37,722 nt of DNA from IMG/VR virus record IMGVR_UViG_3300020161_000333, positions 1-37,722 of that record, one strand, 5' to 3'. Made by a program: the position numbers and the translations under genes. This document shows, in pieces, positions 1 to 37,722 of the stretch. The notes below the pieces were generated by a model, which was not told where the DNA came from, ran no database searches, and saw nothing but the letters and a program-made list of their open reading frames with translations. This DNA is from a virus (Duplodnaviria; Caudoviricetes). How positions within the stretch are numbered: position 1 is the first letter of the stretch; each line of letters opens with the position of its first letter.

Positions 1-51
1 CCGCGCCTGCTCTTTTATGGTGCGTGGGATATTTAAGTTTTTCTTTTTAAA

Positions 52-64
52 AATCAACGAGTTA
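52..64 (+). promoter_or_regulatory. IHF-consensus site (AATCAACGAGTTA)
   Basis: Exact match to IHF consensus WATCAANNNNTTR with an upstream A/T tract; identical 13-mer at 372-384. Confidence 0.6.
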
Positions 65-148
65 CAGCGTTTATTAGAATCAATCTAACATTGTGCGATG
101 CAATAAACCATAAACCATACAGGGAAAAGGGAAAAGGAAATGCAATAA

Positions 149-161
149 AATCAATGGTTTA
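149..161 (+). promoter_or_regulatory. IHF-consensus site (AATCAATGGTTTA)
   Basis: Matches WATCAANNNNTTR, in non-coding DNA. Confidence 0.5.
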
Positions 162-172
162 TCATCAATTAT

Positions 173-245
173 GGCAAGGGCAAGGGCAGGGGGCAGGGCA
201 AGGCAAGGGCAGGGCAAGGCAAGGGCAGGGCGGGGCAGGGGCAAG
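173..245 (+). repeat. G-rich GGC(A)AGG repeat tract with five co-oriented GGGCAGGG (KOPS-like) octamers
   Basis: GGGCAGGG at 184, 191, 207, 223 and 233, read directly. Confidence 0.85.
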
Positions 246-278
246 ACACCAGAAAAGGAAAGGTATCTATATCCCAAT

Positions 279-329
279 TGTGACCATGTGACAAAAATTG
301 CCGTCACAAAGTGTCAAATATTGTCACAT
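279..329. promoter_or_regulatory. Inverted-repeat cluster, putative upstream activating sequence
   Basis: TGTGAC at 279 and 287, GTCACA at 303 and 323; perfect inverted repeat ATGTGACAA (286-294) / TTGTCACAT (321-329). Confidence 0.5.
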
Positions 330-371
330 TCTACGCATTGCATCAAACGAGACAATTTATTTACTGTTAAT

Positions 372-384
372 AATCAACGAGTTA
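372..384 (+). promoter_or_regulatory. IHF-consensus site between putative UAS and sigma54 promoter
   Basis: AATCAACGAGTTA matches WATCAANNNNTTR at the canonical position for a sigma54 promoter. Confidence 0.65.
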
Positions 385-399
385 ATAAACTGTTAATAT

Positions 400-416
400 C
401 TGGCATGGGTATTGCA
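400..416 (+). promoter_or_regulatory. Putative sigma54 (-24/-12) promoter
   Basis: CTGGCATGGGTATTGCA versus consensus YTGGCACGNNNNTTGCW; GG-N10-GC spacing exact; about 35 bp before an ATG with an RBS. Confidence 0.65.
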
Positions 417-450
417 TATATCTAATTGTTAATAACTGAAAGGGAATCAC

Positions 451-630
451 ATGAAAAAATACCAAGTTTTAATGACGTTTAAAAATCCGGCATGGGATGA
501 AAAAAACGGCTATTTGTACGAGGTAAATGCCAAAAGTAAATCAGAGGCTTGCAAATACGCTAGAAAAGAATCGGAATATCAAGGGCATTGTGGGGTTAGA
601 TATTTTTCGGCTAAAGAAATGGAAGATTAA
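451..630 (+). CDS. Small hypothetical protein, 59 aa (not in ORF track)
   Basis: Hand translation MKKYQVLMTFKNPAWDEKNG...KEMED*; AAGGGA RBS. Confidence 0.75.
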   Translation: MKKYQVLMTFKNPAWDEKNGYLYEVNAKSKSEACKYARKESEYQGHCGVRYFSAKEMED

Positions 631-703
631 AAAAGTATTTACTTTTCACGTTGAACTGTTAATATTCCATTTAATCACTAACTATTAATTTATGGGGTTA
701 AAC

Positions 704-961
704 ATGACTAAAGCAAAAGTAGAAAATTGGTGCAATCAAAATCAGGTCGCGCTAAGTATTCATAAATGGACAAACGGAGTAATCCATGTCCATGCCGATA
801 TAGATAAACCACAATCCATTTTTAGGTCGCATCAGCTTCATGGCATTGCACTACATGATGATGTTACGCGACCGGACTGGAAAAGTATTTATAAGGAATT
901 GATTGATGCAGATTTAGGGCCGTGTCTTGATTCTAATTGCGAATACTGCAAAGGGGATTAA
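704..961 (+). CDS. Hypothetical protein with C-terminal Cys cluster
   Basis: ORF 692-961; GGGGT RBS favours ATG at 704; ends CLDSNCEYCKGD. Confidence 0.7.
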   Translation: MTKAKVENWCNQNQVALSIHKWTNGVIHVHADIDKPQSIFRSHQLHGIALHDDVTRPDWKSIYKELIDADLGPCLDSNCEYCKGD

Positions 962-964
962 AAA

Positions 965-1054
965 ATGATTACCTTAATTCTCGCGCTTTGCATCGTTTCC
1001 GGTTGGTTTATCAGTCAACCAATTTTGAAAATCATTAACGACATAAGGATATAA
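965..1054 (+). CDS. 29-aa hydrophobic peptide
   Basis: MITLILALCIVSGWFISQPILKIINDIRI*; AGGGGA RBS; fills the gap between neighbours. Confidence 0.5.
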   Translation: MITLILALCIVSGWFISQPILKIINDIRI

Positions 1055-1058
1055 GACA

Positions 1059-1388
1059 ATGAAACAATCAGTGAATTTTTCTGCTTTTGTTGATGCCTTC
1101 CATGCGTATAACCGATATGACCAGTTTGGATATGACGCATTGTGCGTATTGTTTGATTACTTTGAAGAATATGAGGATTCTTGCGGTACCGAGATTGAAT
1201 TGGACGTTATCGCAATTTGTTGTGAATATTCCGTCGATGATTGGTTTGATATTGCCCAGAATTACGGAATTGATATTTCCGAAGAAGAAGAAGAAGAAGA
1301 TAAAAAACAGATTGTTATTGATTACATTAACGACAATTCTATTGTTGTTGGCGAATGTAAGGATGGAATAGTTTATGCAGTATTCTGA
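1059..1388 (+). CDS. Highly acidic 109-aa protein, DNA-mimic candidate
   Basis: 27 Asp/Glu versus 5 Lys/Arg (hand count); (GAA)6 poly-Glu; AAGGA RBS. Confidence 0.8.
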   Translation: MKQSVNFSAFVDAFHAYNRYDQFGYDALCVLFDYFEEYEDSCGTEIELDVIAICCEYSVDDWFDIAQNYGIDISEEEEEEDKKQIVIDYINDNSIVVGECKDGIVYAVF

Positions 1389-1461
1389 AAACTGCGGATT
1401 CTTTATTGTTGGTTTAATTGTTGGCGCATTGTTGCTCTGGTGTTTTTTCTATTTTATTTAA
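1375..1461 (+). CDS. 28-aa hydrophobic peptide
   Basis: MQYSENCGFFIVGLIVGALLLWCFFYFI*; start overlaps the end of the upstream gene. Confidence 0.45.
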   Translation: MQYSENCGFFIVGLIVGALLLWCFFYFI

Positions 1462-1480
1462 CTCAATAGGACAATACAAA

Positions 1481-2116
1481 ATGTATATTAATATTAAGAC
1501 CGTTAACGCTCTCGCTAAATACATCGCACCAAAAGATGATATTCGTTACTACCTTAATGGGATTTTGCTGGAAATTACGGATAAAGCAAGATTTTATGCC
1601 GCTACTGACGGGCACAAAATGGTTGTTATTCGAGAAGAAAGGCAAGAGGGCGACGAATCAGGGCAATGGATTTTGCCGCGTGATATCGTTCTTGGAATTA
1701 AACTAAGCAAACGTCCGGTAATTGATATCGCAGAATTTAATCAAGAAAATGGCAAGGCAAGTATTAAATATTGCGGTACTGAAACATCCTTTGGACTGAT
1801 TGAAGGAAAGTTTCCAGAATGGCGCAGGGTTATACCTGTTTCTACGTCCGGGGAAATTGCACAATTTAACCCTGATTATTTAGTCGCAATCCGTGACTGT
1901 GCAAAATCCACTGTTGGAACAGCCGGATATTGTGGTTTGTCTCTATTGCATAACGGAACTTCGGCATCACTCTACCAAGCTAACGATATAAACTTTATCG
2001 CGGTTATCATGCCACTGCGTATTAACAAAGCTGATGTTTATTCACCCAATCAGGACGTACTAAGCAATTATTGGGGTTTTTCTAAGCCACTGGAAAGCGT
2101 GAAAAATGCAGCATAG
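1481..2116 (+). CDS. DNA polymerase III beta-clamp-like protein, shortened (211 aa)
   Basis: DnaN motifs DIRYYLNGILLE, AATDGHKM, LIEGKFPEWRRVIP, FNPDYL, AVIMPLR; AGGA RBS before ATG 1481. Confidence 0.8.
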   Translation: MYINIKTVNALAKYIAPKDDIRYYLNGILLEITDKARFYAATDGHKMVVIREERQEGDESGQWILPRDIVLGIKLSKRPVIDIAEFNQENGKASIKYCGTETSFGLIEGKFPEWRRVIPVSTSGEIAQFNPDYLVAIRDCAKSTVGTAGYCGLSLLHNGTSASLYQANDINFIAVIMPLRINKADVYSPNQDVLSNYWGFSKPLESVKNAA

Positions 2117-2261
2117 TTATTGCGTACGGTTAGATGATAACGGGAAACCCCGTATTCTATGGCGTATCATAGGCAATACGGGAAATGATGTTTTATTGTT
2201 TAATGAGGATACAGGCGAATATTCAATAATGAAACCTTCGCAAATTTGGATTATTCTGTAA
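2106..2261 (+). CDS. Small hypothetical protein, 51 aa (not in ORF track)
   Basis: MQHSYCVRLDDNGKPRILWR...QIWIIL*; coupled to upstream stop and followed by a terminator. Confidence 0.5.
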   Translation: MQHSYCVRLDDNGKPRILWRIIGNTGNDVLLFNEDTGEYSIMKPSQIWIIL

Positions 2262-2270
2262 CCTAGTATT

Positions 2271-2307
2271 TTCAAGAAAACGGCGATTCGTTCGCTGTTT
2301 TTTTGAA
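2271..2307 (+). terminator. Rho-independent terminator
   Basis: AAAACGGCGA-TTCGT-TCGCTGTTTT hairpin with a T run, after the last gene of the cassette. Confidence 0.75.
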
Positions 2308-2349
2308 GGTATTATGTTAGTGAGCGCTTACACTGTAAACAATACGCGC

Positions 2350-2450
2350 ACAGGGCGACACAGGGCGACACAGGGCGACACAGGGCGACACAGGGCGACC
2401 ACAGGGCGACCACAGGGCTACCACAGGGCGACCACAGGGCGACCACAGGA
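2350..2450 (+). repeat. Tandem array of ACAGGGCGAC(C), 9 units plus a partial one, 10-11 bp period
   Basis: Read directly; one variant ACAGGGCTAC; no spacers. Confidence 0.95.
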
Positions 2451-2704
2451 AATGCGAGAAAATGCGCTAACTTGTTGTTTTATTTGGTTTTTTCTGGGCT
2501 TCAGTTACCAAAAAAATCGCCCTATTTCCGACAAGTTTATGTGGTTATCGCGGTGCAACATAGCTTTTTAATGCCCCTTTTTATACACCCCCGACTCACT
2601 TTTAAAAAAAAAATTTAACATCATTTTCCGGGCGGAAAATTTTAGGGGGAAAAATTATTTTTTGGGCTGGCGGGAATTAAATAATAAGAATATTTTTTTT
2701 ATTT

Positions 2705-3151
2705 TTAGATGCTGGTGTTTATTTTTTGACCAAAACTTCCCAATACTGTTAATGAGTAGTCCTGTTGTTTATAGTCTATCGGGCCTTGTTCTGTGTAGTG
2801 TCTGTAAATACCTTGAGATTCCAGCTTGGTCTTTTGGGTATGACAGGCAACACATAGACCTTGAAATAAGTTAATCAGGAATTTGTTTCTATCCTGCTTA
2901 TGAGGGAATACGTGGTCTATTGCTTCAGTAGGAGTAATAATTCCTCTGGACAAACAGGCCGCACAAATAGGATGTTCTGATTGAATCCTGCCGCGTATAG
3001 ACTTCCAAGCGGTAGAGTTATACAGCTTGGCGTTATGGCCGTATTTCTCTGACCGTTTGCCGCCGTGTTTCTCGCAGGAATTTGTGCCGAACGACCTTGC
3101 CTCTTTACACCCCAAAAAATTACACTTATTTGGCGAGGGTACGCTAGGCAT
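2705..3151 (-). CDS. HNH endonuclease (HK97 gp74-like packaging cofactor)
   Basis: YNSTAWKSIR...HPICAAC...IDHVFPH...FQGLCVACHTQKT; TGATG coupling to the upstream gene. Confidence 0.9.
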   Translation of the reverse strand: MPSVPSPNKCNFLGCKEARSFGTNSCEKHGGKRSEKYGHNAKLYNSTAWKSIRGRIQSEHPICAACLSRGIITPTEAIDHVFPHKQDRNKFLINLFQGLCVACHTQKTKLESQGIYRHYTEQGPIDYKQQDYSLTVLGSFGQKINTSI

Positions 3152-3513
3152 CAACCAAGAAACCGCAGCTTGTAAAGCGTAGCGTCAACAAGAGCAACGG
3201 CTTCATCAATCAAATTTTGAATCTCAGAGTCTTGCGGTAGCTGTGCGCGGTGCTGTGTGATGCAATCATTAACACCAATCATGGTTTCAATCGGATTAGT
3301 AGGTAACTGGTATTCATTGGAGTAACCGTCAATGATTCCATACTTACCTTGATACGCTTCAGCAATAGCGTCAGCTATATCAACAATCTCCGCGTAGTAA
3401 CCGCTAAGAGCCACATGCTCCGCATAGCTTCTAGTTTGTAAATGAAGGATATGCGTACTGGTCGCACTGTGGAACAGGCATTGAATTAATTGAGCGCAAT
3501 GTGATTTATCCAT
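3151..3513 (-). CDS. Ferritin/Dps-like helical protein (DUF5856-like)
   Basis: HILHLQTRSYAEHVAL...DAIAEAYQG...IQNLIDE...TLYKLRFL pattern. Confidence 0.65.
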   Translation of the reverse strand: MDKSHCAQLIQCLFHSATSTHILHLQTRSYAEHVALSGYYAEIVDIADAIAEAYQGKYGIIDGYSNEYQLPTNPIETMIGVNDCITQHRAQLPQDSEIQNLIDEAVALVDATLYKLRFLG

Positions 3514-3531
3514 TACCTGTTCCTTATTTCA

Positions 3532-3744
3532 TTACGGCAAAAAGTAAACGTAAATGTTTTTCGGGCCGACTTTTGGTTGATGTTCCGCAAGGGCTTTTTC
3601 ACGCAAGACTCTACCCCTTCGGCAAAGATTAGACAACGTGGTTTTTACGCAGGATTCCTTTGCGTCTGTCTTTTGGGCAATTAACTTCGCTGTCAGCCTT
3701 GTTTCGTTTTTCAGTAGTTCCATAATCTTTTTGGTAACAACCAT
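3532..3744 (-). CDS. Small winged helix-turn-helix protein
   Basis: LTAKLIAQKT...VKTTLSNLCRRGRV; AGGAG RBS; basic. Confidence 0.65.
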   Translation of the reverse strand: MVVTKKIMELLKNETRLTAKLIAQKTDAKESCVKTTLSNLCRRGRVLREKALAEHQPKVGPKNIYVYFLP

Positions 3745-3776
3745 CTTGTTTTCTCCTGTGTAAGTTTGGAACTGTC

Positions 3777-3804
3777 AATATACCAGATAAATAGTAATTG
3801 TCAA
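3777..3804 (-). promoter_or_regulatory. Putative sigma70 promoter
   Basis: TTGACA-16 bp-TATATT with extended -10 TG on the minus strand, upstream of the wHTH gene. Confidence 0.55.
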
Positions 3805-4130
3805 GATTTATCAAGTCTCGCGTTTGCCAGTTCATCCGTATATTTTTCGGGGTATCTTCGGGCCAGTTTGTTGATGTTTTCTTGGGCAAGTTCATCAAGA
3901 CTGCATCCAAGAGCGTTAGCAGCAAGAGCAACAAACCACAGAATATCTCCGATTTCCTCACGGGCGTTCTCCCTGTCTAGTTCTTTTCCGTATATTTGCC
4001 AGCGTTTAATGCAGTCCGCAAACTCTCCGACTTCACCAGTAAGACCGTAAACAGCATGGGTAATGTCAAACCCAAAGTCACCATCTTTTTTGGTGCGCAT
4101 TGCTAACTGTTTATATTCGTCAAATTTCAT
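3801..4130 (-). CDS. MazG-like nucleoside triphosphate pyrophosphohydrolase
   Basis: GLTGEVGEFAD...EEIGDILWFVA...NINKLARRY. Confidence 0.9.
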   Translation of the reverse strand: MKFDEYKQLAMRTKKDGDFGFDITHAVYGLTGEVGEFADCIKRWQIYGKELDRENAREEIGDILWFVALAANALGCSLDELAQENINKLARRYPEKYTDELANARLDKS

Positions 4131-4368
4131 TTTCAGCCCATTCGCCTTTAGTTACCCAATAGTCTTGAAGCAAAAAAATACCTACCTTTGGTTTTGAATC
4201 GTCAACAATTTCTTCAGGACATTTAATTCCGCGAATCATGTGTTTTGTTGCTTCTTCAAAAATCCCTAACTTTCTTGCTTTGTCGTAATACCGCCTTTGG
4301 TATCGCTTAAAACTGGAAAGTATCGTGTATTGTTTACAAACACTCATTACCTGATTAGCGTCTAACAT
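4120..4368 (-). CDS. Hypothetical protein
   Basis: Short overlaps with both neighbours in a packed operon. Confidence 0.65.
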   Translation of the reverse strand: MLDANQVMSVCKQYTILSSFKRYQRRYYDKARKLGIFEEATKHMIRGIKCPEEIVDDSKPKVGIFLLQDYWVTKGEWAENEI

Positions 4369-4540
4369 TTGCCCTCTCTACGCAGGATTGACATTTCCAC
4401 CTTTGGCCGTTTTTACTCTTTGTGCGTATCCACTTGCCTTTCATCATTGGTTGATACGACTGGCAGTTGGAGCAATACCGCCGCCCCATATAGTTTTCTA
4501 CCGCCGCTGTCATATTGGTTTTTTCTTGTCTCGTAATCAT
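4355..4540 (-). CDS. Small zinc-ribbon protein
   Basis: CSNC...CQSC. Confidence 0.6.
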   Translation of the reverse strand: MITRQEKTNMTAAVENYMGRRYCSNCQSYQPMMKGKWIRTKSKNGQRWKCQSCVERANVRR

Positions 4541-4829
4541 TTGATAATCTCTTAATAGTTTTTTTGTGATGTTCCATCCAATCGGAAGGAATGTAACCGT
4601 CTAAACTTCCATCAATCCTTTTAAATTTAACGTAAGGATGGTCGCAAGTTTGTTTCTTTATATGTTTCAACTGAAATTCAGGAGTGCAATCAGTACAGAA
4701 CCAAGATGTGTAAGATGGTTTCTGTTGCGATGCAAAACTTTTCCACTCGTCAAACTGTTCGCGTTTACAACAGTTCGGAACTCGTTTAACGTGAAACTTC
4801 AATAAGTCTTTTAAGTCTGTATTCATCAT
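4413..4829 (-). CDS. Hypothetical Cys-containing protein
   Basis: Coupled start; CTDC motif; 3' end overlaps the next gene by about 128 nt. Confidence 0.6.
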   Translation of the reverse strand: MMNTDLKDLLKFHVKRVPNCCKREQFDEWKSFASQQKPSYTSWFCTDCTPEFQLKHIKKQTCDHPYVKFKRIDGSLDGYIPSDWMEHHKKTIKRLSNDYETRKNQYDSGGRKLYGAAVLLQLPVVSTNDERQVDTHKE

Positions 4830-5014
4830 TTCAATTTATACCTGTCTCGACAAGGAGCGCATACGTCATTGACTAATCGGCCACTCCATTCGCCGCACAA
4901 ATCACAATCCCCCGGTTCGCCTTTTTCTAAAATCGCACGTTTGCGAACCTCTTTAATTTGATTATCAAGAACTGTCTGCGCGTAATCGTTAGCGGCATCA
5001 ATCTCGTCCGACAT
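4826..5014 (-). CDS. TraR/DksA-family C4 zinc-finger protein
   Basis: N-terminal DEIDAA (DxxDxA) plus CDLC...CAPC; 62 aa. Confidence 0.75.
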   Translation of the reverse strand: MSDEIDAANDYAQTVLDNQIKEVRKRAILEKGEPGDCDLCGEWSGRLVNDVCAPCRDRYKLK

Positions 5015-5498
5015 TTAAACACTCCAACTTTTCTTTATATTCGTCAATCTTTTGTTGAATATCTAACCTAGTAAATTTAATTGTTTGATATTTCAACCGC
5101 ATAAGTTCATCAAAAACCGAGTAACCGTAAGTATTGATAATGTATCTTGAGTAATCATCCTGCCGACCTCCCATATAATGATTACAACGAGTACACTGAA
5201 CACCTACGTTCCGTTCATCCCATCGTACTGACCTGTATTGTCGTTTAATGAAATGTCCGCAATCGGTTTCCTTCCAATAAAATAACTGATTGCAAGTCAC
5301 ACATTCAACAGTTCCGCCAGCATCTGCGTTTTTTAGTCTGATGTATTGACTAAATACTTTATCTAGCTTTTTCTCTAAATCAGATAGACTGACACTTTTT
5401 TTTCGCTTCTTCGATGTTTTTCTTTCTTTTGCATTGATATGTGCAACCACAGTTATTTCCTTTTTTCCAATCGCCGCAAGAATCCCATCGCTTTTCAA
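4998..5498 (-). CDS. ninG: NinG/Rap-family recombination endonuclease (start uncertain)
   Basis: FSQYIRL...CVTC...DCGHF...RWDERNVGVQCTRCN. Confidence 0.85.
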   Translation of the reverse strand: MKSDGILAAIGKKEITVVAHINAKERKTSKKRKKSVSLSDLEKKLDKVFSQYIRLKNADAGGTVECVTCNQLFYWKETDCGHFIKRQYRSVRWDERNVGVQCTRCNHYMGGRQDDYSRYIINTYGYSVFDELMRLKYQTIKFTRLDIQQKIDEYKEKLECLNVGRD

Positions 5499-5598
5499 TC
5501 ATTTCAACGTAAATTTTTCGCATTACTTTGCAAGGTTCCCGTTGAATAAATCGCTCTCTGTCCGACTCTAAATTGAAATCATAAATGCAATCGGACAT
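5380..5598 (-). CDS. Hypothetical protein
   Basis: ATG coupled to the upstream small ORF; overlaps the uncertain 5' part of ninG. Confidence 0.4.
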   Translation of the reverse strand: MSDCIYDFNLESDRERFIQREPCKVMRKIYVEMIEKRWDSCGDWKKGNNCGCTYQCKRKKNIEEAKKKCQSI

Positions 5599-5743
5599 TC
5601 TCTAATTCTTCAATCAGTTGCGATAACTTTTCTGGTGGCGGCGACCAAGTGTTAATTCCCCGTTTAAAGGCAAGAATCATTAAATCTAAATCTTCTTCCT
5701 TGAAAACAACCATGTGGTGCAAATCATCTTTCATGTGTTTCAT
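5579..5743 (-). CDS. Small hypothetical protein, 54 aa (not in ORF track)
   Basis: MKHMKDDLHH...ENVRLHL*; AAGGA RBS. Confidence 0.6.
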   Translation of the reverse strand: MKHMKDDLHHMVVFKEEDLDLMILAFKRGINTWSPPPEKLSQLIEELENVRLHL

Positions 5744-5769
5744 GTAGAATTTCCTTGTGCTGCCGGTTT

Positions 5770-5797
5770 GCCCCGCTTCCCCTGCGGGGCTTTTTTT
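5770..5797 (+). terminator. Terminator-like hairpin oriented antisense to the operon
   Basis: GCCCCGC-TTCCCCT-GCGGGGC followed by T7 on the plus strand. Confidence 0.6.
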
Positions 5798-5969
5798 ATC
5801 GCTTACGAATAACTGCGGGAAATGGTTGCTCTAATACATCCCTTCGATACCTAGCAAACGTAAGTGCTATGTCTGTCTTTGCAGCGTTAGTCGGTTTAAA
5901 CGGAAATTCAAGAATGTAAATCTTCCGTTCTCGCAGATACTTAATCGCTTCTTGTCTTTTATTTTCCAT
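5796..5969 (-). CDS. Small basic hypothetical protein, 57 aa (not in ORF track)
   Basis: MENKRQEAIKYLRERKIYIL...PAVIRKR*; starts 2 nt after the upstream stop. Confidence 0.6.
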   Translation of the reverse strand: MENKRQEAIKYLRERKIYILEFPFKPTNAAKTDIALTFARYRRDVLEQPFPAVIRKR

Positions 5970-5971
5970 GA

Positions 5972-6217
5972 TTAAAAAGGAATATTGTCTTTCATGTTTG
6001 CAATAGTGTCTTTTTGCTTTGTCGATTGATGCCCTTGCGTAGCTTCTTGAACCGCAAGGCTCATATACTTGTTTCCATCTTTTGACGTTTTAATCCAAGC
6101 ACTAAGATAAAAGTCCTTTCCGTTGACGTTTAGCTTGCCTTTGTATTCCGGCTGCTTATCGTTTTCTTTCTTGTCATTCTTAAACAATGCACCGCTGTTT
6201 GTGTTGTCATACGACAT
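5972..6217 (-). CDS. Small SSB-like protein
   Basis: GALFKN...PEYKGK...SAW pattern; C-terminal DNIPF resembles the SSB acidic tail; follows ERF and Exo. Confidence 0.7.
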   Translation of the reverse strand: MSYDNTNSGALFKNDKKENDKQPEYKGKLNVNGKDFYLSAWIKTSKDGNKYMSLAVQEATQGHQSTKQKDTIANMKDNIPF

Positions 6218-6218
6218 A

Positions 6219-6845
6219 TCAGGCTCCAATTACGTTATCAAAAAGTTCTTCTACTTCCGCAAGAAATTTAATTGCAGCGTCTTGCACTTTATCCAATTCT
6301 TCTTGTGTCGGTTCGTAGAGTTTTACGAACATCTGTTGCTTCGGCGGAAATCTTGGGTCGTAAGATACAAACCAGATTTTCTTCCTGCCGGTGCAAAGTG
6401 CTTGTACGCACATCTGAGGCTTATATTCTTCCGGCACATTGTCTTTGTCAAGCAAATATTTTAGGTGCGTAGTTGACGAAGGGCATTTGGTTTCAATCAA
6501 ATAACCATCGCTTGTAAAGCCATCCGGCGATGCCCCAAAGTTTTCAATAGTGGGGTGCGGAACAAAACCTACATCTTGAATCAAAATGCCTGTATAGCTT
6601 TCAAAGTTTTGTTTAGCCAATGGTTCATGGTCAATTCCCCATTGCATTGCAGCATTAATGTATTTGGGAACAATAATGTCTGTCATTCGCTCAGTAACAA
6701 TTTCCATCTTTAGCTTAATTCGTTCTGAGGCATCGGTTCCCTTTTTGGTAAAACTCATTGCATCCGACATACGCGATGCTGTCAGCTTACCAATACGTTG
6801 ACTGAACCAATCACCAGTTCCTTGTTGTTTGTTTTCTTCTCTCAT
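6219..6845 (-). CDS. YqaJ/lambda-exonuclease-family protein
   Basis: WFSQRIGKLTAS, AMQWG..HEP, GASPDG, IETKCP, Q-x-x-x-Q. Confidence 0.93.
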   Translation of the reverse strand: MREENKQQGTGDWFSQRIGKLTASRMSDAMSFTKKGTDASERIKLKMEIVTERMTDIIVPKYINAAMQWGIDHEPLAKQNFESYTGILIQDVGFVPHPTIENFGASPDGFTSDGYLIETKCPSSTTHLKYLLDKDNVPEEYKPQMCVQALCTGRKKIWFVSYDPRFPPKQQMFVKLYEPTQEELDKVQDAAIKFLAEVEELFDNVIGA

Positions 6846-7381
6846 TTCAATTTACCTTTAGCTGCTTCTTTTTCTTTAGCCATCATCATGCGTTCATCAG
6901 TGTTCATAGCAAACCAAATCTTTTGCAGTTCATCCAAAGAATCTGCGTTTTGAAGTTTGAACTTAAGAGTTTCGTAATCGCCGCAAAACTCTTTGTTAAA
7001 CACTTCTTTTAAAACTGAAGCGTTGCCATCATCATCTTCGGGTGCAATACCACATGCCGCCATCAACGAACCCCTACGGCAATACGTCAGCGCACTCATA
7101 TAGCCTTGCGCGTCACCTTTAACCGATGGGAAATACAATTTTCCACCTGAAAGCTGTTCGCCCGATTCATGGATAAACAGAGTTTCAACAATTACTCCGT
7201 TATCGTGAGCATGAGTTCCTTGAACCAGTGAAATGCCGTTTTCGTTTAAAGCATCCATTACCGCTTCCAAGCAACTAGCTAAGTCAGCGTATTTACTTTT
7301 GTAGTGCGGATTCAGCGAGTTTTTCAGCGCAGGAGAGAATTTCCTCTGTGCGTTTAGAAATGCGGCTGCTATCTCTTTCAT
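6842..7381 (-). CDS. erf: ERF-family single-strand annealing protein
   Basis: NPHYKSKYADL, HESGE, QGYMSALTYCRR, GIAPEDDDGN. Confidence 0.92.
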   Translation of the reverse strand: MKEIAAAFLNAQRKFSPALKNSLNPHYKSKYADLASCLEAVMDALNENGISLVQGTHAHDNGVIVETLFIHESGEQLSGGKLYFPSVKGDAQGYMSALTYCRRGSLMAACGIAPEDDDGNASVLKEVFNKEFCGDYETLKFKLQNADSLDELQKIWFAMNTDERMMMAKEKEAAKGKLK

Positions 7382-7523
7382 GTTGTGCCTTTTCGTATTC
7401 GTTTAAGATTTCAATCAAAATGCCAATGTAATAATCACTGTCAAACTTATACTGCGGATAATTCCTACAAAACTCTGCTAACCCACAAAAACGCCCTAGT
7501 GCTACCGCTTGATAGTCTGTCAT
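7293..7523 (-). CDS. Hypothetical protein, first gene of the leftward operon
   Basis: Perfect GGAGGTGA RBS before ATG 7523. Confidence 0.65.
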   Translation of the reverse strand: MTDYQAVALGRFCGLAEFCRNYPQYKFDSDYYIGILIEILNEYEKAQHERDSSRISKRTEEILSCAEKLAESALQK

Positions 7524-7541
7524 TTGTCACCTCCGAGACAG

Positions 7542-7570
7542 ACTGTAAACTGTCAATTTATGAAAGTCAA
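7542..7570 (-). promoter_or_regulatory. Leftward sigma70 promoter
   Basis: TTGACT-17 bp-TACAGT on the minus strand. Confidence 0.65.
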
Positions 7571-7581
7571 CATTTATTTGC

Positions 7582-7610
7582 TTGCGCCTATAAAAAAAAG
7601 CATTTAATAT
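7582..7610 (+). promoter_or_regulatory. Rightward sigma70 promoter
   Basis: TTGCGC-17 bp-TAATAT, back to back with the leftward promoter. Confidence 0.45.
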
Positions 7611-7616
7611 CGGTTT

Positions 7617-7992
7617 GCCTGTGAAAAAGACAGGTCGCTCTGTGGCGGAGTGCGAAGTGTAGCGAACCCTTACACATTGGGTTTCGGTCTTGATGTGCGA
7701 CTTTCTACACTTTGCGCCCATCTACGCCGCGACCTAAACCCAAGCTGTAAGGGTTTTTCATTGGCCGTACTGTCCGCGATAGCAATGGGCTTGTATGGGC
7801 CGCTGACAAGAATACACATGGAGCGTACTCACACGGTGCGTATCCTTCGCGGCGTGTCAGAGAGCGACCGCACAAAATAGATGGTCTATAGGTGAGACAA
7901 GCCTTCTATTGATGAATCTCTGCCTTCGGGTGCTGTAGGTTTCTCAGGAGCCATTGAGACACTAGCAGAAAGTGATGTTGGCTATCACCTTT
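7617..7992 (+). ncRNA. Putative large structured RNA or leader (~370 nt), family unknown
   Basis: Nested stems: 7618-22/7630-34, 7633-41/7861-69, 7665-74/7746-55, 7677-89/7731-43, 7803-08/7855-60, C(UUCG)G loop 7924-29, 7972-76/7984-88; GC-richer than flanks; no convincing ORF. Confidence 0.6.
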
Positions 7993-8001
7993 GGGGAACC
8001 T

Positions 8002-8388
8002 ATGCTTATAAAAAACGATTTATTTCTACAGCAAATAAAAGATTTTAGTGGGCTAAGATTTAATTCAATTTCCCCCACCGACATTGATGGTTTCCTAGAT
8101 TTTGGAAATAGATTATTTGTCTTTATAGAAACTAAGTTTGGGGATTCGCAGCTTCAATACGGCCAGCGGTTAGCTTTAGAACGTCTGTGCGATGCAACTC
8201 ACAATCCGCCATCGCGCAATTCCATTGTTTTAATAACCCGGCACGATACCCAAGCTGGTGAAAAAATTGATTTAGCCAAAAGCATTGTTTTTAAATATCG
8301 GTTTGATAAAAAATGGGCAATTTGCGAACCAATTTCATTGTTGGACACAATAAATCTGTTAAGAATCAAATACTTATCAAAAAAATAA
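8002..8388 (+). CDS. Putative PD-(D/E)xK nuclease-fold protein, 128 aa
   Basis: PTDIDG...FIETK...GQ motif order resembles VRR-NUC-like nucleases; GGGGAA RBS before ATG 8002. Confidence 0.6.
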   Translation: MLIKNDLFLQQIKDFSGLRFNSISPTDIDGFLDFGNRLFVFIETKFGDSQLQYGQRLALERLCDATHNPPSRNSIVLITRHDTQAGEKIDLAKSIVFKYRFDKKWAICEPISLLDTINLLRIKYLSKK

Positions 8389-8396
8389 AATAATTG

Positions 8397-8426
8397 TTTA
8401 CTTTTACTTAATTATCAATTTATGAT
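8397..8426 (+). promoter_or_regulatory. Putative sigma70 promoter
   Basis: TTTACT-18 bp-TATGAT in an AT-rich gap before an AAGGAG RBS. Confidence 0.4.
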
Positions 8427-8454
8427 GTATTCACCTTAACAAAGGAGATACGAC

Positions 8455-8664
8455 ATGACACAAAACGACATTATCAAGAATCATTTTAAGAATCATAAAA
8501 CCATCACTACCCTGCAAGCGTTTTCGATGTATGGCATTACGCGACTTGCCTCAAGAATCCTTGAACTGCGCGAATCTGGAATGAAAATTTCCGGTTACAT
8601 GATTGACGTTAAAAATCGTCGCGGCGAGATTGTTAAAGTTAAAAAATACTACGTGGGGAAATAA
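8455..8664 (+). CDS. Phage helix-turn-helix protein
   Basis: ITTLQAF..YGITRLASRILELRESG; AAGGAG RBS. Confidence 0.8.
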   Translation: MTQNDIIKNHFKNHKTITTLQAFSMYGITRLASRILELRESGMKISGYMIDVKNRRGEIVKVKKYYVGK

Positions 8665-8903
8665 TGGACATTGGCGGAGAATTTACAACAACCGTTTGTG
8701 ATATTGACGGTAATCAGCATGAAGTCACTGTTCGATACAAAGGTTATTACTTTCCCCCAATTCGCAATTGTTCGTCCGAAGGTTCATTTCCAGCAGAGGG
8801 CTATATTGACCTTGAAATAGATTACCCGGCCGGTATTAAGTTTGCAGATTTAGAAGAATATCTCCACGATAAAGCATGGGAGCATTACGATGGAAGATTT
8901 TGA
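8664..8903 (+). CDS. Small acidic hypothetical protein
   Basis: TAATG coupling; GGGG RBS. Confidence 0.7.
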   Translation: MDIGGEFTTTVCDIDGNQHEVTVRYKGYYFPPIRNCSSEGSFPAEGYIDLEIDYPAGIKFADLEEYLHDKAWEHYDGRF

Positions 8904-9186
8904 GATTTTCTGGAAAGCATATCCCCGGCGTGTAGCCAAAGCAGTAGCAAGGAAAGCATGGATTCAAACCGCAAGGATTAGACCTTCGCTTGAAGAATTG
9001 CTTAAAGCCATTGAAACGCAATGCGAGTCTGAACAATGGCAAAAAGACGGTGGACAATACATTCCGCACCCTGCGACTTGGCTTCGTGGTGAACGCTGGT
9101 CTGATGAAATGGAAGTCAACGTAAAACCTAAACAATCGCAAACATTGTCCGCGATTTACAGTCTGCAATTACTTAAAAATGGATAA
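8890..9186 (+). CDS. Stand-alone C-terminal domain of a phage replication initiator
   Basis: FEIFWKAYPRRVAKAVARKAW...YIPHPATWLRGERWSDE, normally the C-terminus of O-like replisome organisers. Confidence 0.7.
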   Translation: MEDFEIFWKAYPRRVAKAVARKAWIQTARIRPSLEELLKAIETQCESEQWQKDGGQYIPHPATWLRGERWSDEMEVNVKPKQSQTLSAIYSLQLLKNG

Positions 9187-9388
9187 CGTCAACCATCCCA
9201 AGCATTACACAAATCATCCATCTGGGATTGAATGTATCCAAGTAACTGAACACATGAATTTTTGCCTCGGAAACGCCATTAAGTATTTATGGAGAGCAGA
9301 TTTAAAAAACGGGGTGGAAGATTTAAAAAAAGCGGCTTGGTACATCAACAGAGAAATTCAGCGGAGGGAAAATGTGGCTAAAGAATGA
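9179..9388 (+). CDS. DUF3310 (SaV/T7 gp1.7-like) protein
   Basis: DNVNHPKHY...IECI...FCLGNAIKYLWR...EDLKKAAWY. Confidence 0.9.
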   Translation: MDNVNHPKHYTNHPSGIECIQVTEHMNFCLGNAIKYLWRADLKNGVEDLKKAAWYINREIQRRENVAKE

Positions 9389-9719
9389 AATCGTTGACGG
9401 TCTGCAAAGATTAATTTCTTTGCGGCTAAGAAACGCTCCTTCAGCCGATACGGTTACTGCGACTGCCGTGGTTTGGTGTGAAACGGTAGCCAGCAGACCG
9501 ATTTCTTGGGATGAAAGGCTAGACAGGAAACGCATTAAAACGGCTTTTAGCGAGTTGTGCGCGACAGTTGACAGCTTTCCTTCGCCAGCACAATTCCTGC
9601 GAGTCCTGCCGCCGCGTGAGCAAGCGTTATGCCTTCCGCAACCGCAGTCAGCAGAACTTTCTGCGGAGAACAGGCAAAAACTGAGTACTTTGTTAAAAAG
9701 ACTTAGAACAGTTAATTAA
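9372..9719 (+). CDS. Hypothetical protein, possible helicase-loader-like
   Basis: VW...AF...FPSPAQF pattern and position after an initiator-like gene; function inferred. Confidence 0.55.
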   Translation: MWLKNEIVDGLQRLISLRLRNAPSADTVTATAVVWCETVASRPISWDERLDRKRIKTAFSELCATVDSFPSPAQFLRVLPPREQALCLPQPQSAELSAENRQKLSTLLKRLRTVN

Positions 9720-9724
9720 TTAAC

Positions 9725-9807
9725 GGGCGAGTGGTGAAATTGGTAAACACAGCAGACTTAAAATCTGCCGCTAACGCTTGCCGGTTCGATTCCGGCCTCG
9801 CCTACCA
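9725..9807 (+). tRNA. tRNA-Leu(TAA)
   Basis: Acceptor GGGCGAG/CTCGCCT, D-loop TGGTA, anticodon arm GCAGA-CTTAAAA-TCTGC, variable arm, T arm GCCGG-TTCGATT-CCGGC, encoded CCA. Confidence 0.95.
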
Positions 9808-9827
9808 AATGAGAAGATGAAACTACC

Positions 9828-10265
9828 CTAAACAAAAACCCTAGTGCCGGATTTATCAATAATCAAAGCTGATTTTCTGGGGTTAAATTCTGGCGCATTA
9901 GGTACGGAAATATGAGTCCATGAATCGAACTCAAGAATAATCTGGTCAAAAGGAATTGCAGCTTTAATACATGCTTCGACTACTTCGCGTGGCTTCATTC
10001 CCGGCACTCTAATGTCCGCAGCACAGCCTAAACGATGCTGACTGGTATCTTTTGAACCAACAGAATCGTTGACCTGTTTAGACCGAAAACCGGAATTAAT
10101 CATTACCGGCTTGTTGCCTAGCGCAGTTTTAACTTGCTGAAGTAACTCCGCAAGACGCTTTAAGTTTGAAATTTCTTGTTCGTTAGGAATGTTATCCCAT
10201 CCGTTTCGATTCGCAGCTTCAGAGCGCGTCAATTCCTCAAGAGAAAAGTTTGCAGTCAACTGCAT
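9828..10265 (-). CDS. Endolysin, peptidase M15A family
   Basis: NFSLEEL, INSGFR, SQH..GCAAD, WTHIS Zn-peptidase motifs. Confidence 0.9.
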   Translation of the reverse strand: MQLTANFSLEELTRSEAANRNGWDNIPNEQEISNLKRLAELLQQVKTALGNKPVMINSGFRSKQVNDSVGSKDTSQHRLGCAADIRVPGMKPREVVEACIKAAIPFDQIILEFDSWTHISVPNAPEFNPRKSALIIDKSGTRVFV

Positions 10266-10666
10266 TATTCTTTTCCCTTTTTCATGCCAATAATTTTTTC
10301 AAGAGTTCTACCGCCGAAGTAAAAACTCATAATCAGCATACCCCATTGACCCAACAGTTCCACGTAATTATTATTTACTTCAATATCCCATGCCGACATA
10401 AGACCAAACACGGTATAGGTAATCAGTATGAATACTAAAGTCATAGGGCGGATATTTTTAGACAGCCAACTATCGCTGCTCATGTCCGCTTGAAGTCGTT
10501 TCGTTAATTCTTCTTGCTCTGACACATCGGCGTTTAATTGCGCCAATTCACCGTTATGTTGCATTTCCAACAGCTTTAGCTTTGCTTGTTCAGCAGCTTG
10601 AGCATCAGGGAAGAACTTGTCTATCAGCTTGGCACCGACCGTCAACAGTGCGGGAATCGGAATCAT
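10265..10666 (-). CDS. Holin (3TM/GTA-type family)
   Basis: SWLSKNIRP, two hydrophobic helices, FYFGGRTLEK; directly upstream of the endolysin. Confidence 0.8.
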   Translation of the reverse strand: MIPIPALLTVGAKLIDKFFPDAQAAEQAKLKLLEMQHNGELAQLNADVSEQEELTKRLQADMSSDSWLSKNIRPMTLVFILITYTVFGLMSAWDIEVNNNYVELLGQWGMLIMSFYFGGRTLEKIIGMKKGKE

Positions 10667-11307
10667 TTTAACCTCACCATTTTTGCTGCGGACTGATTGA
10701 TTATAACTTTCACTGAGTTGGTGTCATTTGGCTTACTCTTAAAACCAACGCTTACATACCCGACCAGTTTGCCAATTTCAGGAGGGATGGAGCCTCGGCA
10801 TACAAACGTCACTTCATTCTTTACAAACCATTCACCTACTTTTGATGAAGGCTTGAAGTCCTCGCACAAAACTTCACCATTTAGCATGGCTACAACTGCC
10901 TTGTTTCTGCCGGGGCTTTCGTTAAAAATGCTGGTGACAGTTCCTTCGACCGATTTATTCCTGCCGTTCTTGTCCGCAGCCATAACAGTCGTGCGCTTGT
11001 TTATCATCAGGTTGGCTTGGTGAACGACAACTACTTCGCCGCCAGCCTCCTTAATTAAATCGCTAGATATGGCAAGCAGTTCAGAATCAGACTTGAGGGA
11101 AGCCAGCTTGTCATTAGCGGTAATCGCAGACTTGAGAACCTCACGACTTTCCCAAGCAAAGAACCCGACGAAAGCAAAGGTCGCAATGACAAGAACAGTA
11201 AAAAGTTTGAACGGGTTATCTACCCATTTAATTAAGCCAATAACCTTGTCAACAGGGCTTTCATGTTGAACAGCCTTAATTGCTGCTTTTGGCTTTCTCG
11301 CCGCCAT
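10663..11307 (-). CDS. Single-pass membrane protein in the lysis cassette
   Basis: Basic N-terminus, TM LFTVLVIATFAFVGFFAW, ~160-aa soluble domain with two Cys. Confidence 0.75.
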   Translation of the reverse strand: MAARKPKAAIKAVQHESPVDKVIGLIKWVDNPFKLFTVLVIATFAFVGFFAWESREVLKSAITANDKLASLKSDSELLAISSDLIKEAGGEVVVVHQANLMINKRTTVMAADKNGRNKSVEGTVTSIFNESPGRNKAVVAMLNGEVLCEDFKPSSKVGEWFVKNEVTFVCRGSIPPEIGKLVGYVSVGFKSKPNDTNSVKVIINQSAAKMVRLK

Positions 11308-11553
11308 TTATTTTCCAGATACCTTTGTAACAATACCCGCCCAAAGCGCCGCGCCAATAGCTACAAAAACCGCTGCTATCAATGCCATTGTTCCGTAATC
11401 TGAATACTTGCGAAGTCTTTTTCCAAAGCGTAAGTCCTCTCGGAATTCTTCAACCTGCTTCGGGTCGTCAATATCAACACCAAGAATTGCAAACACTTTT
11501 TTTACTGATTTATCGGCAATATCTTGGCATTGCGGATTAGACAAACAATCCAT
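11308..11553 (-). CDS. Small membrane protein with C-terminal TM helix
   Basis: ALIAAVFVAIGAALWAGIV. Confidence 0.75.
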   Translation of the reverse strand: MDCLSNPQCQDIADKSVKKVFAILGVDIDDPKQVEEFREDLRFGKRLRKYSDYGTMALIAAVFVAIGAALWAGIVTKVSGK

Positions 11554-11574
11554 TTATATACCCGTAAAATTTGA

Positions 11575-12012
11575 TTAAAAAGTTCTCAGATTGTATAGGA
11601 CTTTTTCAGGGCTAACAAATTTGCTTGCGTCAAATTCGACGGATTCCCACCAAAGAAATTGATTCTTTGATAAACAATCCCGACTTTTTAATAAATTAAT
11701 ATTTTCTGGATAACCGTAAATATTTGGGTCTGAAACAGACCATAAAACAATGCCTCGCTTACCTAATGACGAGGCTAAATGCTGCAAAAAACTATCGCAA
11801 GAAATCCAAACTCTGCAATCATGTATTAACTTTTTAAGTTCATCGACTGGCAAGTTTTTCCTGAAGTCATTAACTAATTGCTTTTCGCCTTCTATCCCAA
11901 TTTGAATAATAGGTTCTTGTATTTGAGATATGACTTCATCCCAATACGGATAATTCTTGGGATTGGTTTTACCATTAGTTAATTGCTTTGAGTAAGGGCT
12001 AATTAAAATCAT
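11575..12012 (-). CDS. GT9 (heptosyltransferase-like) glycosyltransferase, C-terminal domain
   Basis: KNYPYW, ISCDSFLQHLA..LGKRGIVLW. Confidence 0.8.
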   Translation of the reverse strand: MILISPYSKQLTNGKTNPKNYPYWDEVISQIQEPIIQIGIEGEKQLVNDFRKNLPVDELKKLIHDCRVWISCDSFLQHLASSLGKRGIVLWSVSDPNIYGYPENINLLKSRDCLSKNQFLWWESVEFDASKFVSPEKVLYNLRTF

Positions 12013-12986
12013 AAATATAGCTTTCGATAAGCACTCTCTAGGCTTTCAGTCCAATTCCATTCCGCCATCTTTTTGTAAATGTTCCATTGGTCTAAATCGC
12101 CAAACAATGCTTTCGCTTCCGCAATAGACCTGCAAGGTATAATTTCTGGATAGCACCCGAATACAACTGGATTCTTTATTTCTGGAAGAATCCTGCTAAA
12201 TACTACGTGGTCGCCCATTCCATTGTTTAAAACAACAATAGTTTTTTCTTTATAGCTAATTATGTTTTTGAATATGTTTTCGTCATGGTCAAACATTTCC
12301 TGCTTTTGACCATCGCGGATTCCGCCTTTAGGGTTTTTCATGTGCCATGTAACGGCTTTTGGCACAACTAATAATTTATACCCTTTTTGATGTATCCCAT
12401 AAGAAAACAATGTTTCTTCCCTATGGGCTACCCTAGACAATCCTAAGTTGTAATCGTGTATCCCCGCACGATACAAAAATGAACAATGTAAATGTTCTAC
12501 AGACTTTATCTGTTTAATGTTTTTCCATTGAACGCTAGGCTCAGTATCAATGTTTTCAAGAAGTCCAGTAGGGTCTGAATTCTCAAAAAACAATGGCGGC
12601 GTAAGAATTGAACCGCCAATCGCTCCAATGTTGTAATCAATATACTTAGATAAAGTTTCTAATACGTTATGTTCTGGGATTGCATCATCATCGACGCGCC
12701 ACACCCAATCAAACCCCATAGTGTTAGCTGTTTGATGTATATGATGCTGGCCTTTCTTACCGGCAAACAACCATTCCCACTGAATATTTTTAATGTCTAG
12801 TATTTTAAAAAAATGCTGATACAGGAATTCATTTCTCATATCCTGCGGTTCGTCGTTATCATCAAAAATTACCAGCTTATCTGGAAGTTTTGTTTGATTA
12901 ACAATCGCAAATAGAACCAAAGGCAAAGTAGAAAAATATCTTCCCTTTGTCGCAACAGAACAAAGAATTTTAGACATTGTATTCAC
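12009..12986 (-). CDS. GT2 glycosyltransferase with a GT9-like N-domain at its C-terminus
   Basis: NQTKLPDKLVIFDD, WRVDDD (DxD), REET; C-terminal NGMGDHV. Confidence 0.85.
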   Translation of the reverse strand: MNTMSKILCSVATKGRYFSTLPLVLFAIVNQTKLPDKLVIFDDNDEPQDMRNEFLYQHFFKILDIKNIQWEWLFAGKKGQHHIHQTANTMGFDWVWRVDDDAIPEHNVLETLSKYIDYNIGAIGGSILTPPLFFENSDPTGLLENIDTEPSVQWKNIKQIKSVEHLHCSFLYRAGIHDYNLGLSRVAHREETLFSYGIHQKGYKLLVVPKAVTWHMKNPKGGIRDGQKQEMFDHDENIFKNIISYKEKTIVVLNNGMGDHVVFSRILPEIKNPVVFGCYPEIIPCRSIAEAKALFGDLDQWNIYKKMAEWNWTESLESAYRKLYL

Positions 12987-14229
12987 ACAGCATTAAATTC
13001 ATACCATCAAACGGAACAATACCAATTTGTCCATTTTCACTCATAAATTTGTATTCAAACCCGGAAAAATGCTTTTCTTCCAGCATGTGTAATTTATGAT
13101 GTTCGCCCCAGAATCCCGGCGTTTCTTTATATGGAACAGTGATAAGCAATCGTTTGCAATGATTTTTTAAAAGCTGTGCAATTTCCATTCCGTTATCTAA
13201 ATGTTCTATAACTTCCATAGCAACAATCGTATGGTATTGCTGCAATTCAAAAGTATTAATGTCAGAATGAACAAACTTTTTATTGTCTCCCCATCCTTCT
13301 TCTTTTGCTACCTCTATAATATTTACATCGTAATCTAAACCAAGATAATCTATTTCATTGCCAAAGAATTGAGAGCCATAACCATTAGAACAACCAATTT
13401 CTAATACGTTATTTCCAATCAATCTGTTAGATGCCCACAAGTAACGGGCCTTTTCTCTTGGTGCAACTTCCTCACCTTTGATTGCCATGTAACGCTCAAA
13501 GTTATTCATCAAACTCCATTTGTAATAAATGGGGTTATATTTACGCGCCAATTTTCTGCAATTCCTACGGAAAATGCTATTAAAGTCTTTAACTAAATCC
13601 GGGTTGTGAACCGTTCCTTCCCCTGCGTGATAAATGGGGAAATTCCCGCTGTAACTAAATTCATCTAATATTTGTTTGGGGCTTGCTTCAACCATTTTAA
13701 AACCTGCTTTTACTGCTTCAATAGAGAATTCTGTATCCTCTCCCGTTCCAACTCCATAATCTTCGTTAAGCAAACCAATTTTTTCAAATACTTTCTTGTG
13801 AATCATTACGCAAAAGAAAACGCAAAAATCGTGACCTGCTTCCGGGGAATGTTGGCAAACGGGGCCGCAAATTCCCACGGACGAATCTTGTAGAAACGCA
13901 GCATCCATCATGTTTAACCAACGGTTTTTTTCTTGGTCTAGTAAAACCGTATCATTGTTTAACAATACAATTTTTTCGCAAGAGGCTTGCGTAATTGCCA
14001 CGTTATTAGCTTTGGCATATCCCAACGGATTATCGTGCCAAATTACCTTGATGTTAGGAATTGCGGTAACTAAATAATCAAGATAAGCCTTAGTGTTATC
14101 AAAGCATCCGTTCGCGGATACTATTAATTCAATATCATTTAAATCCGTGTATTTAATTATTGAATCAACGCATGGTTTAAGATATTTTTCGCAATTATTG
14201 TATGTCGGTATAACTATAGTGTATTTCAT
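12970..14229 (-). CDS. GT2 glycosyltransferase fused to a class I SAM methyltransferase
   Basis: TIVIPTYN, GYAKANN, LLNNDT, EDTEF; then VLEIGCSNGYG and EVIEHL. Confidence 0.9.
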   Translation of the reverse strand: MKYTIVIPTYNNCEKYLKPCVDSIIKYTDLNDIELIVSANGCFDNTKAYLDYLVTAIPNIKVIWHDNPLGYAKANNVAITQASCEKIVLLNNDTVLLDQEKNRWLNMMDAAFLQDSSVGICGPVCQHSPEAGHDFCVFFCVMIHKKVFEKIGLLNEDYGVGTGEDTEFSIEAVKAGFKMVEASPKQILDEFSYSGNFPIYHAGEGTVHNPDLVKDFNSIFRRNCRKLARKYNPIYYKWSLMNNFERYMAIKGEEVAPREKARYLWASNRLIGNNVLEIGCSNGYGSQFFGNEIDYLGLDYDVNIIEVAKEEGWGDNKKFVHSDINTFELQQYHTIVAMEVIEHLDNGMEIAQLLKNHCKRLLITVPYKETPGFWGEHHKLHMLEEKHFSGFEYKFMSENGQIGIVPFDGMNLMLCEYNV

Positions 14230-14250
14230 CGTGTTTTGTTTTGTATAAAA

Positions 14251-17200
14251 TTATGCTCTCGGATATACCAAACTAACATTTTGTCCAGCACTTAGCGCGG
14301 TAGCAAATACAACTTGCGTTCCACTTGTAACGGTAACGTCGCTGGCATTAACCATTCTAACACCATTTAAATAAACGCTAATTTTGCCAGATACATAAGT
14401 TAAAGATGTTGTAAATGTTGTTTGCGATGCTGTTGAAGTAAATAAATCATACACAACATTTGTTGGCGTTCCGCTAAATCCGCTAAATCCAGAATAGCCC
14501 GAAAACCCAGATGTACCATTGGTTCCATTAGTTCCGCTAAATCCAGAACGGCCACTAAATCCACTAAAGCCACTGATTCCAGAAAATCCGCTAAACCCTG
14601 AAGTTCCGGTAGCTCCATTAGTTCCACTAAATCCAGAACGGCCACTAAATCCACTAATACCTGAGTAACCACTAAACCCAGACGTTCCCGTTGCTCCGTT
14701 AATTCCACTGAAGCCACTAATTCCTGAATAGCCGCTAAAGCCACTGGTTCCTGTAGCACCTACCGCACCACTAAAACCGCTAATACCAGAGTAGCCGGAA
14801 AAACCAGATGTACCATTGGTTCCATTAGTTCCGCTAAATCCAGAACGGCCGCTGAATCCGCTAATGCCGGAATAACCTGAAAACCCTGACGTTCCTGTTG
14901 CGCCTACCGCGCCGCTAAAACCACTGATGCCAGAGAATCCGCTGAATCCAGATGTGCCTGTAGCGCCATTGATGCCGCTAAAACCACTGATGCCTGAGTA
15001 GCCTGAAAAACCAGACGTTCCGGTAGCGCCGTTGATTCCTGAGTATCCACTAATACCAGAGAATCCAGAAAATCCTGAGATTCCAACCGCGCCACTAAAC
15101 CCGCTAATTCCAGAATACCCAGAAAATCCCGAAGTTCCTGTTGCACCAACGGCACCACTATAACCGCTGATACCGGAGTAGCCACTAAAGCCACTGGTTC
15201 CGGTAGCACCATTAATACCGGAATAACCGCTGATGCCTGAGTAACCGCTGATGCCTGAATAACCACTGAACCCTGAAGTTCCGGTAGTTCCTACTGCGCC
15301 GCTATATCCGCTTATACCGGAGTAACCAGAGAACCCTGACGCTCCTACAGCGCCACTGTAGCCACTAATTCCAGAATATCCACTGATACCACTAAACCCA
15401 GAAAATCCAGACGTTCCTGTAGAGCCATTTAATCCAGAAAAACCACTAATGCCTGAGTATCCAGATATTCCGCTTGAGCCTACCGCGCCGCTAAAACCAG
15501 AGATACCAGAGTAACCGCTAATTCCACTAAATCCACTAGTACCTATTCCAGAGAAACCAGAGATTCCTGAGAACCCGCTGTAACCACTGATTCCAGAGAA
15601 TCCAGAAATTCCTGAGTAACCAGAAAAACCTGAATCACCATTTAACCCATTGGCACCAGAAAATCCACTAATACCTTGTGCGCCAGAAAATCCAGAAATG
15701 CCGGAATATCCAGAATACCCACTGATACCAGAAAACCCTGAGATACCGGAATAACCAGAAATACCCGATGCGCCAGAGAAACCACTTGTTCCCGTAGCAC
15801 CAGAGAATCCAGAGTAACCAGAGATACCTGAGAAACCAGAGTAGCCTGATATACCAGAGAAACCTGAGATACCTGAGTAACCAGAAATCCCAGATGAACC
15901 AACAGCGCCAGAGTAACCGGAATATCCAGATACACCTGAGTAACCACTGATACCTTGCGTACCAGAGAATCCTGAATATCCACTGATACCAGAATAACCT
16001 GAGTATCCAGAGAATCCACTATACCCGCTGATACCAGATGTAATCGCAAAAACTACAACGTGGTTATTGGAAAAATTAGTTGTTCCGGTTCCGTTTGAAG
16101 AAACAAGCGTTACAGGATAAGACCAGTAACTAGATATTGTTCCCGGATTGTAATTAATTGGAGTTCCGGTTACTTGCCAAATTTGATAGTTAGAACTAAC
16201 GCCTTCGTCCTGAATAGTAAATTGCTGAGTTTCCTGAATTAACGCAAGGAAAATATCAACGTCAACATTATCGTGATTTTGATGGCTAACATTGATTAAC
16301 GTAGAATCAATTTGAGTTGCGTTATTCCACAGCAAATATTCAAGGCCGGGGTTATTTGCTTGCGAAGTCGTATTTGCTTTGTATAAGAAATACGCTGACG
16401 ATTCGCCTTTGATTCCAGAATAACCACTGTAACCAGAAATTCCCGAACCGCTATAACCAGACAATCCAGAATAACCGCTAACACCAGATTCACCTGAAAA
16501 GCCGGAATATCCAGATATGCCACTTGCGCCAGAAAAACCGGAATATCCAGATGCGCCATTTTCACCTGAGTATCCAGAAAAACCACTTAAACCTAATCCT
16601 GAGAATCCGCTGATACCTGAATAACCACTGATTCCAGAATCGCCAGAGAATCCAGATACGCCAGAATATCCTGAGATTCCAGAAAACCCACTAGCGCCTA
16701 ATTCACCTGAGTATCCTGAGATACCAGAATAACCAGAATACCCAGAAATCCCTGAGAATCCAGAATATCCAGATAATCCACTAACCCCGGAAAAACCACT
16801 AATCCCAGAAAACCCTGAAATTCCAGAATCGCCAGAAAATCCAGAAATCCCCGAAAACCCAGAAATGCCTGAGTATCCTGAAAAACCGCTGATTCCAGAG
16901 AAACCGCTTAATCCAGATGTACCGGGAGGGCCGACAATTTGCCCTGCGTCATACCACGCAGAACCATTCCAAACCCAAAGATTGCCATCGTCCTGAACGA
17001 TGTAAGCATCATTAACTTGGTTTCCTGTAGGCGGTAAATCCCCAACAGTCGCAACCTCGCCTTTGACGTTAATGCTAGTTCCCTGTTGTCCGCTAAAACC
17101 AGAGAACCCAGAAAAACCAGATACGCCACTTCCAGAGAAACCGCTGAAACCGGAAATCCCTGAATGTCCTGAAAATCCGCTAAACCCTGACGTTCCGCTT

Positions 17201-17880
17201 AAACCATCTTGCCCAGAAAAACCAGAATATCCACTTGTTCCAGATAGCCCAACCGCACCAGAATATCCGCTAATTCCACTAAATCCAGACACCCCAACTT
17301 CGCCAGAGTATCCTGAAAACCCTGAATAGCCAGAAACGCCTACTTCTCCAGAATAGCCGCTTATCCCCGAAAAACCGCTAATGCCAGAAAAGCCCGATTG
17401 ACCATCAATTCCGCTGTATCCAGAAATTCCTGAAAATCCACTTTCGCCAGAAAATCCAGAAACACCTGAACCAGAATAGCCTGATATTCCACTAAAACCA
17501 GAATCACCTGAAAACCCAGATAATCCTGAATAACCAGAATAACCAGAAATGCCGCTGTAACCGCTTACGCCTGAAAATCCAGAATAACCAGATTCACCAC
17601 TGAACCCAGAATATCCTGAAGCACCAGACCAACCACTAAATCCGCTGATTCCAGAACTACCAATTCCAGAGTACCCGCTAAAACCAGAGTAACCGCTAAT
17701 ACCAGAATATCCAGAATAACCGCTTGGGCCGTAAATACCTCGGTCAATAGAAATTTCAGTACGCGCAGTCGGCGTTACTTCTACATTAATATTGTTGGCT
17801 TGTGAAACGGCTACTTCAGTTTCATTTACAGAAACCGAAATATCGTTTACCTGCCCTTGAGTAATGGACAGGTGAGACAT
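14251..17880 (-). CDS. 1209-aa fibre-like protein of Ser-Gly-[F/Y/I] triplet repeats with inserted globular domains
   Basis: Three long tracts with Gly every third residue, two non-repeat inserts and a C-terminal beta domain; in the tail module. Confidence 0.85.
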   Translation of the reverse strand: MSHLSITQGQVNDISVSVNETEVAVSQANNINVEVTPTARTEISIDRGIYGPSGYSGYSGISGYSGFSGYSGIGSSGISGFSGWSGASGYSGFSGESGYSGFSGVSGYSGISGYSGYSGLSGFSGDSGFSGISGYSGSGVSGFSGESGFSGISGYSGIDGQSGFSGISGFSGISGYSGEVGVSGYSGFSGYSGEVGVSGFSGISGYSGAVGLSGTSGYSGFSGQDGLSGTSGFSGFSGHSGISGFSGFSGSGVSGFSGFSGFSGQQGTSINVKGEVATVGDLPPTGNQVNDAYIVQDDGNLWVWNGSAWYDAGQIVGPPGTSGLSGFSGISGFSGYSGISGFSGISGFSGDSGISGFSGISGFSGVSGLSGYSGFSGISGYSGYSGISGYSGELGASGFSGISGYSGVSGFSGDSGISGYSGISGFSGLGLSGFSGYSGENGASGYSGFSGASGISGYSGFSGESGVSGYSGLSGYSGSGISGYSGYSGIKGESSAYFLYKANTTSQANNPGLEYLLWNNATQIDSTLINVSHQNHDNVDVDIFLALIQETQQFTIQDEGVSSNYQIWQVTGTPINYNPGTISSYWSYPVTLVSSNGTGTTNFSNNHVVVFAITSGISGYSGFSGYSGYSGISGYSGFSGTQGISGYSGVSGYSGYSGAVGSSGISGYSGISGFSGISGYSGFSGISGYSGFSGATGTSGFSGASGISGYSGISGFSGISGYSGYSGISGFSGAQGISGFSGANGLNGDSGFSGYSGISGFSGISGYSGFSGISGFSGIGTSGFSGISGYSGISGFSGAVGSSGISGYSGISGFSGLNGSTGTSGFSGFSGISGYSGISGYSGAVGASGFSGYSGISGYSGAVGTTGTSGFSGYSGISGYSGISGYSGINGATGTSGFSGYSGISGYSGAVGATGTSGFSGYSGISGFSGAVGISGFSGFSGISGYSGINGATGTSGFSGYSGISGFSGINGATGTSGFSGFSGISGFSGAVGATGTSGFSGYSGISGFSGRSGFSGTNGTNGTSGFSGYSGISGFSGAVGATGTSGFSGYSGISGFSGINGATGTSGFSGYSGISGFSGRSGFSGTNGATGTSGFSGFSGISGFSGFSGRSGFSGTNGTNGTSGFSGYSGFSGFSGTPTNVVYDLFTSTASQTTFTTSLTYVSGKISVYLNGVRMVNASDVTVTSGTQVVFATALSAGQNVSLVYPRA

Positions 17881-18360
17881 TTAATTCACCACGCCATCGG
17901 AGCGAACCAAGAATAAGAGAAAGATAATATTGTCCTGCGCGGGAGTAGAACCAACAGCAGGGAAACTAATCTTTATACGGCCAGAAAACCCTACGCAAAC
18001 TTGAGCGTTAATATCTAACTGCGGGTCACTATAAATTACATCCCAAGAAGATTCATCAATTACAAGCGTAAATGTTCCTTCTTCGTCATCCCTGTTTGTA
18101 ATTGTTAATGCTACGGGAGAAGGAGGAGGGGAATAATCAGAAATGTCAAACGTCAGACCATAACGAGTATCTTTAATATCCGATAACTGTCTGCGGATAA
18201 TCTGTGCGTCAATAGTTGCGCCGGTCAAATCAACCGCAACACCCTCATTGGAAAACGCAAGATTCCAGAATGTTTGCTGTGCGTAAACTAACTCGCCAGC
18301 AATAATTGGATTGTCGAAGCCGCTTACTTGTGTAAGCGTATTCTTATTGAAAATCGCCAT
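17881..18360 (-). CDS. Putative virion structural/adaptor protein
   Basis: VDLTGATIDAQIIR pattern typical of baseplate/fibre adaptors; abuts the fibre gene. Confidence 0.65.
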   Translation of the reverse strand: MAIFNKNTLTQVSGFDNPIIAGELVYAQQTFWNLAFSNEGVAVDLTGATIDAQIIRRQLSDIKDTRYGLTFDISDYSPPPSPVALTITNRDDEEGTFTLVIDESSWDVIYSDPQLDINAQVCVGFSGRIKISFPAVGSTPAQDNIIFLLFLVRSDGVVN

Positions 18361-18431
18361 GATTACCCTTTCCGGTTAAAGCGCCGCGCACTCGCAGCAG
18401 CCTAAATCATGTTTTGTTTTTTATAAGTATA

Positions 18432-19172
18432 TCACCAAAAAATTAAACCAAACATATCAGCTTCTACATCAAGAACTCTTGTTTCAAATGTTTTATAAAT
18501 AACAGTCGGCGCATAACTTCCAGAAACTTTACCGCCACCAATAAATAAACTACGTCCAGCTAAAAGTGTTATTTTTTGACCAGAATTTAAAGATAACCTT
18601 TCATATTGATACGGCTCAAGGTCAACTCTGGAAATACAGTGATATTCTGTATTAGGCTCCATTGCGGTAATTTTGTATCTATCGCTAGACTGCATATTTG
18701 GCAAATCAAGATTGTAATCGCCAACATTTAAAGTTACCGCAGGAAATCTACCATCAATAGGCTCATATTTACGAGAACCCATTGTCATAATAGAAACACG
18801 GCGAGAATTATTCCTATCAATATCAATTTTATCGCCAGAAAAAGTAATTGAACCAGCTTGTTCAGCAAATACACGATATACGTTAAATTCGCCATATGTA
18901 TATTTAATATGGTCAAACTTTGGAGCCGCAGCAATAATTTGTTGCTGCACTTCATTGGCGTTAATAATTTGTTCTGCGGAATTAATTATTTCTTGAAGTT
19001 CGGGAATAACAATTCCTTCTGTAATAACTTCACCAGTAACAGTTCTTACATGAGTTCCAACATTAGAGTGATTAACTACTTCATATAAGTTAGCTAAAGT
19101 TGAAACATCAAATTCAACAGTTTTGCCGTTAATAGTAACTTGGTTATTTTTTACATCAATAAAGATATTCAT
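18432..19172 (-). CDS. Hypothetical protein after the tail fibre
   Basis: 246-aa ORF; AAGGA RBS; AT-rich. Confidence 0.75.
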   Translation of the reverse strand: MNIFIDVKNNQVTINGKTVEFDVSTLANLYEVVNHSNVGTHVRTVTGEVITEGIVIPELQEIINSAEQIINANEVQQQIIAAAPKFDHIKYTYGEFNVYRVFAEQAGSITFSGDKIDIDRNNSRRVSIMTMGSRKYEPIDGRFPAVTLNVGDYNLDLPNMQSSDRYKITAMEPNTEYHCISRVDLEPYQYERLSLNSGQKITLLAGRSLFIGGGKVSGSYAPTVIYKTFETRVLDVEADMFGLIFW

Positions 19173-19181
19173 AGTTATCCT

Positions 19182-19865
19182 TTAACCGACATACTCGACG
19201 AGAACGGCACCTTGACCTCCAGTTGAATTCGTATCCACACCATAGTTCGCGCCATCTAATGCTCCGCGACCATATCTGATATTTCCGTTTACGATGGTGC
19301 CGCCGCTGCCACTCCCATTTGCAGCGCCAATAGCATTTCCAGCCCCGCCTGTTGCAGAAATAAAAGAACTGAATGAAGATGTGCCGCCATATGTTGAGTC
19401 ACCCCCACCAGCGCCGACTGTAACACTGTATCCTGTTGATGGAGTGACCGTATAAACACCGCTGGCATATCCACCGGCACCACCACCGCCGCCGCCCTTA
19501 CCACTACTACCGCCACCGCCGCCACCAATTACAGTCACTTTTACTTTTGTAACACCAGCAGGGCAGGTAAAAGTTCCGCCCGCAGTAAAAATTGTCGCGT
19601 TAATTTGTCCTGAAGTTACAGTTGATGCAATCGTAATAGAACCGGTGCTATTAGTAACTGAAATGCCTGTTCCGGCAGTTAAAGTTGCTTTAGTAAGGGT
19701 GTTACCAGTCGTATTTCCGATTAACAGTTGGCCGTTTGTATATGTTGATTGTCCTGTTCCGCCATTTGCTACCGGAGTAGAACCAGTCAAACCAGTTGAA
19801 ACATCTAACTGACCAGAGGAATTAACTTTGTTGGCTAATTGTGAAAGGTTAAAGGCTTGCGTCAT
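19182..19865 (-). CDS. Glycine-rich tail fibre/receptor-binding protein
   Basis: PVANGGTG, TFTCPAGVTKVKVTVIGGGGGG, YSVTVGAGG, GAVLVEY. Confidence 0.8.
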   Translation of the reverse strand: MTQAFNLSQLANKVNSSGQLDVSTGLTGSTPVANGGTGQSTYTNGQLLIGNTTGNTLTKATLTAGTGISVTNSTGSITIASTVTSGQINATIFTAGGTFTCPAGVTKVKVTVIGGGGGGSSGKGGGGGGAGGYASGVYTVTPSTGYSVTVGAGGGDSTYGGTSSFSSFISATGGAGNAIGAANGSGSGGTIVNGNIRYGRGALDGANYGVDTNSTGGQGAVLVEYVG

Positions 19866-22800
19866 ACTGCCCCCGTTCTTGCGAAGGTTTGTTGTAAAAG
19901 TAAATTGGTAGTAGTAGTTGGTGTATTAGATAACGTATAAGTACCAGTAGCGGTAGTGTAATCCGTTCCCTGCAATAACATCAATCCGTTGTTGTATAAA
20001 TTGAAAGCGTTTGCGTCATAGCTAAAAGAATACGTTGTTTGACCTATAGCTGTGTTGGAAATAATGTTTACAGGGTTTCCATTGGGAACTGTTAAGTTGT
20101 TAGGACTCCATTGGATAACAGTTAATTTTCCAGATGTTGTATTTGGGAAATCAGTAATAGTCTGGTCTGAAATATTGTAGTCCTGTTCGTTTACTACGGT
20201 TCCATTCAGGAATAACAATTCAAAGCCGCTTGTTAATGTAAATCCTGAAGCCGTGTATTCGTTTGCGTTTGTAAGGGTCGCAGTATTCCTAGTAAACGAA
20301 GCGTAAACACCTGATGTTGAATTGCTACTCTTAAACGAGACAATGGTAATAATGTCGCCAGTTGTCGCGCCAACAGATAGCGTAACGGTTCCGGTAGAGC
20401 CTCCGGTATCACTGTATTCAGATGTATCTAACAAACAACCATTTTGTAAAACAAAGCATTGACCTGAGATATAACCAGATGCCCTAGTAACAGAAAATAC
20501 CGTTTGACTTGAAGTAGCGGTAAAAGATTGTTTAGTGAAGTAAAAGTTATCCGGCGTTTCAAATCCGACAACACGACCATAAATATCAATAGTCAATGTT
20601 GCGACTGAACTTGTTTGCGTATATGCGCCGCCAAAATCTAAGAACTGTTGAAGTGAAGCAATAACTCTACCGTCAGGACTGTTGGTTACATTGATTTCAC
20701 CAGTTCCAACAGATGTTGTTCCGGTAGTTAATAACTGCCCTGTTGCTCTGTCTAAATCAATAAAGTTTGTTCCGTCTGGAAGTGCCGCCCAAAGAGTAGG
20801 GTCAAACAAATTAGTTTGAGTAGGCACAAAAGCGCCGGTACCTGCCGCATACGCAGCTAATCCAGTATCAAAGCTAAACTTTCTTCCGGTTCTATTGGAA
20901 TAGCATAAATAGTAAACGCTACCAAAATTAGGGTCTGCTAAATACCAAGTATAGTCAGATGCCGTAATACTCGGCGTAACGCTATTTTGATTCAACAGAC
21001 CGTAATAAGAATGGCCTCTGGGGTCTAAATCAAAACCAGTTCCGGTAATGCTGTCAGCGTAAGCAACAACTAAATAACGCTCGGAATACTGGAAAGTGCT
21101 TGGTCGCCATTGGAATACAGAACTAGCAGGACTGTAAGGGCTAGTTGCAATGCTATTAACCATCCTAGAAAAGAAATACCAATTACCGCTAGGAATGTCG
21201 GAAAGACTAATAACCGGCATTGCAGTAGAAACCGCATACGGGTTTCCGTTTGGTTGTATTGCGGTAGTTCCGGCAAAGATTAATTGCTCTTGCGTAGGAC
21301 TAGAAAAAGCCGAATACCAAAGTTCCGCGTATTGAATAATACCTACGGAACTACTGGTAATTTGAACAATAAATGTAGGATTGGTTATTGTCGGATACTG
21401 CGCCGCAATTGACGGAGCCGGAATAGTTCCAAAAAGTGTAGGGCTTCCAATTCCGCTATTGGGAACAGGTGCAAACTGAGTTATAGAAACATCGTCATAA
21501 ATTGCAGCGTTATATTCAGAAAGCGTTAGCTTGGCTAAGACTTGTCCGCTATCCTCAAACGTCTGCACAACTTTATTGATTCTAAATAACTTGGCAACCC
21601 ATCCGTAATTCACACTGGTTACAGAAACAATATCACCAGATTCTAATTGCAGACCGACATAGTTAATTGTGCATTGAACCTGTAAATCTTCCCTTGCAGA
21701 TTTAAGCATCCGGTTAGCAAGGTATTGTGCGCGAACGTCGTTATTAACTAACGGCAAGGAAACCGATTGTTTGTTTACTGGTTCATTTTGGAACAACAGT
21801 TCCGGCGCAATTTCCGCAAGGTCAAATGTCGAAGAATTAAATGAGTCCTGATTGTTTTCGTCAGGGAATTTACATTCAATGACATTGTAAGAACCGGCAA
21901 TATCAATCGGCGTAATGCTGATAGCAGAAACCATATTGCTATCGTTAATGTTCATTGCTACCGTGTAAGTAGGCGATTGAACAACAACACCCCAAGTTCC
22001 CAATATTTCATTGTATTTCAAGAGGCAATCACAGCACGATGCCATGTCTTGAAGGTTTTGCATTATCGTTCTGTTATTGTCAATTACCCCATCAAAACGA
22101 AAACGCGTTTGAGTAGAAGAACCACCAGCATAAAGCTCGTATGTAAATGATTCATCACAATAAACATTTAGCGCAGTAAGACTAGCTGTATCTATTTGAT
22201 TATCAGGAATGGCCGCGCCATAAACCGTATTGGTTAAATAATCATTAAAACAATCTCCGGGTTTAAAACGGGAGTTTGTAATCTGAAACTTGGTTTGTTC
22301 GATACCCTGAATACTAAGGTCTTGGTTGTAAGTTAAATGCAGAATTGCAAAAGCGCAATGAGTCATTTGTTGCGATGTATCCCATTGCCAAACAAGACCG
22401 CTAGATTGCATTACTTGAGTAGCAGATAAATTAGAATTCTGCGGGGAATTTATGCCATTGCTGTAAAGGTAAAATTCAATGTTACCGTTTATAGGCTGAC
22501 TTTCTCCGGTAGATTCATCTAACAAAGAATCCACGCTATATAAGTTTGTGCCGTTAAATACTACTTTTTTACCGCCGTAATAAATATCACCGAAAGTAAT
22601 TGTGTCTGCGCCGTTTCCAGTAACTTCAGACAAAGCCAATACATAGTAAAGATTTTGGTTATCTTCAGTGATACTTAAATCAATGATTGTTCCGCCTAAC
22701 CACGCAGAACCATAGACCACTGGTAATTTGTTATCTGTTGCTGGCGGAATTTGCTGACGATTACCGGGGTTTCTGGATTGACCGGAAAAATCTTGTGCGC

Positions 22801-22981
22801 CTTGATTGGGGCTAAAAAATGCTTTTGAGATAATTGCAGACACAACCATATTTATTGCAAAAGCTACAGATGCAGCAACAAAAGCACTTTCAAAAGCAAT
22901 AGCCGCAACAATAACGCTACCTACCGCAAAAGCAGGAGTCGCAAAACTAAGTAACAATAAGAGCGCGGCAATATATTTCAT
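19862..22981 (-). CDS. Tail tip / host-specificity protein (J-like)
   Basis: LPVVYG, NDYLTNTVYGAAI, RFDGVID, LESGDIVSVT; 1039 aa; after the TMP and distal tail genes. Confidence 0.85.
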   Translation of the reverse strand: MKYIAALLLLLSFATPAFAVGSVIVAAIAFESAFVAASVAFAINMVVSAIISKAFFSPNQGAQDFSGQSRNPGNRQQIPPATDNKLPVVYGSAWLGGTIIDLSITEDNQNLYYVLALSEVTGNGADTITFGDIYYGGKKVVFNGTNLYSVDSLLDESTGESQPINGNIEFYLYSNGINSPQNSNLSATQVMQSSGLVWQWDTSQQMTHCAFAILHLTYNQDLSIQGIEQTKFQITNSRFKPGDCFNDYLTNTVYGAAIPDNQIDTASLTALNVYCDESFTYELYAGGSSTQTRFRFDGVIDNNRTIMQNLQDMASCCDCLLKYNEILGTWGVVVQSPTYTVAMNINDSNMVSAISITPIDIAGSYNVIECKFPDENNQDSFNSSTFDLAEIAPELLFQNEPVNKQSVSLPLVNNDVRAQYLANRMLKSAREDLQVQCTINYVGLQLESGDIVSVTSVNYGWVAKLFRINKVVQTFEDSGQVLAKLTLSEYNAAIYDDVSITQFAPVPNSGIGSPTLFGTIPAPSIAAQYPTITNPTFIVQITSSSVGIIQYAELWYSAFSSPTQEQLIFAGTTAIQPNGNPYAVSTAMPVISLSDIPSGNWYFFSRMVNSIATSPYSPASSVFQWRPSTFQYSERYLVVAYADSITGTGFDLDPRGHSYYGLLNQNSVTPSITASDYTWYLADPNFGSVYYLCYSNRTGRKFSFDTGLAAYAAGTGAFVPTQTNLFDPTLWAALPDGTNFIDLDRATGQLLTTGTTSVGTGEINVTNSPDGRVIASLQQFLDFGGAYTQTSSVATLTIDIYGRVVGFETPDNFYFTKQSFTATSSQTVFSVTRASGYISGQCFVLQNGCLLDTSEYSDTGGSTGTVTLSVGATTGDIITIVSFKSSNSTSGVYASFTRNTATLTNANEYTASGFTLTSGFELLFLNGTVVNEQDYNISDQTITDFPNTTSGKLTVIQWSPNNLTVPNGNPVNIISNTAIGQTTYSFSYDANAFNLYNNGLMLLQGTDYTTATGTYTLSNTPTTTTNLLLQQTFARTGAV

Positions 22982-23415
22982 TATTGAATCCAGATTTCGT
23001 CTTGTTTGCGATAACCGAATCTTGAGTAGTCCATATCTGGGCTAGTTACTAATCGGCTCATTGTGTAATACTTAATCCTGCCGGTAGTTTTTAATAACTC
23101 CCCATATTCGTTATATGCTTTTAATAATTTATAAGCAGAAATTCCGCCACGTTTTTCTGGTTTTACATACCAAGCTAATTCATGCAATCCATAAATTTTA
23201 TCAGACCAAATACACGGAAGAATAATTGACATAAGTATTCCGTAATCATCTGATAAAAATACCGCACCACGGCCAGCAAAAATTTCATCTAGCAATTTAT
23301 TACCGTATTCCATATCGGCATACGCATGGCAATAATCAATAGGACTTTCATCTGCAAACTGTTTCATTAAATCAACAATAATTGGTTTATGAAATTTTGT
23401 TGCCCGATAAATCAT
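22981..23415 (-). CDS. GNAT-fold acetyltransferase-like protein
   Basis: IYRAT, ELAWYVKPEKRGG..AYKLL, Y.RFGY. Confidence 0.7.
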   Translation of the reverse strand: MIYRATKFHKPIIVDLMKQFADESPIDYCHAYADMEYGNKLLDEIFAGRGAVFLSDDYGILMSIILPCIWSDKIYGLHELAWYVKPEKRGGISAYKLLKAYNEYGELLKTTGRIKYYTMSRLVTSPDMDYSRFGYRKQDEIWIQ

Positions 23416-24005
23416 TGCTGCTTACCAAAGTAATAATTGATAGTAGAAACAAAAGCAACACGGTTCATACTTGTATCGCCGGAATTGAAAAACTGCCAAG
23501 AATTATTATTTGTGTATCGTCCTGCGGTTCTGTTTTGCAAAATTAACTGAATAGAAGATGCTGTTACAGTAATTGTTCCAACAAACTGCCGCATTTCTTC
23601 TAGCCATTCCTCAGAAATAGCAAAAGAGGAAACATAACCAGTAAAGAATTTATAAAGACCGCCGCTTCCGCCTCCAGTGATTAATTGTCCGTCAGTGTTA
23701 AAAAAACCATTCCATGCTTCAATTTTGGAACCTTTAACATTTAGACTGAGAACCCATCCCAAAGCAGCGGTATCAATTCCAACCAAAGTAAACGAAGTTT
23801 CGTTTGCGGTAGATTTAATATCCCTTTGGGCATCGCCAATTTTCATTAGGATACCAACAGCGTCAAAAGGCTCTGCGTCAACTGAGGGAACCGTTATAGG
23901 TGCGGGAGTAGTGGCAAACCTAAACACTTCGTCCGCAGTCGTTACCCTAACAAATTGCGCGTAACGGATATTGTTAGTATTTTCTACCGGAGCAATTACA
24001 TTCAT
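23412..24005 (-). CDS. Minor tail/hub protein
   Basis: Position between distal tail and J-like genes; FTGYV...RTAGRYTN...GDTSM. Confidence 0.7.
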   Translation of the reverse strand: MNVIAPVENTNNIRYAQFVRVTTADEVFRFATTPAPITVPSVDAEPFDAVGILMKIGDAQRDIKSTANETSFTLVGIDTAALGWVLSLNVKGSKIEAWNGFFNTDGQLITGGGSGGLYKFFTGYVSSFAISEEWLEEMRQFVGTITVTASSIQLILQNRTAGRYTNNNSWQFFNSGDTSMNRVAFVSTINYYFGKQQ

Positions 24006-24682
24006 AACACAGCCTCAAAAGCCACAAAGTTACCAGACCATTGAATGAATGAATCATTGGTAATTGGCATTAAAGAGTAAGTAGGGTATTCCCGCAGAAT
24101 TACAGGGAATGTAGTTCCGGTATATGAACTGCCGCCCATGCTAACCGTTGTACCGTATTGACCAATTACCGCAGCTATAGGACTGGTTACAGTAGTTAAT
24201 AAATTCCTATGGACAGGAATGTTTACAGTAGAACCAGAACCACGCTGAACGTCCGAAGTCGCAATGTAAGAGTAAAGACCAACCTGACAAAAATCGCCTT
24301 TTCTTACAATGTATGCCGACGAACTAATAGAAGGTAAAGAACCCAAGACAAGCGTTTTATTGGCCGAAGCAGTTTGCCATTGGCAAGCACTAATCTGGCC
24401 TGAAGTCATATCACCTTGATACTCAATATAGTTAATCCAGCCGGTAGTGCCAAAATTCAGATATTGAGTTAATGACTTGTCGTAATACCGTAAATCCGCA
24501 AGTAAATTCCTATTCTCAGAATAAAGTAAATAGTTCATTGGCTTCATCGTAAAAGCAAACGGAACTACCGTCAGAATTTCACTTGTTGAAATCCTTTGAT
24601 TCCGGCTTAACATTTGACCAACAAACCTCTGGTCGTTAATTCCAACCGATTCAGAGATTGCAAGAATAGTATTTAAACTCAT
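24002..24682 (-). CDS. Distal tail protein (putative)
   Basis: Immediately after the tape measure gene; 226 aa; ends FEAV. Confidence 0.65.
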   Translation of the reverse strand: MSLNTILAISESVGINDQRFVGQMLSRNQRISTSEILTVVPFAFTMKPMNYLLYSENRNLLADLRYYDKSLTQYLNFGTTGWINYIEYQGDMTSGQISACQWQTASANKTLVLGSLPSISSSAYIVRKGDFCQVGLYSYIATSDVQRGSGSTVNIPVHRNLLTTVTSPIAAVIGQYGTTVSMGGSSYTGTTFPVILREYPTYSLMPITNDSFIQWSGNFVAFEAVL

Positions 24683-24684
24683 GA

Positions 24685-27345
24685 TTACCTACTTTGCGGA
24701 ACTGACCGCGAGGCCGATTGGTTAGCTGCCCATACTGATTCTTTATTCCTTGCCAAAAATTGCGCCGCAGACTGCGTATCAATGGCTTGCATGTTCGCAA
24801 TATAAGGGCCGTTATACACTACTTGCGGTGCGCTAGTCATTCCTGCCATTTGCTGATTAGGAATGATTGTTCCTGCGTTTCTAGGTATAAACAGTTCAGG
24901 GCCATTTTCGCCAACCAATGTAGGGCCGGAAATATAACCACCATCTGCGGCAGTCGCAAATCCACCAGTAGAAAATCCAAAGTCACCAACCATCGGAGTT
25001 CCGCCAGCAGTTGTCGCAGCGCCACCGCTAAATAACCCGCCAAACCCCTTAAACATTTGGAGCATTTGGGATTTCAGGTAAATAGCCAAAATGTCCTGAA
25101 TGATTGACCGCGTAAGGTCTTTAAACGATAGCTTACCTGTCTTAACAAAGTTATCTATCGCGTTTTCCATGTTGCCAAAAACAGCTTGATTTACGTCGCG
25201 CAATACTTTCAATCGCTCAGTAAGACCAATAACTTCTTCCCTACGCTGTTGTATTAATTGCTGATTGGCAATCAAATCATTGCCACGCTGACCAAACTCA
25301 GGATTATCAAGAATCTTTTGGCGGATAGCAGCAATCTTTTGCTCAGTCTCCAATCGACTTAAAGCAATATCTCTTTCCGCGTCTGTCATTAACAGATTTT
25401 CACTGTAAATTTCCAGCTTTCGCTTTTCCATTGCTAAAGAATCAGATTCAGTCTTTTGTGCATCACGCACAGCTTTTTCTGTTTCTACCGCTTTTTGTGC
25501 AAGTTTTACCCTGCCATCAAGAATTTCTTTTTGGGCATAGGCTTGGGTTAATAACTCCGCGCTAATTCGTTTTTGTTCTTCAGAAAGCGACGGATTAGCC
25601 ATAACCTTAGCAATTTCATCTGCTAATTTTGCGCGAACTTTTATTTGCTCTATATCATCTTGCGTAACTACCTTTTGACTTTCAAACAAATTCAATAATT
25701 CTCTATTGGCATCAACCTCTACCCATACAGAACTAATCTTTTCGTTAATGGATTTTTGAGCCTCAAATTCCATTGCGTTGCGTTTTTGAATACGCTCCGA
25801 TTCAATGTTATTGAGTTCCGCAACTAATTGATTTTCATTTTGCAGTATGTTTTGTTGCTTTTCTTTATCATTTTTCTTTTGATATTCTAATATTGCATCT
25901 TGAGTTTTCTTGTTTGCTTCTTCATCAATTTTTGCCAAACCAAAAGAATTAGCTAAACGCTGTTGATATAAACCTTCGTTTAAAGTTTTCCTTAATTGAT
26001 ATTCTTTATCTATAAGAGCTTCTAACGGAGTTGCTATTTCAATTTTTCGGCGTTCATCTTCCGCCTTTTTTTCATCGCTTTCTCTTTTTTTATTATCTTC
26101 GCTAATTTTTTTAGACAAAGCAAAATATTGGTCTGTGTATTCTTTTAATCTTTTCTTTGCAACATCACTACCAAATCCAGTGGGAGCATTTGCTAAAGTT
26201 TCATAAACTCCAATTTGCTGTGCAAGTTTGTCTAATTTCTCTAAATCTGTATCTGGAGCACCAATGTTTTTGATTCTCTCAAAAGCATCGGCAATAGAAT
26301 TCCAAAGTTTAGCAAGCGTTCCTAATTGCGGAGTTTGCTTTTCTAACTTTTCATTTAATGCCTGAGAAAGCGTAACAATAGCGCCCTGTTTATCACCGGC
26401 CCTTTCTAACGCTTCAATTTGACGGTATTGGGCAAGCGTCAAAAAGTTATATTTTTCATTCAGGTTTTTAGCTGAAGATGCCGTTCCGTTAAACGCGGAA
26501 GTAAGTTCTTTGCCGACAACATCAACAGATTGGCCGCTAAGTCTTGATACAAGCGCAATAGACTGCGCGACAGATTCAATAGATTTAGATGTGAACTGAC
26601 CGGACGAAGCTAATGATGCAAATATGTCTTTTGCATCCTTTAATCCAACCATACCGCCGCCAGCAAGTGATTGGGCTAATCCTTTAAACTTGTCAAAGGT
26701 CAATCCAGCAGTATTTCCAGATAGAATTAAAGAGTTATTAAACTCTTTAAATTCCTCATTGCCTTTGTACGCAGCGTAAGCGAGAGTTCCAAATGCCGCA
26801 GCTAATCCGCCTACAACAACCCTTGTTAAAGTTAATACTTGAGCAAAGGCTTTAAATACATTGGTTACACCGCCGAACTGGTCGCGTAACTGACCGCCCT
26901 GTTGCAGCAATACAAGCATCGGATTTTGACCACCCGCAAGACTAGTCACAATATCCGTTGTCTGATAGCTAAGAGCCTGTAACTGATAGGTCGTTAAACC
27001 AGTTGTTTTTAATGCTTCTTGTTGTAATTTTTTGTTTTTGGCAACAGCATCATCCAACGCTTTTGCTTGGTCTATAAGAGCTTGTTTTCTTAATGCAGTA
27101 GCACGCTCAAATCTTCCGCCATCAGAAAATTCTCTTTGTATTTTTTCTAAATTAGTAAGTTCTTTGCCGTAATCTTTTGCGGCATAACCTAACTTTAATA
27201 TTTCTTTTTCAATATCTTTATTTTGTTTAGTAATTTCTCTTTTTAAACGGTTTTCCGCAGCAATGGCTTGATTAACTTCTTTTTCCCATTCCCCGGCGTT
27301 AAGGGTCATTATTACGCCGAGGCGCGCAAGAATTTGATTAGACAT
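24685..27345 (-). CDS. Tape measure protein (lambda-family)
   Basis: QTTDIVTSLAGGQNPMLVLLQQGGQLRD, TGKLSFKDL..SII.D, VGENGPELFIP. Confidence 0.95.
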   Translation of the reverse strand: MSNQILARLGVIMTLNAGEWEKEVNQAIAAENRLKREITKQNKDIEKEILKLGYAAKDYGKELTNLEKIQREFSDGGRFERATALRKQALIDQAKALDDAVAKNKKLQQEALKTTGLTTYQLQALSYQTTDIVTSLAGGQNPMLVLLQQGGQLRDQFGGVTNVFKAFAQVLTLTRVVVGGLAAAFGTLAYAAYKGNEEFKEFNNSLILSGNTAGLTFDKFKGLAQSLAGGGMVGLKDAKDIFASLASSGQFTSKSIESVAQSIALVSRLSGQSVDVVGKELTSAFNGTASSAKNLNEKYNFLTLAQYRQIEALERAGDKQGAIVTLSQALNEKLEKQTPQLGTLAKLWNSIADAFERIKNIGAPDTDLEKLDKLAQQIGVYETLANAPTGFGSDVAKKRLKEYTDQYFALSKKISEDNKKRESDEKKAEDERRKIEIATPLEALIDKEYQLRKTLNEGLYQQRLANSFGLAKIDEEANKKTQDAILEYQKKNDKEKQQNILQNENQLVAELNNIESERIQKRNAMEFEAQKSINEKISSVWVEVDANRELLNLFESQKVVTQDDIEQIKVRAKLADEIAKVMANPSLSEEQKRISAELLTQAYAQKEILDGRVKLAQKAVETEKAVRDAQKTESDSLAMEKRKLEIYSENLLMTDAERDIALSRLETEQKIAAIRQKILDNPEFGQRGNDLIANQQLIQQRREEVIGLTERLKVLRDVNQAVFGNMENAIDNFVKTGKLSFKDLTRSIIQDILAIYLKSQMLQMFKGFGGLFSGGAATTAGGTPMVGDFGFSTGGFATAADGGYISGPTLVGENGPELFIPRNAGTIIPNQQMAGMTSAPQVVYNGPYIANMQAIDTQSAAQFLARNKESVWAANQSASRSVPQSR

Positions 27346-27352
27346 AATTAAC

Positions 27353-27823
27353 CTATACCATTGGTGTTACGTTTTTCATGAACGACTTTAATTGATGCGC
27401 TAATTGCTCTTTTAGTATGCTAAGTGCTTCTTCCGCGCCAGTCTCCATAGAAATTCTTAGATAAGGATGCGCTGGAGTATTGGCGTTACCAAATTCTTGC
27501 GACAAAGAAACAGCAGATTTCTTTACAGACACCATTCCCCAAACAACATCGCCTTCACGGTAAAAGGATGATTGTTTATCTTTTTCGTTTGGAAGTCTTA
27601 CGGTTATCTTTGCGGTATCCCTTAAATGAATTCCAGACTTGTTTGTTTGTTCATCATAAGGTGCATTTGCAACAACATTATCCAAAACTGGCCGTAATGC
27701 TTTGCGAACAGAATTGACCGTTCCCTTTTTCAAGACTTCTTCAGGTCTGTAAAAGGAAAACAAAACATCCATTTGTTCTTTTAGTTGGTCAAAACCAGTA
27801 ACTTCAAAAGTTTTATTTGCCAT
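27353..27823 (-). CDS. HK97 gp10-like tail component
   Basis: EVTGFDQL...NAP...HLRD...EFGNANTPAHPYLR. Confidence 0.8.
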   Translation of the reverse strand: MANKTFEVTGFDQLKEQMDVLFSFYRPEEVLKKGTVNSVRKALRPVLDNVVANAPYDEQTNKSGIHLRDTAKITVRLPNEKDKQSSFYREGDVVWGMVSVKKSAVSLSQEFGNANTPAHPYLRISMETGAEEALSILKEQLAHQLKSFMKNVTPMV

Positions 27824-28157
27824 CAAAACACCTTTGGAGCGTTAGGCGACATTCTAGCAAATGAGAGCAATTTATTATTTGCCTCTATTGCCTTTTCTTC
27901 TTCAGTTAATGGCGGAACAATGTATTCAAAAGTTGACGGAAGCACATCCTCCATACGGTATGGCTTCGCGTCTTTTCTGAGTTTGGAATTGAGATTGCCG
28001 GTAGTAAGGGAACTCAAAGCAATCAAGTTTGCCTTGCTTCCCAACATACCATCATTCAACATAATCTCAATATTTCTCATATCGTCCGATGGTATGTTAT
28101 CGGGATACCCACCATGAGCATAAATATATGCTCTAGCTTGTTGGTGAATATCCCTGA
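27823..28157 (-). CDS. Tail assembly chaperone C-terminal extension (gpT-like), reached by -1 frameshift
   Basis: The -1 frame from the slippery site reads LIRDIHQQARAYIYAHGGYPDNIPSDD without a stop into ORF 27823-28080. Confidence 0.8.
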
Positions 28158-28616
28158 TTAGTTTTTTCGCGCTTCTTTATATCCCGGCTGAATAGACTCA
28201 GTAATACGTTCCAACATTTCAAATTGAATGGACATTGGGAATTCTGCTTCAATGTCCTCGTAAGTAATATCGCTAAAATCACCAGATTCAGGGATTAGCA
28301 ATTTAAAATATTCAAGAATCCTTTGTTCCATCTGAATGACGGATACGCAAGTATCACGCAAGTTCATTGGTTTTCCATCAATGACAATATCATCATTGAC
28401 AAATTCAACACCACTTACGGATTCCTGTTTGACGTTATTAACCATCTTGTCAAACCTTGCGTCAACTTTCTCTTTAGGAGCCGATTTAATACGCTCAGAA
28501 ATGGCTTCCATTTCAGACGATAACGGAACCTTTACCTTGAATTTATTACCTGCCAATTCAAAGGTTTTAATGCGGATAGAATCATTAATCTTTAACGCAG
28601 AGGCAATTTTGCTCAT
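28158..28616 (-). CDS. Tail assembly chaperone (gpG-like)
   Basis: Between major tail and TMP genes; ends in a slippery heptamer. Confidence 0.8.
   Translation of the reverse strand: MSKIASALKINDSIRIKTFELAGNKFKVKVPLSSEMEAISERIKSAPKEKVDARFDKMVNNVKQESVSGVEFVNDDIVIDGKPMNLRDTCVSVIQMEQRILEYFKLLIPESGDFSDITYEDIEAEFPMSIQFEMLERITESIQPGYKEARKN
28161..28167 (-). other. Programmed -1 frameshift slippery site A AAA AAC
   Basis: CGA AAA AAC TAA at the end of the chaperone gene; X XXY YYZ. Confidence 0.8.
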
Positions 28617-28843
28617 TTAGTATCTACCTTTATCATTTTGTCGTATATAGCATCATTAAGCCGTTTAGCGTAATCGGCCACTTCTTCAGGACTCATTTTA
28701 TCGGCATGATATTTTGCAATCTCATACGCAATATTGATTCCCGCAATTCTTTGTTGGTGAAACCCAAACCAATTCTTTGTTCCAGAATTGGCTTGGGTCA
28801 CTAAATAACTAAACAGGTCGTTACTGTTTTGTATTGTGGTCAT
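28613..28843 (-). CDS. Hypothetical protein between major tail and chaperone genes
   Basis: AGAG RBS before ATG 28843; ATGA-type 4-nt overlap with the next gene. Confidence 0.65.
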   Translation of the reverse strand: MTTIQNSNDLFSYLVTQANSGTKNWFGFHQQRIAGINIAYEIAKYHADKMSPEEVADYAKRLNDAIYDKMIKVDTK

Positions 28844-28853
28844 TTTTTCTCTT

Positions 28854-29375
28854 TTAGTTGTTAGACCAGCCGTAGCTATTGCCACCAACCGGGTGAATCG
28901 TAAAGATAAACTTACCTTCAGCAGAAGGCGACATATCCCATTGCAGACCGCCTACGCGAGCATTAAAGGCATATGCCACGGTATCAGTGCCATCATAAAC
29001 TGCGATAACGAAGGTGCGGATAATGGTGCCACTGTAGCCATCGTCGCGGATTAACAGTTGCGCGGTATCAGCCGGATTCCACGCAGAAGTAATAGTCAAC
29101 GAAGTTACTTGGTTCTGAGTGGTAATTTTTGCGCCGGTACGAGCGCCAGCAACCGAGAAAGCCGCTGAAGCATCGTCCGCACCAAAAGAGGGAATAGCCT
29201 CTACCGGAACATTAATACCAGCAGTACCAGTGCCGCCAGCGGAAGTGCCGACAATAGTTTCAACTTGAGCAGCCCAAGTTGACAGTTGAGTGTCGGTCAG
29301 GGGAGTCGGAGTAGCATCGTCTTGCATCCAGAGGGTCGCAACATATCCGGGCAAGACCTTATTAATCAGAGCCAT
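28854..29375 (-). CDS. Major tail tube protein
   Basis: 173 aa after the terminator protein; AAGGA RBS; high-expression-like codon usage. Confidence 0.8.
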   Translation of the reverse strand: MALINKVLPGYVATLWMQDDATPTPLTDTQLSTWAAQVETIVGTSAGGTGTAGINVPVEAIPSFGADDASAAFSVAGARTGAKITTQNQVTSLTITSAWNPADTAQLLIRDDGYSGTIIRTFVIAVYDGTDTVAYAFNARVGGLQWDMSPSAEGKFIFTIHPVGGNSYGWSNN

Positions 29376-29412
29376 TTTTTAATTCCTTAATAAAGTTAAT
29401 AAAAGTCTTGTT

Positions 29413-29826
29413 TTATGTTGGAACATATATTGTGCAATCCAAGATAATTTGGTTAAGACCTAGCTCATTATCATAGGTGTTATATAACCAATATACATCG
29501 GATTTTGCTACAAAGAACCCAGATACCCCTCCAAATTGGCCGGAATACCCATGAAGCGATTGTAATATTGTATTACTTAAACCAAAAGCATCATTCATTG
29601 ATTGTGAAAAAATGCTTATTTGGAATGTTGGAGTATCAATACCTTTATTGTCTTGCGTTTGGCCTGTGTAAACCGGCTGATGAATATTCCGCAGTTGCCA
29701 AGTAATGAAACTAGGCTCAGTAGCGAAATTACGGTTAAAGACCGCATACACGGGCGTAGGCGAGACAATATCCGACAGTTGGTATTGTATTGCCGAAGCA
29801 TAGTCCAAAGGATTCTGTTGGCTCAT
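29413..29826 (-). CDS. Tail terminator/completion protein (DUF3168-like)
   Basis: PVY...PSFITW...FQISIFS; synteny. Confidence 0.75.
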   Translation of the reverse strand: MSQQNPLDYASAIQYQLSDIVSPTPVYAVFNRNFATEPSFITWQLRNIHQPVYTGQTQDNKGIDTPTFQISIFSQSMNDAFGLSNTILQSLHGYSGQFGGVSGFFVAKSDVYWLYNTYDNELGLNQIILDCTIYVPT

Positions 29827-30167
29827 ACGGGAACCACGGGGTCATTGCGATAGCACATAAAAGTAACTTTCATCCTATCGTTACTTTCCCGAACGTCACC
29901 AATACGCCAATCAAACCCCCTGTAAGTAATACTGTAAAGGTTTTGATTGTTTACAATTTCTTTCGTGTTTGGCGTGTAGTTGACCGTAAGATTAACAATG
30001 TCCGAATAAGAGCGATAACGGTCTGAAATCCTAAGACTATTAACCACATCGGAAACCAAAGCGCGAGTATCAAACCACTTCGTAATAGTCGTAGTGTATT
30101 CACCAATAGTGTTAATGCCATTGGTAACATTGTTTACGCTTATGTTTTCGTATCTGGTAATAGCCAT
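29823..30167 (-). CDS. Head closure / head-tail adaptor
   Basis: 114 aa; NTIGE...W; synteny after the connector. Confidence 0.75.
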   Translation of the reverse strand: MAITRYENISVNNVTNGINTIGEYTTTITKWFDTRALVSDVVNSLRISDRYRSYSDIVNLTVNYTPNTKEIVNNQNLYSITYRGFDWRIGDVRESNDRMKVTFMCYRNDPVVPV

Positions 30168-30823
30168 TACATAACCAAAGGTTTATAAGGCCGCAATAAC
30201 GCTTTAACGCCAAACGGAAGTTCATGTAACTTTCCGGCAGTCGTTTCTGAGCGATTGTTATAAAGGTGCGTTAAAAGCAACAATCCCGCTTGCTGAATTA
30301 CTGGATACTGAGCAATGAAGTTAGCCGGAACCGTGTATAAAACTTGCAGCGGATTAGCAATTACTTGGCTAATGCTATTAGGAACACTTTTAAGAACCAC
30401 ACGATTTCCAGTGGGGTCGTAATAGTACTGAGTGTTACTAATAACTACCGCAGACGGAGAGGGGTCGCCGGTATAGCACTTAACTTCATTGATAGTAACG
30501 CCAGCATTGCCAATAGATACTTCCGGCAAGTCTAAATAAATTGCGTTACTGAAGAATCCCGGATTGCCGTAATAAACCCGATATTGCGTTGAGAACATCG
30601 AAATACCAAGATAGTCCTCAATCGCAAAACGGGTCGCTAACTCTAAACCGCTTAAATACGAATCCTGACTTTCATCATCGAACAGATTTAACTGTTGAGT
30701 GATTTGTTCAAGACTTAACCATTCAGTAACTAAATCACGGCTAACCTGTTCAATTTTTTCGTAATTGAACGGGTTTCTGTTTACAGCAAAAAATGGAGCA
30801 AGCGTAAGATTTTCAATGGACAT
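30167..30823 (-). CDS. Head-tail connector (gp6-like)
   Basis: LSLEQITQQL...IEDYLG...QAGLLLLTHLYNNRS...LPFGVKALLRPYK. Confidence 0.88.
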   Translation of the reverse strand: MSIENLTLAPFFAVNRNPFNYEKIEQVSRDLVTEWLSLEQITQQLNLFDDESQDSYLSGLELATRFAIEDYLGISMFSTQYRVYYGNPGFFSNAIYLDLPEVSIGNAGVTINEVKCYTGDPSPSAVVISNTQYYYDPTGNRVVLKSVPNSISQVIANPLQVLYTVPANFIAQYPVIQQAGLLLLTHLYNNRSETTAGKLHELPFGVKALLRPYKPLVM

Positions 30824-30835
30824 TTGCCGCCCCTA

Positions 30836-31867
30836 TTAAGCACCGTAGAGCCGAACTCCCGCGAATACATCACGAATGGTAGAGCAAGTACGCTTTTCCG
30901 CATACAAAGTAACAAAGCCCGGAGCAGTTTGTTCCATCATTTGCAGCTTCATTTCTTCGTTATCCGCAATCGTCACAAAACGATTCCAAGCGGCAAGATA
31001 AACGGGGAATTTACCGCTTCCGGCTACATCCATATACGGATTAGGAATTACAGGGAAACCGGCGATATGCCCAACTGCGTAACCGTCAACTTCGCCAATA
31101 TCAAGGAACAGCGGCAGTTGTTGGTCGTCGCGCAGTTCGCGCAGATTCTTAATTGTCGTAGGGTGCATCATCCAAGCGGTAGAAGGATTGTTCCAATACT
31201 GCGAGGGTAACGCAGATGCAAGATTCATAATGTCGTTATAACCGACAGAGGCCGCACTAGCTTGGGCAACTTGCAACATCGTATGCCGACCATTGGTATC
31301 AGCCGAACCACTGGTGCCGAACGCCGCTGCACTGGTTGAACCCGTGTAGAAATTCAATCCGCGCAGACCGTCAGTGCTACCAGTTTGCGGAGTAGCAGTT
31401 CCGCTAGAAAGGTCATTGTTCAGAACCATGCTCAAACCTTCTTGTTGGGCAAATTCCAAAGCAATATCTTCAACAATGGTTTCTTGCAGATTATCAATGT
31501 CGGACATAACAGCAGTCCGAATCGGCACAACAGCGTTAATACATTTCAGCGAAATTTGCCAAAACGAAGCGCCGTAATTACCGACGTTATTCTTTACACC
31601 GTAGCCCCACGGATTAGTAGAACCCGTTTGAATTACGGTAGCGTCACCAGTTTTGACAACAAATGCTTCATCGGAGCCAATGGTAGTAATAACACGACTC
31701 ATCATGCGAATAGGGTTAGCGTATCGCAAAGCAGCGAACGCATCGTCGTAAATAACTCGACCGCCGACACCTGAACCCGAAGCGGTAAGCGTAGATGCCT
31801 CTGCGAGATTTACAGTCGCCTCGCCTTCTTTAAGTGTTTTCTTTACTGCTTCAAGAATCAGGCTCAT
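30836..31867 (-). CDS. Second HK97-fold capsid protein paralogue, lacking the long N-terminal scaffold domain
   Basis: Colinear similarity to 31927-33258 (ASTLTASGSGVGGR / SSTLTGSGAGIGGR; LRYANPIR / LRLANPMR; GLRGLN; PGFVTLYAEKR / PGFITFYGEKR). Confidence 0.88.
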   Translation of the reverse strand: MSLILEAVKKTLKEGEATVNLAEASTLTASGSGVGGRVIYDDAFAALRYANPIRMMSRVITTIGSDEAFVVKTGDATVIQTGSTNPWGYGVKNNVGNYGASFWQISLKCINAVVPIRTAVMSDIDNLQETIVEDIALEFAQQEGLSMVLNNDLSSGTATPQTGSTDGLRGLNFYTGSTSAAAFGTSGSADTNGRHTMLQVAQASAASVGYNDIMNLASALPSQYWNNPSTAWMMHPTTIKNLRELRDDQQLPLFLDIGEVDGYAVGHIAGFPVIPNPYMDVAGSGKFPVYLAAWNRFVTIADNEEMKLQMMEQTAPGFVTLYAEKRTCSTIRDVFAGVRLYGA

Positions 31868-31890
31868 AAATATTCCAATCTAATTTTATG

Positions 31891-31920
31891 AAAAGAGGGG
31901 AGCAGGTTTCCCCGCCCCCC
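31891..31920 (-). terminator. Terminator between the two capsid genes
   Basis: GGGGGGCGGG-GAAA-CCTGCTCCCC followed by TCTTTT on the minus strand. Confidence 0.75.
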
Positions 31921-31926
31921 GCCTTT

Positions 31927-33258
31927 TTACAGAGCGCCCGTAGCGGTGGAGCGATACCGAATGATGCTGAACGGGTCAACTACGCTGGTGCAAAGCCGTT
32001 TCTCGCCGTAGAACGTGATGAAACCGGGGAGAGTTTGGTCGTAACGGCGCATAACCATGTTCAGACGGTCAACGATGGTATGTCCACGGCTCCAATCACC
32101 GAAATACATCGGATACAGCGAGTCAGTGCCCGGAGAAGCATCGGGAGCAGTCGGATTGTCAAGATATTTATTCACGACAACATCGAAGCCGAGCAGACGA
32201 CCAACAATACCGTTAGTTTCCAGCGGGGCCATACGCTCAAACACCGGAGTACCGTTATCGTCAACCAGACCACGGATGCCAGCAAGCATCAGCGGGTTAA
32301 TGATAAAGCGGCAACCCGGAGTCCAATACTGTTGCGGCAGGTCATGGATAAAGTCAATCAGGTCTTTGTAACTGACGTTATTTGCCGAACCCGCAGCATT
32401 GGTCGTAATCTGGTCATACGTTGCAATGTCATGCAGACCAGACGAAGAACCAGTGCCGGTTGTGCCAAAATCAGCAACAGTGATTTCACCCGGAGCATAC
32501 GTCGCAGCAGCGCCAGCGTATTGATTCAGACCGCGCAGACCATTCGTGCCGCCATAAGCCGCACCTGCATCTTGGTCGTCGTTCTTAATCATCGACAGTG
32601 CTTCAACTTCCGAGAATTCAACCAGCATGTCCGAAACCACGTTGCTTTCCAGACCATCAATATCGTCCAGCGCAGCGGTACGAATCGGGAATTGCACGTT
32701 CAGGTCTTGCAGCGTCAGTTGCCAGATGTTCGTGCCAACAGTCGTTGCGCCACCGTTGTTCTGAATGGTGTAACCCCAAGCAGGGCCGGTATTGCCGATT
32801 TTGGCGCGGAACTGATACGTTGCGCCTTCCGTCGAAACATTACGCGAAACACCACGCATCGGGTTAGCAAGACGCAGCGGAACAAACATCGGGTCATACG
32901 CGGTGCGACCGCCGATGCCAGCGCCAGAACCAGTCAGAGTCGAACTTTCTTTGAAGAAAGCATCGTATTGGCCTTCGTCAGCGAACATCTTGATTTCTTT
33001 TTCCATCGTGCGACTGGATTTGTAGAAATCGCGCAGTTGTTCTTTGACCGAACGGTTCACATCTTCACGAACGCTTTTAGCGATTTTGATAATCGCCGGG
33101 GTTTGAATCGCGGCAACTTTGGCTTCCAGCGCAGCGACTTGTTCCGTCACTTGGGTTTTTACTTCTTCCAGCGACTTAGCAACTTCGCCTTTGATTTCTT
33201 CCACTTTGGCGACATTAGCCGCTTCAATGGCATCCAGCTTTTCAATGACTTCTTTCAT
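31927..33258 (-). CDS. Major capsid protein, HK97 family
   Basis: N-terminal coiled-coil delta domain; RLLGFDVVVNKYL, YFGDW; follows the protease. Confidence 0.95.
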   Translation of the reverse strand: MKEVIEKLDAIEAANVAKVEEIKGEVAKSLEEVKTQVTEQVAALEAKVAAIQTPAIIKIAKSVREDVNRSVKEQLRDFYKSSRTMEKEIKMFADEGQYDAFFKESSTLTGSGAGIGGRTAYDPMFVPLRLANPMRGVSRNVSTEGATYQFRAKIGNTGPAWGYTIQNNGGATTVGTNIWQLTLQDLNVQFPIRTAALDDIDGLESNVVSDMLVEFSEVEALSMIKNDDQDAGAAYGGTNGLRGLNQYAGAAATYAPGEITVADFGTTGTGSSSGLHDIATYDQITTNAAGSANNVSYKDLIDFIHDLPQQYWTPGCRFIINPLMLAGIRGLVDDNGTPVFERMAPLETNGIVGRLLGFDVVVNKYLDNPTAPDASPGTDSLYPMYFGDWSRGHTIVDRLNMVMRRYDQTLPGFITFYGEKRLCTSVVDPFSIIRYRSTATGAL

Positions 33259-33267
33259 GATATTCCT

Positions 33268-34038
33268 TTATTTAATGCGTTTGGAAATTTCCTTAGAAAG
33301 TTCACGCACTTCAAGAGCGCGTAAAATTTCTTCGGTTTCTTTTGCCGCCGCGTCAGCATCCCGCTGATTTGGGGTATGCTCAAGTTCTACGTCAGCATCC
33401 CGCTTGACATATTCCCTGAGTAAACTAGACGCGGTGGCCGCATCTTTACGCGAAAACCCGGCATCCCGCAGGATTTTCTCGATTTTTCGCTCAGTTAATC
33501 CAGCAAATTCTAATTTGTGGATTTCAGCATTAGGATTGTTTGGATACATGACAACAGATACCTCGCGCAAACCACCTTTGGTAATTTGGAAGTATGCTTC
33601 ATCATCATCTTGTGCTTCTTCGCCATTAGTATTAACCATCATGGCTTCTTCAGCGTAAGCGCCGACTGAAACACCACCAAACAAATTAGGAGATTCTTTG
33701 AGAACCGTATAAAGGTCTGAACCACCAACCGTATTCGTATAAATACGACCAGTTGCAGTCATTCCTTGTTCGTCAAAATTGAATTCTGTCCATTCACCGA
33801 CAGGCATACCCATGTCGTTATGGTTCAGAAACATCGGCAACGGTTTCCCAGATTGCGAAAACTCATTTGCCCAAGATTGAAAACCCTCTGGCTTGTAATA
33901 GAATTTCCGACCGTCCGCGCCTTCACGCGCACCCCAAGTCGTAACCCTAGCTTCAATCTTACCTGACGGACTTTGGCTTTCGTCCGCGCTTTGCTCCAGA
34001 TTTACTTTTGCCTCGCAAACCAGAAGTAGATTTTTCAT
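33268..34038 (-). CDS. Prohead protease, HK97 family
   Basis: PMFLNHN...PVG, GVSVG, LREVSVVMYPNNPNA. Confidence 0.93.
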   Translation of the reverse strand: MKNLLLVCEAKVNLEQSADESQSPSGKIEARVTTWGAREGADGRKFYYKPEGFQSWANEFSQSGKPLPMFLNHNDMGMPVGEWTEFNFDEQGMTATGRIYTNTVGGSDLYTVLKESPNLFGGVSVGAYAEEAMMVNTNGEEAQDDDEAYFQITKGGLREVSVVMYPNNPNAEIHKLEFAGLTERKIEKILRDAGFSRKDAATASSLLREYVKRDADVELEHTPNQRDADAAAKETEEILRALEVRELSKEISKRIK

Positions 34039-34168
34039 TAATTACCCCATTTTTAACTGATTGATTATCGTCTGTTATCTTGTGGGGCTTTCTACTTACG
34101 CCAAGTTTAACATCAGATTGACGAATCTGTGAAGTAAGTATAGACAACGCTTTTCTTAACAGATTCAT
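33959..34168 (-). CDS. Small basic hypothetical protein between portal and protease
   Basis: ATG overlaps the portal stop and fills a 126-bp gap, but overlaps the protease start. Confidence 0.35.
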   Translation of the reverse strand: MNLLRKALSILTSQIRQSDVKLGVSRKPHKITDDNQSVKNGVINEKSTSGLRGKSKSGAKRGRKPKSVR

Positions 34169-35562
34169 TTTGTTCCAATGTTCATGCGGCGAGTTTGATT
34201 GCCGCCACCACCACCAGTATCTTGCGCCCCACTACCGGGGATTGGTTCAGCAGATTTATCTATAGAAACCAATTCGTCAGCGCCATCAATTTTGGCGATA
34301 TTCAGATATTCCCGCGCCTCATTAGGAGTCATGATTCCAGACTTAACGCCAGCACTAACCAGATTCATTTGGTCAAGCGGAGCGCCCTTCAAGAATTCCT
34401 TGGTATCAAACCTGACGCACAAATTGGGGAAACCTTTTAACAAATGGTGTTTTAACTTTTGCTCAATATTAATAACCATCGGGTACATGGTCGTTTTGTA
34501 GAATTCATCAAGCATCGTTTGGGTATTGTTGTATTTACCGTCAGCAAAACCAATCATTGCCGGGGAAACACCAAAAAGGCCGCAAATACGTTTCATGGTT
34601 TGCATCTTCAGGTTTGCTACATCGGCATCCTGAATAGTCAACATATCTACCGGCATATATTTCATGCCTTGGTCTAGCAACATACCCTGACCGGCTTTAC
34701 TTTGGTCAACTGCCCTAGAACCAGTCATTGCCGACCATGCTTCTTTTAATCTGGCCGCGATTTCCTTGTATTTGGCATCAGGAATTACTTGCTCAGTAAC
34801 AAAAATACCCGAAGGCTTCGCACCATTCTGCATTACAAAATTGGCGTAAAGGTCAATGTCTTGGTCTAATGCAACAAGTTCTGTTGCTAAGATACCTTTA
34901 TTGAAACCGCTTGAACCTTGCCAAGCAGCCTCTTTAATGTGCATGACTTGATGTGCGGCAAGCGGTTCATCTTTGCTAAATCCGTAGGACGGAGTAGATA
35001 ACCGATATGAAGGGTAGCGAGTCGCAGTCAGAATAACCGAGATTAACGTTGAATCAAGGTTATACATTTCAATCGGGGTCTGAGTCGAGTCTTTCTGGTC
35101 TTTCCTCCACCAGAGAGTAAACGATTCACCAACAATGTCCTGCCACATACACCACTGATACCAGAACTCATATTTGCTTTGGAAATTGTTTGGTTCTTGC
35201 AGCAGATTCAATACCTGCTTTGCTTTATTCTTATCCCTAGTTCCAACTTCTTTGTCTTTCAGCGCATCAACAAATGTGCCATCGTCAACCTTGTACATGA
35301 TTGATACCGGCAGTTGCGCTAATGCCCTCGCTTTAACTCCAACGCACGACATAATCGTACTGTTGCGAGTCAACAGGGATACGTCAACTTGCCTTCCAGC
35401 AACAGTATTGCTTGAAGTAGTTACATATAAAAGCTGAGAGGCGGTAGGCTGCTTATTAGCAGTCGAATAGATAACTTGGTTGCCAAGTTGCAACTGACCA
35501 AGCACCGTATTGGCTTCGTTTTGGGTTTGTTTTTTCTTACTGAAAATATCTAAAATTCCCAT
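34165..35562 (-). CDS. Portal protein, HK97 family
   Basis: LAQLP, LLQEPN, NGAKPSG, ICGLFGV, MTPNEAR. Confidence 0.95.
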   Translation of the reverse strand: MGILDIFSKKKQTQNEANTVLGQLQLGNQVIYSTANKQPTASQLLYVTTSSNTVAGRQVDVSLLTRNSTIMSCVGVKARALAQLPVSIMYKVDDGTFVDALKDKEVGTRDKNKAKQVLNLLQEPNNFQSKYEFWYQWCMWQDIVGESFTLWWRKDQKDSTQTPIEMYNLDSTLISVILTATRYPSYRLSTPSYGFSKDEPLAAHQVMHIKEAAWQGSSGFNKGILATELVALDQDIDLYANFVMQNGAKPSGIFVTEQVIPDAKYKEIAARLKEAWSAMTGSRAVDQSKAGQGMLLDQGMKYMPVDMLTIQDADVANLKMQTMKRICGLFGVSPAMIGFADGKYNNTQTMLDEFYKTTMYPMVINIEQKLKHHLLKGFPNLCVRFDTKEFLKGAPLDQMNLVSAGVKSGIMTPNEAREYLNIAKIDGADELVSIDKSAEPIPGSGAQDTGGGGGNQTRRMNIGTK

Positions 35563-35591
35563 GAAACCCTCCGATTTTTACGGATTATATA

Positions 35592-37253
35592 TTAAAAACT
35601 CCTGAAACCATACGAACTATTGGCAAATGGATTATCAAGAGCGCAATGAAACCCCATAATCATCGCAATGATTCCGTCAACTTTTGCGGAAGTATCAGCA
35701 GAATTCTTCCTGACTTTCTTATTTCCGTTTACATCTTCGTAAACTTCACAGTTACCAAGTTGCCACAAAACAAACGGGTCATGGTCATGGGAAATTGATT
35801 TACTCAGAATTAACTTTTCAACATGCTTTGACGGATTGTTAAGAACAGACATTCCCTGTCCGATTTTCTTTACCGGCAAACCGTTTTCATACAATTTACT
35901 AACTAAAGCAGCCGCGTTCCATGCGTCAAAACCAATTTCTTTAGCATTGTGCTTTTCGGCTTGCTGGCGAATAAACACTTCAATCTCAGCGTAGTCCGCT
36001 ACATTGCCCTCTGTTAATTTCAGAGTTCCACGTGAAACAGCTTGCAGAAAAATAGGTCTGTAATGACTAGGAATAAAACCTAAACTTTCTTCCGGCAAGA
36101 AAAACATGAATTCAGCGTGATACTTTTCTTCGTTATATCTATGTAAGGTACATACCGCGTTCAAGTCTCTAGTTGCAGCCAAGTCGAACGCAATAAACGT
36201 CGATTCTGGGTCTTGTTCCGGCTTGCCGTTTGGCGATGATTCCCAATGTTCAGTGTCAATCCACGAAGAGTTGGCCGAGACATAAACATTAAACGTCTTG
36301 CACAAAAGTTCATTAACAGATGATGGTTTTGACTGAGCCTCTTTAACTCTTTGTTCAATGGCTTCCGCGTTAATTGATATTCCGTGCATCGGATTAACTT
36401 TTGCCCAATTCTTCGGGTCTTTCCAATCATCACCTTCATCCAATCCATAAAGTAAACCAAACCAACGCGGGTTATCTTCGCACTGACCAATAAGCATTGC
36501 TTTGAGATATTGAAGATTCTCAAAGAATAAAGTCTCTTTAGTAAACGACGCGGTAGTAATGTAAATCCGCAAGGGGTTTTGCCTTGCCACCATACCCGAA
36601 TGGATAACCTCAATAGAGTTCCTTTCGGTAATCTGCGCCGCTTCGTCAATAATCGAAACAGAGGGATTTTTACCGTCGCCAGTCTTTTTACTGTCTCGAC
36701 TTAACGCAGTAAATTTAGATTGGCTATCGTCAGCCTTTTTTACTTCATTACGATAGACCGTAAACTTCGATGCAATCTGCGCCGGTAGTGATTCAATAAT
36801 GCCTTTAGCAGTATCAAATACAATGCTTGCTTGAGTTCTATCAACGGCAGTGCAATATACCTCTGAACCAACTTCACCAAAAAGGAGTTCATAAAGTGAA
36901 ATGATTGATATAAGAGTTGACTTACTAGCCTTGCGAGGGATAAACAAAATAACATCTTGAACCATCCTTACGTTTGGATTCTTTTTATCCCTGAATCCGT
37001 AAATCGCACATAAAAAAAGAATTTGGAATGGTATTAACTCCATATTCTTTCCCGCAATCGGGCCTTTAACGTGCTTTACATGGGATACAAACTTTAGAAC
37101 ATGCTCCACATATTCAGGCCGGAATTCCCATCGCCATTCTTTATTTTCTAAATGATTAAGAAACCGCTGACACGCAAGCTGAACATCCTTGCATACGTCA
37201 ATGTTTCCTAGTGAAACTTCCCTAGCGTACTGAACTCCATCTTCCCATTTCAT
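35592..37253 (-). CDS. terL: Terminase large subunit
   Basis: IPRKASKS (Walker A), SIIDE (Walker B), ITTA, FDLA, FDAWNA, KVDGIIA. Confidence 0.96.
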   Translation of the reverse strand: MKWEDGVQYAREVSLGNIDVCKDVQLACQRFLNHLENKEWRWEFRPEYVEHVLKFVSHVKHVKGPIAGKNMELIPFQILFLCAIYGFRDKKNPNVRMVQDVILFIPRKASKSTLISIISLYELLFGEVGSEVYCTAVDRTQASIVFDTAKGIIESLPAQIASKFTVYRNEVKKADDSQSKFTALSRDSKKTGDGKNPSVSIIDEAAQITERNSIEVIHSGMVARQNPLRIYITTASFTKETLFFENLQYLKAMLIGQCEDNPRWFGLLYGLDEGDDWKDPKNWAKVNPMHGISINAEAIEQRVKEAQSKPSSVNELLCKTFNVYVSANSSWIDTEHWESSPNGKPEQDPESTFIAFDLAATRDLNAVCTLHRYNEEKYHAEFMFFLPEESLGFIPSHYRPIFLQAVSRGTLKLTEGNVADYAEIEVFIRQQAEKHNAKEIGFDAWNAAALVSKLYENGLPVKKIGQGMSVLNNPSKHVEKLILSKSISHDHDPFVLWQLGNCEVYEDVNGNKKVRKNSADTSAKVDGIIAMIMGFHCALDNPFANSSYGFRSF

Positions 37254-37666
37254 GCGACTTTCGGCCCTTCAAGTAATTCGTCAATTTCATTAGGCGCAGC
37301 AGACTTTTTGGGTCTGCCACTTGGAACAAGACCAAGCATAGTTAATAGCTGCATAACCCTAGCTAATGAACTATCCCGAACTTTTTGATTGGGGTTTGCC
37401 ATTCTAGCGCCATTGTTTGCGAACTCAATTAAATCTTCCGCAAGCAAAGCCTTTGCAGCCTTAACGTAAGTATCCATCTGGTCTGAGAGCATCGTAATTA
37501 AATGTTCGTCAAACTTAACGTCTTGTCCGTAGGCGTTAATCATGGCTTGCGCGACCTCTCCCGCAAAGATTTCTTTATCCCATAGCTCCGGTTCAGTCAG
37601 CCACTTCGCAAGATTGGCCTCGCGCAGTCTCATTTGCACTACGTTTTCGTTCATTTTGTGTTTCAT
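37250..37666 (-). CDS. terS: Terminase small subunit (P27-like)
   Basis: Overlaps the terL start; ANPN...LGLVPSGR. Confidence 0.85.
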   Translation of the reverse strand: MKHKMNENVVQMRLREANLAKWLTEPELWDKEIFAGEVAQAMINAYGQDVKFDEHLITMLSDQMDTYVKAAKALLAEDLIEFANNGARMANPNQKVRDSSLARVMQLLTMLGLVPSGRPKKSAAPNEIDELLEGPKVA

Positions 37667-37722
37667 GGTTCACCTAACAGTTAATAACGGGTGGATTAAC
37701 TTAGTATAACCCTAAAAATAGC

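Follow-up and report, generated by a model that had tools for sequence, protein, structure and literature searches.

In phage P4, the CI RNA pairs with seqA and seqC, which leads to premature termination ahead of the replication genes (PMC4825925, available portion), and in P1/P7 specificity is determined by the a′ loop (PMC5320573, available portion). Antisense RNA also controls replication in ColE1, through RNA I and RNA II at the primer hybrid, and in pT181, through attenuation (PMC5415839, available portion). Structured motifs of 223 to 349 nt, namely ARRPOF, GEBRO, and PAGEV, have been implicated in plasmid replication, as stated in the available portion of a report that also notes how hard single-stranded DNA (ssDNA) and RNA motifs are to distinguish computationally (PMC5737381). 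The phage locus described here joins a known antisense design, in a form that we take to be real and new, to uncatalogued RNA cassettes.

The window (the whole stretch of 37,722 nucleotides that was analyzed) is a 37.7-kb tailed-phage record rated complete. Gene calls across the whole window gave head genes of the HK97 type and a short operon that runs rightward and has tRNA-Leu as its last gene; ERF and exonuclease genes lie leftward of the RNA region. The sequencing runs that share its DNA are mostly freshwater metagenomes, with only 1 run (X1, possibly the source) holding more than half of its words and carrying the RNA stretch without change; no RNA run is among the runs so listed, and run X20, which is probably DNA, yielded fragments only, neither of which has a bearing on expression. 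Judged from relatives, the host would be betaproteobacterial. BLAST returned nothing meaningful against annotated phages and no plasmid sequence similarity. PHROG and Pfam searches of the window found no cI/Cro-type HTH_3, repressor, integrase, or ParA gene. The preliminary description, which had reported a plus-strand structured noncoding RNA in the position of an absent cI/cro pair, is borne out on both counts. Its back-to-back promoters fared less evenly. The leftward promoter-like site, putatively serving the ERF/exonuclease operon (7542 to 7570, minus strand), passes the consensus scan with 9/12 matches, while the rightward candidate (TTGCGC-17-TAATAT, 7582 to 7610, plus strand, with a start near 7617) lies below the scan threshold; a −10-like box found 6 to 7 nt 5′ of the first hairpin in relatives supports it. 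The consensus scan gave a second plus-strand promoter-like site, at 8397 to 8426, ahead of the downstream genes.

Those genes, all on the plus strand, begin with an optional 128-aa open reading frame (ORF; 8002 to 8388) that looks nuclease-like by eye, has no PHROG or Pfam match, is missing from several relatives, and is skipped in a contig of run X5. It is followed by a winged-helix HTH_39 protein (8455 to 8664; PF14090, E = 2e-13) and by a 98-aa replication initiator (8890 to 9186) that consists of the C-terminal domain only, matching positions 177 to 261 of phrog_270, with no Foldseek match. A probable G39P-like helicase loader (9372 to 9719) has SPP1 G39P as its best Foldseek row, a weak match at probability 0.75 but E = 0.9. 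Cumulative GC skew, tried as an origin locator, tracked gene direction and gave no origin position.

The RNA region itself had been described as a single large nested RNA without a credible ORF. Four overlapping short ORFs were tested and none had a PHROG match, and the structure is real, folding better than shuffled controls (z = −3.2 on the plus strand and −2.2 on the minus strand for the whole stretch); what does not hold is its unity. It is made of two modules, a switch (7617 to 7759) and an exchangeable cassette (7760 to 7998), which recombine independently: the same antisense hairpin, identical in sequence, occurs with different cassettes behind it. The fold-stability signal comes from the first module (z = −3.6 for RNA), and the second taken alone (7760 to 8000) has no signal of its own (z = +0.6); covariation among homologous loci is present in both. 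The region matches no Rfam family, the search returning only sub-threshold miRNA and snoRNA matches, and neither Rfam nor ARAGORN matched it to HDV-like ribozymes, GOLLD, ROOL, RNase P, or tmRNA. An HDV-like ribozyme considered by eye was rejected on a P1 register that does not fit, along with the missing Rfam match. The searchable literature and catalogues hold no description of these RNAs, with the supplement of PMC5737381 a place where the context of the Betaproteobacteria-1 motif may be covered. Three motifs, in DNA and RNA spelling, were absent from six supplementary files of PMC10690425; these RNAs may be among the candidates of that study.

Protein and pattern scans for relatives gave 67 distinct pattern cores, of which 47 were judged real and 20 were dropped as chance, and the module 1 alignment holds 45 distinct sequences. 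Module 1 lies on the plus strand and opens with a hairpin bearing an A-rich loop (7617 to 7635), paired in 100% of alignment cells with one-sided changes only, in a position equal to that of the first P4 SeqA/IsrK hairpin. A second hairpin (7637 to 7651), also 100% paired and with G-U-type changes in 5/6 pairs, displays a target that we call b, and a hypervariable single-stranded key follows as target a (7652 to 7663). The remainder (7664 to 7759) is a CI/C4-like hairpin that is also a predicted intrinsic terminator with its U run at 7754 to 7758; it carries a′ in the apical loop (7701 to 7713) and b′ in a bulge (7723 to 7730). The two-part arm noticed earlier is indeed found here, at 7665 to 7689 and 7731 to 7755. 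The basal stem is 97.7% paired with 8 two-sided pairs and the inner stem 88% paired with 5, so that in the terminator fold as a whole 96.5% of 1,850 cells are paired across the 45 sequences, with 13 two-sided pairs. None of 500 shuffles was as good, although related sequences inflate this shuffle test, and slid controls reached 33 to 52%.

What had been overlooked is that 7632 to 7662 (including 7643 to 7662 against 7705 to 7724) is complementary to 7705 to 7735 and that this duplex crosses the long arm; because the linkers are only 2 to 3 nt, the crossing duplex and the long arm are mutually exclusive. Up to position 7750, the lowest-energy prediction is the anti-terminator fold, in which a pairs with a′; at full length, the two predicted folds (−53.4 versus −51.2 kcal/mol) are about 2 kcal/mol apart. 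On these predictions, module 1 very probably has two alternative folds.

The key, about 10 nt long, and its loop occur in 40 distinct a/a′ combinations. Duplexes with the own partner average −11.7 kcal/mol versus −3.7 kcal/mol with foreign ones, and the own partner is the best in 32/40 alleles, a result equaled in 0/100,000 permutations, with some alleles being near-copies. Such variability with complementarity kept is expected under selection for new specificities. Among distant loci, 16 have switches of related design, and 10 of these pair best with their own loop (L004 being mis-segmented). We consider it likely that module 1 brings about trans-acting, key-specific termination. Rather improbable, in our judgment, is that the switch acts only in cis, by kinetics or a protein trigger, or is controlled from the opposite strand as in pT181, with the key drifting under compensation. 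There is a single target to act on, with no allele-specific second one in the 400 nt that follow (38 loci; mean rank 20.2 versus 19.5 expected), no CCA-like end for RNase P in the sequence behind the stem, and a hairpin that folds well on the minus strand also. Against either form, the key varies much more than the adjacent helices do and yet stays complementary to the loop, and the opposite-strand form would further need a promoter where an admittedly insensitive scan of 7600 to 8380 found no minus-strand promoter-like site.

The preliminary description could not assign the RNA to a known family. Module 1 does match no Rfam family; its design is nonetheless recognizable, resembling P4 SeqA/CI and P1 C4, and is to that extent less unassignable than stated. 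Like P4 SeqA/IsrK (RF01394) and c4-a1b1, it begins with a start-proximal A-loop hairpin, an abutting b-loop hairpin, and a single-stranded a, and like the P4 CI RNA its antisense part has a long basal stem, with a loop presenting a′ and a bulge presenting b′; as in a C4-type RNA, a′ and b′ are unpaired and complementary to upstream a and b, judging from the predicted fold and covariation. Like the P4 immunity region, as given in the available portion of PMC4825925, it stands ahead of replication genes without a protein repressor. It differs from P4 in having the antisense part within the terminator hairpin itself, where P4 places it behind a separate terminator, and in that no second target (seqC, a2-b2) follows, the gated product starting instead with a noncoding cassette. 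With P1/P7 C4 it shares the variable a′ loop, which sets specificity there (PMC5320573, available portion), but the anti-repressor gene and the second a/b site of P1/P7 are absent, and the window family has one inner hairpin. The P4 sequence, run as a control, matched Rfam C4 (RF01695), isrK (RF01394), and c4-a1b1 (RF03163), whereas the window gave zero matches up to E = 10 to C4, c4-a1b1, isrK, or c4-2. Conversely, the module 1 model does not detect P4 (E > 5), and even distant switches of a more C4-like build are missed by C4 and c4-2. With no second target and the antisense part inside the terminator, module 1 has a CI/C4-like build, yet it is not a member of that family.

An integrase was found in none of three near-complete genomes of the group and in only 2/29 records, and no module 1 copy was found in bacterial genomes: seven pattern matches were all chance, and model R1 gave zero matches across 151 bacterial genomes of one family. 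We therefore read the switch as replication control or same-key exclusion more than as classical prophage immunity. The two integrase-bearing records (L195 and L196) are both of the primase-helicase type and encode a 279-aa tyrosine recombinase with a putative role in integration. Elsewhere, a hairpin laid out in much the same way and ending in a terminator, but with no module 2, occurs in a phage whose initiator is full length and bears repeats (L338:3640-3800, minus strand); this switch is read by eye only, its own loop not being the best partner of its key in the automated test. Another phage has a small int-alpA-like RNA flanked by a short Cro-like gene and the gene for the initiator (L327:4392-4467, minus strand; 32.5 bits, below the cutoff of 35.8), with a like stretch in L353; it is possibly a third kind of switch in the same slot.

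Behind the U run, the 47 loci carry cassettes that fall into clusters of 17, 12 (the window type), 7, 2, and 2, plus 7 singletons, which we read as at least nine unrelated types. The window type (7760 to 7998, plus strand) is a multi-hairpin RNA with two-sided changes at 17/63 predicted pairs in 12 sequences, and the largest type has them at 21/59; given z = +0.6, module 2 is supported by covariation, not by stability. It is an uncatalogued covarying RNA, and eight distant members of the window type were found later. Its features include a UUCG hairpin at 7922 to 7931, where a C(UUCG)G tetraloop had been reported and is present, and a 3′ CACC-TT-GGGG motif. The CTGACA/TGTCAG helix proposed earlier (7803 to 7808 with 7855 to 7860) has its letters in place and is paired in 67/72 cells among close relatives and 53/78 among wider ones, but it is outcompeted by a local helix (7771 to 7774 with 7805 to 7808) paired in 48/48 and 51/52 cells, respectively, with several two-sided changes. 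Two possible loop-loop pairings (7828 to 7832 with 7892 to 7896 and 7855 to 7858 with 7896 to 7899) are complementary in 13/13 sequences, with covariation not beyond permutation (p = 0.20 and 0.16). Further uncatalogued cassettes of 200 to 250 nt occur at L048:1790-2008 (whose type is the one with 21/59 covarying pairs and has a probable 5′ pseudoknot), at L079:1627-1890, and in L098, L111, L102, L109, and L132.

The preliminary description, undecided between a noncoding RNA and a leader, had also closed the region with a helix spanning about 220 nt. Its strands do exist in the window (GGTCGCTCT at 7633 to 7641 and AGAGCGACC at 7861 to 7869), and the hairpin noted before the ribosome-binding site is there too (7972 to 7988), followed by a purine run and the ATG at 8002. 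A single 370-nt leader closed by this helix and controlling translation of the next ORF could draw on the helix being exact in 7/12 loci with the window-type module 2 (window counted) and on the purine run and ATG that follow in close relatives. We nevertheless hold it to be very improbable: the helix lacks any compensatory change and is missing from 35/35 loci in which the same 5′ part is followed by a different cassette, and among 20 window-type loci the ORF behind the cassette has 123 to 130 aa in six, 45 to 84 aa in two, at most 18 codons in eight, and is absent from four. A range from absent to 130 codons makes a translational leader unlikely, and of the two earlier options the structured noncoding RNA stands.

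Nor is module 2 likely to work as ssDNA, that is, as a site of the primosome-assembly or ssi-like kind that transcription exposes, a quite improbable alternative. It adjoins replication genes, and ssDNA and RNA motifs are computationally hard to separate (PMC5737381, available portion); against this, the UUCG hairpin is kept on the plus strand with a compensatory change, being paired in 36/36 cells of close relatives, and G-U-type changes are frequent in the cassettes.

A clue to function comes from the initiators. Many longer relatives of the window's initiator carry N-terminal domains, which we take from their accessions to be Phage_rep_O, HTH_36, and rep_org_N, whereas the window ORF has the C-terminal domain only. 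Nineteen of the 47 module 1 loci show this initiator downstream, and in 19/19 it has 89 to 114 aa; at 26/27 other phage initiator loci, at least 81 open codons precede the matching domain. Five RNA profiles matched 0/27 of these other loci, which are mostly from distant phages and so a weak control. In a closer set of 80 loci selected by a neighboring ERF protein, a cassette was present at 13/15 stand-alone, 1/1 intermediate, and 0/6 full-length initiators. For 13/15 versus 0/6 the Fisher p value is 5e-4, which overstates the contrast because the loci share ancestry and RNA-based scans had already turned up three of them. Known cassettes were absent from four ERF-selected loci of the T7-like primase-helicase type and from the two remaining stand-alone-initiator loci. 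Two of three full-length initiator regions examined have 12- and 15-nt periodic repeats, while window positions 7380 to 9830 hold no repeat family of at least three copies. Cassettes thus go with initiators that lack an N-terminal domain, and since they accompany those without the DNA-recognizing half, they probably help to start DNA copying; on balance we lean toward a role of module 2 in replication initiation.

Fourteen module 1 loci lack this initiator, and 6 of them have a gene resembling a T7-like primase-helicase. One singleton cassette is Rfam Betaproteobacteria-1 (RF02932), which takes the place of module 2 in L101, where the switch is the same, and in L003, L004, and L044, where the switches are related ones, all four reaching its threshold of 49.4 bits; the window cassette has a different fold, with no RF02932 match in the window. 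Across 103 loci with the Betaproteobacteria-1 pattern (pattern matches not each scored with Rfam, 33 of them under 1.5 kb), 43 have it near replication genes: 22 just behind a Toprim primase, 9 ahead of a primase-helicase, and 12 ahead of initiator domains that stand alone and belong to two families. The single match among 151 bacterial genomes also lies behind a primase.

The same motif also bears on an unlikely alternative, in which module 1 switches as proposed and module 2 is a diffusible RNA (a protein scaffold, sponge, or packaging-type RNA) freed on read-through. Near none of five replication clusters in 27/70 loci of at least 1.5 kb, the Betaproteobacteria-1 pattern lies by or between terminase and portal genes in three loci (L199, L228, and L248), and the compact multi-loop structure with possible loop-loop pairing would suit such a role. 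It leaves unexplained why cassettes pair with truncated initiators of two families and are absent beside full-length ones.

Antisense RNA would here control a replication function, as in ColE1 and pT181. In those systems it is transcribed from the opposite strand; here the antisense part belongs to the same transcript. As in ColE1, the window shows neither an origin-binding initiator nor iterons, with the caveat of the HTH_39 gene at 8455, which lies between RNA and initiator in only 9/19 loci and in those could provide DNA binding, a point against an RNA origin. A conserved 3′ G run is the one feature of module 2 that might point to an RNA-DNA hybrid. ARRPOF, GEBRO, and PAGEV differ in being plasmid-borne, and the RNA region has no Rfam match. 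We put it at even odds that the cassettes are replication origins made of RNA.

A mechanism can be proposed as follows. Transcription would start near 7617. On a lone nascent transcript, the key is predicted to pair first with a′/b′, blocking the long stem and letting the polymerase read through. The terminated 143-nt RNA, whole or trimmed, would by analogy with P4 and P1 display a′ in its loop and b′ in its bulge; it would bind the key of a new transcript, upon which the long stem and U run would form and transcription would stop. Termination would yield more of the same RNA and so restrain the phage's own replication, and it would block coinfecting phages with the same key and spare those with a different one. 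Read-through would produce module 2, probably made only then, which would stand in for the missing DNA-binding domain of the initiator, perhaps by keeping the DNA open as an RNA-DNA hybrid or by tethering the C-terminal domain; that domain and the G39P-like loader would then load the host helicase. Trans action, termination, kin exclusion, and origin function are what we infer from sequence. That module 1 is an allele-specific antisense attenuator, and that the RNA it gates acts as origin or primer for replication, seems to us evenly poised between right and wrong. More tentatively still, a widespread group of tailed phages may have replaced the cI/cro switch and protein-iteron origin with RNA, in the form of an attenuator with a fast-evolving key and interchangeable origin-recognition RNAs of 200 to 250 nt.

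If so, several replication machines unrelated to one another would have the origin-recognition half of their initiator supplied by RNA, and a self-made antisense attenuator would give replication exclusion among kin. A testable function, RNA-directed replication initiation, would be gained for a so far orphan Rfam motif and for several families of uncatalogued RNA, the forty natural keys would be a ready, orthogonal set of RNA-only transcription switches, and diversifying selection acting on an RNA code would be clearly exemplified by phages that have neither integrase nor repressor.

Other parts of the window deserve brief mention. Two tandem major-head-like genes (343 and 443 aa; 30836 to 33258, minus strand) both match phrog_10, and three glycosyltransferase genes, one fused to a methyltransferase, lie between the tail fiber and lysis genes (11575 to 14229, minus strand). 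A protein encoded at 1481 to 2116 (plus strand) matches PF02767, the central beta sliding clamp domain, and short tandem repeats at 2330 to 2440 (plus strand), close to what is probably the end of the genome, form repeating units of the GRHRAT type in an ORF of doubtful status.

What the first reader, a model, noticed from the sequence alone, without database searches (positions are those of the whole stretch)
7617..9719. Candidate RNA-dependent replication module: structured RNA, headless initiator and loader-like gene
Seen: 8890-9186 is only the C-terminal YPR..K / HPATWL domain, with no N-terminal DNA-binding domain or internal iterons. A separate HTH (8455-8664) and a loader-like ORF (9372-9719) share the operon, and no helicase, primase or polymerase is encoded. 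Known: O-like initiators bind iterons inside their own gene, whereas ColE1 starts from a folded RNA primer/R-loop. Inference: the RNA may replace the origin-binding domain, or the initiator is split into HTH plus C-domain.
Basis: inference. Interest (0 to 1): 0.8.

Follow-up and report, generated by a model that had tools for sequence, protein, structure and literature searches.

The report
Folded RNA replaces phage initiator's head
This uncultured phage has lost the DNA-binding half of its replication-starter protein and carries instead a conserved folded non-coding cassette, one of several swappable kinds found only in such phages, which likely serves as an RNA-opened starting point for copying the genome.

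Summary
8890-9186 encodes only the C-terminal domain of an O-like initiator. This headless form marks a lineage of phages, not a broken gene. The structured region has two parts: a leader (7617-7760) with two mutually exclusive covarying helices, one terminator-like, and an uncatalogued ~250-nt module W (7765-8015) with covarying helices and a pseudoknot. One of four exchangeable modules (W, Rfam Betaproteobacteria-1, two others) lies upstream of 68 of 78 headless genes and 0 of 108 full-length ones. In 22 whole headless genomes, W (11) and Betaproteobacteria-1 (9) are single-copy and never together; 0 of 29 full-length records have either. Betaproteobacteria-1 also sits directly behind primase genes. 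The split-initiator idea fails: the HTH is in 4 of 22 genomes. The loader-like gene is weakly G39P/lambda-P-like and is in only 2 of 22. Best reading (about 0.45): a transcription-gated origin opened by RNA, with the headless protein and loader bringing in the host helicase. Rivals are a folded-ssDNA origin or a purely regulatory RNA. Nothing is shown experimentally, the headless phages are related to each other, and the resemblance to the ColE1 origin is not significant.

The parts
7582..7610 (+). Probable early promoter P1 (-35 at 7582-7587, -10 at 7605-7610, 17-nt spacer); transcript start near 7617
   Evidence: Read by eye from the sequence; below the scan threshold. Relatives have the same layout, with near-consensus hexamers in L044 and L042.
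7617..7760 (+). Leader switch: helix A (7633-7662 with 7705-7734) versus terminator-like helix B (7665-7689 with 7731-7755) followed by a U-run; the two are mutually exclusive
   Evidence: Both conformers are predicted in all 11 homologues. The cognate pairing is best in 10 of 11 (A) and 11 of 11 (B) cross-pairings. No Rfam match.
7765..8015 (+). Module W: uncatalogued structured element; 5' pseudoknot (7766-68/7776-78 with 7771-74/7805-08), further helices, and a conserved 3' tail (CACC, G-run 7993-7996, CTATG 8000-8004, A-rich run); candidate origin
   Evidence: 24-sequence alignment. 14 of 18 pairs change on both sides; slid controls are paired at 32-45% versus 99.5% (helices were picked from the same alignment). 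17 G-U against 0 A-C cells in four helices place the fold on the + strand.
8002..8388 (+). Accessory 128-aa ORF starting at the ATG in W's tail; possibly nuclease-like
   Evidence: Present in L003 and L005; absent in L001, L002, L004, L036 and L042. Only VRR-NUC at E 0.25.
8397..8426 (+). Second promoter-like site P2, in front of the protein genes
8455..8664 (+). HTH_39 winged-helix protein; likely a regulator, not the missing initiator head
   Evidence: Pfam PF14090, E 2e-13; found in 4 of 22 headless genomes.
8664..8903 (+). 79-aa unknown ORF, exchanged in relatives
8890..9186 (+). Headless O-like initiator (C-terminal helical domain only)
   Evidence: single copy in 22 of 22 genomes. Model pLDDT 76; weak fold matches only (G39P Z 4.7, DnaD-like domain Z 3.6).
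9179..9388 (+). DUF3310 protein, accessory
   Evidence: absent between the two genes in L004, L005, L036 and L042.
9372..9719 (+). Putative helicase loader (G39P / lambda-P-like helical bundle)
   Evidence: Model pLDDT 95.5. SPP1 G39P ranks first in Foldseek (E 1.8) and ties for first in VIA (Z 6.6, rmsd 2.7, 67 of 67 residues). A lambda-P cluster scores 0.92 in the Atlas (rank 15).
9725..9807 (+). tRNA-Leu(TAA) closing the cluster

Best explanation
The phage lacks an origin-binding initiator domain and carries in its place a promoter-driven folded cassette (leader plus module W) that likely is its replication origin, probably held open by its own transcript, with the headless initiator domain and the loader-like protein predicted to load the host helicase there. 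Shown by sequence comparison: the headless gene, two exclusive leader folds, the covarying W fold on the transcribed strand, and one exchangeable module per genome. Inferred steps: (1) RNA from P1 first folds as helix A and reads through into W; if the 5' box is occupied, for instance by accumulated terminated leader RNA as in P4 immunity, helix B forms and transcription stops, which would limit initiation. (2) The folded W RNA would stay hybridised at the G-run/CTATG/A-rich tail and displace a strand, giving an R-loop and perhaps an RNase H-cut primer. (3) The C-domain would bind the opened strand and, with the loader, load host DnaB; host primase and polymerase would do the rest. Because the origin is opened by RNA, the DNA-binding head and iterons would be dispensable, and modules could be swapped without changing the protein.
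For: A module lies within 2.5 kb upstream of 68 of 78 headless genes (61 of 71 without the 7 loci fetched through a module) and 0 of 108 full-length genes; 0 of 123 whole full-length loci have one. Whole records: W in 11 (2 of them weak partial matches) and Betaproteobacteria-1 in 9 of 22 headless genomes, single copy, never both; neither in 29 full-length records. Starting from W instead: 34 of 46 loci have the headless gene downstream, and 2 of the 10 without it carry a headless member of a second O-like family, phrog_678. The slot is the one where leaders of this design run straight into the ATG of a full-length initiator (e.g. L013, L015, L017, L066, read by eye). Betaproteobacteria-1 also begins at the stop codon of Toprim_3 primase genes (12 of 12 such ORFs submitted were confirmed), follows helicase-primase in cultured Acidovorax phage AP1, and precedes primase-helicase genes in 3 loci. 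The tail ATG is conserved although 71 of 85 open frames are under 30 codons. In L001 and L002 the element is followed directly by P2, so it is the leader of no gene. No DnaB_C or Toprim_3 in 22 of 22 genomes.
Against: There are no experimental or expression data. The headless phages are one related lineage with similar gene order, so the counts are not independent events, and few full-length controls come from the same habitat. The module profiles were trained on the loci they count. W alone is no more stable than shuffles (z 0.06). The 3' tail resembles the ColE1 origin and ranks that site first in ColE1, but 18% of shuffles reach the score. The tail also looks like a ribosome-binding site: 10 of 85 ATGs, including this window's, start ORFs of 50 aa or more, and module G ends at a real start codon. 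No antisense promoter was found. G-T pairs are tolerated in DNA too, so the strand bias does not prove RNA. The loader family is in only 2 of 22 genomes. 10 of 46 W loci show no C-domain of this family within 2.5 kb (8 show none of either family), and one phage type has W with a 77-aa-headed protein.
Confidence: 0.45

Rival explanations
1. The cassette is a regulatory RNA only (attenuator plus antiterminator or small RNA) for the early operon. Its link to the headless gene reflects shared ancestry, and the phage replicates by recombination or host restart, using Erf, YqaJ, SSB and NinG, with the C-domain and loader as helicase adaptors or inhibitors.
For: The leader resembles P4 seqA/CI control (PMC4825925, passages). 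The W tail reads as Shine-Dalgarno plus ATG and is used by real ORFs in 10 of 85 cases. The recombination genes are present. The headless phages are related to each other. An earlier AI note on another genome read a Betaproteobacteria-1 leader this way (not independent evidence).
Against: Modules are absent from all 123 full-length loci, although several of these have the same leader design. Betaproteobacteria-1 recurs behind primase genes in a different replication module. Downstream genes have their own promoter-like site, and most tail ORFs are tiny. W also occurs with a second headless initiator family.
Confidence: 0.25
2. W is an origin but works as folded single-stranded DNA: a primase or primosome assembly site like ssi/sso elements, exposed by transcription or strand displacement, with the C-domain recognising the folded DNA.
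For: The sister module sits directly behind primase genes. Covariation cannot tell ssDNA from RNA, as PMC5737381 states for its plasmid motifs (passages). There is no sign of RNA I-type control.
Against: The element lies behind a promoter and a terminator/antiterminator switch, on the transcribed strand. C-UUCG-G loops recur in W (their RNA specificity is recalled knowledge). Closely related proteins go with unrelated modules W, B, F or G, which argues against sequence recognition by the phage protein.
Confidence: 0.2
3. The initiator is split: HTH 8455-8664 supplies origin binding and the C-domain supplies helicase recruitment.
For: The HTH lies upstream on the same strand in the window and in its closest relatives.
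Against: HTH_39 is found in only 4 of 22 headless genomes; in two of those four it is more than 1.5 kb from the gene, and in one it is on the other strand.
Confidence: 0.04
4. The origin is the 11-nt array at 2338-2460 (iteron-like).
For: A real array of 7 copies; the region is shared with one 95%-complete relative.
Against: No match in two complete headless genomes, G001 and G004. No iteron-binding domain is encoded. Unrelated short arrays come and go near promoters of sister phages (L044 has one; L043 and L046 do not).
Confidence: 0.03

Closest known systems
ColE1-type replicon (RNA II primer, RNA I antisense; PMC4555960, passages read; record NC_001371)
   Same: A promoter-driven structured transcript proposed to open the origin without an origin-binding protein. 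Its 3' end has a G-run, CTATG and an A-run, like the RNA II end in the record.
   Different: No sequence match to plasmids; the tail resemblance is not significant. About 390 nt rather than 555. No antisense promoter found. Control seems to be a same-strand terminator switch. The phage keeps an initiator C-domain and a loader.
Lambdoid initiator-loader modules (lambda O/P, SPP1 G38P/G39P; division of labour recalled)
   Same: O-like C-terminal domain followed by a small G39P/lambda-P-like gene; host helicase, primase and polymerase are needed.
   Different: No N-terminal DNA-binding domain and no iterons; a non-coding cassette sits upstream instead.
Phage P4 immunity leader (seqA / CI RNA / seqC; PMC4825925, passages)
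   Same: A leader in front of replication functions, with an upstream box complementary to a stretch inside a downstream hairpin and a terminator alternative.
   Different: No Rfam C4-type match. The phage has no integrase or repressor among the ORFs scanned. What is gated appears to be a non-coding module. Processing to a trans-acting RNA is untested.
Rfam RF02932 Betaproteobacteria-1 RNA (orphan; attribution to Weinberg 2017 is recalled, the main text does not name it and the supplement could not be read)
   Same: Fills the same slot in sister phages, mutually exclusive with W.
   Different: The window's module does not match it; it has a different sequence and fold.
ARRPOF, GEBRO and PAGEV plasmid motifs (PMC5737381, passages)
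   Same: Structured elements of about 220-350 nt tied to replication, with RNA versus ssDNA left open; ARRPOF lies in a region that replicates without rep.
   Different: They occur on plasmids of other phyla; no Rfam match here; no headless initiator is described with them in the passages read.

Membership tests
ColE1-type replicon | Pre-primer RNA from a promoter several hundred bases upstream of the origin | tested here: inconclusive
   Promoter by eye at 7582-7610, conserved in relatives; transcript not observed.
ColE1-type replicon | Antisense RNA I from the opposite strand | tested here: inconclusive
   No minus-strand promoter site within the element in the consensus scan, which also misses P1.
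ColE1-type replicon | RNase H cleavage and Pol I extension | not testable with these tools
   Needs host mutants.
ColE1-type replicon | No replicon-encoded initiation protein | tested here: not met
   Initiator C-domain in 22 of 22 genomes.
ColE1-type replicon | Sequence relationship to ColE1-family origins | tested here: inconclusive
   No meaningful blastn match in 72,556 plasmids; the tail profile ranks the ColE1 origin first, but 18% of shuffles score as high.
Lambda O/P-type initiator-loader module | Initiator with N-terminal origin-binding domain | tested here: not met
Lambda O/P-type initiator-loader module | Iterons inside the initiator gene | tested here: not met
   None among the 20 largest direct-repeat families listed.
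Lambda O/P-type initiator-loader module | O-like C-terminal domain | tested here: met
   phrog_270, E 5e-23.
Lambda O/P-type initiator-loader module | Adjacent helicase loader | tested here: inconclusive
   G39P fold Z 6.6, lambda-P cluster 0.92, no Pfam hit.
P4 CI / P1 C4 antisense leader | Upstream box complementary to a hairpin-borne sequence, with a terminator alternative | tested here: met
P4 CI / P1 C4 antisense leader | Match to the Rfam C4-type models | tested here: not met
P4 CI / P1 C4 antisense leader | Processed small RNA acting in trans | not testable with these tools
   Needs RNA data.
Rfam Betaproteobacteria-1 (RF02932) | Score above the gathering threshold | tested here: not met
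   No hit in the window; hits in sister phages.

The most novel reading that the evidence does not exclude
A widespread group of lytic phages has replaced the protein half of origin recognition with RNA. A family of unrelated, swappable structured RNAs (W, Betaproteobacteria-1, F, G) opens and primes the origin by R-loop formation under control of a leader switch, and headless initiators of at least two protein families, or a phage primase, only load the host replisome. This would give a function to an orphan Rfam motif and define an undescribed class of phage replication module.
Probability: 0.4. Interest if true: 0.85.

Novelty: new variant of a known kind. Interest (0 to 1): 0.72.

Why it matters
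Many small environmental phages encode no recognisable initiator, helicase, primase or polymerase, and how they start replication is open. This finding offers a concrete, cloneable candidate origin of about 400 nt with two small trans-acting proteins. It adds an uncatalogued RNA family (W) and two more modules (F, G), and ties the orphan Betaproteobacteria-1 motif to two different replication gene sets. One of those sets is in a cultured phage (Acidovorax phage AP1), which makes the question directly testable. About 170 stored viral stretches hold the W tail pattern and about 330 the Betaproteobacteria-1 pattern (scan estimates; the latter includes chance matches).

Tried and rejected
Folding strength alone does not discriminate well: a 200-nt window with z below -3 lies upstream of 21 of 23 headless and 36 of 78 full-length genes (counted by hand), because leaders and terminators are general. 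Rejected: split initiator; the 2350 array as origin; frameshift fusion with the upstream ORF; the tail ATG as a conserved gene start. The ColE1 tail likeness was noticed after the fact and is inconclusive. A proposed pairing of the GGUG loop with the loop of the third helix had no support (1 of 16); its pairing with the 3' CACC was weak (7 of 16), and the UUCG helix showed no cross-pairing signal (1 of 11). No PDB sequence match for the C-domain alignment and only a chance one for the loader. Foldseek gave nothing for the C-domain, and DnaT was not among the rows listed. No match to the RNA region in cultured phages. The W tail pattern in GTDB genomes gave 16 stretches; one was inspected (a Betaproteobacteria bin contig, W-like by eye) and the others were not checked. 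No RNA holder was listed by the run search. The complex prediction of C-domain with loader was not run. A local HTH/loader co-occurrence script was lost with the script machine and was replaced by whole-record searches. Literature searches found no description of this module or of a function for Betaproteobacteria-1 (listings only, open-licence library only). The supplement of PMC5737381, which could not be read, may comment on that motif's gene context.

Full report
Setting. The window is a whole 37.7-kb virus record with terminase, portal, capsid, tape measure and tail fibre genes, Erf, YqaJ, SSB and NinG, and no integrase, helicase, primase or polymerase among the ORFs scanned. The finding lies at the start of a rightward early unit, back to back with the recombination operon.

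The protein is truly headless. 8890-9186 matches residues 177-261 of the 383-position profile phrog_270 and the C-terminal parts of two similar initiator/primosomal families. Of 32 viral loci found with it, the five closest are headless; the other 27 have an N-terminal extension or are cut by a contig end. A search limited to 53-172 aa returned 94 proteins, of which I aligned 53 that begin at the domain. The ORF in front differs between relatives, which excludes a conserved frameshift head. The model is a small helical bundle with only weak matches (G39P Z 4.7, a DnaD-like domain Z 3.6), so its ssDNA or helicase binding is inferred from family position, not shown. The downstream 115-aa protein folds confidently. 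Its best match is SPP1 G39P (Foldseek rank 1 but E 1.8; VIA Z 6.6 over all 67 residues, tied with an unrelated chain), and a lambda-P cluster is near it in the Atlas: loader-like, weakly. It occurs in 2 of 22 near-complete headless genomes. Headless proteins with this gene next to them end about 25 residues after the domain, while those of L047-L058, where I saw no such gene, carry about 50 (part was cut from view); the extension may replace the loader (inference). HTH_39 occurs in 4 of 22, which rejects a split initiator.

The non-coding region has two parts. The leader (7617-7760) starts 7 nt after a promoter-like site whose layout is conserved in relatives. In all 11 homologues it can fold as a rod A, available to the nascent RNA, or as a rod B followed by a U-run. 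Both are kept by compensatory change: the cognate partner is best in 10 of 11 and 11 of 11 cross-pairings. The middle of helix A is hypervariable, as expected of a specificity determinant. Leaders of the same design, by eye, precede full-length initiator genes directly, so this part is a general control switch, close in logic to P4 seqA/CI (PMC4825925, passages). The second part, module W (7765-8015), is in no Rfam family. In 24 sequences, five short helices, including a 5' pseudoknot, are 99.5% paired with 14 of 18 pairs changing on both sides, against 32-45% when slid (the helices were chosen from the same alignment). G-U cells outnumber A-C cells 17 to 0 in four helices, so the + strand folds. 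W alone is not unusually stable (z 0.06).

Co-occurrence. Behind the leader, headless phages carry one of four unrelated modules: W, Rfam Betaproteobacteria-1 (B), and two more seen first in L004 (F) and L043 (G). Profiles of the four hit 68 of 78 headless loci with at least 1.5 kb upstream, one module each, and 0 of 108 full-length loci. Leaving out the 7 loci fetched through B gives 61 of 71. Loci were merged only when the domain DNA was identical. Whole full-length loci: 0 of 123. One of the ten misses shows a divergent W-like module by eye (L308), and in L045 the genes sit in the opposite operon about 4 kb from the element. In whole records, W is in 11 (2 weak) and B in 9 of 22 headless genomes, single copy (one terminal-repeat duplicate), never both; G007 has F; G009 has neither W nor B. 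Neither is in 29 records chosen as full-length, of which 10 virus records are at least 90% complete. Starting from the RNA: of 46 W loci with 2 kb downstream, 34 have the headless gene, 2 were flagged as longer (one is headless from its first Met, one has a 77-aa head), and 10 have none; two of these ten have a headless phrog_678 O-like protein. Of 39 B loci with 1.5 kb downstream, 11 have the headless gene, none a full-length one, and 28 neither. Many of the B loci without the gene have B starting at the stop codon of a ~280-aa primase gene (12 of 12 such ORFs submitted are Toprim_3), and three have a primase-helicase gene downstream. Cultured Acidovorax phage AP1 has helicase, primase, then B. 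So the modules track replication genes in two different gene sets and avoid initiators that have their own DNA-binding head. The main weakness is ancestry: the headless phages are related, I built no tree, and few controls share their habitat.

Mechanism. The simplest reading is that the modules are origins. RNA rather than DNA is favoured by the promoter, the termination switch in front, the strand, and recurring C-UUCG-G loops, but none of this is proof. W ends in CACC, a G-run, CTATG and an A-rich stretch. The ATG mostly opens frames under 30 codons (71 of 85), so it is conserved for another reason. The ColE1 primer ends in a similar string (record; primer table in PMC4555960), and the W tail profile ranks that site first in ColE1, but 18% of shuffles score as high, so I give it little weight. 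I put an RNA-opened origin at 0.45, a purely regulatory RNA at 0.25, a folded-ssDNA origin at 0.2, and the split initiator and the 2350 array at a few percent each.

Comparison and novelty. It would work like ColE1 at the origin, like P4 at the leader and like lambda O/P at helicase loading, but it fails membership tests for ColE1 (an initiation protein is encoded) and for O/P (no head, no iterons). Seven literature searches found no account of it (listings only), and the supplement most likely to discuss B could not be read. Earlier AI notes on other genomes describe similar cassettes with divided readings; they are leads, not support. Verdict: a real, widespread, uncatalogued module, probably an origin; a new variant of RNA-dependent initiation; interest 0.72.

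Noticed in passing
L134, L136, L138, L143, L147, L168, L179, L185, L192, L194-L196; L539:3450-3573: The orphan Rfam Betaproteobacteria-1 motif starts at or just behind the stop codon of Toprim_3 primase genes, including in cultured Acidovorax phage AP1 (helicase-primase-motif).
   Followed up: partly
L004:1795-1980, L074, L253, L257, L288, L290, L303, L336 (module F); L043, L044, L046 (module G): Two further uncatalogued ~190-250-nt modules in the same slot; several F copies also end in TTGGTCG..CTATGG. Their structures were not analysed.
   Followed up: partly
L013, L015, L017, L066, L072, L103, L117 (upstream of full-length initiators): Leaders with a 5' box complementary to the loop of a long U-tailed hairpin precede many full-length initiator genes; none of the 20 full-length loci scanned hit Rfam.
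   Followed up: partly
L047-L058 and the L242-L321 group: Headless proteins of these groups carry a ~50-aa C-terminal extension (W..T..GI..K..E.G motif), and the whole records tested from them lack the separate loader gene; possibly a fused helicase-binding domain.
   Followed up: no
L454, L430, L475: The W tail pattern lies upstream of a C-domain fused to a 77-aa head that looks ribbon-helix-helix-like by eye: an exception to the headless rule.
   Followed up: no
L127:2630-2971, L476:1798-2283: Other small replication-type proteins stand behind modules: one resembling a further initiator C-domain (by eye; no Pfam or PHROG hit), one lambda-P-like by eye (phrog_1524, E 1.6e-4).
   Followed up: partly
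window 2338-2460 and 170-248: Two G-rich short tandem arrays (11-nt and about 16-nt period) in intergenic DNA; the region of the first is shared with G002 but not with G001 or G004.
   Followed up: partly
window 30836-33258: Two adjacent genes (343 and 443 aa) both match major-capsid family phrog_10.
   Followed up: no
window 1418-2116: Partial sliding-clamp-like protein (DNA_pol3_beta_2, E 7e-8) in a small operon at the left end.
   Followed up: no
L401-L519, downstream of W; L052, L055, L056 upstream of the promoter: A recurring imperfect palindrome of the form TAGGG.AAAC.CCTA follows W or precedes promoters in many relatives, perhaps an operator; not seen at these places in this window.
   Followed up: no
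window 9725-9807: tRNA-Leu(TAA) directly behind the loader gene, also present in L004, L005, L036 and L042.
   Followed up: partly
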